From the IMG/VR virus record IMGVR_UViG_3300025009_000896, positions 19,189 through 83,188 of that record: a stretch of DNA of 64,000 bases. One strand, 5' to 3'. Numbering within the stretch: position 1 is the stretch's first letter; the number at the start of each line of letters is the position of its first letter. A program made the translations under genes and the position numbers. Shown here piece by piece: positions 1 to 64,000 of this stretch. Under the pieces are notes generated by a model that saw only the letters and a list, made by a program, of their open reading frames with translations, was not told where the DNA came from and made no database searches. This DNA comes from a virus.

Positions 1-175
1 GTGACTTTCAATACAAGCCTCAAACCTTGCCCATTTAGCCTTATTAGCATCTCTTAGGGCTGCTAAGGCTAGCAGACTGAGGAAGGTAAGAAGGATAACA
101 GTAAATACCCTCTTTTCAAATCTGTTGTTTTCAGGTGCGGTCATTGTCTTGTCTATTAGTGAGTGATTAGATTAA

Positions 176-532
176 TTATAATTGGTTAATTAATTCAAAC
201 ATATGTCCCTCCCGCCTGTAATGGTCTAGGTCGCTTTTATGACATACGGCGGTCAGCCCGGTTGAGGTAAATCTAATGGTATATAATTTTTCAAGGTTAT
301 ACCTACCTGTAAATTTATGCCCAACAGTGCCACCGTAGCCCCCTACGCGAACGCTAGCGGACTTAATAACAAAATGACAGTCTGATAAATAAATGAGGTC
401 GCGGAACCCGTCGTTATTGGTTTTTACTCCCTCTTTTTTAGCCTGAGACAATAGCCATACCCGCTGCTTTTCACTTATATTGGCTACCTCGTTGCCCTTC
501 AAAAATGCGGCTAAAATCTCTTGTGTGTTCAT
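176..532 (-). CDS. hypothetical protein
   Basis: ORF track; start moved to MNTQEIL, which follows an AT-rich leader. Confidence 0.55.
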   Translation of the reverse strand: MNTQEILAAFLKGNEVANISEKQRVWLLSQAKKEGVKTNNDGFRDLIYLSDCHFVIKSASVRVGGYGGTVGHKFTGRYNLEKLYTIRFTSTGLTAVCHKSDLDHYRREGHMFELINQL

Positions 533-629
533 AGCTATTAGATTAATATGACAAAGTAAAACAATAGATGAACACAAAACAAGTAAAAAGCGATAAAAAT
601 GCAGAATTTTTGACGAATATATGTTTTTC

Positions 630-1136
630 TTATGTCAATGACATAAGTTTGTACATGAACGGCAATGTTTCAATGATGTTTAAATAGGCAAATTCACCAA
701 AATATTTCTTTGCAGCATCGTTATAAGCTAATGCGGCGGCCTCCTCTGTGCTAAACGTGCCCAAATTCATTCTTTTATTATTATATTGTATTTTGGCCTC
801 GTATTTATTACCCGAAGCCCCTACACCTTTATATTTATATCCCTGATTAGGCTTACGATTCCGCCCGTTTTCGGCGTGGGTTGCGGTTCTTAAATTATAT
901 CTTTGGTTATTAAGCCCATTATGGTCTATGTGGTCAATCATTATGCCCTTATTTACCCCTAATATGACTCTGTGCATCCTTAGCGGCTCCGGGTGCCCGG
1001 GTATGTGTCCATGTGAAACCGCATAATAACAATGTTTTTCATGCACACAATACCATCTAAACTGTGACAAATACTCATAATCTGCATCATCAACTAATGC
1101 AACCCTGTCTGACTTTCTTAACTTAATTTCTTTCAT
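630..1136 (-). CDS. HNH endonuclease with C-terminal AP2 domain
   Basis: LRMHRVIL...IDHIDHNGLNNQRYNLR HNH motif; AP2-like YKGV...LGTFSTEEAAALAYNDAAKKYFGEFAYLN; start moved to MKEIKL. Confidence 0.9.
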   Translation of the reverse strand: MKEIKLRKSDRVALVDDADYEYLSQFRWYCVHEKHCYYAVSHGHIPGHPEPLRMHRVILGVNKGIMIDHIDHNGLNNQRYNLRTATHAENGRNRKPNQGYKYKGVGASGNKYEAKIQYNNKRMNLGTFSTEEAAALAYNDAAKKYFGEFAYLNIIETLPFMYKLMSLT

Positions 1137-1152
1137 TTCGCATAAATGTAAA

Positions 1153-1242
1153 AGCCCCAAGTGATGCGAGGCACTTAGGGCTATCTGGTTAACCTAATAT
1201 CTTAACTGTTTAGTGTCCTCGCATTAACACGGCGTAAAGATA
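1153..1242 (-). promoter_or_regulatory. promoter variant (TATCTTTA) and structured 5' leader with terminator-like hairpin
   Basis: Minus strand: hairpin AGCCCTAAGTG-CCTCGCAT-CACTTGGGGCT followed by T run; its loop is complementary to ATGCGAGG near the transcript 5' end. Confidence 0.6.
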
Positions 1243-1285
1243 GTAAATTGTAATATATCAAAACCAGAGAACGTAAACTATTATA

Positions 1286-1783
1286 TCAAAGGGATATATT
1301 AAACTCACTTATGAACTTTGCATGTATAGCATCATAGTCATTAAATAGCTCATTAATGATATCTAAGCCTGCATCCGATACTCTATAATATATATGTGTA
1401 TTAGCTGTTCTGTGGTGCTCTATTAGTCCCCTATCGAGTAGCTTATTAAAATAGTATCTCATTCTCTGGTCATTGTAATACTTAACAAACCTTAATACAG
1501 CAGTGAACGTAAAATCAGCCTTAACAAGTAAGCTATATAGGTATATACCATTCAATACCAATAGATCAGTCCCAGATAACCCGTATTTCTTGCGTGAAGG
1601 CCTTAACTGCCTGAATAGATTATGATATATTAATTGTGTCCTTAGTCGTTCTTTGTCTAAGCTAATGTGTATAGTTAAGTGCGGGGAGGCTGTACTCACT
1701 TGTATCTTCCGTCTCTGTTTATGCCGCAAATATAACCAAAACTTCTGACTTTGAACCCTGAACAACAACCCAGAACAAACCAC
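1286..1783 (-). CDS. winged-helix (MarR-like) DNA-binding protein; true start probably downstream of the annotated one
   Basis: KYGLSGTDLLVL...NKLLDRGLIEH...YYRVSDAGLDII winged-helix pattern. Confidence 0.6.
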   Translation of the reverse strand: MVCSGLLFRVQSQKFWLYLRHKQRRKIQVSTASPHLTIHISLDKERLRTQLIYHNLFRQLRPSRKKYGLSGTDLLVLNGIYLYSLLVKADFTFTAVLRFVKYYNDQRMRYYFNKLLDRGLIEHHRTANTHIYYRVSDAGLDIINELFNDYDAIHAKFISEFNISL

Positions 1784-2146
1784 GTTCTATTAACCTATTC
1801 GTACTATATACTATATATATGATAACAGCTATTTATTAACATGCTGATATACAATATAATATACATTACAACTATTCCCTATAATATTCACTATGATAAC
1901 CACGAATAAGACCACTACAATACAGGATCACACTATTAAGCCCTATATAACAGACTATATATGTCATTGCTTTTAATACTGGTGTGCAGTCATTGTATTG
2001 CTTTTCAGTGAGTTAAAAGAAAAACAATCCTTTGTTAAGGGGGTGGGGGGTTCTGATTTGGGTTTGGTCTGGGAGAGATGGCCCCCATAATGTATCGGTG
2101 ACCCCTCGTATAACTATACGTTCTATAAAAATAAACCCCAAAAGAC

Positions 2147-2177
2147 TTGCATAATTCAAATCTATTAACTACCTTTG
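2147..2177 (+). promoter_or_regulatory. Bacteroidota sigma-ABfr promoter
   Basis: TTG at 2147, TACCTTTG at 2170-2177. Confidence 0.7.
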
Positions 2178-2207
2178 CACAATACAATGTACACTTGTCG
2201 AAGACCG

Positions 2208-2438
2208 ATGAACAAAAAAACAGACATTTACATAGCAATAGACCTTTTTAAGTGGGAGGTGTATGCTACTTTAACCAAGGAAGACTTAGCGGGGTATGTG
2301 GGAGTCCATAGGAACACCATAAGGCTAACCGACAACAAGGCGATATTGGGTAAGTACCTTGTATTCAAGGGGAATATACTACTTAAGAACAACAATATGG
2401 TACGTGATTTTGAAAAGAACATCAGAAGGGACAGATGA
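2208..2438 (+). CDS. small HTH-like protein
   Basis: TKEDLAGYVGVHRNTI resembles an HTH. Confidence 0.5.
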   Translation: MNKKTDIYIAIDLFKWEVYATLTKEDLAGYVGVHRNTIRLTDNKAILGKYLVFKGNILLKNNNMVRDFEKNIRRDR

Positions 2439-2947
2439 AAACCACCAAAGACAATATAGCTGAGATAGGGCTTTACTACGACATCTACCCTGACGGGAGG
2501 CTTTATTCTAAGAGAAGTCATAGATGGCTAAGACCGGCTATGAGTGGAGATGGGGGGCTAAACTACTCGATAACACTTGAGAAGAGAGCCATTCGGGTAC
2601 CAGTGGCTCGACTAGTGGCGTTAAAGTATGTTCCCTCTGTTGCGGGAAAGAGATATGTGGGGTTTAAAGATAAGAATAAGTATAACCACTGTGTAGATAA
2701 CCTAGTATGGGAAAGTAATGAAGAGAAGTTTCATAGAGGGTATTATAGTAGGTTTAAGGGAGAATTTGATTTTATGTCCTCTGGTTTGAGGAGTAGGCTT
2801 GAAGGAGATGGCAGAGAGAGGTCGGTGTGCGTAGGTGGCGTTACCTACGAGACAGTAAAGGCAGCTTGTTTATCACTTAAGATAAGTAGAAGAGCATTTA
2901 ACAGAAAGCATAATTCACATAAAACCAAAAACAATGAAAAGCGATGA
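2435..2947 (+). CDS. NUMOD4/HNH-like homing endonuclease derivative, catalytic residues degenerate
   Basis: YDIYPDGRLYS...VARLVALKYVP...KNKYNHCVDNLVW; C-terminal YETVKAACLSL. Confidence 0.65.
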   Translation: MKTTKDNIAEIGLYYDIYPDGRLYSKRSHRWLRPAMSGDGGLNYSITLEKRAIRVPVARLVALKYVPSVAGKRYVGFKDKNKYNHCVDNLVWESNEEKFHRGYYSRFKGEFDFMSSGLRSRLEGDGRERSVCVGGVTYETVKAACLSLKISRRAFNRKHNSHKTKNNEKR

Positions 2948-3182
2948 CATCTATGAAGTGGTTACGGCATTAACGGGTAAGATAGCGCCAGTGGGCGAAA
3001 GTTCGGCTGATGAAATACGACTTGAAAATGCAAATAAGTTTATCGAGGTATTAGATATGATGTACATAACAATAGACGAGATTGCGAGAAGGCACAAAGA
3101 TTCTCCTTATGCTTCAGAAAAGAGAATAGGGAAGCTATGCGCTGCAAAGATTAATAGTTTAAGTTCTATGGATAACCAATAA
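2934..3182 (+). CDS. hypothetical protein
   Basis: ORF overlapping upstream gene in a co-directional run. Confidence 0.6.
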   Translation: MKSDDIYEVVTALTGKIAPVGESSADEIRLENANKFIEVLDMMYITIDEIARRHKDSPYASEKRIGKLCAAKINSLSSMDNQ

Positions 3183-3190
3183 CAGATAAG

Positions 3191-3523
3191 ATGAAAAAGA
3201 ACGTAAAGAACCTACCGGAGTTTAAGGCTCTGATTGAACGGTACAAGACAATACCGCTCGAAGAAATTAAAGGGGCGTTTAAATCTAACCGTATAACTTT
3301 TGATGTGAAGGCGAAATTAACGGGATTTGGCAAAACCACCTCATGTAGTTTATGTTTACCAATAACTAATCTATGGACATGTTATGGGTGTATTTATACC
3401 GGACCTACTGGATGCACAAGGCATAAAACTTATGGGGGCATATCATCTGCACGTGACCCCGAATCCCTTTTGGCGGCCTATCGTGCCCGTGCTGCATACA
3501 TGGAAACACTAATTAAGTTATAG
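3191..3523 (+). CDS. Cys-containing hypothetical protein
   Basis: CSLC...CYGC motifs. Confidence 0.6.
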   Translation: MKKNVKNLPEFKALIERYKTIPLEEIKGAFKSNRITFDVKAKLTGFGKTTSCSLCLPITNLWTCYGCIYTGPTGCTRHKTYGGISSARDPESLLAAYRARAAYMETLIKL

Positions 3524-3583
3524 GTGATATATATACTACACCGGAGATAATAGGTTAGGTTCGTTGGACTTAATATAAAAGAC

Positions 3584-4276
3584 ATGAAAAAAGAGAAACC
3601 AATTTTATTCAGCACCGAAATGGTACGTGCTATCATCGAAGGGCGGAAGAGCCAGACGAGAAGAGTAGTAAAACCACAAAGGGAAGCAGCATCTTTTAAG
3701 ATAGCCGTAATGCCTGATGGAACTAAAATGCCATTTGGTATTGACGAAGAAGAGGCTATGCTTGATTACATCAAATGTCCTTACGGCCAGCCCGGAGATA
3801 TGCTTTGGGTGAAAGAGATGTTTTATGCCTATGGTATGTGGGTTAAAAACGGGCGCACCAAGTCCGGCAAACAAAAGTGGGTATTTATTGACACGACTGC
3901 TGCCGGTGAATATCGCTATTTTGATAACCCTCCCGCCGAAGTCTTACCCAACTCAGATAGAGAGACTATGGGATGGTTTAAGCGGAACTCTCTGTTTATG
4001 CCATATAAAGCCTGCCGGATAAAGCTGAAGGTAACGGATCGCAGGGTGGAGAGGTTGAATGACACCTCAGAAGAGGATGCGATTGCGGAGGGAGTGATTG
4101 GAGTACAGAGAGCCGGAGGATATGGGTATGGGTTAAGCAAAGATTGGGACTATAAATTCCCCATGCATGAACCAACTCGAATTATGGCTTATAAACGGCT
4201 TTGGGAATCCATCAACGGCAAGGGATCGTGGGAAAAGAATGAGCGGGTGTGGGTTATCTCCTTTGAGAGATTATAG
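3584..4276 (+). CDS. ASCH/PUA-domain phage protein
   Basis: KPILFSTEMVRAIIEGRKSQTRRVVK...CPYGQPGDMLWVKE...RVERL...W...VWVISF. Confidence 0.85.
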   Translation: MKKEKPILFSTEMVRAIIEGRKSQTRRVVKPQREAASFKIAVMPDGTKMPFGIDEEEAMLDYIKCPYGQPGDMLWVKEMFYAYGMWVKNGRTKSGKQKWVFIDTTAAGEYRYFDNPPAEVLPNSDRETMGWFKRNSLFMPYKACRIKLKVTDRRVERLNDTSEEDAIAEGVIGVQRAGGYGYGLSKDWDYKFPMHEPTRIMAYKRLWESINGKGSWEKNERVWVISFERL

Positions 4277-4393
4277 ATTAAGTCCGATGGATTAGCCCCA
4301 ATCCCCTTAACGGGGAGATAATGGCTAAAACGGCACAATAGGGACATAAAAAACGGCAATTTAAGACTAATGTATAACTAAAACCAAAAAGAA

Positions 4394-4648
4394 ATGCAAA
4401 ATGTAGTAGTAATCCACGAAAAAGACCACGAAGACAATGATATTACCATTATAGGCGTGGCAAGTAGTTCAATAGAGGCGGAAAGGATGATTGATGAGTA
4501 TTATGGCGGTAAGTTTAAGGTTATCGCATTTAGAGATGTGCGTGACAGCAATATCGAATGGCAAAAGACATTAGCAGTAGACAATCACAGGGGTGGCACC
4601 TATTATGTTACGGTGTGGTTAGAATGGTTTGAGATAGACGTAATTTAA
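4394..4648 (+). CDS. hypothetical protein
   Basis: ORF with A-rich leader. Confidence 0.55.
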   Translation: MQNVVVIHEKDHEDNDITIIGVASSSIEAERMIDEYYGGKFKVIAFRDVRDSNIEWQKTLAVDNHRGGTYYVTVWLEWFEIDVI

Positions 4649-4667
4649 ACAACTAATACAAGAACGA

Positions 4668-4934
4668 ATGAAAACAAGACCAATTAAAGAACTGCTGATC
4701 CTGTTAAGGGATTATTTTCCAAAGTCACACGCAGATGGTCGGGATGCCCTTTGTTTTGCGATTCATGACCTATGGAAAGACCATAAAATTATTTCGTATA
4801 ACGAAGCGAAAAAACTTGACAGGCATATTCATGCACATAGGCCTAATCCTAATTCTAAGGCGGCATATTTTTTCCCTCTGGGTGAGCTCACCCCACGTAT
4901 GAAGTTTCTCAACAAGTTAATATCTGAACTATGA
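4668..4934 (+). CDS. hypothetical protein
   Basis: ORF in operon-like run. Confidence 0.55.
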   Translation: MKTRPIKELLILLRDYFPKSHADGRDALCFAIHDLWKDHKIISYNEAKKLDRHIHAHRPNPNSKAAYFFPLGELTPRMKFLNKLISEL

Positions 4935-5185
4935 AAGACCTCGCAGAATCATTTGACGGACGTGGGGAAACCAAGGGGTTTCACTTTAATCTACTACACA
5001 AAAGCGGTAGGGGATACCTATATGAGGTAAGAACTACACCTACGTCTCATCACTACGAAGTGTTCGAGAGAAGAGAGAACGAGAGGTACGGGTGTGTAAC
5101 CTATCCTTCAAGTAAAGTATTCGGTAGGTATGCTTGGACATATAAAACGATCGAAAGGGCAATGGCAGAGTTTGGTAAATTATAG
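4931..5185 (+). CDS. hypothetical phage protein
   Basis: ATGA overlap with upstream gene; YEVFERR...YPSS.FG.AWTY motif. Confidence 0.6.
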   Translation: MKDLAESFDGRGETKGFHFNLLHKSGRGYLYEVRTTPTSHHYEVFERRENERYGCVTYPSSKVFGRYAWTYKTIERAMAEFGKL

Positions 5186-5216
5186 ATTAGGTTCACTGGA
5201 TTTTAAATATGAGGCT

Positions 5217-5504
5217 ATGAAAATACAGCCACTTATGCCCAGGGAAAGCCGAGAGTTCGGGTTACTCGGAGAGCGAATAAAACTTGCAAGGCTACGGCGC
5301 AAGTATAGTGCAGAACAGGTGTCCGAAAGAGCGGGGATATCCTTAGACGCGTTATCATCCGTAGAGTCGGGCGATGTTGATGTCAGCATTGGCGTTTACT
5401 TCTCTGTTCTAAGATCATTAGGGTTAGGGGGGGCTATTTATAAGATCGCCGAGGACGACACATTAGGCAGAAAACTACAGGATATAGAATTATTAGGGCG
5501 ATAA
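5217..5504 (+). CDS. XRE-family helix-turn-helix protein
   Basis: LGERIKLARLRRKYSAEQVSERAGIS...VESGD...Y..VL..LGL...DDTLGRKLQD. Confidence 0.85.
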   Translation: MKIQPLMPRESREFGLLGERIKLARLRRKYSAEQVSERAGISLDALSSVESGDVDVSIGVYFSVLRSLGLGGAIYKIAEDDTLGRKLQDIELLGR

Positions 5505-5779
5505 TGCCCCTCTCCCTACTGCCATAGCGGTAATATTAGCTGAAAAGCACTTATATTCCATGAAAAACGCTTATAAGCAGCTATAATCATTATAAATGTC
5601 CCAATCTTGGTAGCCACGGTACTTAAATAGGAACATTTTTAATGATAAAGGTGATGGCAACACGTTAAAACCGCAAGACCCGGTACACATCTTGATGTAT
5701 CGGGTCTCGAAACTCCTTCTTCCGATTATGGAAAGATGAGCACCGCAAAGGTAATAAAAAATAAGCAGCAGCGTCTTAT

Positions 5780-6157
5780 TTAATCTAATTTACCTGTTTG
5801 CCTCCACTCGGCTATGTTACGATCATCATTAATAAAGTCGAGCCTGAAGGTATCTATTGTCTTCCCTCCAACCATTACATAACAAGTGGCCGGGGCCGAA
5901 ATAAGAAGAGGCTTAACGTCGTCCTCCTCTCCGTGGAGTATAACCCACGAATACCAGAAATTTTGTGTTGTATCGGTATTTGTTAGCACACTCACCACGT
6001 AATCGGGCTTAAGTTGTGATACCACATCGTCAAAAGACTGCATGGGGTGTGTTACATCATTAAGTTTGCCCTCTCTGTGAGAGATTCGTTCTGCTACAAA
6101 TAGGTCTGTCTTATAGAACCCATCATTTTCTTGTGAAACTACTTTAAGTGTCATCAT
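5780..6157 (-). CDS. hypothetical protein
   Basis: ORF downstream of a TACCTTTA promoter-like site at about 6206-6213. Confidence 0.55.
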   Translation of the reverse strand: MMTLKVVSQENDGFYKTDLFVAERISHREGKLNDVTHPMQSFDDVVSQLKPDYVVSVLTNTDTTQNFWYSWVILHGEEDDVKPLLISAPATCYVMVGGKTIDTFRLDFINDDRNIAEWRQTGKLD

Positions 6158-6281
6158 TTTTCTTCTTTTTTAAGTTATTACTACTACTTACTGCTGCTTA
6201 TTGATGTAAAGGTAATAAAAAATCCCAAATACTATCGTACTCAGGATTAGTCGGGGTGCCGCCGAGTTCTTTACTCGACCC

Positions 6282-6548
6282 CTATTTTTGTTTAGGTTCT
6301 ATGGTTTGATGATGAAAGCCCGAAGCCCTTTCTGCCGGTTCAAACCTTCTCTTTAACGCTAACCAAATGTTCTCATCGTAGCCTATGTCTACCACATCCC
6401 CTGCGAAGTTTACCCTTATGTAGTCCTCTAACATTGGGTAGGCATATCTTATACTTGGGTCTTGGGGGTCAAAGAGAAATTCAGATTCATACTCGTGTAC
6501 TTTTTTTGATTTACCTTTAGTGTAGCCGAGGGTTATCTTACCAATCAT
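6282..6548 (-). CDS. hypothetical protein
   Basis: ORF in minus-strand run. Confidence 0.55.
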   Translation of the reverse strand: MIGKITLGYTKGKSKKVHEYESEFLFDPQDPSIRYAYPMLEDYIRVNFAGDVVDIGYDENIWLALKRRFEPAERASGFHHQTIEPKQK

Positions 6549-6570
6549 AAGGATGTTTTCTCAAAGATAG

Positions 6571-6852
6571 CTATAATTTAAGTTCTGTGGACTTAACCAT
6601 CGGAGAAGTGTTTAGGTATGTGAAACAGAAATCCCGCTTTATACGCTTAACAGAACGGTGAAAGTGCTGGGATAACTTCTTAACGGCTATATTATACCAT
6701 TCGTCGTGCTGCTCCTGAGTACACTGATAACGCTGATAGAAGTCACTTGCGTCCGTCCATGGGTTATCCTCAAAAGCCTTTTCAATGGTGATGCCGTGAT
6801 AGGGAACCATCCACCAATTGATTATATCCGCCTCTGTTAATTCTTTTTTCAT
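6571..6852 (-). CDS. hypothetical protein
   Basis: ORF in minus-strand run. Confidence 0.6.
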   Translation of the reverse strand: MKKELTEADIINWWMVPYHGITIEKAFEDNPWTDASDFYQRYQCTQEQHDEWYNIAVKKLSQHFHRSVKRIKRDFCFTYLNTSPMVKSTELKL

Positions 6853-6855
6853 AGT

Positions 6856-7068
6856 TTACGTTCCGTGGTTTATGGAATCCATACTTTCTATTACTCTGTG
6901 ATGCTCTGAGTTTACGTTCACCGGTTTGACGGGCATCTTCTTGCCCTCATCGGTGTCTATCAGCTTTAAGGCACGGATGATGTCATCAATATCAACCTCT
7001 TCAAAGTCGGCATTAGCGCAAGCCTGCCGTATTTGTTTTTCAGTCCACATCCCTGTTCTTGCTTTCAA
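6856..7068 (-). CDS. hypothetical protein
   Basis: ORF in minus-strand run; likely start at MWTEK. Confidence 0.5.
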   Translation of the reverse strand: MKARTGMWTEKQIRQACANADFEEVDIDDIIRALKLIDTDEGKKMPVKPVNVNSEHHRVIESMDSINHGT

Positions 7069-7138
7069 ATCTTATTCCTAATACCATTCCTATTACAAAG
7101 ATGGCGGCTACGCAGATAATGATTCCTAATGTGCTCAT
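7040..7138 (-). CDS. small single-pass membrane peptide (32 aa)
   Basis: MSTLGIIICVAAIFVIGMVLGIRFESKNRDVD just downstream of a minus-strand promoter. Confidence 0.5.
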   Translation of the reverse strand: MSTLGIIICVAAIFVIGMVLGIRFESKNRDVD

Positions 7139-7163
7139 AATTTATGTTATTTGGTTTATAAAG

Positions 7164-7222
7164 CAAAGATATGCAATGTATTTGACAATTCCAAAAAAAG
7201 TTAATTATTTTGTTTATCTTTG
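7164..7222. promoter_or_regulatory. divergent Bacteroidota-type promoter pair
   Basis: Minus: TTTGGAATTGTC...TATCTTTG (-7 box at 7164-7171); plus: TATCTTTG at 7215-7222. Confidence 0.7.
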
Positions 7223-7255
7223 TACCTGAATCAACCAACAGAAACTTTTTATAAT

Positions 7256-7522
7256 ATGAAAATTCTTCCTACACTACTCTTGGTCGAAGACCACAAAGAA
7301 GCAGAGACAAAAACAGAATCAGGAATCTTTATCCCCGTAACAACCAAAACTAATCAGATGAAGGGTAAGGTTATGTTCTGTGGAAAAGGCACTTCAGAAT
7401 TGGAGATGATCTACGAAGTCGGGGACATGGTTATTTATAAACCCAACTCCGGCAGAGAGGTAGAAGTAGAAGACAAGAAACTAAGGCTCTTGGACATCAG
7501 AGAGATTCTCTTCGGGCTTTAA
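7256..7522 (+). CDS. groS: GroES-like co-chaperonin
   Basis: LLV...ETKTESGIFIP...KGKVMFCGKG...VGDMVIYKPNSGREVEVEDKKLRLLDIREIL. Confidence 0.85.
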   Translation: MKILPTLLLVEDHKEAETKTESGIFIPVTTKTNQMKGKVMFCGKGTSELEMIYEVGDMVIYKPNSGREVEVEDKKLRLLDIREILFGL

Positions 7523-7759
7523 ACTCAAACCAACCAACCGACCCTCCAATTCTACCATCTCTCGTAGTATGCGCTGAGTAAGGTAGAATTGCGATTGAAG
7601 CTCCTTGTCAGGGTATGCACCTTCGGCAAGGAGTTTCTGTTGTTCGGCGGGCAAGGCGGTAAGCACCTTACTTTTTAGTAACTTACTGTTCCGTAACACT
7701 TCCAATCTCTTTACTATGACCTTCTTAGCCCTGCGCTTCGCTGCTCTGTCCATTATCAC
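7481..7759 (-). CDS. hypothetical protein
   Basis: ORF converging on and overlapping the groES-like gene. Confidence 0.45.
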   Translation of the reverse strand: MIMDRAAKRRAKKVIVKRLEVLRNSKLLKSKVLTALPAEQQKLLAEGAYPDKELQSQFYLTQRILREMVELEGRLVGLSLKPEENLSDVQEP

Positions 7760-7910
7760 CTATTCTGCAATTAACACACAAATCTTTGCCCGGCAACAAT
7801 TTCCACATCCACACAAAAAACATTATCCCAGCATGGGCGTCCATTGCAACATTTTGCGTTCCGCATTTATCGCAAATAATTGTCACCAACCCGTCTTCTG
7901 TTTTTATCAT
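7725..7910 (-). CDS. small zinc-finger-like protein
   Basis: CDKC...W...DLCVNC. Confidence 0.55.
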   Translation of the reverse strand: MIKTEDGLVTIICDKCGTQNVAMDAHAGIMFFVWMWKLLPGKDLCVNCRIGDNGQSSEAQG

Positions 7911-8902
7911 ATCGTATAGTTAAACTCCTTTAAGTAATCGTTAATACTCCTTGTCGTCAATCTCTCGTTTCGCTCTCTGACCTCTTTTACGGCAGACATA
8001 TTGACCTTGATGTAATGATTAGCAAGGTTATACTGCAACAACGGAAGGCCGTGAGCGTGAAAGTTATGTTCTATGTATTGTTTAAGTTCTTTGGTTTCCT
8101 CATATGGAAACATTGTATAAAGCATAAACAGCTTATTCCACCACTTCATCTCTAACCTGCCCATCCTGTCTATCGGCCTACCAAAGACGTGCCCTGTTTC
8201 AAAGTCGGGCAAGATAAGGCTGTCACCCCCATACAGGTAGTTTTTGATAGACAGATAAGGCTCTAGGGCTCCCCAAATAGAGTGTCCTCTGAATCTTATG
8301 CCCTCTTTAGTGTCAAATCCACCTAACTTAAGATACCATTCTCTTGTAGTGAAGTAGAAGGCTCCGTGAAGGTTAGAGATAGGGGTTATGTCCGTTGGTT
8401 TGGTATTTCTCCACTTGCTCTCTATAATGTCAAAATAAGCTGGCTTTTGACGTAGTGTGCTGTTGAGCGGCAAGCTGTCCTTATCCATCTTAAACACAAG
8501 GTCAGCACCATAACGCCTTACATTAGCAGGGTCGTCAACCTCTAAGTTTTCGGGGCTCAAACCAACGCAAGTAGAACACAAGATTGAATTAGGATATTCA
8601 GATGCGTACTTAACCACATAATCGAACCAATGTCCGTTCTTTACCATTACATCTGAAGCCGTCAAGACTAAGATATCCCCCGTTGCGTGTTCCGCAGCCC
8701 TGTCAAACGAATACCCTACACCCCTGTTGTGATTGTTGGTGATGAGTTTTATCCTTGGGTCTTTGTCTAACACCGGAGGATGGTAGGAGCCGTCATCAAC
8801 GACTATGAACTCTACGTCATCGTTATGATACTCCCTAAGCCTCTTGAGTGTTATACCAAGATACTCGTGGTCGTTGTAGAATGGGAGGAGAACGCTTATC
8901 AT
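7907..8902 (-). CDS. GT-A fold glycosyltransferase (GT2 / ppGalNAc-T-like)
   Basis: MISVLLPFYND...IVVDDGS...NRGVG; LGGFD...WGALEPYLSIKNYLYGG...GHVF. Confidence 0.85.
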   Translation of the reverse strand: MISVLLPFYNDHEYLGITLKRLREYHNDDVEFIVVDDGSYHPPVLDKDPRIKLITNNHNRGVGYSFDRAAEHATGDILVLTASDVMVKNGHWFDYVVKYASEYPNSILCSTCVGLSPENLEVDDPANVRRYGADLVFKMDKDSLPLNSTLRQKPAYFDIIESKWRNTKPTDITPISNLHGAFYFTTREWYLKLGGFDTKEGIRFRGHSIWGALEPYLSIKNYLYGGDSLILPDFETGHVFGRPIDRMGRLEMKWWNKLFMLYTMFPYEETKELKQYIEHNFHAHGLPLLQYNLANHYIKVNMSAVKEVRERNERLTTRSINDYLKEFNYTI

Positions 8903-8936
8903 ATCTGGAAATTATGTGTAATACCAATTGCGATTT

Positions 8937-9974
8937 TTAGTGATTAGTAAATTCCCTTAGAAAAGACTCTTTTTGCTCAACAGACCAAGTACAACTATAA
9001 TTAGTAAGAAGTTTTAATATTTCATCCAATGGCCTTGTCTTAAGGAAGCGCATCTGATATTCGTTTGGGAATTTTTCCCAATGGAGTGTTTTAAATTGGT
9101 TGTCGGACTGAATCAAACCATATAAGAAGTCTAAGGTTTTATTATTAAAGTTCCTTAAGTTTTCAGAGATAAATTTATTAACTTCGTCATAGTTTAATAT
9201 CCTTGTTTCCATACCAATTAGACACTCTCCCAACAAAATTAGCTGCTCGCTTGATATGTTTTTATTATGCTTTGGCAAAGCAAAAAGATAATAGTAATTA
9301 GGTGTTCTCCTTTTAATGCTACTGAGCAACATTTCAAAAACATCGTCTTGTAAAATACAAGGGCTTCTCATTATCAGATCATGTGGCATATTGGTTTTCC
9401 CCGCCCCATATTCAATCCAATATTGCCCTATTCCGAAAATACATCCATTTGTATTATAGTTGGGTTCTCTGACGTACTGTATTACCTCCTCTTTTGTATA
9501 ATCAAAAGGCATTTTAAACGATTCTATAAACAACACGTCCTTTGTACAATCAGACATTATAATTTTGAGTAAATTAACTACAACCTCTTTTTTTGAATAA
9601 AAGTTTACTGCTAAGTGTACGGCAAGGCTACCGTCGTTTCGGTTACAATACCATCCGTTAGCCTCTTTTTCAATATTAAAGATATTTAATAATATCCTTT
9701 CAATAAAAAGAAACTGATTTTGCTGCTTACTTTTAAAGTATCCTTGGCCGTCATCTTCTGATCGTTTTATTTTAGCAAACTCAGCTCTTAAGTAATCAAG
9801 TAGTCCTATTGCTATTTTTGAGTTGTCTACCTGTTTTTTTAGAATAGACATTTCCTTATATTGTTCCGAGTTTATGTTTAGAGCGTCTATTAGCTCTCTT
9901 TCTAATGATCCAATTTTTTCTGCAATTTGCTTAGACGCAAATTCGTTTAAATCAATTTCTAATAAATTATCCAT
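8937..9974 (-). CDS. hypothetical protein, AT-rich
   Basis: 345-aa ORF with no motif recognised. Confidence 0.65.
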   Translation of the reverse strand: MDNLLEIDLNEFASKQIAEKIGSLERELIDALNINSEQYKEMSILKKQVDNSKIAIGLLDYLRAEFAKIKRSEDDGQGYFKSKQQNQFLFIERILLNIFNIEKEANGWYCNRNDGSLAVHLAVNFYSKKEVVVNLLKIIMSDCTKDVLFIESFKMPFDYTKEEVIQYVREPNYNTNGCIFGIGQYWIEYGAGKTNMPHDLIMRSPCILQDDVFEMLLSSIKRRTPNYYYLFALPKHNKNISSEQLILLGECLIGMETRILNYDEVNKFISENLRNFNNKTLDFLYGLIQSDNQFKTLHWEKFPNEYQMRFLKTRPLDEILKLLTNYSCTWSVEQKESFLREFTNH

Positions 9975-9985
9975 AACTTTATTTA

Positions 9986-10732
9986 TTAAATTACCATTGC
10001 TATAAACCTTCTCTGCACTGCGTAGTACAGCTTGCCGTTATCAAAGTGGGCGTTGTAGCCCTGCCGCTCTAAGGGAATAGGCTTCGTCCCCGGAAGGAAC
10101 AATACCTCATCGCCCTCTTCTAAGTCTTCAAAGTCTGTCCAAGTCTTGTTCTCGTACTCAATATTACAGGAGCCACAGTATTTTATATGTCCTCTGGTTT
10201 CGTCTATCTTCGCCTCGGATAGCACATCCAAGGAACCTAAACTCTTCTGTTTAACTTTCTCTATTATGCAGTACCCGTTAAGACAGATAACATCCTCTAC
10301 CCACTTACTATCGAACTTACTTACCCACCTCCTTCTTTTTGCCACGAACATATCGTCATATGGTATAAGCCTATAAACTGATTCCTCTGTTCTTATCTCT
10401 GCACAGTTGGTAGCAGCCATAGGGTTAAACCATACTAAGTCATCTTCTTTTATCTCTATGGTTGACCTCCATGACGGGGAGAACGAATCATTCCTTTTGA
10501 AATAAAACTTCTCAGGCACCTTGACTACCCTACCGTACACGTCTGCCACGTCTGCTATGTGGTTATCCTTACCCTCGGCATACTGTATGTCTTTGTTAAA
10601 GCCTACGATGATGCCCGATACCGTCTTCTGCTCTTCTTTAGCCTGCGGTATCTCTACCAACACAAGGTTGTGATAAGGCATCTTAATGTTGGCAAGTTCT
10701 GCCTCGGTTAGGTTAGTCTTGTTGATTTCCAT
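9986..10732 (-). CDS. tandem GroES-like domain protein
   Basis: NLVLVE...KTVSGII...YGRVVKVP...IKEDDLVWF; second repeat with LEEGDEVLF. Confidence 0.7.
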   Translation of the reverse strand: MEINKTNLTEAELANIKMPYHNLVLVEIPQAKEEQKTVSGIIVGFNKDIQYAEGKDNHIADVADVYGRVVKVPEKFYFKRNDSFSPSWRSTIEIKEDDLVWFNPMAATNCAEIRTEESVYRLIPYDDMFVAKRRRWVSKFDSKWVEDVICLNGYCIIEKVKQKSLGSLDVLSEAKIDETRGHIKYCGSCNIEYENKTWTDFEDLEEGDEVLFLPGTKPIPLERQGYNAHFDNGKLYYAVQRRFIAMVI

Positions 10733-11081
10733 GAGGGAACCCCTTTAAGTTATCAGAGGCACGATACTTGATCTTTTTATCTATCGTAGCCTTCTCTATC
10801 ATTTTTTCTAAGTCAGTGCCCTTGCAGTTCCAAAACAGAATAGCAGTTCCCGTTAGCCCCATGAAGCTCTCTTCCGTTAACCACATAGATGCAGTAGCTT
10901 CTCGTCCCGAAGATTTTATGTTTTCAACCGCAAGTATATATCCTTCATCGTTTTCTAATGTAGATATGCTAACAATTCTATTGTCGGAAAACACCGCCTG
11001 TACAAAATCGGTTATAGCAATCTCCCTCTCGTTAGGAGAACCCGTTGCTACCGTTACGTGTCCATAGTTATTCTGCTCCAT
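10713..11081 (-). CDS. hypothetical protein
   Basis: ORF; start moved to MEQNNY. Confidence 0.55.
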   Translation of the reverse strand: MEQNNYGHVTVATGSPNEREIAITDFVQAVFSDNRIVSISTLENDEGYILAVENIKSSGREATASMWLTEESFMGLTGTAILFWNCKGTDLEKMIEKATIDKKIKYRASDNLKGFPHGNQQD

Positions 11082-11313
11082 ACAATACCTCCACGTCTTT
11101 TTCGTCTGACACCCACAGGCTATAACCCTTCTCAAAGCTCACCAAGTACCCCTTGCCGTCCTCTATTATCTCCACCACCTTGTCGGCTGTATTCACCGGC
11201 AGGTGGACGGTCATGCCCACAGCATAGGTTACGGTTATCTCAGTAGGGAACCTGTTGTCCTTATTGTACCCTGTTGTTTTTCTCTGATAGCTTATGGCCT
11301 CTATTTTTCTCAT
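11068..11313 (-). CDS. hypothetical protein
   Basis: ORF with overlapping start/stop coupling. Confidence 0.55.
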   Translation of the reverse strand: MRKIEAISYQRKTTGYNKDNRFPTEITVTYAVGMTVHLPVNTADKVVEIIEDGKGYLVSFEKGYSLWVSDEKDVEVLYGAE

Positions 11314-11564
11314 TTAGGTTCGTTGGATTTGATGTTTAACCAATATTGATAAACGCCCTCAATGTCCCTTTCAGTCCCATCATCATCAAAAAACATGATC
11401 TTCCCAGCATCATTTGGGGCACAACCCTCACAACCTATTTCATCTTGCCACATAAACCACTCGATAAACTCCATGACGTGAGCAGTAATAGCATCGGCAG
11501 ACCATTCTGCGCCATCAGTAGTTTCTTCGTGTGCTTTGATAAGTTGCAGTATCTTTTCTCTCAT
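11310..11564 (-). CDS. hypothetical protein
   Basis: ORF; start moved to MREKIL. Confidence 0.5.
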   Translation of the reverse strand: MREKILQLIKAHEETTDGAEWSADAITAHVMEFIEWFMWQDEIGCEGCAPNDAGKIMFFDDDGTERDIEGVYQYWLNIKSNEPK

Positions 11565-11577
11565 AACTATCTGAATA

Positions 11578-11991
11578 TCAAAACGGTAATTCACTGTTGT
11601 CATCCTCGGGTGGGTCTAATAGCCTCGTATCGCTGATGACCGCATCAATCTTCCCGTCCTTAGCCGGAGTCTTGGCGGGCGCATCTGCCACTTCCTTGGC
11701 CACGTCATAAGCCTTAAGCTCGGTGAAGTGCATAGTCTTATCCTTGCCCTTGAACTCATGCCCGGCCAAAGAGAATTTGACGGTCAGTTTATCTCCGGGA
11801 CGAACCGAATCCAGCAAACTTATCTTATCATTAACAAGAATAAACTCTGGTGTCTCTAACCATGATGATGTTCCTGCATCTTCTCTTATTGCTAACCTAA
11901 AAGATATCTTCTTAAAGGTTGACGTTGTACTCTCGAACTTATTTCCTATCTCTAAGAGATGTCCTGTTACTTCTAATTTGTTGTTACTCAT
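11578..11991 (-). CDS. DUF3127 OB-fold single-stranded DNA-binding protein
   Basis: LEVTGHL...FKK..F...PEF....DK..LLD....GD...V.F.L.G.E...FTELKAY; acidic tail ending DDNSELPF. Confidence 0.85.
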   Translation of the reverse strand: MSNNKLEVTGHLLEIGNKFESTTSTFKKISFRLAIREDAGTSSWLETPEFILVNDKISLLDSVRPGDKLTVKFSLAGHEFKGKDKTMHFTELKAYDVAKEVADAPAKTPAKDGKIDAVISDTRLLDPPEDDNSELPF

Positions 11992-12012
11992 TATTTATGT
12001 TTGTTGGTTTTA

Positions 12013-12483
12013 TTATATGATTGTTTTCTTGTAGTCTGCAAGATTAACAATGTTCATTCTGCTAATAATGTCGTTCTTTGCTGCACGGTATGCTTGATTA
12101 GCCTCATTGCGTTTTGACTCAATAGACTTAAGTTCGGACATGAGTAAGGCATTTTCTTCCTTCTGCAACATATATGACTTGATATCGTAATCTGATACCT
12201 GAATCTGCTCTCCATTTTTTTCAGCAATAAACCTGCCGTCTTTTCTTATACCGATGATTTTTAGTGGTAAGTATTCCCTACCATATTCTGCGGGGATGGG
12301 GACAACAACAAATGGGATAAACCCCGTATTCGTCTTTTTATAGTCATCAATAAACTTCTTTACAGCAGTAAACGACGAACTCTCCTTCGTATTTTCATCA
12401 GTAACAATACACTGAAATTTCTCATGGGTAGTATCGAACTCTATGTCAAACCCCCGGTAGTTTTCTATTAAAATTTTACTCAT
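12013..12483 (-). CDS. hypothetical protein
   Basis: 156-aa ORF. Confidence 0.6.
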   Translation of the reverse strand: MSKILIENYRGFDIEFDTTHEKFQCIVTDENTKESSSFTAVKKFIDDYKKTNTGFIPFVVVPIPAEYGREYLPLKIIGIRKDGRFIAEKNGEQIQVSDYDIKSYMLQKEENALLMSELKSIESKRNEANQAYRAAKNDIISRMNIVNLADYKKTII

Positions 12484-12579
12484 AATTTTATTTTTTACTC
12501 CTTTTGTTATCTAATAGCACGCCTATCCAAATCACAAGCAGCACTGTTGCCAAAAGTAATAAGTATTCTAACGTGTCGC

Positions 12580-12864
12580 TCATAGCCCACAGATTTTGCG
12601 GTCTTCGTTGTTCATGTACTCCACTCCATCAAGTAACTCCCCGCGCCACTCTTTCTTAAATGGGAACCACAGCCTTTGCATAGCATCCCAAAGGTCGTTG
12701 CCGCTAACCCACTCACAAAATACCATATCCTGCACCCGCCCCTTCTCGTCATAATATGTTACACAATCGCATGAGTGGCTATGGTGACAATAAAGAACGT
12801 GTGTTTCCGTACTCGCATAAGACCCTTCGGATTGGTAGGTGGTTTTTACTGTTGTGTGGCTCAT
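12580..12864 (-). CDS. hypothetical protein
   Basis: ORF just downstream of a promoter. Confidence 0.55.
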   Translation of the reverse strand: MSHTTVKTTYQSEGSYASTETHVLYCHHSHSCDCVTYYDEKGRVQDMVFCEWVSGNDLWDAMQRLWFPFKKEWRGELLDGVEYMNNEDRKICGL

Positions 12865-12881
12865 AGTTTCTGTTTATTCAG

Positions 12882-12913
12882 CAAAGATATATATTCAATT
12901 CGAGATTTGCAAA
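12882..12913 (-). promoter_or_regulatory. Bacteroidota promoter
   Basis: TTTG-N20-TATCTTTG on the minus strand. Confidence 0.75.
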
Positions 12914-12920
12914 TTTATTT

Positions 12921-13325
12921 TTAAGCTCCTTGGAGGTTAGGGTTTGCAAAGCCCCTATATGCGTTTCCCTTTCCCAACGCAGACCTAAATTCCTTTATGG
13001 TACGGTCTTGTATATTTAATAATTGAGTTATATCAAACGTTTCCACATCTTCATTTTTTATTCTCATTACCTTAAGCCCACACTTTTTAACAAACCCGTC
13101 CCTACTACGATCATATCGCTGTGCTAATTGGTGACATCCACCATCAATCTCTATATTTAACATTTTTAGCGGCAAAACAAAGTCTAAAATGTAAAAGCCC
13201 AATATCATTTGGCATTTATAATCTACCCCAATAGTTTTTAGTTTCCCCTCAAACAATCCCTCGGAGGGGGTCTTCTTCGTTATTAGTCTTCTCTTATGTT
13301 GTTTTAATTGTTTCGCAGTTTGCAT
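12921..13325 (-). CDS. DUF559 / Vsr-like endonuclease
   Basis: TPSE...Q..LGFYILDF....LNIEIDGGCH...YDRSRD...GLKVMRIKNEDV. Confidence 0.85.
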   Translation of the reverse strand: MQTAKQLKQHKRRLITKKTPSEGLFEGKLKTIGVDYKCQMILGFYILDFVLPLKMLNIEIDGGCHQLAQRYDRSRDGFVKKCGLKVMRIKNEDVETFDITQLLNIQDRTIKEFRSALGKGNAYRGFANPNLQGA

Positions 13326-13492
13326 ATTTTATCATTTTGCGCCCGCCCCCGGCAAGCAATTCTCTCGTGTTTTTGGTGTTTAATGTAAAAAACTCAAAAA
13401 GCAGAAGCATTTTATTTACTTTTATTTCTTTTAATTTACTTTCATTTACTTTAATTGCATAGATATATGTATGCGTTCGCATCAAATGCCCA

Positions 13493-13858
13493 CTAATTGT
13501 CATTTAGCTGTTTTTTACGCTCTCTTTCCCACCTTTCCAGTGCAGCCTTCCTTGCCGCCTCAGATTTTTCTTTTCTTAGATCAAGTCTTTTCAGCACTGA
13601 TTCACTATAAAAAATATCATCATCACATTTAAAAAGGCCGTAGTTCCGTATAATGCCACCTATGCGGTCGCATGATTCCTTGAAATCAACGGACATAAGT
13701 TTAACAAACTTTAATGGGAGATACCCGCCTTCCTCATAAAGCATTTCTATTAAACACCAATAAATTCCAAGGCCCACCATGCCCTCGTTAATAAACAAGT
13801 CCCTCATTTTTGGATCACTACGCGCATTGTAGTCGTGGGAAAAATACTCTTTACTCAT
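13493..13858 (-). CDS. DUF4373 (Lin1244/Lin1753-like) N-terminal domain protein, putative replication initiator
   Basis: YFSHDYNARSDPKM...G.GIYWCLIEMLYEEGGYL...FYSESVLKRL...KSEAARKAALERW. Confidence 0.85.
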   Translation of the reverse strand: MSKEYFSHDYNARSDPKMRDLFINEGMVGLGIYWCLIEMLYEEGGYLPLKFVKLMSVDFKESCDRIGGIIRNYGLFKCDDDIFYSESVLKRLDLRKEKSEAARKAALERWERERKKQLNDN

Positions 13859-13870
13859 AACGTAAATATT

Positions 13871-14004
13871 AAAGCCCCCATAAAAGAGAACCATCGGGTG
13901 CTCAACAGACAAGATATGCCGTCTCCGATGGTAAACTCCTCTATGAGGGCTAATGATATTTCAGTTAATTTCAGCATATCTCTTTGTTGAGCACTTCAAA
14001 GATA
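13871..14004 (-). promoter_or_regulatory. promoter plus structured 5' leader
   Basis: TATCTTTG at 13997-14004; 5' segment (13974-13994) complementary to the loop (13898-13919) of a long hairpin at 13873-13951. Confidence 0.65.
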
Positions 14005-14160
14005 GTAATAATTATTTATATACGTTTTGTCAGGTTTAACCTGACTGTAAATCCCTAGAGCATACCTATGAAAATGTTATCTTTGTCTTCGAGGGCCACC
14101 GGCCAACCTACCTGAAGAATGGAATAGACTTGTTGACGTAGTGTTGGGGTGGCCCTTATT

Positions 14161-14940
14161 TTAACTTCTAAACAGCTTATTGCCATTAATTCTGAGGTTG
14201 ATAACCTCGAACTCTCCTGCATCATTAACCTCTACTCGGGCACATCCGTGATTCCAGTTATTTATGCGGGCATACTCGGGATGTTCCTCTCCTAAGTGAC
14301 CTACCGACCATGTACTTATCAATTTTCCGTCAAGGGCGGTTTCATTGTGTTGTGAGGTACGATGAAGGTGACCACAGATAGCAGTCTTCTTTGTTTTAAG
14401 AAAAAGGGAGCGTGCGGGATTGACTGACACCCCCGCAAGGTGAACCTCGTGGCCGTGAAGAACGGGGAGGTGGCCTATATAGATAATACGTTGATCTTTT
14501 ATGACTTCAATCTTACGTTCTCCACACTTTAATAGCGTTTCAAGCTCAAACTCTTCTATGCCCAAAAGCACTGGGGCATTGCGTATTAAGAGGCGCTCCA
14601 ATCTCTCCTCGTGGTTGCCCAATTTGTAGAATGTTGGGGCTATTAGGCTACATATACTAAGGAACTGGCCGAAAGCGTCTATCTCCTCCTTCGTGTTCCT
14701 CTTACGGGGATCAGGGTTGAACTTACTTAATTGATAACAGTCCATACCGTCGCCGTTGATTAAAATGGCATCAATATTTTTCGCAATGCCATAGTTAAGC
14801 GTTTCCGTTATTGACCTTATGTTATGGTACGGAAAGTGGAGGTCTGATATTATGAGCCAATTCTTGTACTGTTTGGGTACGTTGTAATGCTCAAATGACT
14901 CCTCGAAACTTTCGGGGAGATTAAATGGGTTGTCTAACAT
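14161..14940 (-). CDS. calcineurin-like metallophosphoesterase
   Basis: ISDLHFPYH, INGDGMD, LGNHE, LHGHE, CGHLHR motifs; start moved to MLDNPF. Confidence 0.9.
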   Translation of the reverse strand: MLDNPFNLPESFEESFEHYNVPKQYKNWLIISDLHFPYHNIRSITETLNYGIAKNIDAILINGDGMDCYQLSKFNPDPRKRNTKEEIDAFGQFLSICSLIAPTFYKLGNHEERLERLLIRNAPVLLGIEEFELETLLKCGERKIEVIKDQRIIYIGHLPVLHGHEVHLAGVSVNPARSLFLKTKKTAICGHLHRTSQHNETALDGKLISTWSVGHLGEEHPEYARINNWNHGCARVEVNDAGEFEVINLRINGNKLFRS

Positions 14941-15148
14941 ACTTCTTATTTTTAAGTGATTGTAATCTTTTTGATCCCTGTACGCCACGATAGTATCTAA
15001 CCCTCATGCGAGCACATTCAATATCGTGGAATAATTCGGGGTGTTCTTTTGCTAAAACTCGTGCTATTGTTCTATTACCGGCATCGGGAAACCTATCGAG
15101 GGTATCCCATATTACCTGTTGCAACATTTTTTTATATCCGGCGTTCAT
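14921..15148 (-). CDS. small basic protein overlapping the phosphoesterase start
   Basis: RTIARVL...ARMRVRYYRG. Confidence 0.6.
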   Translation of the reverse strand: MNAGYKKMLQQVIWDTLDRFPDAGNRTIARVLAKEHPELFHDIECARMRVRYYRGVQGSKRLQSLKNKKYVRQPI

Positions 15149-15399
15149 TATTTTCTCTTGCCGCCATGTGTCCTATCATCAATCTCGGCATCAACTGCCT
15201 TCCATGACAATTCCAGAGAACTTAATCTCTTATCTCTGAAATCTTTTTCTTCTCTTCGTCTCTTTTCATAGCCTTCTTCGTGGGCTTTATGATACAGGTC
15301 TCTTAGTATCTTTTCTATTGCCTCTTCTGATATTGGCACCTTGGCAAGTTTGTGGGCTATTGTAGGGCACAAACCGATCTGCGATATAAACTTTTTCAT
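15148..15399 (-). CDS. hypothetical protein
   Basis: ORF downstream of a promoter. Confidence 0.55.
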   Translation of the reverse strand: MKKFISQIGLCPTIAHKLAKVPISEEAIEKILRDLYHKAHEEGYEKRRREEKDFRDKRLSSLELSWKAVDAEIDDRTHGGKRK

Positions 15400-15421
15400 A
15401 TGGGTTTGATTGATTTGATTG

Positions 15422-15510
15422 CAAAGATAAACAAAGCCAACGAATTAAACAAGTAAAAGATAAAAAAAGTGAAATTTATTTTGAAATCTCGAAATAAAGA
15501 ATTACCTTTG
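15422..15510. promoter_or_regulatory. divergent promoter pair
   Basis: Minus TATCTTTG at 15422-15429; plus TTTG (15480) then TACCTTTG at 15503-15510. Confidence 0.7.
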
Positions 15511-15528
15511 TGTGGTAAAATTGAAAGC

Positions 15529-15813
15529 ATGATTACATGGGATAACATAAAAGTAGGAAACATATATAGGGTGAAACAAGATGTGTTTGCTACTACTCCG
15601 TGGGTTCATCTATTAAAAATAAGGATAACGGGAGTAGATTCAGACAAGAAACTTGTAACGTTTGAGCGATACACAACTGGCTCCATAGACCCCGGACTAC
15701 AACATGTCTATTGTGATGATGTTGTTGGTATCAATAAACTCTTTACGGAAGACATGCGAACACACATTAAATATATAAACAAGCGGAGAACAACACAATT
15801 TAAGATAAGATGA
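15529..15813 (+). CDS. hypothetical protein
   Basis: Start moved to MITWDN, downstream of the promoter. Confidence 0.55.
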   Translation: MITWDNIKVGNIYRVKQDVFATTPWVHLLKIRITGVDSDKKLVTFERYTTGSIDPGLQHVYCDDVVGINKLFTEDMRTHIKYINKRRTTQFKIR

Positions 15814-16097
15814 GCGAAGAAAAGAAAGATGCCAAGTTTTTTGTTTATAAGTTTTGGCCTAAGTTAATAGAGCGACTGACGGTAGCAAAGGTAGCAATGG
15901 AGAACGGGATGGACATAAGTGATAAAGACCTATCACTAATAAAAGCACAACACAAACTATACTATAATGGAGAAGTAGAGTTTGATGACAGTTTAAGTTC
16001 TGTGGATTCTGCCATTTCGACCACTCAGGGCGAATTATTCAACAATGTTGTCATGTCCGAGTGCGACGGCACAGGAGTTGTTAAGAACGATGCATAA
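15810..16097 (+). CDS. hypothetical protein
   Basis: ATGA overlap. Confidence 0.55.
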   Translation: MSEEKKDAKFFVYKFWPKLIERLTVAKVAMENGMDISDKDLSLIKAQHKLYYNGEVEFDDSLSSVDSAISTTQGELFNNVVMSECDGTGVVKNDA

Positions 16098-16116
16098 CCA
16101 AATAACTTAAAAAACA

Positions 16117-16374
16117 ATGGCAAGAAAATTTTATTTCTCCGATTCGTTTTTCGATGATTTCATAGACATCTTTACTCTTAGCCCCGATTTAAAGGTTTAT
16201 AACTCCAATGAGTATGAACTAAGGATCAAAGAGGGTGTAGTAGCTCGAAGAATCGCAGAAAAGGAGGAGTACATTAAGCGATTAGAGTTGCAAAGAGACA
16301 TAGAGGCAAAAGGCTATGACAATCGTATTGCTGCCGTAAAAGACGAGATAGCACAACTAAAAAAGAAACTTTGA
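16117..16374 (+). CDS. coiled-coil hypothetical protein
   Basis: ORF followed by a terminator. Confidence 0.6.
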   Translation: MARKFYFSDSFFDDFIDIFTLSPDLKVYNSNEYELRIKEGVVARRIAEKEEYIKRLELQRDIEAKGYDNRIAAVKDEIAQLKKKL

Positions 16375-16400
16375 GTTGACATTTTACCGACCGACAGGAG

Positions 16401-16428
16401 AAGGGGAGAATAGTCTCCCCTTTTTGTT
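16401..16428 (+). terminator. intrinsic terminator
   Basis: AAGGGGAGA-ATAG-TCTCCCCTT followed by T tract. Confidence 0.8.
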
Positions 16429-16437
16429 TAACTTAAA

Positions 16438-16469
16438 TTTGGAATTGTCAAAACTAAATGCTACCTTTG
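16438..16469 (+). promoter_or_regulatory. Bacteroidota promoter for the glycosylation cluster
   Basis: TTTGGAATTGTC...TACCTTTG with 20-nt spacer. Confidence 0.75.
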
Positions 16470-16475
16470 CTAACC

Positions 16476-16787
16476 ATGGAACATAAAGTAACAGCCAAAA
16501 CCGAAAAGTGTCCTGAATGTGGGGTGTCTTGGGACGCCGGTAGCATCGTAGAGACGTTCAGACAACAAAGGGATAACGGAGAGAAGTGGTTAGGGGGGTG
16601 GTCTGACGAGAGAATTGAGGAGTATGTTAAGATGGCATACGCCCCTCCGTACAGATGGAGTAGGCTAATAGGCATAGAAGACCCTAAAATCTACGATGGC
16701 ATAAGTTGGTGGAAGTGCCCTGAGTGTAAAACCATGTGGGATAGGTGGACGGGGAAGGTATGTAAACCCAAGAAGCGCAAGAAATGA
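16476..16787 (+). CDS. zinc-ribbon phage protein
   Basis: CPEC...IGIE...YDGISWWKCPEC. Confidence 0.7.
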   Translation: MEHKVTAKTEKCPECGVSWDAGSIVETFRQQRDNGEKWLGGWSDERIEEYVKMAYAPPYRWSRLIGIEDPKIYDGISWWKCPECKTMWDRWTGKVCKPKKRKK

Positions 16788-17560
16788 TAAGTATAGTAAT
16801 GGCTGCCCACAATAGACGACAGCAGTTAATAAACACCTTAAATTCTATTGCTTATTACTACTCCGATCCTATTGAGGTTATCGTAATGGACAGCACTGAT
16901 GATCCCAATGAGACTATTGACGACCTTGCGTATGGATACCTATTTCCAGTGAACATAATCAAAAAGAACGTAGAGTGGGTCAACCCATGCGTAGCCTACA
17001 ACATAGGCTTTGATAAGGCTAAGGGAGACATAATAATAATCCAAAATGCTGAGAGTCTTCATGTAGGTAATATTCTTAAGTATGCAAAAGACAATGTTAG
17101 TGATGGGTTATACATAACCTTCGGAGCATACTCACTTGACCGCTCACTTGGAGAGGTAGACTTTGTAAAACAGAAGGATAGTTTACGTTCTATGGTTTTG
17201 GGGGCTAAGGATACCTACCTTAACGTTCACTCAGGGTGGTACAACCACTCTAAATACAGACCCGTTAAATACCACTTTTGCGCAGCCATCACAAGGCACG
17301 ACCTTGAAAGGATCAATGGGTTTGACGAGAGATACGGAATGGGCGTTGCCCACGACGACTGCGAGATACTTGTAAGACTTGAAAATGCGGGGATAAAAAC
17401 CACCATAGTTGACGACCCCTTTGTCATACATCAGTGGCACAAGAGAACCAATGCTAAAAGGAGAGACCCACTGTGGCAAAAGAACTTTCAGCTATATAAC
17501 GAATGTACTATGAAAGAGGGGCTGACCAAGGCTCCTGAAAACGTTTACTATGTCAGGTGA
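16784..17560 (+). CDS. glycosyltransferase family 2 with GT7-like C-terminus
   Basis: MISIVMAAHNR...AYNIG...AKGDIIII...INGFDERY...DD.E...RL...HQWH. Confidence 0.9.
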   Translation: MISIVMAAHNRRQQLINTLNSIAYYYSDPIEVIVMDSTDDPNETIDDLAYGYLFPVNIIKKNVEWVNPCVAYNIGFDKAKGDIIIIQNAESLHVGNILKYAKDNVSDGLYITFGAYSLDRSLGEVDFVKQKDSLRSMVLGAKDTYLNVHSGWYNHSKYRPVKYHFCAAITRHDLERINGFDERYGMGVAHDDCEILVRLENAGIKTTIVDDPFVIHQWHKRTNAKRRDPLWQKNFQLYNECTMKEGLTKAPENVYYVR

Positions 17561-18239
17561 AAATATAAATATGTTATTGTGGGTTACGAGTAAGTGTAAC
17601 CTGAAATGTCGGTTTTGTGTTGTTAAGTACATACAGAAGCTACTCCCCGATTACGAGATGGGTATGGATGAGGTTAGAAACTTTATTCAGTCGTCTCTGA
17701 ATCGCAACATACACTATCTGTGTATAACCTTTGCGGGCGGTGAGCCTGCAATGTGGCCATATCTGAAAAACGCAACCATGCTGATACTACAGAGCGGGAT
17801 AACCGACAGAATAGAGTTAGTGAGCAACGGCACAATACCTGAAAGGATATTAGCGATAAAGTCGGTGTTGTCTGCCTATGCGATAAGCACTACTCAATGC
17901 CCCCCTGAAAACATTGATAAGTTTGTGGGCACCAAGGTTGTCCTTAACAGTATGCCACATAAGCCACTACCATTAAGTCCCGTAGAAGATACACTCCCTG
18001 CGGATTGTTGCTCTAAGGTAGACCTGTTAGGTACTGAATCCAACCAACTTAACTACATAAACGGCAAGGTATATTATTGCTGTAATGCCCTATTGCAAAG
18101 TGAGCGTGTTGGTCTTACTGAAGACTTGGTATGTGATTTTAATGATGACTTTATTACTAAGTTTGCAGACAAAGCCTATGATAAAACTATATGTAAATAC
18201 TGTTTATGTAACTCGAAAGTATGGGAGAAACTAACATAA
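17550..18239 (+). CDS. radical SAM protein
   Basis: CNLKCRFC (CxxxCxxC), FAGGEP, SNGT, C-terminal Cys cluster. Confidence 0.9.
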   Translation: MSGENINMLLWVTSKCNLKCRFCVVKYIQKLLPDYEMGMDEVRNFIQSSLNRNIHYLCITFAGGEPAMWPYLKNATMLILQSGITDRIELVSNGTIPERILAIKSVLSAYAISTTQCPPENIDKFVGTKVVLNSMPHKPLPLSPVEDTLPADCCSKVDLLGTESNQLNYINGKVYYCCNALLQSERVGLTEDLVCDFNDDFITKFADKAYDKTICKYCLCNSKVWEKLT

Positions 18240-19384
18240 AAGAAGCCTTTACACACATCTATGATACGAATGTGTGGGGATCAGACGAAAGCGCATCAGG
18301 AACAGGATCAGAAATGGGAAGCACAAGAGACATAAGAGAAAATCTGCCAATACTATTTGAAAAGTATAACATCAAAAGTCTATTAGACATTGGCTGTGGA
18401 GACTTTAATTGGATGAGAACTATCGTAGGTGGCCTTGATAGCTACTTGGGGATAGATATTGTCTGCGGAATAGTACAGAGAGATAGGTCTCTATACGAGA
18501 GCGATAAGGTTAAGTTTATGTGCAAAAACCTTAACGACATCAGCGAAGAAGTGTATCAGGACTTTGATGCGGTAATTATAAGGGATGTTTTTGTTCACCT
18601 TCCCCTTGCCGACGTTGCGGCTATGATTGACAAGCTAAGGTTAGGAAACATTCAGTATTTATTTTCGTCTACGTTCCTTGGTTGGGGCACGAATGTAGAC
18701 ATCAGCGCAGGACGATGGAGGCCGATTAACTTACTTAAAGAACCATTTAACCTACCACATCCGATAGAGACTATCAACGGATACTCGGAGCCATACTCGA
18801 TTACCGAAGGCGTTACGTTGACAGATAAGGCACTGCTTATGTGGAGGATGCCAAGGGTCTCAACCAACAAACATAATGTATTCTCCAACTATCATGCTCA
18901 TAGGCAGATAAGAATGATAAGACCGATCTCTGCGACTGACGTGGGCACTGGTGATGGTTATTGGGGTAAGGCTTTGAGCCTTTTGTGTCCTGAGTGTGCC
19001 GTTACGGGGGTAGAACTATCATCTAAGTGGTACGACCACTCTGCCCCTTTGGGTGTTTACTCTACAATGATAAACGATACGATGGTCAATGCCATAAATC
19101 AGGTTAGCGGAGACCTTATTATCTTCGGAGACGTGTTAGAACACGTACCGAAAGAAGATGCTATGGCTACCCTGTCTTTAGCTACGTCTCGATTTAGGTA
19201 TGTGATTATTAACACTCCGGTAGGGTTTGTGGCACAAGAGCACGAAGATACGGAGGAGATACACAGATGTGGGCTGACCCGTGAGGATATGAATGAGTTT
19301 GACGTTATGGAGTATCAGGAGTCTGATGGTAAAATTGAATATAAGGTGTTTAACTGCTTAATACGTGGCACTTATGGGGGTTAG
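18221..19384 (+). CDS. double class I SAM-dependent methyltransferase
   Basis: WG..ESASGTGS...LLDIGCGDFNWM in domain 1; DVGTGDGYWG...FGDVLEHV in domain 2. Confidence 0.85.
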   Translation: MGETNIKEAFTHIYDTNVWGSDESASGTGSEMGSTRDIRENLPILFEKYNIKSLLDIGCGDFNWMRTIVGGLDSYLGIDIVCGIVQRDRSLYESDKVKFMCKNLNDISEEVYQDFDAVIIRDVFVHLPLADVAAMIDKLRLGNIQYLFSSTFLGWGTNVDISAGRWRPINLLKEPFNLPHPIETINGYSEPYSITEGVTLTDKALLMWRMPRVSTNKHNVFSNYHAHRQIRMIRPISATDVGTGDGYWGKALSLLCPECAVTGVELSSKWYDHSAPLGVYSTMINDTMVNAINQVSGDLIIFGDVLEHVPKEDAMATLSLATSRFRYVIINTPVGFVAQEHEDTEEIHRCGLTREDMNEFDVMEYQESDGKIEYKVFNCLIRGTYGG

Positions 19385-20129
19385 TCTAATCCTATCTTCA
19401 TTCAGACGGGCGCACTTGCTTGAGCGTAGCCTGTTCTCCATTGTCAGACAGAACGTGACCGACCTTGAAGTGGTAGTGGTTAATGACGGCATTGAGGACA
19501 GCACGGAGTCCGTTGTCAATCAGTATAGAGACAAGTTAGACATTAAATACCTCTTTAGTGGACACAGAAACGCCGATGGCGATAAGTGGAGGGTGTCGGG
19601 GTTTGCTCTGAACATAGGCGTAAAACACTGCAAGTACGATAAGATAATACTGTCCTGTGCTGAAATTTACCACCTTAATAATGCAATATCGTATTTGACT
19701 GAGGCGTTGGCCGATCCCAAGGCGTTAGCTACCACCAAGATAATTTACTTTGATGCCGATGGTAGCTTCTTCTCTAATATCAAAACCACAGAACATAAAC
19801 AATTATTTAAGATAGACAACGAGGCTAAGGACTGTAGACTTATGCCCTTCTTTATGGGTATGTGGAAGAATCAGTTTGTAGATATAGGTGGTTATGACGA
19901 AGACTTCACCGGATACGCTGCTGACGACAACGATCTTATCTTAAGACTTCAGGCTAATGGCTGTCATTACATATTTACCGATGCCGAGGTAGTTCACCTG
20001 TATCACGGCAAGAGATGTGACAGTCAGATACATTGGGAAGACCCTGCATGGGCATACAACAGAAAGTTATTTTTAGAGAGAAAAGATATAATCATTAGAA
20101 ACCAAAACAGAGAGTGGGGCAAGATATGA
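19374..20129 (+). CDS. glycosyltransferase family 2 with GT7-like C-terminus
   Basis: EVVVVNDG...ALNIGVK...IGGYDEDFTGYAADDNDL..RL...HLYH. Confidence 0.9.
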   Translation: MGVSLILSSFRRAHLLERSLFSIVRQNVTDLEVVVVNDGIEDSTESVVNQYRDKLDIKYLFSGHRNADGDKWRVSGFALNIGVKHCKYDKIILSCAEIYHLNNAISYLTEALADPKALATTKIIYFDADGSFFSNIKTTEHKQLFKIDNEAKDCRLMPFFMGMWKNQFVDIGGYDEDFTGYAADDNDLILRLQANGCHYIFTDAEVVHLYHGKRCDSQIHWEDPAWAYNRKLFLERKDIIIRNQNREWGKI

Positions 20130-20965
20130 AGAACATACCCAATATTTGCCATCTGATGTGGGACAAGTCCCCGATGGCGTACCTACAAGTATTAACTGTG
20201 ATATCATTTCATCGGCTAAACCCCGATTGGAGGATTATAATATGGATACCCAAACAGGATGTGTCCGACCTTGGGAGTAATACCTACGTTCCTGATTATA
20301 CCGGCCCCGATTACTTTGGTATGATTACGTCTATGGATTACGTGGAGATCATAGAGGTAGACTTAAACGACTACGGCATAAGGACTGATGTTCATTTTAT
20401 TCTCTGCTCCGACCAACTCCGACTGCGGATGTTATATTCAATGGGCGGTGTCTATACAGACTTTGACGTTATATGGATAAGACCTATGGAGTCATTAGCG
20501 GGCATGGACTGTATTGGCAACCCCGAAGATTTTGAGGCATCTATCTGCTATCACGAAGATACACGGGGATGGAGTAACATAGCTATTCTCATAGCAGAAA
20601 AAGAAAGTTTGTATATTCTCGAATTGATAGAGGCACAGAAAAAGATCAAGCCCCCGTATAGCCATCAGATATATGGTACAGACCTGATTGATAGCCTATA
20701 CCCTACCTTTGAAAAGGTAGAGGCTAAGTATCCTCGCATCCTTGGAGTGAGGTATAAAACCTTCTATCCATACGACATAAACAACCTTCGTATGTTGTAT
20801 AAAGAGGATAAACTCGACATGATACTTAATGATAACGTACTATGTCTGCATTGGTTCAACGGTCATGCCCGAAGTAAGAAGTACATCAACGATGAGGACT
20901 ATAACAGACCGTGCAGCATAACCTCGGTTCTTAACTATCTGAAACTTAACAAAGGACAGCTATGA
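20126..20965 (+). CDS. GT32-like glycosyltransferase (DXD sugar-binding)
   Basis: IPNICHLMW...SDQLRL..LY..GGVYTDFDV...HWF. Confidence 0.85.
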   Translation: MKNIPNICHLMWDKSPMAYLQVLTVISFHRLNPDWRIIIWIPKQDVSDLGSNTYVPDYTGPDYFGMITSMDYVEIIEVDLNDYGIRTDVHFILCSDQLRLRMLYSMGGVYTDFDVIWIRPMESLAGMDCIGNPEDFEASICYHEDTRGWSNIAILIAEKESLYILELIEAQKKIKPPYSHQIYGTDLIDSLYPTFEKVEAKYPRILGVRYKTFYPYDINNLRMLYKEDKLDMILNDNVLCLHWFNGHARSKKYINDEDYNRPCSITSVLNYLKLNKGQL

Positions 20966-22095
20966 AAGTAATTTCCATTTTAGGCACGAGACCAGAAATA
21001 ATTAGAACGAGTCGTATCCTCCCCAAGTTGGATGCGCTTTGCGACCACACTATAATACATACGGCACAAAATTTTACTCATAATACCAAGGATTTGTTTT
21101 TTGAAGAACTTGGACTACGACAGCCTGATATTACGTTTTATACGAGCATGAATGATGGTAATACGCATACAGAGTTTGGATTGGGCCAACAGCTTGCGGA
21201 TATGTTCCCTCAGGTTGAAAAGGCGTTTAAGGATATCAAGCCTGACAGGGTGTTTATCTTGGGGGACACCAATTCTGCCCTATGTGCTATTATGGCAGAG
21301 AGAATGGGCATTCCCGTGGGACATATGGAGTCGTCAAATAGAAGCTATAATAATAAAATTCCCGAAGAGGTTAATAGAAGACTACTCGATCACATTTGTT
21401 CTCGCAACTTATTTTATACTCCGACCAATAGGCATACCCTACTTATGGAGGGACACGATCCCCGCAAAATATTTCAATGTGGGAACCCAACATTAGAGGT
21501 GCTGACCTACTACAAAGACAAAATTAATCAGAGCAGAATATTGTGGGATTTGGGATTAATGCCACACGAATGGCCGGGGGTGGTAGACCCCCCAATACCT
21601 TATTTTCTTGTTGATATACACCGTTCAGAGAACGTAAGTAATATTGATAAATTAGATGGCATATTGGAGGGCATAAACCTTATTGCTGAACACTTTGGGT
21701 ATCCGGTAATATGTAGCGTTCACCCTAAGACAAGAGATAAATTAAAGACTTGCCGCACGGTTGTGCATGAGAAGGTTAAGCTATTAGATGCCTTTGGTTT
21801 TTTTGACTTTGTTAAGTTAGAGAAACATGCAAGGGTTGGACTTACAGACTCTGGACTATGTAGCGAAGAATATAACCTACTTAGAGTTCCCTGTGTGATA
21901 GTTCGTAATGAGACCGAGCGTCCCGAGGTAGTAGAGGCGGGTGGTGCCATTATATCGGGGATAGATCCAAATAACATTATTAGGTGTACGGAAATAATGG
22001 ATAGACTACAGCATCGTACTTGGGAAACGCCGCAAGGATATGAGTATCTTGACGTATCGGACCGTGTAGTTAATTATATGTTAAGTGAATGGTAA
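20962..22095 (+). CDS. wecB: UDP-N-acetylglucosamine 2-epimerase (non-hydrolysing)
   Basis: ILGTRPEIIR...LGDTNS...PEEVNR...HRSEN...TDSG...ETERPE. Confidence 0.92.
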   Translation: MKVISILGTRPEIIRTSRILPKLDALCDHTIIHTAQNFTHNTKDLFFEELGLRQPDITFYTSMNDGNTHTEFGLGQQLADMFPQVEKAFKDIKPDRVFILGDTNSALCAIMAERMGIPVGHMESSNRSYNNKIPEEVNRRLLDHICSRNLFYTPTNRHTLLMEGHDPRKIFQCGNPTLEVLTYYKDKINQSRILWDLGLMPHEWPGVVDPPIPYFLVDIHRSENVSNIDKLDGILEGINLIAEHFGYPVICSVHPKTRDKLKTCRTVVHEKVKLLDAFGFFDFVKLEKHARVGLTDSGLCSEEYNLLRVPCVIVRNETERPEVVEAGGAIISGIDPNNIIRCTEIMDRLQHRTWETPQGYEYLDVSDRVVNYMLSEW

Positions 22096-22786
22096 TATGA
22101 GTGGAAAACGAAGAATATGGCTTTCTGCCGTAGCTGTTTTATCTGACTACGAAAAAACGCCGTCATTACGGATGTTGGCTAAAAAGTATGATGTCTCTGT
22201 TGTGACAATTAAGAAGTGTATCTTGGAGGCGGGGGGTGAATTAAACTTTAAGAAGGGCAGTAAGGATAACTACAGGCGAACACGAGGATGCTTTAGCCGT
22301 GGGCAGGTACCGTGGAATAAGGGCATGAATATGGGAGATAGCTTTAGTCAACGTCAGCGCGAGATAATGCTATCTAAGGTAAGGGATGGTACCTTTATAC
22401 ACCCCTTATCTTCTGAAGACGCACGAGCTAAGGGTAGCATGAGCAAACTTGGGGCAAATAATCCCATGTTTGGTATGGTGGGAGAGCTAAGCCCAGCGTG
22501 GTTCGGTGGACTAATGGGTATTCCATACCCTAAAGAGTTTAGTCGAGGGCTTAAAAAACAAATAAGGGAGCGGGATGGTTATGCGTGTGCAATATGTGGA
22601 GACTATGGCAATGAGGTGCATCATGTTGATTACGACAAAAACAACAACACATACAACAATCTTATAACGCTTTGCAAGCACTGCCATCCTATAACAAACA
22701 GAAACAGGGAGGATTGGACTAAGTATTTTGGGGAACATAAACATATTAGAGGGGATATGGCCTTATTAACAGGGGGAGGCCAATGA
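22085..22786 (+). CDS. HNH endonuclease with NUMOD3-like repeats, inserted in the glycosylation cluster
   Basis: PWNKG, NNPMFG; IRERDGYACAICG...VHHVDYDKNNN...NLITLCKHCH. Confidence 0.88.
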   Translation: MNGNMSGKRRIWLSAVAVLSDYEKTPSLRMLAKKYDVSVVTIKKCILEAGGELNFKKGSKDNYRRTRGCFSRGQVPWNKGMNMGDSFSQRQREIMLSKVRDGTFIHPLSSEDARAKGSMSKLGANNPMFGMVGELSPAWFGGLMGIPYPKEFSRGLKKQIRERDGYACAICGDYGNEVHHVDYDKNNNTYNNLITLCKHCHPITNRNREDWTKYFGEHKHIRGDMALLTGGGQ

Positions 22787-23439
22787 TAAGCCTTGGCATA
22801 GCAACCCTCAAAGAGAGGGAGATGGGATTCAAAAAGGTATTGGAGTCTGTTTACCCACAGGTAGATGTTGTATATGCAGTCCTCAATAATTATTTGGAGG
22901 TACCTGATTGGTTAAGTTCTATGGATCGTGTGCAACCCATAGTCATGCAGAACCAACTTGGCGATGCCGGAAAGTTCATGTATGCGGGGATGTGTGAGGG
23001 AGACTATATATCGTGGGACGATGACCTGCTGATGCCCGAAGGAGCAGTGAGATACCTGCTGTCAGGCGTAAAGAAGTACAGAGGGCTTGTGGGATTCCAC
23101 GGCAGAAAGTATCTTCATCCTGTTATTAGCTTCAAGCAGTGGGCGGATAATTACCGATGTCTTAATACTGTTAGCGATGATGTTCACGTAAATTTGATAG
23201 GTAGCGGGTGTTGCGCGTATAACACCGAAACCATGGAACTTAAACTATCAGACTTTAAATTGCCTAATATGGCCGACCTTTATTTAAGTCGTGCCGCTGC
23301 TGTTCAGGGTGTACCCATGGTTGTTCTAAAGCACAGACAAGGTTACCTGCAATACCTTAAGCCACAAGGAGAAACAATATGGCAGGCTACGAGGGATTTC
23401 ACTGAGCATACAAATATTTTGCAGTCTTACGTGAAATAA
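22783..23439 (+). CDS. GT-A fold glycosyltransferase
   Basis: V..QVD.....LN.Y...P...LGDAGKF...WDDDL..P...GSG...NMADL. Confidence 0.8.
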   Translation: MISLGIATLKEREMGFKKVLESVYPQVDVVYAVLNNYLEVPDWLSSMDRVQPIVMQNQLGDAGKFMYAGMCEGDYISWDDDLLMPEGAVRYLLSGVKKYRGLVGFHGRKYLHPVISFKQWADNYRCLNTVSDDVHVNLIGSGCCAYNTETMELKLSDFKLPNMADLYLSRAAAVQGVPMVVLKHRQGYLQYLKPQGETIWQATRDFTEHTNILQSYVK

Positions 23440-23440
23440 A

Positions 23441-23472
23441 TTTGTTTTTCTCGTTTAATAGTTTTACATTTG
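23441..23472 (+). promoter_or_regulatory. Bacteroidota promoter
   Basis: TTTG-N20-TACATTTG. Confidence 0.65.
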
Positions 23473-23488
23473 GTGAAAATTAAGACAT

Positions 23489-23791
23489 ATGAAAACAGCA
23501 TATCTTTGTATTGTTCTATGTATTATTGCCTCGGGAGTATTCATAACCTGTATGCCAACCGAGGAGATGCACCCTATGGACTGCTATGCAGTGACACTAA
23601 TTGTAGACTCTAATACTGGGGATGTCATAAAGGTTACGGGGTCACAGGAGTTTTTCACTGATCCGTTGACGATTGATGCTTGGATAAGTTCTGACGGAGC
23701 CGTTGACAGAGACACGGTTAATCATGTGGTATTTATTGAGTTTAGGCAGTGTATAGAACCGGATAGAAAACTAAACGCACAAGAGAAATGA
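23489..23791 (+). CDS. putative exported protein or lipoprotein
   Basis: MKTAYLCIVLCIIASGVFITC: hydrophobic N-terminus ending in Cys. Confidence 0.55.
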   Translation: MKTAYLCIVLCIIASGVFITCMPTEEMHPMDCYAVTLIVDSNTGDVIKVTGSQEFFTDPLTIDAWISSDGAVDRDTVNHVVFIEFRQCIEPDRKLNAQEK

Positions 23792-23982
23792 AGCCGATAG
23801 AATTTAACAACAACAGCAAGATGCTAAAGGAGGCACTTATACCGATGGGGTGGACAGATTTAGATGAAGATGACGATGAAGTAATCCTTGATGAAAATTG
23901 TCCTAATTGTGGCAGAGAATATGACGAAATTGATTATGAATATCAGATTTGCCACATATGTGACCACATTAATAACCCATAA
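23788..23982 (+). CDS. small zinc-ribbon protein
   Basis: CPNC...CHIC. Confidence 0.55.
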   Translation: MKPIEFNNNSKMLKEALIPMGWTDLDEDDDEVILDENCPNCGREYDEIDYEYQICHICDHINNP

Positions 23983-23993
23983 ACAGAAACGAG

Positions 23994-24635
23994 ATGAACG
24001 CAGAAAGAAAACAGATCCACATTAAACCCGGAATGTACGCTTTACTTTTCTATGAACTCAAGGAGATGGCAAAGAATTATGGCTATAATCTTGTATTACA
24101 TGGCAGTCTTAACCGAGATATGGATTTAATCGCAATTCCGTGGACTGACGAACCGAGGGATGAGCAAGAAATGATTAAGGAGTTTCAGGCTTATTTAACC
24201 GGGCATACAATGATAACACTTGACGGAAGCGTTCACTATACAATATTGCCGGGCAATAGACATTCTTATGTGATTGATCTGAACAGGGGCAGTACAAAGG
24301 GTGAGTGGATAAGGTATAGTGAGCCAGAGGATGACGAACAGTATTATCTGGACATATCAGTCGTTCAACCTGCCAAACCGGAGGTAGCTGATGCGATGCC
24401 GACAGAGGAAGAGATAGAGGTATGGGCCGAGAATTGTGCAGGCAATTCAGTGCAAGATAATGACCTGCGTATTCTGATAAAAGGAGCATTGATCTTGGGG
24501 TGTGATTGGTTTCGCAACCGCGTTAAAGGGGGAAGCATCCCTGACAGTTCACATAAATGTTGTGTTTGTCACGAGAATTATGTGGATAGTGATAATGGTT
24601 TTGATACTTGCCATGACTGCTTAAGTAGAATTTAA
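23994..24635 (+). CDS. hypothetical protein with nucleotidyltransferase-like motif
   Basis: GYNLVLHGSLNRDMDLIAIPW resembles the GS..RD.D minimal NTase signature. Confidence 0.55.
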   Translation: MNAERKQIHIKPGMYALLFYELKEMAKNYGYNLVLHGSLNRDMDLIAIPWTDEPRDEQEMIKEFQAYLTGHTMITLDGSVHYTILPGNRHSYVIDLNRGSTKGEWIRYSEPEDDEQYYLDISVVQPAKPEVADAMPTEEEIEVWAENCAGNSVQDNDLRILIKGALILGCDWFRNRVKGGSIPDSSHKCCVCHENYVDSDNGFDTCHDCLSRI

Positions 24636-24682
24636 AAGGAGACGGGGAATGAACGTTAAAATCCAACGAACTTAAACAATAG

Positions 24683-25369
24683 ATGAACTTCTGTATTATA
24701 ACAGCTAATCATAAACGACCGAAGGTATTTGCCCTGTGGTGTGAGTCAATGAGTAGACTACGAGAAGAGGTAGGCCATTTCCCGATAGTGGTAGTGTCAG
24801 ATTTGTGCGATGCCGGAATGTGTAAAGAACATAACATCTATCACATAGTTATGGGTAACAGGCCCGTAAGCGCAAAGTTTAACAAGGCTTGTAGGTTTTC
24901 ACAGACATTAGGTGTAGATTATGTTATGACAGTAGGGAGCGATGACATAATAAGCACAGAGACAATGAAGTTGTTTTTAAGTTCTATGGATAAGGGCTAT
25001 GACATGATAACTCTTGATGACATCTATTTCTACGGTGCTTATGCTGAGTATAATGGGGTGCTTGTTCACTTTAAGGGCAAGAAAGAGTTGGGGTTATGCC
25101 GAACGGTTCATAAGTCTATATTGGACAAAATAGGGTGGATGCCGTGGCGTAAACAGAGGAGTTCGGGATTGGATATGTTAGCTCGTATGGCTTATGAGCC
25201 TCATATACGAAATCCATATAACATAAACAATGCCAAGGTATTTGACGTTAAGACCGAGTTCAATATAAACAGATTCAGTTATTGGCTGAGAACCTGTGAA
25301 AGGGTAGATGCCAATATATTCTATAACATTCTGAGTGAAAGAGAAAAAGAGTTACTTAATAATATATGA
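24683..25369 (+). CDS. GT-A fold glycosyltransferase
   Basis: NRPVSAKFN...DYVMTVGSDDII. Confidence 0.7.
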   Translation: MNFCIITANHKRPKVFALWCESMSRLREEVGHFPIVVVSDLCDAGMCKEHNIYHIVMGNRPVSAKFNKACRFSQTLGVDYVMTVGSDDIISTETMKLFLSSMDKGYDMITLDDIYFYGAYAEYNGVLVHFKGKKELGLCRTVHKSILDKIGWMPWRKQRSSGLDMLARMAYEPHIRNPYNINNAKVFDVKTEFNINRFSYWLRTCERVDANIFYNILSEREKELLNNI

Positions 25370-25603
25370 AATGGCAGGAAAGTATTGGATGCAGACAAAA
25401 AGATGTATCAAGTGCCTAAAAAAGGCAACCGTACATGGAGGACACGTAACCTCTAAAGAGTATAAGACAATCATTGCAGGATGGTGCGAGGAACACTCTG
25501 ACACTCCATCTCCCGACTTGCTTAATAGGGTGGGGTGTTTTGGGCATTTCGATGAGAGGTACGGAATAGAGCCTTATTGGGCTAATCTTACAACCGAATA
25601 GAC

Positions 25604-25858
25604 ATGACAGCAGAAGAAATGCTAAGGCAGATAGTTGGCGAAACTAAATCGGGGTTCAAAAGGGATTTTGTTTGGTTTTCAGAAGCCATTGTTGCTATGG
25701 AGGCTTATGCCACACGGGGGGAAGAGAGAGATGCAACAAAAGAATTACTTGCCGATATTATAAGTTGGGAAAAGGATTTGTCGGAATATCTGAGTCTTGA
25801 AACAATTCTCAAACAGCGATACATTATTCGTAAACGCATTAAAGGAGAGTCGATATGA
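25604..25858 (+). CDS. hypothetical protein
   Basis: ORF in run; AMEAYA motif. Confidence 0.5.
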   Translation: MTAEEMLRQIVGETKSGFKRDFVWFSEAIVAMEAYATRGEERDATKELLADIISWEKDLSEYLSLETILKQRYIIRKRIKGESI

Positions 25859-26038
25859 ACGCTAAAGAGTGGCTCTTAATAAAACAATACATAGACTTGA
25901 AAATAGTTTATGAAATTGAAGATCGCATAGAGGACGAATCCGGCTATCATGGCAATGCTATAGATGAAAGAAAGTCCGTGGAAAAAGCCGAGAAAGATAT
26001 TGACGAACATTTAGCGACTAATCCATAGAACCTAAACT

Positions 26039-26431
26039 ATGAAATACTTAACCCTAAAATCAGACGATAACTTAGATAAGATATCAGAAGTCTTAGATGA
26101 GACAATAGATACTACCACTAACTATCTTTTAAGAAGAATAGGAGAGGTAGACGGCTTCTTCCCTGATAGAAACTATGCCGGAGAGTTTGTCATTGACATC
26201 TTGGACTCCATGAGTATAGACGTAAAGGCCTTTGTTCACTCGATAGTTAAATCCGAAGCCTATAACTACTTCTGCCGACTGAGGTTTTGGGGCGAGGAAT
26301 ACGACTGTCCTATTTGTGGATGCCCGATGGAGTTTTGGGACTATGCTACTGATGAAGAGGGACATGACATAGGCAAAGAGTTTAAGTGTATAAACTGTGG
26401 ACAAAAAGAAATACGAGATGAGGAAAGTTGA
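26039..26431 (+). CDS. zinc-ribbon hypothetical protein
   Basis: CPICG...CINCG. Confidence 0.55.
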   Translation: MKYLTLKSDDNLDKISEVLDETIDTTTNYLLRRIGEVDGFFPDRNYAGEFVIDILDSMSIDVKAFVHSIVKSEAYNYFCRLRFWGEEYDCPICGCPMEFWDYATDEEGHDIGKEFKCINCGQKEIRDEES

Positions 26432-26828
26432 AGAGTTTTACGAACTGTGGCTAATTAATGAAAATTTTAATCTTTTAAGCCCCGAAGACTCCATGCACTT
26501 TGCTGATAGTTACCATAAGTGGATGCTTGAACAGGCAAAGGAGGCATTTAGCATGGATGAGTTTGAAGACTTTTGGAGGATATACCACCAGCGGTCAGGC
26601 AGACCTAAGACAGATAGGGACGCTGCACTAAAGTATTGGAAACGGCTTACTAAGGCCGAAAGGCTTAAGGCTATATCACAGATAGGGGCATATTGCTCAT
26701 CCATAGAAGATAAACGATTCATAAAAAAGGCTCGTACCTATTTAGAGGATAAAAACTTTAACGATGAGTTCGCCCCCCAACAGAGTTTTAGCATAGGCAG
26801 AAACGTATCAATAGATAATCTTAAATAG
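26418..26828 (+). CDS. protein resembling the C-terminal domain of phage replication proteins
   Basis: FEDFWRIY...K.DR.AA.KYWKRL...ARTYL..K.FNDE. Confidence 0.65.
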   Translation: MRKVEEFYELWLINENFNLLSPEDSMHFADSYHKWMLEQAKEAFSMDEFEDFWRIYHQRSGRPKTDRDAALKYWKRLTKAERLKAISQIGAYCSSIEDKRFIKKARTYLEDKNFNDEFAPQQSFSIGRNVSIDNLK

Positions 26829-26835
26829 ACACAAT

Positions 26836-27171
26836 ATGAAATTTAAAGTAAGTAGGACGAGCACGTATGATGGCCAGCCATGCGATGAGGCATATCAGTC
26901 ATACATAGAGTATTGGCACATAAGATCATGCACGGAGTCCGAGTTTAATGAACGCTTCTCTGCAAGAGAGGGGATGTGGATGGCGAAGGGCAAAAATCAT
27001 CATATTACAAAAGAGGGGTACATTAGTAGACAAGAGGAAGACAGAAGGGTTTGGTGCGTTGACTTGAATGGCCTCGATGATGTTTTGGCATTCGCTGAAA
27101 AGTATGGAAGCATAATTATTGGTACGGGCGTTATTCCAGAGGTAGAGATTTATGACGACTACCGGGAATAA
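26836..27171 (+). CDS. hypothetical phage protein
   Basis: C-terminal EVEIYDDYRE motif. Confidence 0.6.
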   Translation: MKFKVSRTSTYDGQPCDEAYQSYIEYWHIRSCTESEFNERFSAREGMWMAKGKNHHITKEGYISRQEEDRRVWCVDLNGLDDVLAFAEKYGSIIIGTGVIPEVEIYDDYRE

Positions 27172-28498
27172 ACTACCGCCATCAGCTATCGAGGCCGAAG
27201 AGGCAGTCCTCGGTGCTTGCTTCATTGAGGAGGATGCTTCAAGGGTAGCCGTAGGCATACTCAAACCTGATATGTTCTTTGTTCCCAATAACCAACACAT
27301 ATTCGCGTCTATCTATGAGATGAGCCATAAGGGTAAACCGGTGGACATAATCACAGTAACATCCGACCTAAGACAAAAGGGAATATTAGAAGAAGTAGGA
27401 GGGGCTATTTATGTTACTGAGTTAAGTTCTATGGTTGTCACTACCCACAACGTAGAGTCCTACTGTTTTATCATCAGGGAAAAATCAATTTTACGGCAGC
27501 ATATCGCATTTGCTGCCAATCTTACAGAAAAGGCATACACAGATAACGTACTAAGTGTTAACGAGTTTGCGGAAAACGAGGTCTTTAAGATATCATCACA
27601 GGCTCAAACCAAGGAACCTAAACGAGTAGACTCCTGTGTAGATGACTTGCTTGTTAGTGTGTCTAAGGTTGTTAATAACCCCGGCATATTGGTAGGCATA
27701 CCTTCGGGACTAAGTAGCATAGACAGAATAACGGGAGGGTTTCAAAACAGTGATCTTATCATAGTAGCTGGACGCCCAAGTCAAGGAAAATCAGCCTGTA
27801 TGCTTACATTAGCAACCGGAGCGGCTAGGCTAGGCACGCCTGTTGCGATATTTTCCTTAGAGATGTCAACGGAGCAGTTAACGGCAAGAATGGTGTCAGG
27901 CGTTTCGGGATACACTAATATGGAGATTCGCAATGGCAAGGTCAATATGGATACATTGGTCACCCAATCAGAGATAATAGCCAAACTGCCTGTTTACATA
28001 GACGATACTGCCCAAATAAGCATAGCCGAGCTAAGAAGCAAAACCAAAAAACTTATCCTAACAAAAGGGGTAAAGATGATTTTTGTGGACTACCTACAAC
28101 TTATGCGGGGATTGGGTGACTCCCGTGAGCAGGAGGTAGCCTCGATATCCAGAGGACTTAAAGCATTAGCAAAGGAAATGAATATCCCCGTTATTGCTCT
28201 GGCTCAGTTAAACAGAGAGGTAGAGTCTACTTCTGACAAGCGGCCTCAGTTATCCCACCTTCGGGGTAGCGGTGAGATAGAACAGGATGCCGATATAGTT
28301 GCCTTTATCTACCGCCCCAAGTCTTATCGAATAGACTCTATGAAGATCAACGGCGAGGAAATGAACACTAATTCTCTGATTTTATTTGACATACAGAAGC
28401 ATCGTAACGGCGCCTTATATCCCGTGTGTCTGTATCATAACGAATCACTCACTCAGATAGTTGACGACCGAGAGAGTATTGGGATACCATTGTTTTAA
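27152..28498 (+). CDS. dnaB: replicative DNA helicase DnaB
   Basis: PPSAIEAEEAVLG; AGRPSQGKS Walker A; FSLEM; VDYLQLM; LAQLNR; GEIEQDAD; KHRNG. Confidence 0.97.
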   Translation: MTTTGNKLPPSAIEAEEAVLGACFIEEDASRVAVGILKPDMFFVPNNQHIFASIYEMSHKGKPVDIITVTSDLRQKGILEEVGGAIYVTELSSMVVTTHNVESYCFIIREKSILRQHIAFAANLTEKAYTDNVLSVNEFAENEVFKISSQAQTKEPKRVDSCVDDLLVSVSKVVNNPGILVGIPSGLSSIDRITGGFQNSDLIIVAGRPSQGKSACMLTLATGAARLGTPVAIFSLEMSTEQLTARMVSGVSGYTNMEIRNGKVNMDTLVTQSEIIAKLPVYIDDTAQISIAELRSKTKKLILTKGVKMIFVDYLQLMRGLGDSREQEVASISRGLKALAKEMNIPVIALAQLNREVESTSDKRPQLSHLRGSGEIEQDADIVAFIYRPKSYRIDSMKINGEEMNTNSLILFDIQKHRNGALYPVCLYHNESLTQIVDDRESIGIPLF

Positions 28499-28502
28499 GA
28501 AT

Positions 28503-29420
28503 ATGATAGAAATAAACAAAATACACGAGGGAGATTGCACCGATGGGTTATCTAAATTACCCGATAAGTCTGTTAATTGTTGCGTAACGTCACCGCCTTA
28601 TTACGGGCTAAGGGACTATGGCGTTGAGGGTCAGATGGGATTAGAGGCTACGCCAGAACAATATGTGGATAATATGGTTAAATTGTTTACTGAAGTTAAG
28701 CGTGCGTTAAGGGATGATGGCACATTGTGGCTTAACCTTGGGGATAGTTACGCGGGAAGCGGAGGTGCGGGGTATCAATTTGGAGACCCTAAAAAACCAA
28801 AAATAAGTCACTTTGATAACCCAAATAAGAAAATTAATGGGTATAAGTCTAAGGATTTAATAGGCATACCGTGGATGGTAGCCTTTGCCCTGCGCACTGA
28901 CGGGTGGTATCTAAGACAAGACATAATATGGCACAAGCCTAACCCGATGCCAGAGAGCGTGACCGACAGGTGTACTAAGTCGCATGAGTATATTTTTTTG
29001 ATGAGCAAGTCTCCGAAGTATTATTACGACAATGAGGCAATAGCAGAAGATACGGTAACGCAAGATAGTGGAGTCAGGGATAGGGATAATTCTCGGCTAA
29101 ACAACACGCCGGGGAGGACACGTATGGGTGGGTTAACAACGAATGATTATGAAAGGCGTAATAAGCGCTCCGTTTGGACAGTTAATACTATGCCTTACTC
29201 AGAAGCCCACTTTGCCACCTTCCCCGAAAAACTAATAGTTGACATGATTAAGGCAGGTTGCCCCGAAGGGGGGACTGTTTTAGACCCGTTTATGGGGGCG
29301 GGTACGACAGCCGTTGTCGCCCGTAAGCTAAACCGCAACTATGTAGGATTTGAACTTAACCCTAAGTATATTGAGATAGCCGAGAAAAGGCTGTATGACG
29401 AGTTGGGGATGTATCTATAA
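28503..29420 (+). CDS. DNA amino-methyltransferase (N4C/N6A, beta class)
   Basis: TSPPY motif IV precedes VLDPFMGAGTT motif I; HFATFP. Confidence 0.93.
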   Translation: MIEINKIHEGDCTDGLSKLPDKSVNCCVTSPPYYGLRDYGVEGQMGLEATPEQYVDNMVKLFTEVKRALRDDGTLWLNLGDSYAGSGGAGYQFGDPKKPKISHFDNPNKKINGYKSKDLIGIPWMVAFALRTDGWYLRQDIIWHKPNPMPESVTDRCTKSHEYIFLMSKSPKYYYDNEAIAEDTVTQDSGVRDRDNSRLNNTPGRTRMGGLTTNDYERRNKRSVWTVNTMPYSEAHFATFPEKLIVDMIKAGCPEGGTVLDPFMGAGTTAVVARKLNRNYVGFELNPKYIEIAEKRLYDELGMYL

Positions 29421-29441
29421 ATACCATTGTTTTAGAATGAT

Positions 29442-29530
29442 TATCTTTGAGGTGATATGTGCAGATGTCTAACAAAGTTTTATCCATAGGGAGTAGGGGC
29501 TGCACCTCCGAAACCTGTGGATTTTTAATT
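29442..29530 (+). promoter_or_regulatory. promoter plus structured 5' leader
   Basis: TATCTTTG at 29442-29449; GTGCAG (29459) complementary to CTGCAC (29500) inside hairpin ATCCATAGG...CCTGTGGAT plus T run. Confidence 0.55.
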
Positions 29531-29538
29531 TATGTATT

Positions 29539-30345
29539 ATGGAAAGAGTTAGTGGTATTTACAGAATTTGCTCAAAAGTTCACCCCGACAGGTTTTATTA
29601 TGGCAGTGCCGTGTGTTTCTCTGAAAGATGGAGGCTTCATCTATTAAAACTCAGGAAGTATAAACATGAAAATGCCAAACTTCAAAATCACTACAACAAG
29701 TATGGCTCAGATGATTTATTTTTTGAGGTGGTTGTAGAGTGTGACGTTGATTCCTTGCTTGCAATAGAAAATACTTATCTTAACCCCCTCCCGTTTTTCA
29801 ATATATGTCCAACGGCGGGGAGCAGTTTGGGTGTTAAGCGTACTGATGAGTATAAGGATAAGATGCGAAGGTCTAAAAAGAATCCCTCCCAAGAGCTAAG
29901 GGATAAAATAGGGATGTCCCTAAGGGGGAACATACCGTGGAATAAGGGTAAAAAATTATCAGAAGAGCATGTTAGGAAACTGAGCGAGTCTCATATGGGA
30001 TACGTGCCCACGGATGAGCATCGTAAAAATCTCAGCAAGGCGAATATGGGGCGAAAAATGACTGATGAACAGCGGGAGCGGGTGAGATTGCGGATGATTG
30101 GAAACACAAACGCGGCGGGGCGGATTATATCTGACGAGACCCGAGAAAAACTGAGTAAAGCCCTTCGTGGGAAAAAGAGATCAGAGGCCGAGGCTAATAG
30201 ACTAAGAACAATAGGGATAGGTCGGCACCCAAACGAAGAAACGAGAAGAAAAATAAGTGAAGCGTCAAAGGAGATGTGGCGAAGGCGTAGGGAGGCGAAA
30301 CTGTTAATGTTAGAGGAATCCCAAAACCATAGTTCTGAGGATTAA
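29539..30345 (+). CDS. GIY-YIG homing endonuclease with NUMOD3 repeats
   Basis: SGIYRI...FYYGSA...RW..H...LQNHYNKYG; repeated SEEH.RKLSES / SDETREKLS. Confidence 0.92.
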   Translation: MERVSGIYRICSKVHPDRFYYGSAVCFSERWRLHLLKLRKYKHENAKLQNHYNKYGSDDLFFEVVVECDVDSLLAIENTYLNPLPFFNICPTAGSSLGVKRTDEYKDKMRRSKKNPSQELRDKIGMSLRGNIPWNKGKKLSEEHVRKLSESHMGYVPTDEHRKNLSKANMGRKMTDEQRERVRLRMIGNTNAAGRIISDETREKLSKALRGKKRSEAEANRLRTIGIGRHPNEETRRKISEASKEMWRRRREAKLLMLEESQNHSSED

Positions 30346-30393
30346 TTACCTTTGACCTGTATTAACCAATTAAACGCCGGTAAGGTCAAAAAA

Positions 30394-30867
30394 ATGTTGC
30401 TGAAAACCACGATTACAAAGTGCGAACATTCGTTTCGCTACGGAGACATCCCCGCCACAGGCAAGGAGTTTCTTCTTAACACAAACCGTATAAATGCGGT
30501 AAGGGCCAGCGGAGCGGCAGGCTCGTCATTTTATTTTTCTGAGAATTTATTTAGTAATAGGGAGAGTCCTACATATATGGTATCCTCAAACTCCACTCCT
30601 GCGGCCATCGCTACGGTTGCAGACCTTACGTTTGAGAACAACCTTATGGACATGACCCTTTGCACTGACAACCTGACTACGGGTGCACACATCGCCGAAA
30701 AAGTCAACGTCGAGAGTATTGCACTTGCTTGGGCACATGAGGAAGACAGTGATTATTCTTGGCTTGTATTTTTCCTCGGAGCGTTTTCGAGGAAACTCGT
30801 TCTTGTTGCTGCTCCACTCGAAGCGATCAAGGATTCCGCTGATACTGGTACAACCACCACGTGGTGA
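30394..30867 (+). CDS. hypothetical protein, possibly structural, with Thr-run C-terminus
   Basis: Own promoter TACCTTTG at 30347-30354 and own terminator; ends DTGTTTTW. Confidence 0.6.
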   Translation: MLLKTTITKCEHSFRYGDIPATGKEFLLNTNRINAVRASGAAGSSFYFSENLFSNRESPTYMVSSNSTPAAIATVADLTFENNLMDMTLCTDNLTTGAHIAEKVNVESIALAWAHEEDSDYSWLVFFLGAFSRKLVLVAAPLEAIKDSADTGTTTTW

Positions 30868-30912
30868 GATAGTTAGCAAGTTTCTTTTTGTTTTCATAGT
30901 TTTAGTTTTTTT

Positions 30913-30942
30913 AAGGAGGGAGCGGTTCCCTCCTTTTTTATT
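30913..30942 (+). terminator. intrinsic terminator
   Basis: AAGGAGGGA-GCGGT-TCCCTCCTT followed by T tract. Confidence 0.8.
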
Positions 30943-30971
30943 ACCTTTGCTGAAACCAACGGACATAATCT

Positions 30972-31658
30972 ATGCAATTAAAGGATATAGATGTTTCAAG
31001 ACTATCATTCGACATATTTGATAGCGACTTCACAACGACTATAAAAGAAAAGATACCTGAGTTCAACGAATACGAAGGAGTGATACCTGAGTTAGACGTA
31101 TTCAGGTTTGTTGTTATAATGTGGGATATGAAGTCTCCTATGTTACGTGAGGTTGATGACTATTATGCACGTATGTATGCTACCGCATCAATGGTGGGGT
31201 TCCCAAGGACTAAAAACAACTTCAGCAAGGAGGCAGACGAGATAATCATAGGTAAGAATGAGAGCGTGAACAGGATGATAGTAGCCTATACTGCGTACAT
31301 GGGCGTACCCGAGTATCAGTACCTAATGGCTTATCAGGCGCTGTTCGCAAGTGAATACGCTAAAGTTTTGAGGGGCAAGGGCGGCAAGGACAGCGACAAG
31401 ATATTAGAGAACGCAAGCGGGAAGGTCACTAAGTTCACGAGGGCTATCTTCGGGTCGGGAGACTACGATGAGTACTCTTTGAGGAGACAGGCGTTGTATC
31501 AGAAGATTGAGAAAGACAAATTAAGATTAAGACCCGAGCAGATCATCAGGGACTTAACGGATAACGGAGATTTGCCTGAAGACTTTAACCCCTACGGTGA
31601 CTACTCTATCGATATAAATAAGGATATTAAGTTCGTTGGTGATGGCAAAGAAGGTTGA
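30972..31658 (+). CDS. putative terminase small subunit or packaging-associated protein
   Basis: Directly upstream of and overlapping TerL; positional inference only. Confidence 0.45.
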   Translation: MQLKDIDVSRLSFDIFDSDFTTTIKEKIPEFNEYEGVIPELDVFRFVVIMWDMKSPMLREVDDYYARMYATASMVGFPRTKNNFSKEADEIIIGKNESVNRMIVAYTAYMGVPEYQYLMAYQALFASEYAKVLRGKGGKDSDKILENASGKVTKFTRAIFGSGDYDEYSLRRQALYQKIEKDKLRLRPEQIIRDLTDNGDLPEDFNPYGDYSIDINKDIKFVGDGKEG

Positions 31659-33978
31659 TTACACCGAACTTTACGTTCCGGCTGACACTGTTTTTGCAAT
31701 TAATAACCTCGATCCAGATCGAAAGACTATCGTTTTGTCTCTGCCCAAACCACCGAACGTAAACACTATTGATAATTTTGGCCTACACCCTGACGAACAG
31801 TATTTCAAACGGTGGAAGACACCTAAGAAGCTATTAACTATTGAAAAAGAGGTCTTAAGAGAACTTCAGGATATTCAAAAGGGCAACAGACAGGAGACTG
31901 TAACGGGGTATAAAATAATTGACAAGTTCTGGGATAAGGTAGAAGAAGAAAGGGACGACTTAGAGGCAGAGATAGACTTCATTAAGAAGCTGTGGTGGCA
32001 TAGGATGAACGGCTATTGGTTCTACAACGACGGCAAACCAACGTACATAACCGGAAGGCACTTCATGTTCCTGAACTTCTTTTATCAACCCGATATAACT
32101 ACTAACGACGGGTACCCTGAGTACAGAGACAGACACCGGAGGGAGTTTCTATTCAGAGAGTATCTGAGGCACGCTACCGAGACGTTTGCCAAGAGAGATG
32201 AAAGAGGGTGGGCTGTGCCTAATGCTGATGGTAGTTATGATATGATTGATGTGGGGTCGAGAGTAAGCTATGGAGACATACATCCTAAGTCCCGAAGGAA
32301 CGGTTCTACAATGATGGCATTGTGTGATATGATTGAAAGTTCGGAAAGGAGTTTTGGTATCTACTCTACTATAATTTCAAAAGACGGTGAGGCCACCGAG
32401 GAGCACTACAACCTTAAGCTACTTCCTTCGTGGGTAATGAGGCCGTATTTTCTTAAACCCGTGTGGCAGGGATCGTCCCAACCAACGCAGATAAAATATT
32501 TTCCTCCTAAAAACTACTACGGCAACGAAGCCCTGATGAGTGTCATTGACTACACCGTATCGGCCTCGGAGACTAAAAAAGATGGGTCTAAGTTTAATGG
32601 AGAACTCGTATGCGATGAGGAGGGCAAGGTTTCTGGATTAGGAGTCAACGTCTTACAGAGGTGGGACGTAAATAAGAACGCACTTGCCCTTGGTGACGGT
32701 ACTAAGATATTAGGATACTCTACTCACATCTCAACGGTAGAAGACATCAATGCTGCGGGTATGGCCTTCTTGGATATGCTTGAACTCTCTGACTTTTATC
32801 AAAGGGGAGAGAGTGGGCAGACTACATCAGGTCTTATGGCTCACCTGTATCCTTCTTATGACGGTCAGGAAAACTTCATAGATCGGTATGGTATGTCAGT
32901 CATTGACACCCCCACAGACCGACAGTGCCGCTTATCTCATTCAGCAATCTTCGCTACGCTTAAAAAGGGAGCCAAGCAATATCAACAGGAAAAGAGAGAT
33001 GACTTCTTAAAGAAGGGCACCCCTGCTGCTATGCAGTCTTATAGGGCTTATGTTAAGAAGTACCCGTGGAAGACAAGCGAACTCTATATGTCAACAGTCT
33101 CAGACATGGGCTTTGACTATGAGATACTTGACACCCGAATCATGGAGTTGAGGAAGATGAAGTCCTTGGGTAAGATGCCATATAAGGTCGGGAACTTCTA
33201 CCGTGAGGGAGACCCGTTAGAGGGTAGGGTATATTGGAAGACAGAACCCGAAGGGAAGTTTGAGTTATCCATGGAACTTAAGCCTGAAGAAGCAAATCTT
33301 AAACGTAAAACTTTGGTTTGGGATGGCACTAAGATGTCTATGGTGCCAGCTTGGGAGCCTGTTTATAAAACGAGGTTTACCGCAGGGGCTGATCCATTTC
33401 GTTTCAGGAACAGCAAAGACATCACCACTAATAAGCAATCTGATGGCGGAATAGCAGTATTATGGCACGATTTTTCTAAGCCCAATAAGTCAGAGAATAG
33501 GAAGTTTGTATTGTCATATAGGTATAGACCTCATACATTAGAAGAATACTGTGAGGACTGCATAAAAGTGTGTGAGTATTTTGGGGCTATGTGTTATCCC
33601 GAAAACAACCTCACAGGAGTATATGAGCACTTCATTAAGAGGATGAGGGGCGGATATCTTAAGTACGATCAAGACTCGATCACGGGTCGAGCAAAGGATA
33701 CCCCCGGATATTACGCATCTCCGGGAACAATAAACGACGGGATGTCCCAAATTAAAGATTACATAGTCTTCAATGGAGCAGAAGAAAATCACTTAAGTTT
33801 TTTGGAAGAGGTGCGTGGCATGAGAAGTGTAGATGATTTAACTAATAACGATAGGTTTGCAGCGCACATGGCCAGCTTACTCGGCGCCCTCAGCAGCTAC
33901 GGCAAGGCATCGGATTTTATGAATACTCAAACAATAGACCTCGGGAAAGTCTCTTGGTTACAAAAAAGATCATTTTAA
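31642..33978 (+). CDS. terL: terminase large subunit (crAss-like)
   Basis: GYWFYNDGKPTYITGRH.M.L; KSRRNGST Walker A variant; CDEEGK Walker B; nuclease AGADPF...SDG...YPENN...ND...A. Confidence 0.9.
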   Translation: MAKKVDYTELYVPADTVFAINNLDPDRKTIVLSLPKPPNVNTIDNFGLHPDEQYFKRWKTPKKLLTIEKEVLRELQDIQKGNRQETVTGYKIIDKFWDKVEEERDDLEAEIDFIKKLWWHRMNGYWFYNDGKPTYITGRHFMFLNFFYQPDITTNDGYPEYRDRHRREFLFREYLRHATETFAKRDERGWAVPNADGSYDMIDVGSRVSYGDIHPKSRRNGSTMMALCDMIESSERSFGIYSTIISKDGEATEEHYNLKLLPSWVMRPYFLKPVWQGSSQPTQIKYFPPKNYYGNEALMSVIDYTVSASETKKDGSKFNGELVCDEEGKVSGLGVNVLQRWDVNKNALALGDGTKILGYSTHISTVEDINAAGMAFLDMLELSDFYQRGESGQTTSGLMAHLYPSYDGQENFIDRYGMSVIDTPTDRQCRLSHSAIFATLKKGAKQYQQEKRDDFLKKGTPAAMQSYRAYVKKYPWKTSELYMSTVSDMGFDYEILDTRIMELRKMKSLGKMPYKVGNFYREGDPLEGRVYWKTEPEGKFELSMELKPEEANLKRKTLVWDGTKMSMVPAWEPVYKTRFTAGADPFRFRNSKDITTNKQSDGGIAVLWHDFSKPNKSENRKFVLSYRYRPHTLEEYCEDCIKVCEYFGAMCYPENNLTGVYEHFIKRMRGGYLKYDQDSITGRAKDTPGYYASPGTINDGMSQIKDYIVFNGAEENHLSFLEEVRGMRSVDDLTNNDRFAAHMASLLGALSSYGKASDFMNTQTIDLGKVSWLQKRSF

Positions 33979-33989
33979 TTTTTTATTAT

Positions 33990-33997
33990 TATCTTTG
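33990..33997 (+). promoter_or_regulatory. promoter -7 box for tRNA unit 1
   Basis: TATCTTTG; no clear -33 TTTG. Confidence 0.6.
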
Positions 33998-34001
33998 TGA
34001 C

Positions 34002-34052
34002 ATGAGAATGAATCAACATATAGAGCAGCCGATAAACTTACTTGGTGGGTGA
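34002..34052 (+). CDS. leader peptide 1 (MRMNQHIEQPINLLGG)
   Basis: Short ORF between promoter and terminator; core QHIEQPI matches downstream tRNAs Pro, Ile(UAU), His, Glu, Gln. Confidence 0.75.
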   Translation: MRMNQHIEQPINLLGG

Positions 34053-34072
34053 GGTAACTCTATATTGTATAT

Positions 34073-34103
34073 AGCCCTCCCCACAAGGAGGGTTTTTTGT
34101 TTT
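34073..34103 (+). terminator. attenuator terminator 1
   Basis: AGCCCTCC-CCACAA-GGAGGGTT followed by TTTTGTTTT. Confidence 0.85.
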
Positions 34104-34104
34104 A

Positions 34105-34189
34105 CGGAGTGTAGGTCTGTAGCTGGTAGCAGTCCTGCCTTGGAAGCAGGTGGAGCAATCCCTCGTCGGTTCGATCCCGGCCACTCCGA
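34105..34189 (+). tRNA. tRNA-Pro(UGG) with enlarged variable region
   Basis: Acceptor CGGAGTG/CACTCCG; anticodon arm CCTGC-CTTGGAA-GCAGG; GGTTCGATCCC T arm. Confidence 0.85.
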
Positions 34190-34194
34190 CTTAT

Positions 34195-34265
34195 TGAGGC
34201 TTCGTTTAACGGTAGGACGCACGGCTTATACCCATGTAATCAGAGTCCAATTCTCTGAGCCTCAA
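34195..34265 (+). tRNA. tRNA-Ile(UAU)
   Basis: Acceptor TGAGGCT/AGCCTCA; anticodon arm CACGG-CTTATAC-CCATG. Confidence 0.8.
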
Positions 34266-34267
34266 CT

Positions 34268-34340
34268 GTGTCAGATGCTCGTATGGACAGAGTGACGGAT
34301 TGTGACTCCGTTAGAAGCCAGTTCAAATCTGGTCTGACAC
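34268..34340 (+). tRNA. tRNA-His(GUG)
   Basis: 8-bp acceptor including G-1 (GTGTCAGA/TCTGACAC); ACGGA-TTGTGAC-TCCGT. Confidence 0.88.
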
Positions 34341-34345
34341 CCTAT

Positions 34346-34416
34346 GTTCGGTTCGTCTATCGGTAGGACGGCGGGTTTTCATCCCGTAAAGGCGAGTTCG
34401 ATTCTCGCACCGAATA
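34346..34416 (+). tRNA. tRNA-Glu(UUC)
   Basis: GTTCGGT/ACCGAAT; GCGGG-TTTTCAT-CCCGT; GTTCGATTC. Confidence 0.9.
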
Positions 34417-34421
34417 CATAT

Positions 34422-34492
34422 TGCCCTGTCGTATAGAGGTGGTACACATGGCTTTGAACCATGCGGAGAAGGGTCAGTACCTTCCGGGGCAT
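34422..34492 (+). tRNA. tRNA-Gln(UUG), atypical T loop
   Basis: TGCCCTG/CGGGGCA; CATGG-CTTTGAA-CCATG; T arm GAAGG-GTCAGTA-CCTTC. Confidence 0.8.
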
Positions 34493-34501
34493 CAAAATAA
34501 A

Positions 34502-34532
34502 TTTGCATATTAAATTAAAAGTATTATCTTTG
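34502..34532 (+). promoter_or_regulatory. promoter for tRNA unit 2
   Basis: TTTG-N19-TATCTTTG. Confidence 0.85.
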
Positions 34533-34551
34533 CAGTAATTAAGGCATAAGG

Positions 34552-34626
34552 ATGCAAATGGTAAGAAAAAATATGGTGAATATTGACCGCACAGGCGCAA
34601 CCGTGCGAAAGGGTATCCCCATATAG
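34552..34626 (+). CDS. leader peptide 2 (MQMVRKNMVNIDRTGATVRKGIPI)
   Basis: 22 of 24 residues belong to the 10 amino acids served by the downstream tRNAs. Confidence 0.8.
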   Translation: MQMVRKNMVNIDRTGATVRKGIPI

Positions 34627-34651
34627 TTCTTTGAAAGGATTATTAAGGCGG

Positions 34652-34683
34652 ATGCCCTCACAAAATGGGGGCATTTTTATTTT
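34652..34683 (+). terminator. attenuator terminator 2
   Basis: ATGCCCTCA-CAAAA-TGGGGGCAT followed by TTTTATTTT. Confidence 0.85.
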
Positions 34684-34753
34684 GGCTTATAGTTTAATGG
34701 TAGAACGCCTCGCTGATACCGAGGTAATTCAAGTCCGATTCTTGGTGAGCCAA
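34683..34753 (+). tRNA. tRNA-Ile(GAU)
   Basis: TGGCTTA/TGAGCCA; CCTCG-CTGATAC-CGAGG. Confidence 0.85.
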
Positions 34754-34759
34754 CAACAT

Positions 34760-34830
34760 TGTGGGGTAGAGTAACGGTAACTCGTGGGGCCCATAACCCC
34801 AAGCTGAGGGTTCAACTCCCCCTCCCGCAA
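34760..34830 (+). tRNA. tRNA-Met(CAU), initiator-like
   Basis: TGTGGGG/TCCCGCA; TGGGG-CCCATAA-CCCCA with consecutive G-C pairs. Confidence 0.85.
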
Positions 34831-34836
34831 CTAATT

Positions 34837-34910
34837 GGGAATGTAGCTCGTATGGAAGTAGCTACGGCCTGTTAAGCCGAAGGTAGAAGGTTCGAGTCCT
34901 TCCGTTCCCG
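34837..34910 (+). tRNA. tRNA-Asn(GUU)
   Basis: GGGAATG/CGTTCCC; ACGGC-CTGTTAA-GCCGA; GGTTCGAGTCC. Confidence 0.88.
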
Positions 34911-34914
34911 CAAT

Positions 34915-34986
34915 GCTCTTATGGTGTAATGAACAGCACAGGGGTCTTCTAATCCCTTAGTTTGGGTTTGATTCCTAATAGGAGCA
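34915..34986 (+). tRNA. tRNA-Arg(UCU)
   Basis: GCTCTTA/TAGGAGC; anticodon loop CTTCTAA. Confidence 0.78.
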
Positions 34987-34991
34987 CAAAT

Positions 34992-35066
34992 GCCTTCGTC
35001 GGCCCCTTGGTGGGGAACCAGACTGTCACTCTGGTAAAACAGACGGATCGTAACCGTTCGGGGGCG
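34992..35066 (+). tRNA. tRNA-Asp(GUC)
   Basis: GCCTTCG/CGGGGGC; CCAGA-CTGTCAC-TCTGG. Confidence 0.82.
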
Positions 35067-35069
35067 CAA

Positions 35070-35144
35070 GGGCTGTTCGTATAGTGGCTATTACTTCTGT
35101 TTTGCAAGCAGGAAACGAGATTTCGATTATCTCACAGTCCACCA
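35070..35144 (+). tRNA. tRNA-Ala(UGC)
   Basis: GGGCTGT/ACAGTCC with G3:U70 identity pair; TCTGT-TTTGCAA-GCAGG; encoded CCA. Confidence 0.88.
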
Positions 35145-35146
35145 AT

Positions 35147-35218
35147 GCGGGATAGGTGTTGACACATACACAGGAGTCTTCCAAACTTCAGTAGACGGAG
35201 GGTTACCGTCATCCCGCT
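35147..35218 (+). tRNA. tRNA-Gly(UCC), atypical D and T loops
   Basis: GCGGGAT/ATCCCGC with U73; GGAGT-CTTCCAA-ACTTC; T arm GACGG-AGGGTTA-CCGTC. Confidence 0.75.
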
Positions 35219-35222
35219 CTAA

Positions 35223-35293
35223 GTGATCGTAGCAAATCGGTTATGCCCCGCCCTTTTAAGGCGGTGAGATTGGTTCGACTCCAATCGGTCACA
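35223..35293 (+). tRNA. tRNA-Lys(UUU)
   Basis: GTGATCG/CGGTCAC; CCGCC-CTTTTAA-GGCGG; GGTTCGACTCC. Confidence 0.9.
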
Positions 35294-35298
35294 CAAAT

Positions 35299-35371
35299 GC
35301 GCTCATAGCATAATGGAAAGTGTGCAAGGCTACGAACCTTGGCGGTTGGAGTTCGACTCTTCATGGGCGTA
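35299..35371 (+). tRNA. tRNA-Arg(ACG)
   Basis: GCGCTCA/TGGGCGT; CAAGG-CTACGAA-CCTTG. Confidence 0.88.
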
Positions 35372-35376
35372 CTAAT

Positions 35377-35448
35377 GCTCCATAAGCATTGATGGCGATG
35401 CGCTAGTCTTGTAAACTTGAAAGCAGGGTTCGATTCCTTGATGGAGCT
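35377..35448 (+). tRNA. tRNA-Thr(UGU)
   Basis: GCTCCAT/ATGGAGC; CTAGT-CTTGTAA-ACTTG; GGTTCGATTCC. Confidence 0.88.
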
Positions 35449-35468
35449 CAGGTGGAATTTACAAACTA

Positions 35469-35500
35469 TTTGGAGGTTACAAATCTTTTGTATATCTTTG
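35469..35500 (+). promoter_or_regulatory. promoter of the inserted HNH gene
   Basis: TTTG-N20-TATCTTTG. Confidence 0.75.
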
Positions 35501-35504
35501 TGTT

Positions 35505-35924
35505 ATGGAAAAGAAAAAAGAATGTCCTAAATGTGGAATTAAAAAAACAATAGATTATTTTACTAAGTCTAAATCGCGCAAGGATGGGTTTGGGTCTTTT
35601 TGCCTAGAGTGTGGAAGAAAATACGGGCGGCTTCATTATAAAAATAATAAAGCTGAATATATTAAAAGAATATCCTCTAACAAAGAAAGGGTTCGTGATC
35701 TTTATATAACTCTTAAAAAGTCATATGTATGCAGTAAGTGCGGGGACAATAGATGGTATGTGTTAGATTTTCATCACGAAGGAAATAAGGAATCTGACAT
35801 AGCCCATATGGCATCGGAGGGATATTCAATAGATTCCATTAAAAAAGAGATAGAAAAATGTATAGTGTTATGTTCTAATTGCCACAGAGAATTACATTAC
35901 AAACAAAATGGGGGCATAGTTTAA
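35505..35924 (+). CDS. HNH homing endonuclease inside the tRNA array
   Basis: CPKC...CLEC zinc finger; CSKCG...LDFHH...EIEKCIVLCSNCHRELH; 3' end overlaps tRNA-Val. Confidence 0.9.
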   Translation: MEKKKECPKCGIKKTIDYFTKSKSRKDGFGSFCLECGRKYGRLHYKNNKAEYIKRISSNKERVRDLYITLKKSYVCSKCGDNRWYVLDFHHEGNKESDIAHMASEGYSIDSIKKEIEKCIVLCSNCHRELHYKQNGGIV

Positions 35925-35979
35925 TTGGCAAAACGTTTGTGTTACATACAAGTCATGACGTTCGAGTCGTCTGCCCCTA
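35910..35979 (+). tRNA. tRNA-Val(UAC)
   Basis: GGGGGCA/TGCCCCT; TTTGT-GTTACAT-ACAAG; GTTCGAGTC. Confidence 0.8.
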
Positions 35980-36016
35980 CTAATATTGTTCGATTCCAGT
36001 AGAGACTACAAGTTTA

Positions 36017-36048
36017 TTTGCATATATTAAAAACAATGATTACCTTTG
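36017..36048 (+). promoter_or_regulatory. promoter for tRNA unit 3
   Basis: TTTG-N20-TACCTTTG. Confidence 0.85.
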
Positions 36049-36055
36049 CCTTGAA

Positions 36056-36115
36056 ATGAGAAATTGTTGGTCATATAGTTCGTTTTTACTCTTGCTCTCA
36101 AAGCGAGGTAGATGA
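36056..36115 (+). CDS. leader peptide 3 (MRNCWSYSSFLLLLSKRGR)
   Basis: Core CWSYSSFLLLLS; downstream tRNAs are Leu, Leu, Ser, Tyr, Ser. Confidence 0.8.
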   Translation: MRNCWSYSSFLLLLSKRGR

Positions 36116-36137
36116 CCTATATATCCATATAGCATAG

Positions 36138-36168
36138 ACCTCGCCCATAAAGCGGGGTTTTTTATTTT
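36138..36168 (+). terminator. attenuator terminator 3
   Basis: ACCTCGC-CCATAAA-GCGGGGT followed by TTTTTATTTT. Confidence 0.85.
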
Positions 36169-36244
36169 GCTCCGGTAGCCCAATTGGTAGAATGGCAACG
36201 GGTTTAAGCCCCGTTCAGTGTCGGTTCGAATCCGACTCGGAGTA
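36169..36244 (+). tRNA. tRNA-Leu(UAA), short variable loop
   Basis: GCTCCGG/TCGGAGT; ACGGG-TTTAAGC-CCCGT; GGTTCGAATCC. Confidence 0.88.
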
Positions 36245-36249
36245 CAAAT

Positions 36250-36325
36250 GCCGCAGTAGCAGAATTGGCACGTGCGTTAGTCTTAGAAACTAATAGTTAT
36301 GTGAGTTCGAATCTCACCTGCGGTA
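36250..36325 (+). tRNA. tRNA-Leu(UAG), short variable loop
   Basis: GCCGCAG/CTGCGGT; TTAGT-CTTAGAA-ACTAA; GTTCGAATC. Confidence 0.88.
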
Positions 36326-36329
36326 CTAA

Positions 36330-36421
36330 GGATGGGTGAACCCCAGTTGGCCTAAGGGGGACGGTCTTGAAAACCGTAGGTCGCTCAAAACGGCGTGGGG
36401 GTTCGAGTCCCTCCCCATCCG
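36330..36421 (+). tRNA. tRNA-Ser(UGA)
   Basis: GGATGGG/CCCATCC with G73; ACGGT-CTTGAAA-ACCGT; long variable arm. Confidence 0.9.
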
Positions 36422-36427
36422 CAATAT

Positions 36428-36496
36428 GGGAGTAATTCTTTGGAGAAGACGGGTCTGTAACACCCCAAATAGAAAGTTCGATGCTTCCTACTCCCA
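36428..36496 (+). tRNA. tRNA-Tyr(GUA), compact or degenerate
   Basis: GGGAGTA/TACTCCC; CGGGT-CTGTAAC-ACCCC; short D and variable regions. Confidence 0.65.
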
Positions 36497-36501
36497 CTAA
36501 T

Positions 36502-36586
36502 GGAGGGCTGCTGTAATGGTATCAGAGCGGTTCGCTAAACCGTCCGTCAGCAATGGCGTGGCAGGGTTCGACTCCCCCGTCCTCCG
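36502..36586 (+). tRNA. tRNA-Ser(GCU)
   Basis: GGAGGGC/GTCCTCC with G73; GCGGT-TCGCTAA-ACCGT; long variable arm. Confidence 0.85.
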
Positions 36587-36635
36587 CACTGATTTCTCAC
36601 ATTCACTATCTTTGTGGATATAAAAATATCCGCAA

Positions 36636-38993
36636 GTGATTAGACTCGAAAAGTATATCGGCGGGATAAGCCCAAGTAGAGACATAGCCCCCGAGAAAAA
36701 GACAGAAGTATATTGTAGAAAAAATGCCGAGTTTCTGTATGGTCTTTGGTGCGGATCGGCCACAGCTTGGGGCTATGACTCCCTCTCGTTTTTTAATGAG
36801 ATGCGGCAGTATAGCAATGGGGCTCAGGATACAAATCAATATAAAAGTTTTTTAACCAACTCGGGGGCAAATAACTCTGAGACTTTTAGTCTGTATGATA
36901 ATGATGCAGGCATAACGCAACGAGCAAAACGCGACGGATATTATAACCTGCTATGGCAGAATCTTTCTCCTGCGCCGAAGATTCTCAATGCATTACACGG
37001 GGCTTTGGGTTCTTATGATTACGATCTTTACTGCGATACCATAGATGCCAATTCGAGGGGATTGGTAGAGTTTGAAAAGTTTAAGAAGTTTCACGAGGCT
37101 CGTGATATAAAGTGGCAAACGGAATATAAAACTAAGGCAGGTATCCCCGTCGACGAAGACGCTAACTTTCCTAAGACACTTGAGGAATTAGAAGCCTTCT
37201 CCGCAAGGGAAGGGTTTAAACTGAATATAGCCCGTGCTATGCAGAAGGTGCTAAGGCATGGGTTTAATGTCAGCGATTGGGACGGGTCTATCAGGAAGAA
37301 GCTGTTAGACGACCTTATTACTTTAGGCTACTGCGCCGCAGAAGACTTGTATGACGACGAAGATAGGCTGTTTAAAACACAATGGCTTGACCCCGCAAGG
37401 ACTGTGATGCAATTTTCCCACGAGAAAGATTATTCGGATGCAGAATATGGTGGGCACTTCTCAGAGTGGACAATCTCTAATGTAAGGCGTAAAAGACCTG
37501 ATCTTACTGAAGATGAGTTGTATGCTTTGGCTAAAAACAATAAGGGCAATTTTAACAACCCAACAATACAGTGGGGGGAGAGAACGAGTATGCTTGACAT
37601 AACAAGTAACTCTTACCTTTATGATGACTTCAAGGTAGCAGTGTTTAAGGCTTATTGGATAGATACCGACACTTACAAGAGCCTCTACTATAACAACAAC
37701 TCCGGTCGGGAGATGGTCAAAGAGGTGGGGTATGATGAGAAGATAACCCCCTTAACCAAAAACCAAATAGCTAAAGGCAAAAAGCAAGAGGTAAAACAGA
37801 CTAAAATCAGGGTTGTTTATCAGTGTTCATGGGTAGTGGGGTCTGAGATATGTTGGGATCATGGTAAGCTATTGATGGGTGCAAGGCCGCAGCCGTCTAA
37901 GCCTAAGATACCTATCCACGTTGAGCAGTTGCTACAACCTTCTATTGTCTACAGGCTTAAGCCTATCTTAGACTCAATAGCCTTGACGTGGCTACAGCAT
38001 CAGAACTCTATGGCTAAGATGATAGAGAAGGGCTATGCCGTGAATATGAGCATGTTGATGAATGTAACGATGAATGGGAAGGATGCATTAGACCCTGCTG
38101 GTGTTTTAAATATGTGGAAGCAGACGGGGATTCTACCTTATATGTATGGTGGGGCTAATGGGCAATACCCGGGTGGGGCCGCTATTCCCGTCACTCCTAT
38201 TGACGGAGGATTAGGGAATAGAATACAGGAGACCGCTATGGCCTTAGAGACTAACTTCAAGCTAATTGAGGAGATAGTGGGGATAAACCCTGTTGCAATG
38301 GGGTCTACTCCTACTAAAGACTCACAGGTAGGTACTACCGAGATGGCGATGCAGGCCACATCCAACGTGCTTAAACCTATAGTAGAGGGTATGTTCGAGA
38401 TCAAGCAGAGTCTTGGTTCAAGTTTAATGTTAAGAACACAGATAGGTCTTAGGGTAGATAAAGACATAAGAGATGCCTATGCAGGTATTATCTCTCCTTC
38501 TGATATTAAGTCGTTGGTTTTGGCAGAACACAATAGTGTTCAGTATGGCATTAGCCTTAAGGCCAAGCCTGATGATAAACGTAAAGCTACGCTGCTTAAC
38601 TTCATTACTCTTGAAGTAGAGAAGGGCACATTGGGTTCACCGGAAGGAATGTACTTTGCCGAAAGATTAGAATCGGGTGCAGACATGATAGAACTCCGTC
38701 AGGAGATAGCCTATGCAATAGAAAAAGGACAGCAGCGTAAGATGCAAGAGTCGTTGGCTACTATCCAAGAGCAGAATAAGGGTATGCTTGAAAACGAACA
38801 GCTTAAGGGGCAGAACGAACAGGCTAAGATCAATGCCGAGGGACAGGTGAAGATGGCTGAAGAAGCCCTAAGAGGGGATATAAAGCATAAGTTACAGAGA
38901 CAACAGAATAATGCAGAATTAATGAGCAGACTCTTTGATGATGTGGCTGCTGAAAAAGAAATAAAGAATGACAACACCAGAAGACAGGCTTAA
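36636..38993 (+). CDS. portal protein (crAss-like)
   Basis: 785 aa between TerL and capsid; R.Y..G.Q...YK; IEEIVGIN...GSTP; Q-rich coiled-coil C-terminus; promoter TATCTTTG at 36607. Confidence 0.8.
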   Translation: MIRLEKYIGGISPSRDIAPEKKTEVYCRKNAEFLYGLWCGSATAWGYDSLSFFNEMRQYSNGAQDTNQYKSFLTNSGANNSETFSLYDNDAGITQRAKRDGYYNLLWQNLSPAPKILNALHGALGSYDYDLYCDTIDANSRGLVEFEKFKKFHEARDIKWQTEYKTKAGIPVDEDANFPKTLEELEAFSAREGFKLNIARAMQKVLRHGFNVSDWDGSIRKKLLDDLITLGYCAAEDLYDDEDRLFKTQWLDPARTVMQFSHEKDYSDAEYGGHFSEWTISNVRRKRPDLTEDELYALAKNNKGNFNNPTIQWGERTSMLDITSNSYLYDDFKVAVFKAYWIDTDTYKSLYYNNNSGREMVKEVGYDEKITPLTKNQIAKGKKQEVKQTKIRVVYQCSWVVGSEICWDHGKLLMGARPQPSKPKIPIHVEQLLQPSIVYRLKPILDSIALTWLQHQNSMAKMIEKGYAVNMSMLMNVTMNGKDALDPAGVLNMWKQTGILPYMYGGANGQYPGGAAIPVTPIDGGLGNRIQETAMALETNFKLIEEIVGINPVAMGSTPTKDSQVGTTEMAMQATSNVLKPIVEGMFEIKQSLGSSLMLRTQIGLRVDKDIRDAYAGIISPSDIKSLVLAEHNSVQYGISLKAKPDDKRKATLLNFITLEVEKGTLGSPEGMYFAERLESGADMIELRQEIAYAIEKGQQRKMQESLATIQEQNKGMLENEQLKGQNEQAKINAEGQVKMAEEALRGDIKHKLQRQQNNAELMSRLFDDVAAEKEIKNDNTRRQA

Positions 38994-39189
38994 GTGGGCG
39001 TTTAATATACTCGCTAAGGGTGGTTTAGATTCCGTGGATTTGTATGCAGAGTTAGGCAAGACCGAGGCTTTGGTGGGCGGTATGGGTCTTATGTCTCCAC
39101 CTCCGATGGCTCCGTCAGTCAATTCCGGTATTTCCGAACAACCACCTGTTACGAAGAATCCACAGAACTTAAACAATTTAATGCAGTAA
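38968..39189 (+). CDS. small hypothetical protein
   Basis: ORF overlapping the portal stop. Confidence 0.45.
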   Translation: MTTPEDRLKWAFNILAKGGLDSVDLYAELGKTEALVGGMGLMSPPPMAPSVNSGISEQPPVTKNPQNLNNLMQ

Positions 39190-39192
39190 GCC

Positions 39193-40203
39193 ATGCCGGG
39201 AATACGAATAGGGATTGGGGTTGATAGGAGTAGGCCCATTGGGGTTTCGTGGAATGCGTACTGGACTACACGAACCCCGACAGCGTTAATCTTAACGGCA
39301 TTGTCTCCGACCTCAATCAGGGCAGCATGGACAAATGCGGGAACGGGCTTTGATGGTCATAGTATTGAGTTAAGCACAGACGGGGTAGCATTTACCGAGG
39401 AAGATACCGTGCTTATAGGAACCAATACTCTTGACATTACAGGGCTTGACTCAGGAACTCTTTACTATGTTAGGGTGCGGGCTTACAAGGAGACCGAATA
39501 CAGTCCTTATTGTGATATTGTATCTGAAGAGACAATATCTCTGCCTAGTCAGATAGCTAACTTATATGCGTGGTATGATCCGTCACAACTAACGGGGTAT
39601 AATGATGATGGGGCCGTAGCTCCGCTTTCCGACTTTGGTGGTAGTAATAGACATCTTGCGCAGACAACGGCTGGTTTAAAGGGTATTTACAAGACCAATG
39701 TGTTAAATGGAAAGCCATCAGTGCGCACTGATGGCTCAGATGATTATTGGCAGTTGTATGGAACTTTCCCATCTCAACCTTTTACAGCCTTTTTGGCAGT
39801 GAAAAGGTTGGCGGGGGTTGACTATAAATCAGCATTGGGGACAGGTGGTAGTACAGGGATTATAGCCTTTGCCAATGACACTGAGATAAGAATAGGCAAT
39901 GGAACTGCATTGGCTAAGACAGGACTTGCCTCGCTATTAAACCGTGCAATTATTGTTAGTGCCGTAAATAACGGGGCTAATAGTGTGTTGGCTATCAATG
40001 GGGGCGAGCCTTCATCTGGAAATTCAGGTACTAGTAATGGAGATAGAATTTGCGTAGGTGACCTAGCTTCATCCGGGTCAACCAAGATTAATGCTGATTA
40101 TTTTGATGCTATAATATATACGGGGGCGTTTGACGCAACAGCAAGACGTAGGGTTGAAAAATACTTATCATGGAAATATGCTATTGAGTTAGAGCCTATA
40201 TGA
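39193..40203 (+). CDS. FN3 plus LamG/concanavalin-like virion decoration or fibre protein
   Basis: TGLDSGTLYYVRVRAY (FN3); LYAWYDPS...LNGKPSVRTDGSDD...VEKYLSWKY (LamG-like). Confidence 0.8.
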   Translation: MPGIRIGIGVDRSRPIGVSWNAYWTTRTPTALILTALSPTSIRAAWTNAGTGFDGHSIELSTDGVAFTEEDTVLIGTNTLDITGLDSGTLYYVRVRAYKETEYSPYCDIVSEETISLPSQIANLYAWYDPSQLTGYNDDGAVAPLSDFGGSNRHLAQTTAGLKGIYKTNVLNGKPSVRTDGSDDYWQLYGTFPSQPFTAFLAVKRLAGVDYKSALGTGGSTGIIAFANDTEIRIGNGTALAKTGLASLLNRAIIVSAVNNGANSVLAINGGEPSSGNSGTSNGDRICVGDLASSGSTKINADYFDAIIYTGAFDATARRRVEKYLSWKYAIELEPI

Positions 40204-40260
40204 CCGGCAAGTGTATTCCTCCACAACGAGGCGAGTACTATCTACGTTAGCCCCGACGGA

Positions 40261-41433
40261 ATGGGAGATGGTAGTACAGTAGAAAATAGCACCGAATTAC
40301 AGAATGCAATAGGTTCTTATAATCTATTGCCGGGTGACAGTATATTGATGAGTGGAGGAACATACAGCGGTAACTACTTGATGCCCAAAAATGGAACATC
40401 TGAATTACCTATAACAATAAATGCCATTGATGGGGAAAGTCCAATCATAGACGGACGATTACTTTTGAATGGTAATTATGTAATTTGGAGCAAATGCGAA
40501 TTTAAATATTCAGGTTGGCTAAAGCGTGAAACATTAATAGCCGGGCCATCCCCTTCGGACATTCCCTTAATGAGAGTTACTATCAATGGTCATGATTCTT
40601 ATTTGGATGACTGTATTATTCATGATATGTACGAAGGGCCTGAAGTTTGGACAAATGCGATTAACTCCAAATTAAGAAGGTGTGTAATTTTTAATAATGG
40701 ATGGCAGGGGCCTGATCGTGGTCATGGGCATTCTATTTATACTCAAAATGAAACGGGAACAAAGGTCATTGAGGATTGTATTTGGTTTCAATCATTTAGT
40801 ACTGGGCTCAAAATATATACAGCCGGTGGTCATGCACAGGGCTATATAGCGAGGAGGAATATTGGATTTAACTCTGGCATTCTTGCAACAATAGATGACG
40901 CTCAGTTTAATGAATGGGTACAAGACCCTAACCCCGGAACGGGTTACACTTTTGAGGATGAGCATACATATCATAGCGACCCCACATTTGACCCTGTAAC
41001 AATAGGATTATACAATGGAGTTAACGGGGTTATACTGAGAAATTGTTATTATCCTGATGGAATCGCAATACACGAGGACTGTGATATACTGGAAAACAGC
41101 GGGGGAACTTATACTAAACCCGAAAGTGGAGTATATGTGTATGTAAATGCCGTGACGGCAACAAAGGCTCACGTGGCTGCTTATAATTGGGACTTAGCGG
41201 ATAGTGTAGTGGTGGATTTAAGTGCGGCAATAGGACTGAGTGTTGGCGATACGGTAAAGGTAAAAAATGTGCAGGATTTGTTTGTTGATATTGTCGAGTT
41301 GGTATTGGATGCAGACAAGAAAATAACAGTTGATATGAGGGCAATATCTCATACGGTGGCAGCACCTGTTTTGTGGGATGCTCCGGTAGCGACATTCCCT
41401 CAGTTCGGGTGCTTTATAATTGAATTAGTGTAG
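40261..41433 (+). CDS. right-handed beta-helix (pectin-lyase-like) protein, in frame with the upstream gene across a TGA
   Basis: PGDSILMSGGTY...GTSELPITI...GHGHSIYTQN repeats. Confidence 0.75.
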   Translation: MGDGSTVENSTELQNAIGSYNLLPGDSILMSGGTYSGNYLMPKNGTSELPITINAIDGESPIIDGRLLLNGNYVIWSKCEFKYSGWLKRETLIAGPSPSDIPLMRVTINGHDSYLDDCIIHDMYEGPEVWTNAINSKLRRCVIFNNGWQGPDRGHGHSIYTQNETGTKVIEDCIWFQSFSTGLKIYTAGGHAQGYIARRNIGFNSGILATIDDAQFNEWVQDPNPGTGYTFEDEHTYHSDPTFDPVTIGLYNGVNGVILRNCYYPDGIAIHEDCDILENSGGTYTKPESGVYVYVNAVTATKAHVAAYNWDLADSVVVDLSAAIGLSVGDTVKVKNVQDLFVDIVELVLDADKKITVDMRAISHTVAAPVLWDAPVATFPQFGCFIIELV

Positions 41434-41460
41434 TCGCTGTCAGTAGTTGATAAAAAAAAT

Positions 41461-41844
41461 ATGAAATATCTCACAATCTTACTGCTGTTTCTAACGCTGA
41501 CAACTTCGGCGCAAATCCCTTATGATAAGAAACTTCACGCCGGAGCAGGGGTATTAATGGGTACGTGGGGAACCTTTGCCGGTAACTCTATGCTTTATAA
41601 ACCCGAAAGGGCTGCTTTATTTGGGACGACTTCGGTAGCCGTGGCCGGATTAGGTAAGGAGATTTGGGATGAGGTTGAATACAGAGGGTTTGACGTTAAG
41701 GACTTAGGGGCCACGATGATCGGTGGATTAATCGGAACGGGGCTAAGTTATGCGGGGCTGAAGATATTTTACCATTATAAGCCAAAAGTCTTTATCGCGA
41801 CCGTAAACAACAATGTAACGGTAGGATTTAGGGTCAAGTTTTAG
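41461..41844 (+). CDS. YfiM/DUF2279-like membrane or exported protein
   Basis: Signal peptide; DKKLHAGAG...GKEIWD...FDVKDLGATMIGG. Confidence 0.7.
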   Translation: MKYLTILLLFLTLTTSAQIPYDKKLHAGAGVLMGTWGTFAGNSMLYKPERAALFGTTSVAVAGLGKEIWDEVEYRGFDVKDLGATMIGGLIGTGLSYAGLKIFYHYKPKVFIATVNNNVTVGFRVKF

Positions 41845-41905
41845 AGCTAAAATACCTATGTTATAGGAATGACTAAATTTGCATATTAAACCAACGAAAC
41901 AGAAC

Positions 41906-43000
41906 ATGGAATTAGATGAAATTTTTGCTAAGTCTCCCGAGGAGTTAGCGGCTAAGAACGGTGAAACCATAGAACCTAAAACCGAAGAAACCCCGGAAGC
42001 AGCAGAACAGCCTGAAAAGGTTATTGAAAAGTCCTCAACGGAGGCACAGGCCACATGGCTTGATGAAGTAAATAAGAGTTTGGGAACGCAGTTCAAGGTT
42101 AAGGAAGAAATCTTAACTCATATAGAGAAGGCCAAGAAGACCGACGAGTATGAGGAGAAGATAAAGACCTTCGGAGACTTTGAGAAGCGGGAACAAGATT
42201 ATAAGCAGCGTTTGGAAGACGCTAAGAGTTCTTTGAATCCAATGAAATATTTTTCATCCCCCGATGCTTACAAGGCTGAACAGTTGCGGATGCAGTTTCC
42301 TGACAAGAACCCGATGTTGCTACAAGAGGTGGCTACTTCGGATTTAACTAAGATGGATAACGTGGAGATAATTATCAAGGGAGTCATGCTCGACAATAAA
42401 GACGTTAGTTATGAGGACGCTCGTAATTATGTGTTAACAGAGTATGGCATTGCAGAGGTAGACCCAAGCGAGTGGTCGGCAGCAGCAAAGACTAAGATAA
42501 AGATCAAAGCAGGCGAGCAACGTAAGGCACTTACAGACCTCAAGGCGCAGATAAAGCTCCCCGAGGTAGAGACTGATGAACAAAAAGCAGCGACGGTAGC
42601 AGAACTCAGGAAGCAGAAAGAGACTGCCATTGAGCCCTATGCCGACACGTTTGCCAAGTTCGAGAAGTTCGTAAGCAAGATAGATGATGAGCGCACGTTT
42701 GAGTTTACAGCCCCTGATGAATATAAGGCTGCTCTCAAGGATATGTTTAAGGGTTATTTCCTTGACGGAGGCAACGAGGTCAATCCAGAGAACCTAAAGA
42801 CTATTCAAAAGCTAAGAGATGCCATGCTACTGTATGACAACTTCCCCAAGGTCTACAAAGCCATAGAAGGCGAAGTAGGTCTGAAGTTTAAAGCAGAAGA
42901 AGACAAGAGACTTGGTAATGAGAAGCCTGAAAACAAAACACTGGCCACAGATCAAGGCGCACAGAAACCGGGAGGGATGGAGACGTTTCTTAATCAATAA
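41906..43000 (+). CDS. putative scaffolding / capsid assembly protein
   Basis: E/K-rich coiled coil directly upstream of the capsid gene; positional inference. Confidence 0.6.
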   Translation: MELDEIFAKSPEELAAKNGETIEPKTEETPEAAEQPEKVIEKSSTEAQATWLDEVNKSLGTQFKVKEEILTHIEKAKKTDEYEEKIKTFGDFEKREQDYKQRLEDAKSSLNPMKYFSSPDAYKAEQLRMQFPDKNPMLLQEVATSDLTKMDNVEIIIKGVMLDNKDVSYEDARNYVLTEYGIAEVDPSEWSAAAKTKIKIKAGEQRKALTDLKAQIKLPEVETDEQKAATVAELRKQKETAIEPYADTFAKFEKFVSKIDDERTFEFTAPDEYKAALKDMFKGYFLDGGNEVNPENLKTIQKLRDAMLLYDNFPKVYKAIEGEVGLKFKAEEDKRLGNEKPENKTLATDQGAQKPGGMETFLNQ

Positions 43001-43030
43001 AAATGTCTAACATTCTAATATAAATATAAA

Positions 43031-44461
43031 ATGTCAACTCTTTCAACACAGGCAATTACCAGCAATACTCAGAAATTTGGGTACGATGCTACATGGAGTT
43101 CACTGTACGACTTCGCTCTTAAACCTCAGGTTTGGGGCACACTCATTAAAAAGTACGGCCCGTTAATGGAGATGTTCGAGTTCTTGCAGTTTGCAGGGGC
43201 CACTACTACCGTTAAAAGTCACACACAAGACGTTCAGATAGAAGGTTCTTATGAAAGGAGTATTACTCTTGGTGCTGAGGCTACTGCCGCAGCCGAGGGC
43301 GCAACTTTCACTTTCCAACTCAGTGCCGATGATTATGACACTACTACCTCACGTCCGTATCTTCTTGTAGATGACAAAATACTCATCCCCAAGACCTATG
43401 CAACACTTGATGGCGTAGCTGTTACCTATCCTATATGGTATCAGGTTCAGACAGTAGGTGTTTTTGGCGCAGACTGCACAGCGTTCCCTCTTGACAAAGA
43501 CTATGGGATGTCAGCAAACATTCCTATCAGCACTGTCCTGATGGTATCCGGTGGTAACTACTCTCCCGGTTCAGACGGCCCCGGCTCGAAGAACAGCGGA
43601 TGGTACGAAGACACCTTCTACACAGCCATTAAAAAGTCGGCTTTTGAAATCGAGGGTGGCGTACAGTCAACCGAGAGATACTATGACAACCTCATAGGTG
43701 GCGGACAGGGTATGTTTAGCAAGGCTTCTATCGAGGCTGACCTCAGGCTGAACTCAGACATCAACGACGAGATTCTGCTTGGTCATGTGCCCGATAACAC
43801 TAACCTCACAATGGCTAACAGCAATAGCGTTAGTTCACTTGTTTACGGTACCAAGGGTATCCTTCCTCATCTTGAAGATGACGGTATGAGCCTCATTTAT
43901 AACGGAACCTTCACTATTCCCGACTTCGATCAGATCAAGACAGCGTTCTTGTCACAGGGTGTTACTGATACCCGTGCCAACTTCTTCTGCGGACCAACAC
44001 TCCACAGATATGTTGAGAACTCCGGTCTTGAGTTCCTGAAAGAATACAGCGGTGGAACCGACCTGATGGAGAACTACTCAGAGATGGGTATCGAACTTCC
44101 GGCCATCCGTAAAAATGGTATTCTCACTGTCCTTCACGAACTGAAGAGCTTTGCTAATCCCGTTAAGTACGGTATTTCGTCTTATGACTTCGACACACTT
44201 GGCTTCATTCTTCCCGAGACTAACGTAAACGTTAAGATGGGCGGAGCAGGTGCTAAGATGCAGAACGTTGTTCTTGGCTATAAGAACTACAACGGAGAGA
44301 ACAGAACAAGAATCGTGAAACCCATCCCGGGTGTTAACGGCCATGCCTCTGCTCCTAACGTAGCGGTTAATAGCTATGATGAGTACAAGGTTCAGATGCT
44401 CTCAGAGTTCATGCTGATGTTCTTCAAAGCAAATCAGGCTATCTTAGTTAAGAAAGCCTAA
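43031..44461 (+). CDS. major capsid protein (crAss-like)
   Basis: 476 aa after the scaffold gene; GTKGILPHL motif; strong codon bias; followed by a terminator. Confidence 0.75.
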   Translation: MSTLSTQAITSNTQKFGYDATWSSLYDFALKPQVWGTLIKKYGPLMEMFEFLQFAGATTTVKSHTQDVQIEGSYERSITLGAEATAAAEGATFTFQLSADDYDTTTSRPYLLVDDKILIPKTYATLDGVAVTYPIWYQVQTVGVFGADCTAFPLDKDYGMSANIPISTVLMVSGGNYSPGSDGPGSKNSGWYEDTFYTAIKKSAFEIEGGVQSTERYYDNLIGGGQGMFSKASIEADLRLNSDINDEILLGHVPDNTNLTMANSNSVSSLVYGTKGILPHLEDDGMSLIYNGTFTIPDFDQIKTAFLSQGVTDTRANFFCGPTLHRYVENSGLEFLKEYSGGTDLMENYSEMGIELPAIRKNGILTVLHELKSFANPVKYGISSYDFDTLGFILPETNVNVKMGGAGAKMQNVVLGYKNYNGENRTRIVKPIPGVNGHASAPNVAVNSYDEYKVQMLSEFMLMFFKANQAILVKKA

Positions 44462-44469
44462 GCTAATAA

Positions 44470-44509
44470 TGGGAGGGGATTCTAACCCAATCCTCTCCCT
44501 TTTATTTTT
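44470..44509 (+). terminator. intrinsic terminator
   Basis: GGGAGGGGATT-CTAACCC-AATCCTCTCCC followed by T tract. Confidence 0.75.
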
Positions 44510-44529
44510 AAACCAACACAGACAGAAAT

Positions 44530-45573
44530 ATGTTACTTGTAAATCAGAAACCCTTGCCTACAACGGCCAACGTAGACAGGAACCATGAGATGTACGGCTA
44601 TATAAAAGAGTACGAGGATGGTATGAAGAAGCTCAGGACAGAGTTTCCTCTTGGCACAATCAAATTAAACAGAGTAGGTTACCCTAAGAAAAACAAAGGC
44701 GTAGCTAAACCTATTCCTACCTTCATCTGCCCCCTTGAATGGATGGCAGAAGGTGCAACCGGATCGGCATTGTGGAGTTACTGTAAAGGCACTCCTAAGA
44801 TTATGCCCAATGGCTTGAATGACATACCCGAAAAGCACATCTCTATCAACGGTGCAGACCTTGTATTGGATTGGAAGAAGGATGCAGACTTTGCGTTCTT
44901 TATCTTCTTTAAAACACCACTCGTTAAGAAAGACGGAGTTAGGGGCACAATGGATATGTTCGCTATCAAAGACCCTGAGAGGGAAGCTATGAAGAGGGCT
45001 GACGCCAAGCGTGCTACGCTTGAGCTCACTAAGGCTGTTTACGATGGGCTTGTTGATGAGAACAAACTAAGGATAGTAGCAGCCTCATGGGGTGTTGCCA
45101 ATGCTTATAAAGACTTGCCTGATTTAGTCAGGGAGAAACTTGAAACGACGGTCTTGGCTGCGGAAGCTAAGAAATCCAAAGAACCTAATAACATATCCTT
45201 AAGAGGAATAAAAGAGTTCTTGGAAGATGTCAAAGCTGATAGCGAAATAAGACGTAAAGCCCTTATTCAGTATGCTGTTGACGAAAAGAAAATAGAGTTC
45301 GACAAGTTCTCTATGAAGTTTAAAAACAAAGAGAGGGATGTATTAAGTGTCCCTGCTCAGTATCTCAATGACCGGATAACATATGCAGCATTTTTCTTTG
45401 GACAAAAGAACAGTGAGTGGCAGACGTTTATCAGGGAGGTCATTGACGAAGACTTACTTAACAGACAGGACAAGCGTGGCTTGTATTGGATATATGGTGA
45501 GCTAGGTCTTGACCCTGAAAAAAAGAAAGTCGAGGAAATTAGAGACGAGTTGGTAGCGATGCTCGTCGTTTAG
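44530..45573 (+). CDS. conserved post-capsid protein of unknown function
   Basis: 347 aa after the capsid gene, at a position matching crAss-like synteny. Confidence 0.55.
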   Translation: MLLVNQKPLPTTANVDRNHEMYGYIKEYEDGMKKLRTEFPLGTIKLNRVGYPKKNKGVAKPIPTFICPLEWMAEGATGSALWSYCKGTPKIMPNGLNDIPEKHISINGADLVLDWKKDADFAFFIFFKTPLVKKDGVRGTMDMFAIKDPEREAMKRADAKRATLELTKAVYDGLVDENKLRIVAASWGVANAYKDLPDLVREKLETTVLAAEAKKSKEPNNISLRGIKEFLEDVKADSEIRRKALIQYAVDEKKIEFDKFSMKFKNKERDVLSVPAQYLNDRITYAAFFFGQKNSEWQTFIREVIDEDLLNRQDKRGLYWIYGELGLDPEKKKVEEIRDELVAMLVV

Positions 45574-45600
45574 GAATTTGTTTCTGTTGGTTTGGTTCCT

Positions 45601-45635
45601 GAGCCTCTCGTCGTGTACGGGGGGCTCTTTGTTTT
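45601..45635 (+). terminator. intrinsic terminator
   Basis: GAGCCTCTCGT-CGTGT-ACGGGGGGCTC followed by TTTGTTTT. Confidence 0.75.
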
Positions 45636-45677
45636 GTCTCCAATTTAATCTATATTTGGGACAAGATTGAAAATAAA

Positions 45678-45709
45678 TTTGGAATTGTCGTTTGGTTAAC
45701 TTACCTTTG
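45678..45709 (+). promoter_or_regulatory. Bacteroidota promoter
   Basis: TTTGGAATTGTC...TACCTTTG with 20-nt spacer. Confidence 0.75.
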
Positions 45710-45740
45710 TCAATACCCATATTATAGAAAGTACTATTAA

Positions 45741-46091
45741 GTGTCGTATCAAAAAGACTTACTGAACCCTAAGTGGATAGCGAAACGCAATAAGATATTA
45801 AAGCGAGACGGGCATCGGTGCATTAAGTGCGGTGCTGAGAAACATCTTCAGGTACACCACACGTTTTATTATAAAAACAAAATTGCTCCTTGGCTATATC
45901 CTGAAGATAGTTTGTGGACGCTTTGTAGGGTGTGTCATAAGCAAATCCACATGGTTTATGGCATAATAATTAAGCCAAACCCCTTATCGAACAAGCCAAG
46001 TAAGAAAAAGAAGGAGCGAAAAAAGAAGACAAGACCATTGGCTAAGATACAAACATCAGAGCCAGTATATCGTCCCCGAAAAGTAGTCTAA
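45741..46091 (+). CDS. HNH endonuclease
   Basis: LLNPKW..KR..IL.RDGHRC.KCG...LQVHH..Y....PW.Y....L.TLC..CH...H. Confidence 0.88.
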   Translation: MSYQKDLLNPKWIAKRNKILKRDGHRCIKCGAEKHLQVHHTFYYKNKIAPWLYPEDSLWTLCRVCHKQIHMVYGIIIKPNPLSNKPSKKKKERKKKTRPLAKIQTSEPVYRPRKVV

Positions 46092-46176
46092 TATAGTTTG
46101 TGCCGTTTAATCGCAGTGGGTTAATGTTGCCAAACCACAATCTTCTGTTTTAGTTATCTTTGTTAAAAAATAAGGG

Positions 46177-46776
46177 ATGGCTGTCTTAACAAATTTCACT
46201 ACTGCGCTTGATACCTTTTACCAGTTATGGTCAACTTTAATAGATGTCAACCAAAAGCAGGCTGAGATAAAGGAGCAGATACTTCGTAAGTTACACTCCA
46301 AATATGATCTATTTTTTGCCTTGGGGCGGGATGGTGAGTATGCCGATGCGCTCGTGTACTATCAGGAGATGTTAGACCTGCTTGAGGTAGATGCTGAAGA
46401 TGTGGCATGGGATGTCACCACGGCTAACCTACAGACGTTCTTTGGGGTAAGCGGGACATCTACATCATCTGCATTTCAGACGGCTGTATTTGCAAATCCA
46501 CTGAACTTAGACGCTACTACCTACAAAGACTTTATATGTGCAAGCGTAACAGGGGCAACAACCATAAACCTAAACAGCAGTTCTAATGGAGATAGTGGCA
46601 TGATAAAGTTCACAATGGATGCCGTAGGGGGATATACTGTTACTTTAGGGACTATGTTTACCGAGAGACTAGGTAGTACGGGGTTGGATGTTACGGCAAA
46701 TGCTATAAACTATGTATCATGGAGAAACGTTGGAGGAGATTTAACCTATACGGTAGATATTGCTACTGCGGTATAA
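46177..46776 (+). CDS. putative structural protein
   Basis: C-terminal fibre-like beta domain (DAVGGYTVTLG...TANAINYVSW); promoter TATCTTTG at 46155. Confidence 0.6.
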   Translation: MAVLTNFTTALDTFYQLWSTLIDVNQKQAEIKEQILRKLHSKYDLFFALGRDGEYADALVYYQEMLDLLEVDAEDVAWDVTTANLQTFFGVSGTSTSSAFQTAVFANPLNLDATTYKDFICASVTGATTINLNSSSNGDSGMIKFTMDAVGGYTVTLGTMFTERLGSTGLDVTANAINYVSWRNVGGDLTYTVDIATAV

Positions 46777-46787
46777 TATTAATTTGT

Positions 46788-47543
46788 ATGAGTATGATGG
46801 GATGTTTGGGTGTTTGGGTAACGGATGAGATAACTCCTACGGGGGATTATGTTAGCTTCTCATGTGTGGCAGACCGCACTATTGCCATAAACGTTGTTAA
46901 TACCATCCCCTTCTATGTAGATTGGGACGATGGAATCATAAAACTATATAGCGATATTACCGATACGGCTAAGTTTGTTGGAGCAGGTAACGTTGTGAAA
47001 CTATACGATGGGGCAAGCATAACCGACTTTAACATAGAACAAATAGATACGATATCGGGATTAGATAATATTACTGATTTACGTTCTATGGATTTGGGCA
47101 TAAATGCTGAGACCATTGACTTTATCCCTGCCGCATGGAACCTTGAGACCCTTATATTGAAAATACCCAACGCCACAAGCGTGACAACGGACGCCTCATG
47201 GCCCTTGGTCTTTTTATTTATTGGGAATGCCTCGGCGCTAACAACCATAAACACATCAGCCACGTGGGTGAACCTTGATTGGGTAGAGATAGATGGTGGT
47301 GATGGTGGGGTATTAAGTTCCTTTATAGCACATCCTGAGTGGACCGCCATGTTGTATTTCCATATAACCGATATGGCACTTACCGAAACTGTTGTCAACA
47401 ACATACTTATAGCCCTTGATGCTTCGGGAATGTCAGGGGGAGAAATAGACCTGTCGGGGGGCACAAGTGCAACTCCGTCCGGTGCTGGTGCTGCTGCCGC
47501 ATCTAACTTAACAGGCAGGGGAAATGCCGTAATAACAAACTGA
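46788..47543 (+). CDS. putative virion-associated protein with LRR-like repeats
   Basis: VDWDDG, LRSMDL/LETLIL repeats; C-terminal VVNNILIAL...IDLSGGTSATPS..G.AA...L..RG..V.TN; start moved to MSMMG. Confidence 0.55.
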   Translation: MSMMGCLGVWVTDEITPTGDYVSFSCVADRTIAINVVNTIPFYVDWDDGIIKLYSDITDTAKFVGAGNVVKLYDGASITDFNIEQIDTISGLDNITDLRSMDLGINAETIDFIPAAWNLETLILKIPNATSVTTDASWPLVFLFIGNASALTTINTSATWVNLDWVEIDGGDGGVLSSFIAHPEWTAMLYFHITDMALTETVVNNILIALDASGMSGGEIDLSGGTSATPSGAGAAAASNLTGRGNAVITN

Positions 47544-47544
47544 T

Positions 47545-48486
47545 ATGATAAGCTGCGAAAGTGTATATAATCTAATGCTCGACGTCTTAAGAAAAGACAA
47601 GCGTGGCCGTAGTGTGGATGTGGATGAGTTCAATAGGCTTATCGTCCTTGTCAATCAAAAGATATGGAACAAAGTTGTTAAGGACTTTGAAAGCAATATG
47701 AGTAGCACGTCAGACATGGCTATGTTCAAGATACTTAATGAGCCCATAACCATGACTTCGGGGGTAGGGGTGCTGCCTGCCGATTATTCAAGAATCATTG
47801 GGGAGCCAAGGGCTAATGAGGTTATAGACACCACTACTTATACACGTAGGGTAGACGTGATAAGTTCAATAGAATATACCCAAAGGGCGGTAGACTACCT
47901 GACACAACCCACAACTACTTATCCGGTGTGTGTCATCGGAGGCAACTACGCAAGGGAGATTACCGCTGCTGCAACTTACGGGGGAGGAACGAGCACGTTA
48001 ATAACAGCGCCCCACCATGGACTTACCACGGGAGACGAAGTGGTGATCACGGGCACGGTGAGTTACAACGGCACGTGGGAGGTTACGGTAATAAGCGTTA
48101 ATACCTTCTCTATCGCCACTGCATTTGTGGCCAATGAATATGGGGAGATGTACCTCACAAAAATATACGTGTATCCAACAAGCATAGCCACCCTTTATGT
48201 GGATTATCTAAGGGAGCCGGAAACACCGCTTTTGGATTATTACGTTGACGATACTACATTAGATTACACGTTCTTGCCTGAGGGGGAGAGCGTTGTTGTT
48301 CCCGTTGGGAGCACATACAGAGATGGTACCGCCGGAACAGGATCATCCGTGCAGTCTTCAACGTCTAACTTTGAGTGGGATGCTGATGCACTCCCGAATC
48401 TTATGGGTATCTTATTTCAACTGATAGGTATTCAGCTTACAGATCAGAATGTATATCAAGCAGGAACAATAGAGGAGGCTAAATGA
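47545..48486 (+). CDS. tail ring / head-tail connector protein with inserted ubiquitin-activating-E1 FCCH-like domain
   Basis: EFNRL....Q; LPADY; VDYLREP; insertion ITAPHHGLTTGDEVVITGTVSYNGTWEVTVISVNTFSI. Confidence 0.65.
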   Translation: MISCESVYNLMLDVLRKDKRGRSVDVDEFNRLIVLVNQKIWNKVVKDFESNMSSTSDMAMFKILNEPITMTSGVGVLPADYSRIIGEPRANEVIDTTTYTRRVDVISSIEYTQRAVDYLTQPTTTYPVCVIGGNYAREITAAATYGGGTSTLITAPHHGLTTGDEVVITGTVSYNGTWEVTVISVNTFSIATAFVANEYGEMYLTKIYVYPTSIATLYVDYLREPETPLLDYYVDDTTLDYTFLPEGESVVVPVGSTYRDGTAGTGSSVQSSTSNFEWDADALPNLMGILFQLIGIQLTDQNVYQAGTIEEAK

Positions 48487-49106
48487 CAAAACAAGAATTA
48501 CGCTCTACAATAAAAAACCTTCTCCCTAAACCGGACAAGGCTAACTCATACCATGACGCAGTAGTTGATCGTGCTATTGAGAGAGTTCTAAGTCAAATGA
48601 TAACTGAAACATTTCTTAAGGGCGGAAATTTAGAGCCGTTTATGAAGAGATACGGTGATGCCGTTGCGCTTACTGTGACTGTTGATGCCATTACGGGCAT
48701 AAATTACACCACTCTTCCGGCTGCGTTTATTCCACTGCCAGACAAGGCCTCGGGGGTGAGAAGAATTTATACAGTTCAGATGGGAGGAATGACATTCTAC
48801 CCAATGGACTCAAGGGAAGCAGACATATTAGGGGGTAATACCTACTTCTCTACTGTTTCTAATAAGATAGGTTATGTGGTTTTCCCTACTAAGGTAGAGT
48901 ACTTTGGCATGACTACGGCTATCCGCAATGCCGGAATACGCATGGACATCTGCATACCCTTTAGTGTCTATGCTGATACGGATACTGTAAACATTCCGGG
49001 CAATGCAAGTGCAGAGTTAATTAAGGGAACATTGGAATTGCTTGGCATAGTCCAACCAGAGGACTTAAATGATAACAACACTAACGTAAGGGAAAATGGA
49101 CAGTAA
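48483..49106 (+). CDS. tail ring / connector protein
   Basis: Position and size match the crAss-like tail module. Confidence 0.55.
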   Translation: MTKQELRSTIKNLLPKPDKANSYHDAVVDRAIERVLSQMITETFLKGGNLEPFMKRYGDAVALTVTVDAITGINYTTLPAAFIPLPDKASGVRRIYTVQMGGMTFYPMDSREADILGGNTYFSTVSNKIGYVVFPTKVEYFGMTTAIRNAGIRMDICIPFSVYADTDTVNIPGNASAELIKGTLELLGIVQPEDLNDNNTNVRENGQ

Positions 49107-49809
49107 TTCTTTTGCAAACCTTAATGATATAGTTAATAGGTTTCTATTAAAGTATAAACTTCCTGCGGAGGATGCTATCATATTCACCGAACACGCTTGC
49201 GAATGCTATCGTAAAATAAGGGCAAGGCACTCTGACGCCACTACCACAAGAAAGGCGACGGTTACCTCGTTAGGTATAATAGAGATGCCCGATGACTGTA
49301 TCACGGTCATTGACGTTATGATACCCATAAACGGAGAGTGGTGGTCTTCTACCTTAAGAAAACAGATGGTCAATACCACTACCATAGTAAATGGCGCAGA
49401 GACAAGGGATAGCACAGCCCAAGGTGAGGGTGTTGATATAGACGACCCCAACTACACAACCTACGGGGGGACGGGTGGCGCTAACGACTACTATCACATG
49501 GTAGACTACGATGCACGAAGGATATTTTTGGATGGTGTTACTACTGAGTATGTAGTTCTTATTATGACTACTTCGGGTATTAACTTAGACGGAGACACTT
49601 TAGTCCCTGAAAAGTGCGTGCCGAGCATTGACGCCTATATGTATTGGAAGAAGGCATGGTGGGATGGATCACCTATGAATGAGAAGATGTACAGGGAGAG
49701 AGTATTCAATGACGAAATTCAGGAATTAAGGCTGATTAGTTTTATGCCGAGCGCAAGCCAACTCAGGGATATATTCAATAGCACAACTACACAAGCACCT
49801 AAAAGATAG
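49096..49809 (+). CDS. tail tubular protein (P22 gp4-like)
   Basis: IEMPDDC...VP.....IDAYMYWK; directly upstream of the tail stabilisation gene. Confidence 0.6.
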   Translation: MDSNSFANLNDIVNRFLLKYKLPAEDAIIFTEHACECYRKIRARHSDATTTRKATVTSLGIIEMPDDCITVIDVMIPINGEWWSSTLRKQMVNTTTIVNGAETRDSTAQGEGVDIDDPNYTTYGGTGGANDYYHMVDYDARRIFLDGVTTEYVVLIMTTSGINLDGDTLVPEKCVPSIDAYMYWKKAWWDGSPMNEKMYRERVFNDEIQELRLISFMPSASQLRDIFNSTTTQAPKR

Positions 49810-52800
49810 TGGGAGAAATTAAGCAAAATATAAGTTTTGTTGGTGCGGGACTTGATACCGATAGTAATCTCTCGTATATAACTGCGGGAGACGGGCTTAT
49901 AAGGCGTAACATTCTCATAGGTGAGGATGGCGATAACGGTCGTATTACCAATATGAAGGGTAACGAGGCCGTTACTGTCTCGGTAAACAACGAAGACTAT
50001 GTGGGTTCTTACCATAACCCCGACACCCGTTACACATATTGGTTAGGCCATGACGCACCTACTTCGACTAATACATTAGTTAAATACCACGTTGACACTA
50101 AGGTGGCTACGGTCATCTTTGAGGATACGGCCAATTACTTTGAAATTGACCCCACTCATAAGATGAAGGATTGGGATATGATTGGAGATTTGCTGTTCTT
50201 CAATCCCCAAACCAGTGAACCCAAAATGATAAACGTAGTCATGGCTGAGAACTACACTACTTATAGTGCATGGTCAGACTCGGCTACCTATGTCAATGGC
50301 GATACAAGACGATACTTCGGGGGTGTTTATACCGCTAACACTAACGTAGCGGCAGCCGAGAGCCCCGCTACTAATCCTGAAAAGTGGGATAGGATTGGAG
50401 ACTCTTATGACGACTACAATAACCAATTCGACATAGCGTTTAATGTTATTAAGAAGCCCCCAACTGCACCTACATTCGTATATGGCTCAGATAACGACCC
50501 TGATGCCCTAACAACTACTGAGTCTCCGATCTTAACAAGGGAGATAAATAACCTCAGAGGTAAGATGTTCAGGTTCGCCTCAAGATATATCTATTTTGAT
50601 GACTCTAAGTCGGTATATTCGGCATTATCTTCTGTCACCCGACCAATTGATGACGAGCAGTACGATGGTGAGATATTAGAGGACTTAACTACCAACAACA
50701 AGCTAACCCTGACGGTTGATTTAGGTCATGCCGCATTGGTTCAGTATGTGGAGATAGTCTTTCAGGAGATTGACGGTGATTGGAAGGTAATGACCACGCT
50801 TGATAGGCAAAATCCAGATAACATAGATAATAGTAGTGTTGCCTACGATTTCTACAACGACAAAGCCTACGAAGCGGCAGACAATGACCTTATTGACATC
50901 ATATACGATGCAGTACCCAAGAAGGCCAACTGTCAAGAGATAATTAACAAGAACATACTTTGCTACGGTGGAGTGACCGAGGGGTTTGATAACATAGACA
51001 AGTATGACTTGGATGTGTCTATGTCAGTAGCAGAGTCAGAGGTAGTCGAATCATCTACGCCGCAGACAATAAGGCACGATAACGTCTCCGCAGATTTAGG
51101 CAGCGAGCAGGTTAGGCCAACATCTGACCCATGGGAAAACTATGCCACTATTGATGTGTCAGACTTTGGATCATGGGGGCTTACGGCGGGTGATGTTTAT
51201 AAAATTACCGTTGACGGTCAGACGAACATTGTGACACTTGGCGCTGACGATATTGACACTGTTGCCCACTTATTAGCGGCTATGGCTAATGCTGCCGTCA
51301 GTATGGCTCCTATTGTGTGGGCAAGGTCAGACCTTGAGCAGCTATGGATAGGCGCCTACGAGTTCTATCCAAGCATAACCACTTCCATGTTTTATGAACC
51401 GTCAGCAGCAACGAGCGACATAAGCAAATATAGTACCTTTAAATCCGGTGCAGTACATCCTTTCTGTATATACTATTATGATGAAGCCCTCAGGCGTGGT
51501 GATTCCCAAGTGTCGGAGGACATGAAGGTCTATGTGCCTACGGTGAATGAGTTAGGGGTAAGCACGGTTAATTATAGGGAGAGAATAAGTTGGTCTGTCA
51601 ATCATACACCCCCAAGTTGGGCTAAGTACTGGAGATGGGGATATGCGGGTAATACTTTATGTAGTTGGTTTGTGCAATACGTTATTACCGACGTAGATGA
51701 CGCAGATAGTACGGATGCGTTATTTAACAACAAGACCACACTTGACATTACGCCACTTCAGACCTTAAAAACTACTGAGACAGCGGGGTGGAATAAGTTT
51801 CCTGAGTCTATTATAGACCCCTACGAGTGGCAGAGGGGCGACAGGGTTAGGGTCATAACCGAGGCATCGGGAGTGAGCTTGGGAGCCCCCATTGTTGGCA
51901 TATATGATTATGAAATATTAGAGTATGATGATACGTCTAAGAAAATAGTTATACAGTCCACTAATCTAAAGGCTCTGCAAAATGCGGGTGCGGGAACGCT
52001 TATAGAATTATATAGACCACTTGCAGTGGGAGAAAAGCTGGTTTACTATGAATTTGGATCATTGATGCCCATAGTTGACGAGTATCATTGGGGAACAACA
52101 CAGAATCAAACAGTGTCGGTACCTGCAACGGGAACGTTTAGCGAGGGAGACGTGTATTTGATAACAAGAACACCGTCTCAGCCAATAGATACCACTGTGG
52201 GATACTTTCACGAGAGCGCATGGTATTCGGACTTCTACCTATCTGAAGAGTGGTCGAAGGGTAAAATAGGGTTTGAGAGCACCTTTGGTGAGGTATATTT
52301 GAATATCATCAGATACTCTAACCAATATCTTCAGAATACGAAGGTAAATGGACTCTCTACCTTTGAAGCCTTGTCCTACAAAGAACTCAACGATCTCTAC
52401 GGAGAGATTAAGTTTATGGTTGAGAGTGGCGACACTCTAAAGGTGTATCAAACTATTAAGTCAGCTTCGATACAGATAGGGCGTACCGAGTACACGGACA
52501 CTACGGGCTCTACTCAGGTTGTGGCAAGTGACAAGATATTGGGCTCTATAAGGTATTCGTTTACCAACTATGGTACCGTTTATCCAACGAGCATAACCCA
52601 AAATAACAGATACATCTACGGCTTCGACATCTTCAACGGAGTAGTATGGAGGGATAGTGCTAATGGACTGTTCCCTATTAGTGGGAGGTACGAGGCCGCT
52701 GATGCAGGTGGTGACTATAAGATGCAGACCTACTTCAAGTCTAAGGCTGCGGCATTACTAACGTCAGGCATAAGCAATACCTTAGTTCAGACAGTGTACG

Positions 52801-53462
52801 ATGAGGAGTACAAGATGTTGTACGTGTTATTCTCTGATTCTCTTACTCCGGCTAACAATGATGTGATAGCCTATCACGAGCCGAGCAACAGGTGGATATC
52901 TTTTTATGACTTTGTTATTCCCAATACAGATGATCCCCCTTGTTGGGTGCAGTCAATAGGGATGTCGTTTCTGTCGTTTGCTCCTATCGCTGCCGAGTCA
53001 ACGACTACTGAAGCTGCTACAACCTTAGAAGAAGATAACACATCTTCGGTATGGCGACATAACTCAGACAATGTTGATAGGTGTAGTTTTTATGGTACTA
53101 CTCAGGATTGCGTGGTACAGATTGTGGCCAACGAAAACGGTGGAGAAGTAAAGATATTGGATAGTTTGGAGATACACAGCAATAAGTTGTGGAGTGCTGT
53201 TATAGAGATTCCAGAGAACATAAACTATTACCGAGGAATGTACTCTATAGTACCCAAAACAAGGTTTAGAAAGCGTGAAGGTATCTTAATGTCAGAGTTT
53301 ATGCGCAATGGATTGACCACATCGGGGGCTATCAGAACCTTGGACTATCTTAATGGAGAGGCACTTAGAGGATATGCCGCTAAGATAACTCTTACCAATG
53401 ATGACACCACTAAGGTATCGTTGTTGATGGTGAATGTGAACATGAGTAACAGTAAAGTGTGA
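49809..53462 (+). CDS. tail stabilisation / muzzle protein (P22 gp10-like)
   Basis: GLDTDS...G.ITNMKGN N-terminus; FRFASRYIY.D..KS..S; VPKKA..QEI....L.YG...EGFD; IIRYSN...VNGLSTF. Confidence 0.75.
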   Translation: MGEIKQNISFVGAGLDTDSNLSYITAGDGLIRRNILIGEDGDNGRITNMKGNEAVTVSVNNEDYVGSYHNPDTRYTYWLGHDAPTSTNTLVKYHVDTKVATVIFEDTANYFEIDPTHKMKDWDMIGDLLFFNPQTSEPKMINVVMAENYTTYSAWSDSATYVNGDTRRYFGGVYTANTNVAAAESPATNPEKWDRIGDSYDDYNNQFDIAFNVIKKPPTAPTFVYGSDNDPDALTTTESPILTREINNLRGKMFRFASRYIYFDDSKSVYSALSSVTRPIDDEQYDGEILEDLTTNNKLTLTVDLGHAALVQYVEIVFQEIDGDWKVMTTLDRQNPDNIDNSSVAYDFYNDKAYEAADNDLIDIIYDAVPKKANCQEIINKNILCYGGVTEGFDNIDKYDLDVSMSVAESEVVESSTPQTIRHDNVSADLGSEQVRPTSDPWENYATIDVSDFGSWGLTAGDVYKITVDGQTNIVTLGADDIDTVAHLLAAMANAAVSMAPIVWARSDLEQLWIGAYEFYPSITTSMFYEPSAATSDISKYSTFKSGAVHPFCIYYYDEALRRGDSQVSEDMKVYVPTVNELGVSTVNYRERISWSVNHTPPSWAKYWRWGYAGNTLCSWFVQYVITDVDDADSTDALFNNKTTLDITPLQTLKTTETAGWNKFPESIIDPYEWQRGDRVRVITEASGVSLGAPIVGIYDYEILEYDDTSKKIVIQSTNLKALQNAGAGTLIELYRPLAVGEKLVYYEFGSLMPIVDEYHWGTTQNQTVSVPATGTFSEGDVYLITRTPSQPIDTTVGYFHESAWYSDFYLSEEWSKGKIGFESTFGEVYLNIIRYSNQYLQNTKVNGLSTFEALSYKELNDLYGEIKFMVESGDTLKVYQTIKSASIQIGRTEYTDTTGSTQVVASDKILGSIRYSFTNYGTVYPTSITQNNRYIYGFDIFNGVVWRDSANGLFPISGRYEAADAGGDYKMQTYFKSKAAALLTSGISNTLVQTVYDEEYKMLYVLFSDSLTPANNDVIAYHEPSNRWISFYDFVIPNTDDPPCWVQSIGMSFLSFAPIAAESTTTEAATTLEEDNTSSVWRHNSDNVDRCSFYGTTQDCVVQIVANENGGEVKILDSLEIHSNKLWSAVIEIPENINYYRGMYSIVPKTRFRKREGILMSEFMRNGLTTSGAIRTLDYLNGEALRGYAAKITLTNDDTTKVSLLMVNVNMSNSKV

Positions 53463-53492
53463 ATTAGTTATCTTTGTTAAAATATATAGTAT

Positions 53493-54194
53493 ATGGTACC
53501 ATTATTGGCAGGCGGACTTATATCGGGCGGACTTAATCTTGCGAAGGGAGTTTTTGGGGCAATACAGGGGATAAGCGCATCCAGGAAACTTAAAAACTTA
53601 AAAGCCCCTGCCTATGAGAGACCTGACGAGGCTAATGAACTTCTTGACCTTTACAGGCAGAGGGCATCAGTATCACAACTCCCCGGTCAAGACGCTATGG
53701 AGTCTCGTATGGATGCGGGGGTAGCTTCTTCGGTGGGAGCCGCAGAGAGGGTAGCCCCGAGTTCTGTGTCTGCATTAGGGGCGGTTACAGATGTTTATGG
53801 TAAAAAACAAGATGCGATAAGAGATTTGGCGATAACTTTTGCTGGCTATAAGGCCGACAGACAAGGTGAACTTGGCGGTGCGCTAAAAACCTCAGCCGAC
53901 TATACCGATAAGGAGTTCGAGATGAATAAGTGGATACCATATCAGACAAAGATGAACGAACTCACATCTCAAAAACAGGAGGGGTTCGCTAATCTCTTTG
54001 GTGGGTTAGAGGGCATGGCGTCAACGGCCACTAACCTGATAGGCACTCAGAGTTACTTAGATGTACTGAAGGGATTGGGCAGCGACCCGACGGGAGGCGG
54101 ATTTGGTCAAACAACCAACACTACTGCTGCACAGACATCGGACTTACAGGGTAATGCCAATAACGCAAGAATACCTAACATATTCAATAGATAA
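53493..54194 (+). CDS. putative internal virion / ejection protein
   Basis: Gly/Ala-rich hydrophobic N-terminus (LLAGGLISGGLNLAKGVFGAIQG); follows the tail genes; promoter at 53469. Confidence 0.6.
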   Translation: MVPLLAGGLISGGLNLAKGVFGAIQGISASRKLKNLKAPAYERPDEANELLDLYRQRASVSQLPGQDAMESRMDAGVASSVGAAERVAPSSVSALGAVTDVYGKKQDAIRDLAITFAGYKADRQGELGGALKTSADYTDKEFEMNKWIPYQTKMNELTSQKQEGFANLFGGLEGMASTATNLIGTQSYLDVLKGLGSDPTGGGFGQTTNTTAAQTSDLQGNANNARIPNIFNR

Positions 54195-55522
54195 TGGCAT
54201 CATTTGACATCTTATATACGGGCAAGGATTCTGCGGTTAAGATACCCGACTTCGACAAACTTGAAAGGTCAGAGTCTAAGTTCTATGACAATATTGTTAA
54301 GGGTCAGGAGCTTAAATATTCAGAGGAGAAGGCTAATGAGGCTGACTTCCTAACGGCTATGAAGACTAACCCCGTACTGTTAATTTCAGATGCTAACAGG
54401 CAGAGGCAGGCGGGCGCACTTGAACAATATAACAATGAGTGGGGCTCTAAGTGGGCGAAGCAAGGTAGGCTATCCATGCAAGATAAGATAAAGATGCAGT
54501 CCCAAAAGGAGGCATTGACTATGACTCAGAATACCATGCTTGCTGATGAAAAGAGATGGCAAGCCGAGAAGGAGACGATAGATAAGGATATAAGGGGCTT
54601 TTACGATAAGAAACAGTTTGAAGACGCCACTAAGCAGTTCTACGAAACAGGAAAGTACCCGAGTTCGGGGCTTGTCGCTGTTCCGCAGGAGTTTGTGTCT
54701 CGTTTGCAGAAGATAAAAGGTCATGGTGAATTGAGGACGGTAACGGGCAAGGGTGGATCTACTGTTGATTATGAGTCTAACATGACTCTTGATGAGGCTA
54801 AACAGCTTGTAGTATCCGAGTTAATGAGCAACGAAGGGTCTCTAATGAGAGCTGTTAAGGATTTTAATAATCAACCTGACTCTGAGATAGCCAAATACTT
54901 TGAGGACAGTAATAATAATGGTATTATAGACCCTGCCGAAAAGAAATCTCAACTTGACGAACCAAAGAACCTAAATAATCCTATTCTAAAGTGGGCTCAG
55001 GACTTCTACGGTAATCAGGTAAGGACAGAGAATCCGGGCCCGTCTAAGAGACCTTCGGGATCAGGTAGTGGTAACGGGTTCAGCATAGGTTTCGGTGGTA
55101 AGACAATAAAGTATAATCCCGTTGACCCGATAGACACTACGATAGGAGACAGAAAATACAAGCATTGGAACTATGTAAGGCTAACGGGTGATGAAACTAA
55201 CCCTCAGTATCCTGTATCTTTAAATAAGGCCACGGTGCTTAAGAATACGGGGAGTGGCACGTTAAATAGGAATACTACGATACAAGATGCTACGTTAACT
55301 GGATTTGGGTTAACCCCATCGGGCGATGTAGAAGTAACGTTCTTAGTGCCTACCGATAATTGGACAAAGATAGGCTTAGGCAAGGGGTCTGAATTATCTA
55401 TACCCATTAGTGAAGCGCCTGAGTACGGAGAGATAACCGTTAAATATGAAGGCAAGAACGTTAAGTTAAAAGACTTAGCAGGGACAAAACAGACCCAAAC
55501 CAGCAAACCTAAATTATATTAG
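54194..55522 (+). CDS. putative internal virion / ejection protein
   Basis: 442 aa, helical N-terminal half, position in cargo module. Confidence 0.5.
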   Translation: MASFDILYTGKDSAVKIPDFDKLERSESKFYDNIVKGQELKYSEEKANEADFLTAMKTNPVLLISDANRQRQAGALEQYNNEWGSKWAKQGRLSMQDKIKMQSQKEALTMTQNTMLADEKRWQAEKETIDKDIRGFYDKKQFEDATKQFYETGKYPSSGLVAVPQEFVSRLQKIKGHGELRTVTGKGGSTVDYESNMTLDEAKQLVVSELMSNEGSLMRAVKDFNNQPDSEIAKYFEDSNNNGIIDPAEKKSQLDEPKNLNNPILKWAQDFYGNQVRTENPGPSKRPSGSGSGNGFSIGFGGKTIKYNPVDPIDTTIGDRKYKHWNYVRLTGDETNPQYPVSLNKATVLKNTGSGTLNRNTTIQDATLTGFGLTPSGDVEVTFLVPTDNWTKIGLGKGSELSIPISEAPEYGEITVKYEGKNVKLKDLAGTKQTQTSKPKLY

Positions 55523-55523
55523 G

Positions 55524-58500
55524 ATGGACGACAAATTAAAGACATTATATAACAACCTTAGTGGCTCCTATGACCTTCCTGATTACGAGACATTCGCTCT
55601 TGATATGCAGGATAGTGTTAAGTCAAAGAAACTCTATGACAATCTTGTAGACTCTTATGATCTACCCGACTATGATACGTTCGTGGGGGACATGGGGCTT
55701 AAAAAAAAAGACCAAACTTTTTTGCCTACTCCGGGAAACTTGCAAAAAGATTTTCAGGAGCGGCCAGAAGATTTTTCAGTAGTTCCTTCACCATCACCAT
55801 CCGATAAACGAGATACGTCCGTTGGTGGTGACCTCTTAAGAACTCTAAAATCCACTTCACTTAAAGCATTAGGTGGCATAGCCGGACTTCCTGAGTTAGC
55901 CGATAGAACTATTGATAGGATATTCATGTATCCCATTGCTAAGGCAATGTCTCCTGATGCAACTGATGAGCAGATACAGATAGGTCTTGACACTATGAGC
56001 GAAGGTACGTTTATGGGTTCACAGTTAGAGGCAGTGTCCAATGTAGGAGAAGGTATACAAACCAAGCTAAATAAGGTCGCACAGCGTACCGATGCCCGCA
56101 TGAAGCAAATTGAGGGAGGTATCATTGAGAATTTTAAGAGTGGTAACGTTGGTGAGGGCTTTGAGCAGTTGGCAAGAGGAGTGGTTGGTACTATTCCTTA
56201 TCTTGCAGAGGTAGCAGCTACCGCAGGGGCGGGTACTCCCGCAGTTCTGTCTACCATTGGGGCGACCGCTGCATCACAGCAGTACGGAGACATCAAGGGC
56301 AGAGAAGACCTTAGTGAGGGGAAAAAGATACTGAACAGTTGGATGTATGGAGGGTTTGAGGCCACAGGGGAACTCGTTACCGCAGGTATATTAAATAGAA
56401 CGTTCAGGGCTGTACGTGGGGCAGGTAAAGACGTACCCAAAGAGGTTATTGATAATATGGCTAAGTCCATAGCTAAGAAGTTCGGTTTAGTTGCTAAGGA
56501 GGGAACAGAAGAGGCGGGATCAGAGATGGCTACCCAAATAGGACAGAACCTTACGGCTATGGCTACGGGCGAAGACCCTAACAGAAGGCTCTTTGATGGA
56601 GTATGGGATGCAGGCCTGATTGGATTTATCCCCGGTGCTGGCTTTGGTTCTATACAGGCTGCCGTAGGTGGCCGTGCCGTTGCTACACAGAAAGAGGTAG
56701 ATAAGGTTAATGAGAGCCACGAGAAACAGGCTACTATAATAGAACAGATAGAAACATCTGAGACTCCCGCAGCAAAAGAAGCCTTAGAGGGCGAACTCGC
56801 AAGACTCAAAGACGAAGAGTATGCCGTCATAGATAAAAATATTGAGATAGCACAGGGACTTACCGATGAGGCTAAAATAGAAGCCGGTAAGTTACAAGCG
56901 GCAAGGACTGAGTTGCAGTCTAAGTTAGAGAGTGGGGAGATTGCTGAAGAAGAAATACCCACCATCGAGGAGTCTGTTAAGAGTATTGATAAGCAGATTG
57001 AGGAGATAAGAACTGCCCCCGAAAGTCAGGTAGTTGTAGAACCGGAGGCCGAGGTAGTCCCCGAACCTGTTGCTGAAGCTAAGGCTGAAGAAGAAGCTAA
57101 GGCTGAACCCTTAAAAACTAAAGAAGAGATTACCGCCATTAGTGACAGAATGGGCGAGATAGAAAAGATTGCGGGAGCGGAGGGGTATAGGTTTGAGATA
57201 GAGCAGGATGCCGACCCCGACATGACTACCGTAAATGTCTTTACGGGAACTAATCAGCAGATAGGCGTAGATGAGTTACACGAGGGCATAAAAGAACTGC
57301 ACGATGAATACACTGAACTCGTCCACGAATGGGGAATATCGGCAGAGTTAGAAGAGCCAACTGTTGCAGAAACAGCACAAATTGAGGCTAAGGCCGAGGA
57401 AGCCCCTATGGTGGAAGAAACGGCACAACCCGAAACCACAGAACCTAAACCTAAAGTATCTATTGGTGAAAAGACTCCTGCCACTAAGGCTGAACGTAAA
57501 GTATTAGGCATAAAATCAGAGACAGCCTTTACTACCCCTATTATGCAGGGTGAAACAGAGATAGGCAAAGTTACAGTAGAGGATACCGATGAGGGGTGGA
57601 GGATAAAGTGGATAGACACTGACGGAGCTCGCATAAAAGACCCTACTACAAGGGGTACGGGTAGAGAGGCCATGAGGCTAATTAATGCCGAAGCACAGAA
57701 GGTGGGCAAGGTTGTAATATCCGATGTAGTGGGTAAAACGTCCGATCAGGCTACGAAGGCATGGGATAAACTTGTTGAATCGGGCGATGCAGAAAAGGTT
57801 GGCGAGGGGTATAGGTTTATACCACAAACTACTGAATCTATAGAACCTAAAGTAATATCTCAGAATCTTGGTATAAACTACATAGGAGAGACCGAGGGCT
57901 TAGAAAACTACTCTACTGAGGTAAACGGTGAGACCTATAACTTCACCACTAAGACGGGGGCTACTGAAGGCGAAGTGGCTAAACTCAGGGATGAGATAGT
58001 TAGAAATGCCACAGAGAGACCGAGTAACATAGAGGAAACTATACGAAAGATAGAAGATGCGGCTAAGGCCGAATCCACAGAACCTAAACTACCTGAACCT
58101 CCTATTGAGGAAGCTAAGGTAGAAGAGAAAGAGCCTACACGTAAATATGAGATAGGTAGAAAAGTAGTTGAGGATAGCACTCTCCCTGATGAGGTTAAGT
58201 CAGACCTATTAGAGAGAGGAATAGAATATGTCCCAAGGGGAAGAAAATACACCGATGCAGAAGCTAATGAACTTGTGTCTCTTTACGAAGGAGTAGAAGG
58301 AGGGTTGGATAAGTTAGCTTCAGTGGTTTACAACCTATCCAACGATATCTTGCCGGATACGAGAACTGTTCTTAATGTTTACATAGCTGACAGGTACTCT
58401 AAGCAGTTGAATGACGCCACAACCACAGAAGATAGACTAAAAATAAGGACTAAATTGGCCGATGCTTTTGTTTTTGGTCAGGAGCAGGCTAAGATAGCAG

Positions 58501-61500
58501 GTCAATGGGTAGAGAGCCAAAAAAAGTGGAAGGATATATTAGCAAGAGACCCCGAAGCTGTTATTGTTATTAAGCGTAGGGCACAGTCTAAGGACAACGA
58601 CATTGCATTAGAACCACTTAAAGAAGATGTAAAGACTGCCAAACAGATGCTCGATGAGCTCCTTAACACGGATGAGTTCAAACAAATCATTGAGCAGAAG
58701 GTAGGCGAAGAAATAAACAAGATAGGCACTAAGAAGTTCGGGGCTACGGACAAGAAGAAGATAGATGACTTCTTTGACTCCTTACTTATCAAGACCGACA
58801 AAGCCTTTGATGCTACCGTTGGTATCCCTATTGCCGTTTACAACGGGGCCATGCTGACCATAAAGAAAGCTGTTTTAACGGGGGTGGACTTGGTTAACGC
58901 CATAGCGCAGGCCGTTGATTACATAGATAAGTGGTATAAGGAAAACTATGCCAAGGGCACTATCCCTTCTCCTGATTGGAATAAGGATGACTACTCTGCC
59001 CAAATGAGGGAGGTGCTAAAACCCTTAACCAAGAAGGTAAAGAAAATTAAGTTTAAGATACCCAAGAGTGCAGAGCAATCCATAGTAGATAAGATATATG
59101 CTAAGATGGAGGTTGCATCCAAGCCTCAACTACGGAGACTTATTCAGGGTTACGTTGCTGAATTGGAAGAGAGTGGCGTTGTTACAGAACAGAAGTTTAA
59201 GGACATCTTTGCAAGGGCTATTGGGTTAGATGTTCTCTCGGTAGAGGATGAACAGGTTATAAGGTTAGCCGGACAAAGCATTAATCATGCCCGCAAGAAG
59301 GCCGACAGGCTTATGGAGAAGTTCAGCGAATATCTCCAAGAGGCACAGTCCGAAAAGCCCGACAAGGCTAAGTTAGCCCAAATAGAAAAGGACATTGAAA
59401 TAGCCAAGGCCGAAGCCAAGAAGTCAAGGTTAAGTGCTCAGAGGGCAGCTAAGAAGTTAGATGATATATTAGCAGAAGAATCTACTCTTGGACAGACTGT
59501 TATGAAACTTGTCCAAGCCGGTTTGCTTACCCCGATATCATTGGTGTCTAACATCGTTGGTAACATATCATTCCTTCCGTTCAGGGGGCAGGCCGCAATG
59601 GCTGCCTCAGCTTTAGATGCCTTAGTTTACGGTCTATCCAAAGCCTATACACCTATTATTAAGAGAATAGATGTTACCAAGAACCCAAGGCTCGCAAGAA
59701 TACTCAAAGGGCTACCCGAGCCTAAGAGGGTTTATAACAACTTTGCTTATGCAAGAGGTTATGGTAGGGGTTTTGTTCGTGGTGGCATTGAAGGATTAAG
59801 AGGTTTGGTCGAAGGACAGTCGCCAGAGGACTTACAGAAAAGGGAGATATCCAAAGGACTTGAACCTATAAAAGCATTACTAAGATTCAGGGATACGCTT
59901 AAAGGCAAAGAACAACTTAAGTTTGATAGGTTCTTCTCTGATATGTTAGAGATGTTGCCCGCAGGGTACATGGGTGAGGCAATGTTCCGTGCCCTTAACT
60001 TGGGTGACAAGCCGTTCCGTAGGGCAGCAGAGAACGCAAGGCTATATGAGATAGCATCCCTTAAGGGTCTGTCGGGGAAGCAAAGAGAGCAGTTCTTAAT
60101 GAATCCCGATGCCGAGTCTATGTCTGAAGCAAAAAAGGCGGGGGACATTGCCGTATATCAAGAGGATAGCATAATATCTAATTGGATTAGGAACTTAGAT
60201 ACCTATCTTAAGCGTCAGGGGGCAGACGACAAGGGTAAGGAAATATCTATAATAGTTAAGGCTATGGTTTATCTGCTCAGAACCACGTCGGCACCTTACA
60301 TTAAAACACCTATAAACCTTGCTAACGAAGCTATTGAATATGCTACTCCACTATACTCATTAGGACGTGGCATTGAGAGGGTAACAAAGGGTGACAGGCG
60401 AGGGGCTCTTGACTACTTCGGCAAAACAATAGTGGGATTAGAAATACTTGCTATTGGGTCGTGGCTAATCAGGGAAGCATTACTTACATCTCCCCCCGAT
60501 GATGACGAAAAGGTGCGTCAGGCACAGTTCGAGGGTCGTGGTGCTTACAGATTAAACATCTCTGCATTATGGCGTAGGCTTGGCGGGGGAACGAGTGAGT
60601 GGAAAGACGGAGACCGAAATTGGAGCATACAGAGGTTTGGGGTATTGTCTATGATACTCATGGGTATAGCCAAGGCATATAAAGACACCCCCGTAAAGGA
60701 AATGGATGAACTTGGCATGATACAGAGGAACATAGCGATGATGCCATCTATTATGGCAGGTTCTCTTGACCAAGCCTTCCTGTCGGGGACATCTACTGCA
60801 CTGCAAGCCATCTTAGAGGGTGGCCCGTCAATGGATACATGGTTGGTGAGTTCATCAAGGGCGTTATCGGCAGTTGTTTATCCTAACGTACTTGGTCAGG
60901 TTAGCCAAACATTCTTTGACGACAACTATATTAAGGAGGTTAAAAATATGTATGACGAGGAGAAGGCTCTTGGTCAGCAGATTAAAAATACCTTTAAGGA
61001 TAGAATGTTCATGGGCAAAGACCTACCTAACAAGATCAGCGTGTGGGGCGAACCCGTATTGAGGGTTCCCGAAGGTCGTAACTGGCCGTATATGCTGTTC
61101 GATACCCGCAAGGAGGTTAAGTATCAGAAGTCATCCTTTGGCGTGAAGATGTGGGAGTTCTATGATAGGTATAGGTTTATAGACGAAGACAGGGCTAAGG
61201 TAATATTACCTTCACCTCCGAGTGCAAAGACTGACGTGGGATGGGATAGCAGAAACATGACCTCGCAGGAGGTAGAACAACTGCTTATGAATGTAGGCCG
61301 TAGGCGTAAGTCTTATGTAGAATACTTTATGAACTCAGCCGAGTGGGAGGCAATGTCAGAGGAGGAGAGAATAGATGAACTTCAAATCATCTATCGTGAG
61401 GCCGCATCTCAGGTTAAGGCTCAGATGTTTATGCTTGACATTTTACAGAAGGGCTATCCCGATGCGTGGAAGGTTATCTATGACAATGGACTAATACCCG

Positions 61501-61742
61501 TACCAACTAAGACCGTTAAGATAAAGGCCGGAGAACGGATTATTACACTTGAAGGTGAAGATGCTGCTGAATACTACGATATGGTTCAGAGATACTTTGG
61601 TGAAATGGCTGATGGTAACATAACGTGGGCTAAGGGAGCCAAGTTGTCAGAGGACGAACTGATGTCTCTCACTGAATCACTAAATAGTATGTGGTTAGGT
61701 GCGAAACAGATGGCTAACGGTGACTATTTGGCTAAGGACTAA
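55524..61742 (+). CDS. large polyvalent / ejection protein (2072 aa) with a GNAT-like domain
   Basis: Duplicated N-terminal LY.NL..SYDLPDY.TF..DM; Gly/Ala hydrophobic segment; acidic linker; GNAT-like RGTGREAMRL...SDQATKAWDKL; long helical C-terminus. Confidence 0.7.
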   Translation: MDDKLKTLYNNLSGSYDLPDYETFALDMQDSVKSKKLYDNLVDSYDLPDYDTFVGDMGLKKKDQTFLPTPGNLQKDFQERPEDFSVVPSPSPSDKRDTSVGGDLLRTLKSTSLKALGGIAGLPELADRTIDRIFMYPIAKAMSPDATDEQIQIGLDTMSEGTFMGSQLEAVSNVGEGIQTKLNKVAQRTDARMKQIEGGIIENFKSGNVGEGFEQLARGVVGTIPYLAEVAATAGAGTPAVLSTIGATAASQQYGDIKGREDLSEGKKILNSWMYGGFEATGELVTAGILNRTFRAVRGAGKDVPKEVIDNMAKSIAKKFGLVAKEGTEEAGSEMATQIGQNLTAMATGEDPNRRLFDGVWDAGLIGFIPGAGFGSIQAAVGGRAVATQKEVDKVNESHEKQATIIEQIETSETPAAKEALEGELARLKDEEYAVIDKNIEIAQGLTDEAKIEAGKLQAARTELQSKLESGEIAEEEIPTIEESVKSIDKQIEEIRTAPESQVVVEPEAEVVPEPVAEAKAEEEAKAEPLKTKEEITAISDRMGEIEKIAGAEGYRFEIEQDADPDMTTVNVFTGTNQQIGVDELHEGIKELHDEYTELVHEWGISAELEEPTVAETAQIEAKAEEAPMVEETAQPETTEPKPKVSIGEKTPATKAERKVLGIKSETAFTTPIMQGETEIGKVTVEDTDEGWRIKWIDTDGARIKDPTTRGTGREAMRLINAEAQKVGKVVISDVVGKTSDQATKAWDKLVESGDAEKVGEGYRFIPQTTESIEPKVISQNLGINYIGETEGLENYSTEVNGETYNFTTKTGATEGEVAKLRDEIVRNATERPSNIEETIRKIEDAAKAESTEPKLPEPPIEEAKVEEKEPTRKYEIGRKVVEDSTLPDEVKSDLLERGIEYVPRGRKYTDAEANELVSLYEGVEGGLDKLASVVYNLSNDILPDTRTVLNVYIADRYSKQLNDATTTEDRLKIRTKLADAFVFGQEQAKIAGQWVESQKKWKDILARDPEAVIVIKRRAQSKDNDIALEPLKEDVKTAKQMLDELLNTDEFKQIIEQKVGEEINKIGTKKFGATDKKKIDDFFDSLLIKTDKAFDATVGIPIAVYNGAMLTIKKAVLTGVDLVNAIAQAVDYIDKWYKENYAKGTIPSPDWNKDDYSAQMREVLKPLTKKVKKIKFKIPKSAEQSIVDKIYAKMEVASKPQLRRLIQGYVAELEESGVVTEQKFKDIFARAIGLDVLSVEDEQVIRLAGQSINHARKKADRLMEKFSEYLQEAQSEKPDKAKLAQIEKDIEIAKAEAKKSRLSAQRAAKKLDDILAEESTLGQTVMKLVQAGLLTPISLVSNIVGNISFLPFRGQAAMAASALDALVYGLSKAYTPIIKRIDVTKNPRLARILKGLPEPKRVYNNFAYARGYGRGFVRGGIEGLRGLVEGQSPEDLQKREISKGLEPIKALLRFRDTLKGKEQLKFDRFFSDMLEMLPAGYMGEAMFRALNLGDKPFRRAAENARLYEIASLKGLSGKQREQFLMNPDAESMSEAKKAGDIAVYQEDSIISNWIRNLDTYLKRQGADDKGKEISIIVKAMVYLLRTTSAPYIKTPINLANEAIEYATPLYSLGRGIERVTKGDRRGALDYFGKTIVGLEILAIGSWLIREALLTSPPDDDEKVRQAQFEGRGAYRLNISALWRRLGGGTSEWKDGDRNWSIQRFGVLSMILMGIAKAYKDTPVKEMDELGMIQRNIAMMPSIMAGSLDQAFLSGTSTALQAILEGGPSMDTWLVSSSRALSAVVYPNVLGQVSQTFFDDNYIKEVKNMYDEEKALGQQIKNTFKDRMFMGKDLPNKISVWGEPVLRVPEGRNWPYMLFDTRKEVKYQKSSFGVKMWEFYDRYRFIDEDRAKVILPSPPSAKTDVGWDSRNMTSQEVEQLLMNVGRRRKSYVEYFMNSAEWEAMSEEERIDELQIIYREAASQVKAQMFMLDILQKGYPDAWKVIYDNGLIPVPTKTVKIKAGERIITLEGEDAAEYYDMVQRYFGEMADGNITWAKGAKLSEDELMSLTESLNSMWLGAKQMANGDYLAKD

Positions 61743-61794
61743 TCCAAATAACATAAAATTATAGATTGATTATCTTTGTAAAAACATATTAAAA

Positions 61795-62205
61795 ATGAGT
61801 GAATACAGATCAAGCGGAAGAGTAGCATCATTAATATTGGATGATGTCTATGAAAGAGATATAACGATATTAGACTTCTGTCCGCTTACGGACTCAGTTT
61901 TCAACGACGGCACGGCCAAGAACACTGCCCTCAGGGATCAGATGATGAGGAATGGCTTTTACGTCAAGCCCAACACCGATGGCGACCTCTACGTTATTAC
62001 CGTAAAAGCCTACGAGGATAACAAATTTTCGTTTACGGGACTACAAGCGGTGAACCTTAACGGCAAGGCCGGAGTATGGGAGCCTGTATTGGTTGTTAAG
62101 GTGTTCTCACAGATGGCATCTACCACTACCACTGACAGCGAGGGCGAAGTATGGTTCTCTAACTCTGCATCTGACTTCATAAACATAGGACTCTCAAGAT
62201 CATAG
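61795..62205 (+). CDS. putative structural protein
   Basis: Promoter TATCTTTG at 61771; W.PVLVVKVF motif; STTTTD run. Confidence 0.55.
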   Translation: MSEYRSSGRVASLILDDVYERDITILDFCPLTDSVFNDGTAKNTALRDQMMRNGFYVKPNTDGDLYVITVKAYEDNKFSFTGLQAVNLNGKAGVWEPVLVVKVFSQMASTTTTDSEGEVWFSNSASDFINIGLSRS

Positions 62206-62249
62206 TCTCAATTATTATAACCTATCACGGAGAGGGGCTACCCTTTCTT

Positions 62250-63134
62250 ATGACGTGCCTCAACCAAATACGAGGCACTTCTGTTGTTGATGAGATTATA
62301 GTAGTAGACGACCGTTCAGAGATACCCCTACCTGAAATAGAGGGGGTAAGAGTAATAAGGAATATAACTAACGTAGGTGTAGGGGCATCATTTGATGTAG
62401 GAGTAGAAGCAGCAAGAGGAGATAACATTATCCTTACAGCCTGCGACATGAGGTTTGCGGATAATAATTGGTTAAGTTTGTTGGTTTCGGATATAGAGGC
62501 TAATCCAAAGAGCCTAATCTGTACTTCTTGTGTGGTATTAGGTGAGGCAGATCAACAGATAAGACCCGATAGAAAGAAAAGCTACGGAGCAACTATACTG
62601 TTCTACCACGACCGCAAAACCAACCCTAAAAAGCACCGCAAATTCAGGGGCATAATAGAGGCACAATGGTATCCCAAGCAGAAAGAAACTATTTACCAAA
62701 TACCCTGTATTTTAGGTGCGTGTTATGGCGTTAAGAAGTCATGGTATCAGCACATTGACGGCTTTTGGGGACACCGGAAGTGGGGTACGTTAGAGCCTTA
62801 CATTAGTTTAAAAAGTTGGATGTTTGGCGGTAGCTGTCTGATAGACCCACGTATTGAGACAGGGCACATCTTCAAACGTGCAGGAGCTCACGGAGTTGTG
62901 CAAGACGACCTGTATGTCAATAAGATGATAGTGTCTAAGCTGCTGTTCCCTGATAGCGATAAGATGATAAGGTTTTTGGGCAACAACGCTTCAGTTCAGA
63001 GGGCTACGACGATAGTCAAATCCATAGAACATAACCTATTGTTAAAGAGAGAAGGGTATAGGGAGAAGACTGTTTATCCTATTGAGTCTTTTGTTGAGAG
63101 GTGGGGCATTGACTTCAACGACAGAAATCCATAA
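62250..63134 (+). CDS. GT-A fold glycosyltransferase (ppGalNAc-T-like), paralogue of 7907-8902; true start may be upstream
   Basis: EIIVVDDRS...NVGVG.SFD.G; IDGF...WGTLEPYISLKSWMFGG...GHIF. Confidence 0.85.
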   Translation: MTCLNQIRGTSVVDEIIVVDDRSEIPLPEIEGVRVIRNITNVGVGASFDVGVEAARGDNIILTACDMRFADNNWLSLLVSDIEANPKSLICTSCVVLGEADQQIRPDRKKSYGATILFYHDRKTNPKKHRKFRGIIEAQWYPKQKETIYQIPCILGACYGVKKSWYQHIDGFWGHRKWGTLEPYISLKSWMFGGSCLIDPRIETGHIFKRAGAHGVVQDDLYVNKMIVSKLLFPDSDKMIRFLGNNASVQRATTIVKSIEHNLLLKREGYREKTVYPIESFVERWGIDFNDRNP

Positions 63135-63175
63135 TTTTCTGTTTTGAGTATCTTTGTGAGCATAAAGCAAAGGTA

Positions 63176-63652
63176 ATGCAGTTAACATTAACAAGCCGTC
63201 ATACAAAAATTGTAGAGTTTACACGGGTTGGTATTAACCCCAAGGTGTTTGGGTTATCAAGCACTCATCCTGTTATATTACCATCGTTTGCGAGTGCAAG
63301 AATAGACAATGCCACACCTAACATTATCACGTTAACATATAATGCTCCGCTTGATGAATTATATGACCCTGATACGTCATACTATAGCGTTACGGCTAAC
63401 TATGTTATGGAAACTAACGTCGTTGGGTCAACCGTTGTATTAACGTGTCTGCTTAGCTATGCCTATGGGCAGGTTGTGGCCGTTAGTTATTACCCGCTGC
63501 CCGATGCCCAACGGCTATTGGGCGCTAACGGACTTTATGCGGCTGGTTTTATAGATAAACACGTTGCCAACAATATATTACCCACAACAGTTACCGTAGA
63601 CAGCACAATTATTACCGTAGATAGCGGGACAATAACATCTGATAGAATATGA
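63176..63652 (+). CDS. SwmB / Ig-like domain structural protein
   Basis: PSFASARIDNATPNIITLTYNAPLD...V.GSTVVLT...GQVVAVSY; C-terminal TVDST.ITVDS repeat. Confidence 0.6.
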   Translation: MQLTLTSRHTKIVEFTRVGINPKVFGLSSTHPVILPSFASARIDNATPNIITLTYNAPLDELYDPDTSYYSVTANYVMETNVVGSTVVLTCLLSYAYGQVVAVSYYPLPDAQRLLGANGLYAAGFIDKHVANNILPTTVTVDSTIITVDSGTITSDRI

Positions 63653-64000
63653 AAAAGCTACTGACATTATTAATATTACTACTGGTTGGAGTTACCTCTT
63701 ATGGGCAGCTTGATTCCGTAAACATAGGGACAGCCGCTAATGCGGGTAATGGTGATCCGCTAAGAACAGCAATGATAAAGCTAAATGCAGGGATAAATCA
63801 ACAGAATTATCTTAACCTACACCTGCTATTGCCCGCCGAGGTCGCAATACTTGACGGAGCATTGGTCTCAACCACAGAACTTAACCGATTAGTTGGTGTA
63901 ACATCTGGAATACAGACACAGATAAACCTTAAGGCTAATATAACATCTCCTACATTCCTTACATCTGTAATTCTTCCCGCCACTACTTACTTCCCTGCAT
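63649..64000 (+). CDS. tail-fibre/baseplate-like protein with signal-peptide-like N-terminus, truncated by the window end
   Basis: MKKLLTLLILLLVGVTSYGQ followed by VNIGTAANAGNGDPLRTAMIKLN and ELNRLVGVTSGIQTQINLKA. Confidence 0.65.
   Translation, partial: MKKLLTLLILLLVGVTSYGQLDSVNIGTAANAGNGDPLRTAMIKLNAGINQQNYLNLHLLLPAEVAILDGALVSTTELNRLVGVTSGIQTQINLKANITSPTFLTSVILPATTYFPA

Follow-up and report, generated by a model that had tools for sequence, protein, structure and literature searches.

The third transcription unit of the tRNA gene cluster in this phage is probably governed by a leader-peptide attenuator that precedes its tRNA genes, and the lineage of the phage appears to have lost Trp, Phe, and Cys tRNAs from this unit, leaving their codons in the leader as the surviving record. 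The window, which is the whole stretch of 64,000 nucleotides that was analysed, belongs to a linear genome record with a CheckV completeness of 86%. The tRNA cluster (34105–36587) contains 21 tRNAs, lies between TerL (phrog_6681, E 7.1e-58) on one side and the portal gene (phrog_6547, E 3.5e-47) on the other, and, with several tandem tRNA genes in a phage genome, is one of the phage tRNA gene cluster class. It comprises three transcription units, one of which (unit 3) occupies positions 36017–36587, where a promoter, a 19-codon ORF, and a terminator are followed by tRNA-Leu, Leu, Ser, Tyr, and Ser. In 8/8 loci, namely the window and seven relatives, a promoter is followed by ATG, ORF, protector, antiterminator, terminator, and tRNA in that order. 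The parts of unit 3 in the window are as follows.

36017..36020, + strand: −33-like TTTG of the unit-3 promoter, read from the sequence, 20 nt 5' of the −7 motif
36041..36048, + strand: −7 promoter motif TACCTTTG, 4–8 nt 5' of the leader-3 ATG in 8/8 loci
36056..36115, + strand: leader ORF 3, 19 codons plus TGA, MRNCWSYSSFLLLLSKRGR, with in-frame conservation in 8/8 loci
36065..36070, + strand: TGT (36065–36067) and TGG (36068–36070), the Cys and Trp codons, without a cognate phage tRNA in the genome
36083..36085, + strand: TTT, a Phe codon, read from the sequence, also without a cognate phage tRNA in the genome
36068..36127, + strand: protector (anti-antiterminator, 1:2) hairpin, in which 36068–36096 pairs with 36102–36127, from the MFE fold and the alignment
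36103..36144, + strand: antiterminator (2:3), with GCGAGGT/ACCTCGC, ATG/CAT, and CTATAT/ATATAG, from sequence, folding, and alignment
36137..36168, + strand: intrinsic terminator, in which 36137–36144 pairs with 36152–36159, followed by the T-run TTTTTTATTTT, from sequence, folding, and alignment
36169..36245, + strand: tRNA-Leu(taa), ARAGORN; Rfam tRNA model, 54.2 bits
36250..36326, + strand: tRNA-Leu(tag), ARAGORN; Rfam tRNA model, 55.9 bits
36330..36422, + strand: tRNA-Ser(tga), ARAGORN; best Rfam clan match tRNA-Sec, 45.4 bits
36428..36497, + strand: tRNA-Tyr(gta), relaxed ARAGORN only; Rfam 26.8 bits, below the gathering score of 29
36502..36587, + strand: tRNA-Ser(gct), ARAGORN; the last gene of the unit in the window phage

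The unit promoter is presumably of the Bacteroidota type, judged by the consensus TTTG / TAnnTTTG. The TTTGCATAT context of its −33-like element also stands 5' of unit 2, and its −7 motif lies 7 nt from the leader-3 ORF of the window. The genome contains the motif TATCTTTG 15 times on its + strand and 7 times on its − strand, where 2.1 per strand would be expected. The same promoter motif is located 4 nt 5' of the ATG of an HNH gene at 35505 (phrog_2255, E 1.2e-32), which indicates that near-leaderless starts are in use here. The terminator ends 1 nt before the first tRNA-Leu, and at the other end of the unit the portal promoter TATCTTTG at 36607 lies 19 nt past tRNA-Ser(gct), with no tRNA remnant found between the two. 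Long-arm tRNAs often score as tRNA-Sec in the Rfam clan, as tRNA-Ser(tga) does here.

In the proposed mechanism, the Bacteroidota-type promoter would produce a nearly leaderless transcript, the first 60 nt of which would encode a 19-codon test peptide. In the absence of a ribosome, the coding segment would pair with the next segment to form the protector, and the terminator would form; a ribosome that reaches the TGA at 36113–36115 would cover GCGAGGT, again allowing the terminator to form. A ribosome stalled within approximately codons 2–13 would leave GCGAGGT free to pair with ACCTCGC, and the polymerase would enter the tRNA genes. Through this stall-dependent antiterminator, slow reading of its own codons would switch the unit on, and an ample supply of its tRNAs would switch it off again. 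The unit contains the elements by which leader-peptide attenuators are recognized, namely a short ORF, cognate codons, a terminator, an antiterminator, and an anti-antiterminator with the stop codon in segment 2. As described in PMC3082878, pheA is de-repressed 6–7-fold in a mutant without one tRNA-Phe gene, a response showing that a leader-peptide attenuator can be driven by tRNA gene dosage.

The three helices are mutually exclusive, and all are conserved. The sequence-only reading of this DNA had described GCGAGGT (36103–36109) as the exact reverse complement of the terminator 5' arm ACCTCGC (36138–36144), with the two arms enclosing ATG/CAT (36112–14, 36133–35) and a CTATAT-ATCC-ATATAG hairpin (36117–36132), and each of these pairings was confirmed; in 100000 mononucleotide shuffles of the 82-nt upstream sequence, such a 7-nt complement arose 170 times by chance. 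The fold of the free leader has a z-score of −3.62, and the protector is the MFE structure of the free leader in 8/8 loci. In the alignment of the eight leaders, from one of which the tested structure was derived, 90.7% of the alignment cells of the protector are paired, versus 36–52% when the 3' partner is slid; the values are 87.0% versus 34–60% for the antiterminator and 89.5% versus 30–67% for the terminator, and the shuffle controls for cells paired are weak for the antiterminator (20/500) and the terminator (97/500). Five pairs of the protector change on both sides, which was matched by 1/500 shuffles, and the closing pair of the antiterminator covaries (CG in four, UA in two, and UG in one), but the covariation is thin, because there are only eight leaders and two of them (L047 and L101) are 98% alike. 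Across the loci, the stop codon always resides in segment 2, as does the TGA at 36113–36115.

The influence of ribosome position was modelled by masked folding, in which each transcript was cut before the 3' arm of the terminator. With the A site at codons 2–13, 7/7 nt of the terminator 5' arm were paired in six leaders; in L099, 7/7 nt were paired from codon 4, and in L013, 6/7 nt from codon 3. For ribosomes placed at codon 15, further downstream, or on the stop codon, only 0–4 nt of the 5' arm were paired, and without a ribosome the truncated transcripts of L042 and L047 already form the antiterminator. In folds of the full-length transcript, the antiterminator was favoured only by stalls at approximately codons 9–13; stalls at the Cys and Trp codons did not favour it, and L046 never switched. 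Sensing at the Cys and Trp codons would thus depend on a kinetic assumption.

The codons of leader 3 match the tRNAs of the full unit. Codons 4–15 all encode Leu, Ser, Tyr, Trp, Phe, or Cys, a 12-codon run for which the chance is approximately 7e-8 at genome composition, and nine of these codons are still served by the tRNAs of the unit itself. The own-unit run is 11–13 codons in the eight leaders, with unit-1 codons absent, and in the seven relatives these 11–13 consecutive codons fall within the six amino acids of the tRNAs of the unit; leaders 1 and 2 have own-unit runs of 6–10 and 13–20 codons. TGT, TGG, and TTT, which the sequence-only reading had singled out in leader 3, are all located inside the ORF at 36056–36115, and an examination of the three leader peptides bore out its statement that together they sample all 20 amino acids. 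At genome composition, a stretch of 18 codons would include all three amino acids, Cys, Trp, and Phe, with a probability of approximately 0.021. At least one codon for each of these amino acids is conserved in 8/8 leaders: TGG TGT stands at the place of the window's TGT TGG in six relatives, in the L013 leader TGT is codon 5 and TGG is codon 13, and at least one TTT is present in all eight. Ser, Phe, and Leu codons exchange positions among the leaders while the composition remains in the set, suggesting that codon content matters rather than peptide sequence; this argument is weakened by the T-initial codons of all six amino acids, in which second- and third-position mutations stay in the set or give stop codons. 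CTC, which is used twice in the leader, is a poor match to Leu(tag).

The cluster had been read as covering 17 amino acids and lacking only Cys, Trp, and Phe, and the ARAGORN census agrees. The genome record contains 21 tRNAs for 17 amino acids: 18 were called by ARAGORN at default settings, relaxed ARAGORN added Gln(ttg) and Tyr(gta), and an aberrant Gly(tcc) at 35147–35219 was called only at -ps70 yet aligns with the Gly(tcc) of relatives. A scan of the rest of the genome, which had been proposed as a check, revealed no Cys, Trp, or Phe tRNA: ARAGORN called none in the 83188-bp record, the 17 Infernal matches to RF00005 are all inside the cluster with none outside it, and blastn of the record with the Trp, Phe, and Cys tRNAs of relatives gave no match. 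As the record is rated 86% complete, these three tRNAs could lie in unassembled DNA.

Seven relatives with a homologous leader 3 were compared (L022, L042, L046, L047, L099, L101, and L013), none closer than 72% TerL identity to the window phage; the nearest TerL relatives by identity are P0002 (82%), P0003 (79%), and P0004 (75%). The presence of Cys, Trp, and Phe tRNAs in the homologous unit had been set out beforehand as a check, and in 7/7 relatives Trp(cca), Phe(gaa), and Cys(gca) follow Ser(gct), forming the 3' end of the unit with spacers of 2–5 nt. The full unit 3 of the relatives consists of Leu(taa), sometimes Leu(caa), Leu(tag), Ser(tga), Tyr, Ser(gct), Trp, Phe, and Cys. The Trp tRNA was called by ARAGORN in six relatives (in L047 only at -ps80), and that of L042 folds into a cloverleaf with a CCA loop; the Phe tRNA was called by ARAGORN in six relatives and by Rfam in L022 (46.2 bits, GAA loop). 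The Cys tRNA was called by ARAGORN in L046 and L013, whereas in the other five relatives it received no ARAGORN or Rfam call and is recognized by alignment, which reveals a conserved tRNA with a GCA loop, a D arm of reduced size, and acceptor-stem changes that compensate each other.

The occurrence of the three tRNAs together with matching codons in 7/7 relatives suggests that the three codons in the window are a record of deleted cargo. In a quick TerL tree, either side of the deepest split between cluster-bearing phages includes units with the full Trp/Phe/Cys set, and the window phage is nested in one of these clades, a distribution that favours loss in the lineage of the window. The earlier proposal that unit 3 once carried these tRNAs and then lost them is thus supported by the gene content of the relatives, the codon conservation, and the TerL tree. 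The cluster comes and goes quickly: in L003, which is sister to L022, the 10 kb upstream of TerL are free of tRNAs. The TerL tree may therefore not be the tree of the cluster. The tree of the unit itself is unrooted and poorly supported (42–66%). The ancestral unit 3 would have had the full Trp/Phe/Cys form and a leader core of only Leu, Ser, Tyr, Trp, Phe, and Cys codons, and the lineage of the window would have deleted the last three genes while retaining the leader. Since the stretch sensitive to stalling includes, by folding, both the Cys and the Trp codon, these two should still act, and TGT, TGG, and TTT probably still trigger read-through, without benefit for these three codons.

Distant-mode blastn of 33950–36650 against INPHARED gave single-tRNA matches only, with no homologous leader, and a scan of viral_contigs with the portal as single query gave no relatives. 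The loose TGGTGTTCNTATAGT pattern matched at least 119 stretches of viral_contigs, among which there was no new true leader; the leader-3 pattern had no matches in genome_contigs, and the leader-2 pattern in viral_contigs retrieved only L099 and L101 again. In near-relative contigs from sequencing runs, which are too short to pass Ser(gct), no joint was found. Among the sequencing runs listed as containing this stretch, none was an RNA run.

Other explanations of the three codons can be considered. It is possible, though rather unlikely, that the Cys, Trp, and Phe codons are selected as live sensors, by which the leader would monitor the tRNA-Cys, -Trp, and -Phe of the host and, as a general alarm, switch the unit on at any attack on UNN-reading tRNAs. 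Such selection is compatible with tRNA loss and differs from the preferred reading only on why the codons persist. The window has AAT TGT TGG TCA where L022, its nearest relative, has AAT TTA TGG TGT TCC, and one Cys and one Trp codon remain despite a 3-nt deletion and two substitutions; however, the reordering may predate the loss, and TGG and TGT are one third-position change apart. X6, an approximately 90% identical contig from another study, has no difference at 36056–36099 among the differences listed, 16 more being outside that list, so that the TGT TGG order apparently exists in at least one further lineage, but this contig is 253 nt long and does not reveal which tRNAs come next. Kinetic folding, in which the sensitive stretch includes TGT and TGG, is also consistent with live sensing. 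On the other hand, induction of Leu, Ser, and Tyr tRNAs would be no help in decoding Cys, Trp, and Phe codons, and L039–L041 show a leader outliving its cargo via plain deletion.

It is very unlikely that the ORF is untranslated, the hairpin and T-run being either a partial terminator that works constitutively or a site of RNA processing, and the codon match a by-product of T-rich, structure-constrained sequence. Base pairing does largely constrain the leader core, and because all six amino acids of the set have T-initial codons, one reading frame of a T-rich stem will be rich in them, but leaders 1 and 2 are not T-rich and yet match their own, different tRNA sets in the runs given above. The frame, ATG, and stop codon are retained in 8/8 leaders, the stop codon is always inside segment 2, as in classical attenuators, and a promoter separated from its only genes by a constitutive terminator would be wasteful. 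The chance that nothing was lost, the three tRNAs lying in the unassembled part or having been gained by the relatives after the split, is slimmer still. The record is linear and incomplete at its 86% rating, the cluster acts as a mobile cassette that is found upstream or downstream of TerL, and the unrooted tree of the unit alone is compatible with a root on the branch of the window. However, Trp-Phe-Cys directly follows Ser(gct) in 7/7 relatives, at the place where the window has the portal promoter, and related full contigs are 83–86 kb, like the window record. Full units are also present in both TerL clades, and the window leader already has all three codons.

The sequence-only reading had further taken an inner stem common to attenuators 1 and 3 as a sign of shared ancestry. 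The stem is indeed present in both, as CTATAT-TGT-ATATAG at approximately 34060–34074 in attenuator 1, but CTATAT/ATATAG is not kept in the relatives. A leader-3 covariance model, which also includes shared promoter and generic terminator features, matches attenuator 1 in seven loci (L022, 38.3 bits, E 3.6e-6; window, 28.7 bits, E 7.5e-4), and the common ancestry of the two attenuators is only moderately supported by these sequence comparisons.

Leader-peptide attenuators of enterobacteria include trpL, hisL, pheL, and leuL and the multivalent thrL and ilv leaders. Unit 3 resembles the thr and ilv leaders in that one leader senses several amino acids. As described in PMC3082878, the enterobacterial systems share with it a short ORF with regulatory codons, overlapping helices 1:2, 2:3, and 3:4, an intrinsic terminator before the regulated genes, and a stop codon in segment 2. 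Unit 3 is unlike them in that it regulates tRNAs rather than biosynthetic enzymes, so that its output would feed straight back on the sensed quantity; it is also phage-borne, polls six amino acids at once, and has a nearly leaderless transcript from a Bacteroidota-type promoter. The scores against Rfam Trp_leader (RF00513), 27.7 bits for the window and 30.0–30.5 bits for L042, L047, and L101, lie under the gathering score of 41 and give no membership of that sequence family, and the matches to Leu_leader are likewise below threshold. The E. coli tRNA-Phe gene pheV, considered as a precedent that might have a Phe-rich leader and an attenuator, was set aside, as the K-12 promoters run straight into the tRNA and the terminator lies downstream.

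The nearest published system in function is the trn operon of Anabaena sp. PCC 7120, which PMC8421152 describes as an inducible long array of supernumerary tRNA genes, spread by horizontal transfer and kept silent unless translation is impaired; the word-starts "attenuat", "leader", and "terminator" do not occur in the main text of that article. T-box riboswitches similarly use a 5' leader to read tRNA status and to choose between terminator and antiterminator, according to the account in PMC2879506. They differ in recognizing uncharged tRNA by direct binding, with no need for translation, and in having synthetase and amino-acid genes as their targets, whereas the sensor of unit 3 is a predicted translated ORF, and the T-box model gave no match at E <= 1 in window positions 33000–38000 or in the loci of the seven relatives. 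Like phage tRNA gene clusters in general, of which PMC6409571 is a survey, the window cluster is a dense tRNA block by packaging genes in a tailed-phage genome and contains a homing-type HNH endonuclease. A literature search found no description of a leader-peptide switch before phage tRNA clusters or of such control of tRNA genes.

A broader role can be suggested tentatively. The three leaders may together act as a gauge with three channels that monitors decoding for all 20 amino acids, each leader switching on the block of tRNAs that has become scarce, for example after host tRNA cleavage or shutdown as a defence. In its full form, channel 3 would cover every U-initial sense codon (Phe, Leu, Ser, Tyr, Cys, and Trp). 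The tRNAs for U-initial codons have A36-A37 in common and carry the i6A37 modification in model bacteria, through which channel 3 may also report the modification state. The gauge would have persisted after the loss of three of its tRNAs, a case of sensor and output uncoupled in nature, in which the sensor evolves more slowly than the cargo.

Leader-peptide attenuation is the textbook control of amino-acid biosynthesis genes, and the same logic here would gate tRNA genes, with the sensed quantity, the decoding speed at given codons, being what the output repairs. A prediction made from one sequence held, as the three tRNA genes anticipated from the unusual Cys, Trp, and Phe codons are present at the exact place in 7/7 relatives, and this match is the strongest comparative argument possible without bench work that the leaders are written to their cargo. 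The window phage also provides a natural leader whose input codons are partly without output genes and which can be compared with the full version of its relatives. If true, this arrangement would show how phages dose tRNAs on demand, and it would bear on why phages carry tRNAs, whether for codon bias or for escape from host tRNA-targeting defence.

The tRNA cluster lies between the genes for the large terminase (TerL) and the portal protein, in a linear source record of 83188 bp with a CheckV completeness of 86%.

31636-33978, one flank of the cluster: large terminase (phrog_6681, E 7.1e-58)
34105-36587, + strand: tRNA cluster, containing unit 3
35505-35924, within tRNA unit 2, between Thr and Val: HNH endonuclease gene (phrog_2255, E 1.2e-32)
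36056-36115, + strand: leader ORF 3, ATG AGA AAT TGT TGG TCA TAT AGT TCG TTT TTA CTC TTG CTC TCA AAG CGA GGT AGA TGA
ATG 36801 to 38993, other flank of the cluster: portal protein (phrog_6547, E 3.5e-47)

The octamer TATCTTTG, which fits TAnnTTTG, the -7 element of Bacteroidota promoters, precedes all three tRNA units, the HNH gene, and the portal gene; the + and - strands contain 15 and 7 copies, respectively, with 2.1 expected per strand. The HNH gene (35493-35924 with its promoter) has its own TATCTTTG, its ATG lying 4 nt past the motif, and the endonuclease may assist movement of the cluster as a cassette. A perfect hairpin, GGATAT-AAAA-ATATCC (36617-36632), follows the portal promoter, and another ~170 nt separate it from the conserved portal ATG at 36801; within this region (36607-36800), an in-frame GTG extension begins at 36636.

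The cluster holds 21 tRNA genes for 17 amino acids. ARAGORN reports 18 at default settings, relaxed settings add Gln and Tyr, and an aberrant Gly(tcc) at 35147-35219 appears at -ps70 only; the latter has no Rfam match at E <= 1 and an unusual T loop (AGGGTTA), and is homologous to the Gly(tcc) of related phages. The sequence-only reading had stated that Cys, Trp, and Phe are the amino acids left unserved, and this was confirmed across the whole 83188-bp record: ARAGORN finds none of the three tRNAs, Infernal gives 17 matches, every one inside the cluster, and the corresponding genes of the relatives, used as blastn queries, give no hit. The portal promoter begins 19 nt past Ser(gct), and no tRNA remnant lies between them. 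The five genes remaining in unit 3 are exactly the tRNAs with a long variable arm (class II), namely Leu, Ser, and Tyr.

Hundreds of relatives of the window terminase exist, and a search with an alignment of 24 of them retrieved 18 viral and 80 metagenome loci, to which a leader-derived pattern search added L099, L101, and L108 (on the same contig as L047). A homologous unit 3 is present in seven distinct contigs (L022, L042, L046, L047, L099, L101, and L013), of which L022 shares 62% terminase identity with the window and the other six about 40%. In 7/7, the order is Leu(taa), Leu(tag), Ser(tga), Tyr(gta), Ser(gct), Trp(cca), Phe(gaa), and Cys(gca), with an extra Leu(caa) after Leu(taa) in three, so that the unit in every relative includes the three tRNAs missing here. 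The assignments differ in strength. The Trp gene of L042 is assigned from its cloverleaf fold and CUCCAAA loop, and the Phe gene of L022 from its GAA loop together with an Rfam score of 46.2 bits. The tRNA-Cys(gca) of L022 (3668-3738), L042, L047, L099, and L101 has a strongly reduced D arm and is called by neither ARAGORN nor Rfam; it aligns with called Cys genes, keeps the GCA anticodon loop and intact acceptor, anticodon, and T stems, and in L099 shows compensating changes on both sides of the acceptor stem. The complete unit serves all sense codons starting with U, plus CUN and AGY.

Several other features of these loci were noted. In L099, unit 3 is interrupted between Tyr and Ser(gct) by a small inserted ORF that has a TTATCTTTG promoter of its own (5273-5700), and a weak Trp_leader-like match upstream of the terminase gene (508-615; 25.2 bits, E 0.77) could be another leader or chance. 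L013 carries a permuted-tmRNA match on the - strand (9897-10234) at 49.2 bits, barely over the Rfam gathering score of 47. Six terminase relatives (P0003, P0008, P0028, P0029, P0031, and P0109) are about 1160-1190 aa long and match Pfam PF05203/PF05204, most with PF14528; these are Hom_end / LAGLIDADG homing-endonuclease domains, which would mean that inteins are inserted in their TerL.

The Trp, Cys, and Phe codons are kept in all eight leaders 3 (the window and the seven relatives), and codons for the six amino acids that the full unit serves form an uninterrupted run 11-13 long, with no unit 1 codon in any of the eight.

Leader 3 peptides of the window and the related contigs
Window: MRNCWSYSSFLLLLSKRGR
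L022: MRNLWCSYSSFLLLLLRRGG
L042: MKKLWCSYSFSLLLLLGRGG
L046: MKKFWCSYSSFLLLLLRRGR
L047 and L101: MKNLWCSYSLFSLLLLRRGG
L099: MKKLWCSYSSFLLLLSGRGS
L013: MRNLCLYSFSSLWLKLAG

At the composition of this genome, the six-amino-acid set makes up 25.4% of residues, giving a probability of ~7e-8 for a run of 12 and ~0.021 for the presence of C, W, and F together in 18 codons. Since S, F, and L trade positions among the leaders while composition remains within the set, leader 3 looks like a codon gauge rather than a functional peptide; the swap argument calls for caution, as T-initial codons exist for each of the six amino acids and second- or third-position changes therefore remain in the set. Leaders 1 and 2 are also conserved, with own-unit codon runs of 6-10 and 13-20, and the claim that the three peptides jointly sample all 20 amino acids is borne out.

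The codons and pairings first described for attenuator 3 all proved correct. The terminator 5' arm ACCTCGC (36138-36144) has an exact upstream complement, GCGAGGT (36103-36109), and a 7-nt complement of the arm is present in 170 of 100000 shuffled versions of the preceding 82 nt; TTTTTTATTTT follows the terminator. The free leader folds at -34.7 kcal/mol (z = -3.62 vs shuffled sequences), and in 8/8 leaders the minimum-energy fold consists of the terminator and a long hairpin, which in the window pairs coding segment 36068-36096 with 36102-36127. On an alignment of the eight leaders, with the 3' partner slid as control, paired cells reach 90.7% (vs 36-52%) for the protector (1:2 helix), 87.0% (vs 34-60%) for the antiterminator (2:3 helix), and 89.5% (vs 30-67%) for the terminator, the tested structures having been taken from L022, a bias in their favour. 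The protector shows two-sided changes at five pairs, equalled by 1 of 500 shuffles, and the closing pair of the antiterminator is CG in four sequences, UA in two, and UG in one.

The ribosome was modelled as a mask on the RNA that extends to 12 nt past the first nucleotide of the codon in the A site. In equilibrium folds of the full-length transcript, the antiterminator is favoured only by stalls at about codons 9-13, Cys and Trp codon stalls do not favour it, and L046 never switches. In transcripts ending just before the terminator 3' arm, the state at the moment of choice, A-site codons 2-13 leave the terminator 5' arm fully paired in the antiterminator in six leaders, from codon 4 in L099, and at 6/7 nt from codon 3 in L013; a ribosome at codon >=15 or the stop leaves only 0-4 nt of the arm paired, and without a ribosome the arm is free or mostly free in 6/8 (not in L042 and L047). 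The anatomy of leader 3 thus reproduces the same three states that the trp and phe attenuators adopt (PMC3082878). Under the model, the contribution of Cys and Trp stalls would depend on folding being kinetic. Deletion of one of two tRNA-Phe genes de-represses pheA 6-7-fold, which shows that a leader attenuator can read tRNA supply and not amino acids alone (PMC3082878).

By mechanism, attenuator 3 is a leader-peptide attenuator, a functional assignment drawn from its architecture. It does not belong to the Rfam leader families, the window and its relatives scoring 27.7-30.5 bits against Trp_leader (cut-off 41), and it is not a T-box, as neither window 33000-38000 nor the loci of the seven relatives give a T-box match at E <= 1. 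Full-text literature searches found no description of leader-peptide attenuation of tRNA genes. The functionally nearest system is the Anabaena tRNA array, which is induced by translational stress via promoter repeats; the text on it contains no words starting with "attenuat", "leader", or "terminator" (PMC8421152). E. coli pheV was considered as a precedent, and the K-12 sequence does not bear this out.

The inference that unit 3 once carried the Cys, Trp, and Phe tRNAs and then lost them is supported by the relatives. A quick maximum-likelihood tree of 26 terminases groups the window and L019 as sisters within a clade that also includes L022, and places the remaining six full-unit loci in the second main clade. 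The full unit therefore spans both sides of the deepest split among cluster-bearing phages, which favours loss in the lineage of the window. The tree of unit 3 itself has poor support (42-66%). The cluster is unstable, as indicated by its position shifts, by the lack of tRNA genes upstream of the terminase in L003, by the deletion derivative in L039-L041, and by the remnant in L043. It precedes the terminase gene in L022, L042, L046, L047, L101, L039, L043, and L045, and separates the terminase gene from the portal gene in the window, L099, and L013. L003 and its close sister L022 have nearly identical terminases (branches 0.08), and L022 has a full 23-gene cluster upstream of TerL while L003 has no tRNA gene within 10 kb upstream, showing gain or loss on very short time scales. 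In L039 (4184-4620, identical in L040 and L041), leader 1 MIRIQHIEQPISLLTG is retained with its terminator; next come a Pro/Trp hybrid, whose two parts meet at a short common ACCCCC with the stretch between Pro and Trp gone, and then Phe and Cys. Here, for a second time, a leader has outlived the cargo that matched it. In L043, the cluster is reduced to a promoter and Cys.

Attenuators 1 and 3 were proposed to share ancestry on the strength of an inner hairpin, CTATAT-ATCC-ATATAG in attenuator 3 and CTATAT-TGT-ATATAG in attenuator 1, and both hairpins are present. The identical stem is peculiar to this genome. A covariance model of the eight leaders 3, which includes promoter and generic terminator features and gives rough E-values, also matches attenuator 1 in seven loci (L022 38.3 bits, E 3.6e-6; L039 33.5 bits; window 28.7 bits, E 7.5e-4). 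On attenuator 2, it matches the terminator part (24.6 bits). These matches support a shared design of attenuators 1 and 3 and are compatible with common descent.

The leader codons may be relics of the lost genes or may still be monitored. At the Trp/Cys spot, the window reads AAT TGT TGG TCA vs AAT TTA TGG TGT TCC in L022, so that one Cys and one Trp codon are retained despite the difference, and a 253-nt contig from another study, ~90% identical to the window, has no difference at 36056-36099 among those listed. To judge from these comparisons, there is a hint of constraint on the Cys and Trp codons, short of proof; the change at this spot may also be older than the tRNA loss. The best reading of the element, as its architecture suggests, is a codon-matched leader-peptide attenuator in front of a phage tRNA unit from which the last three genes have been lost.
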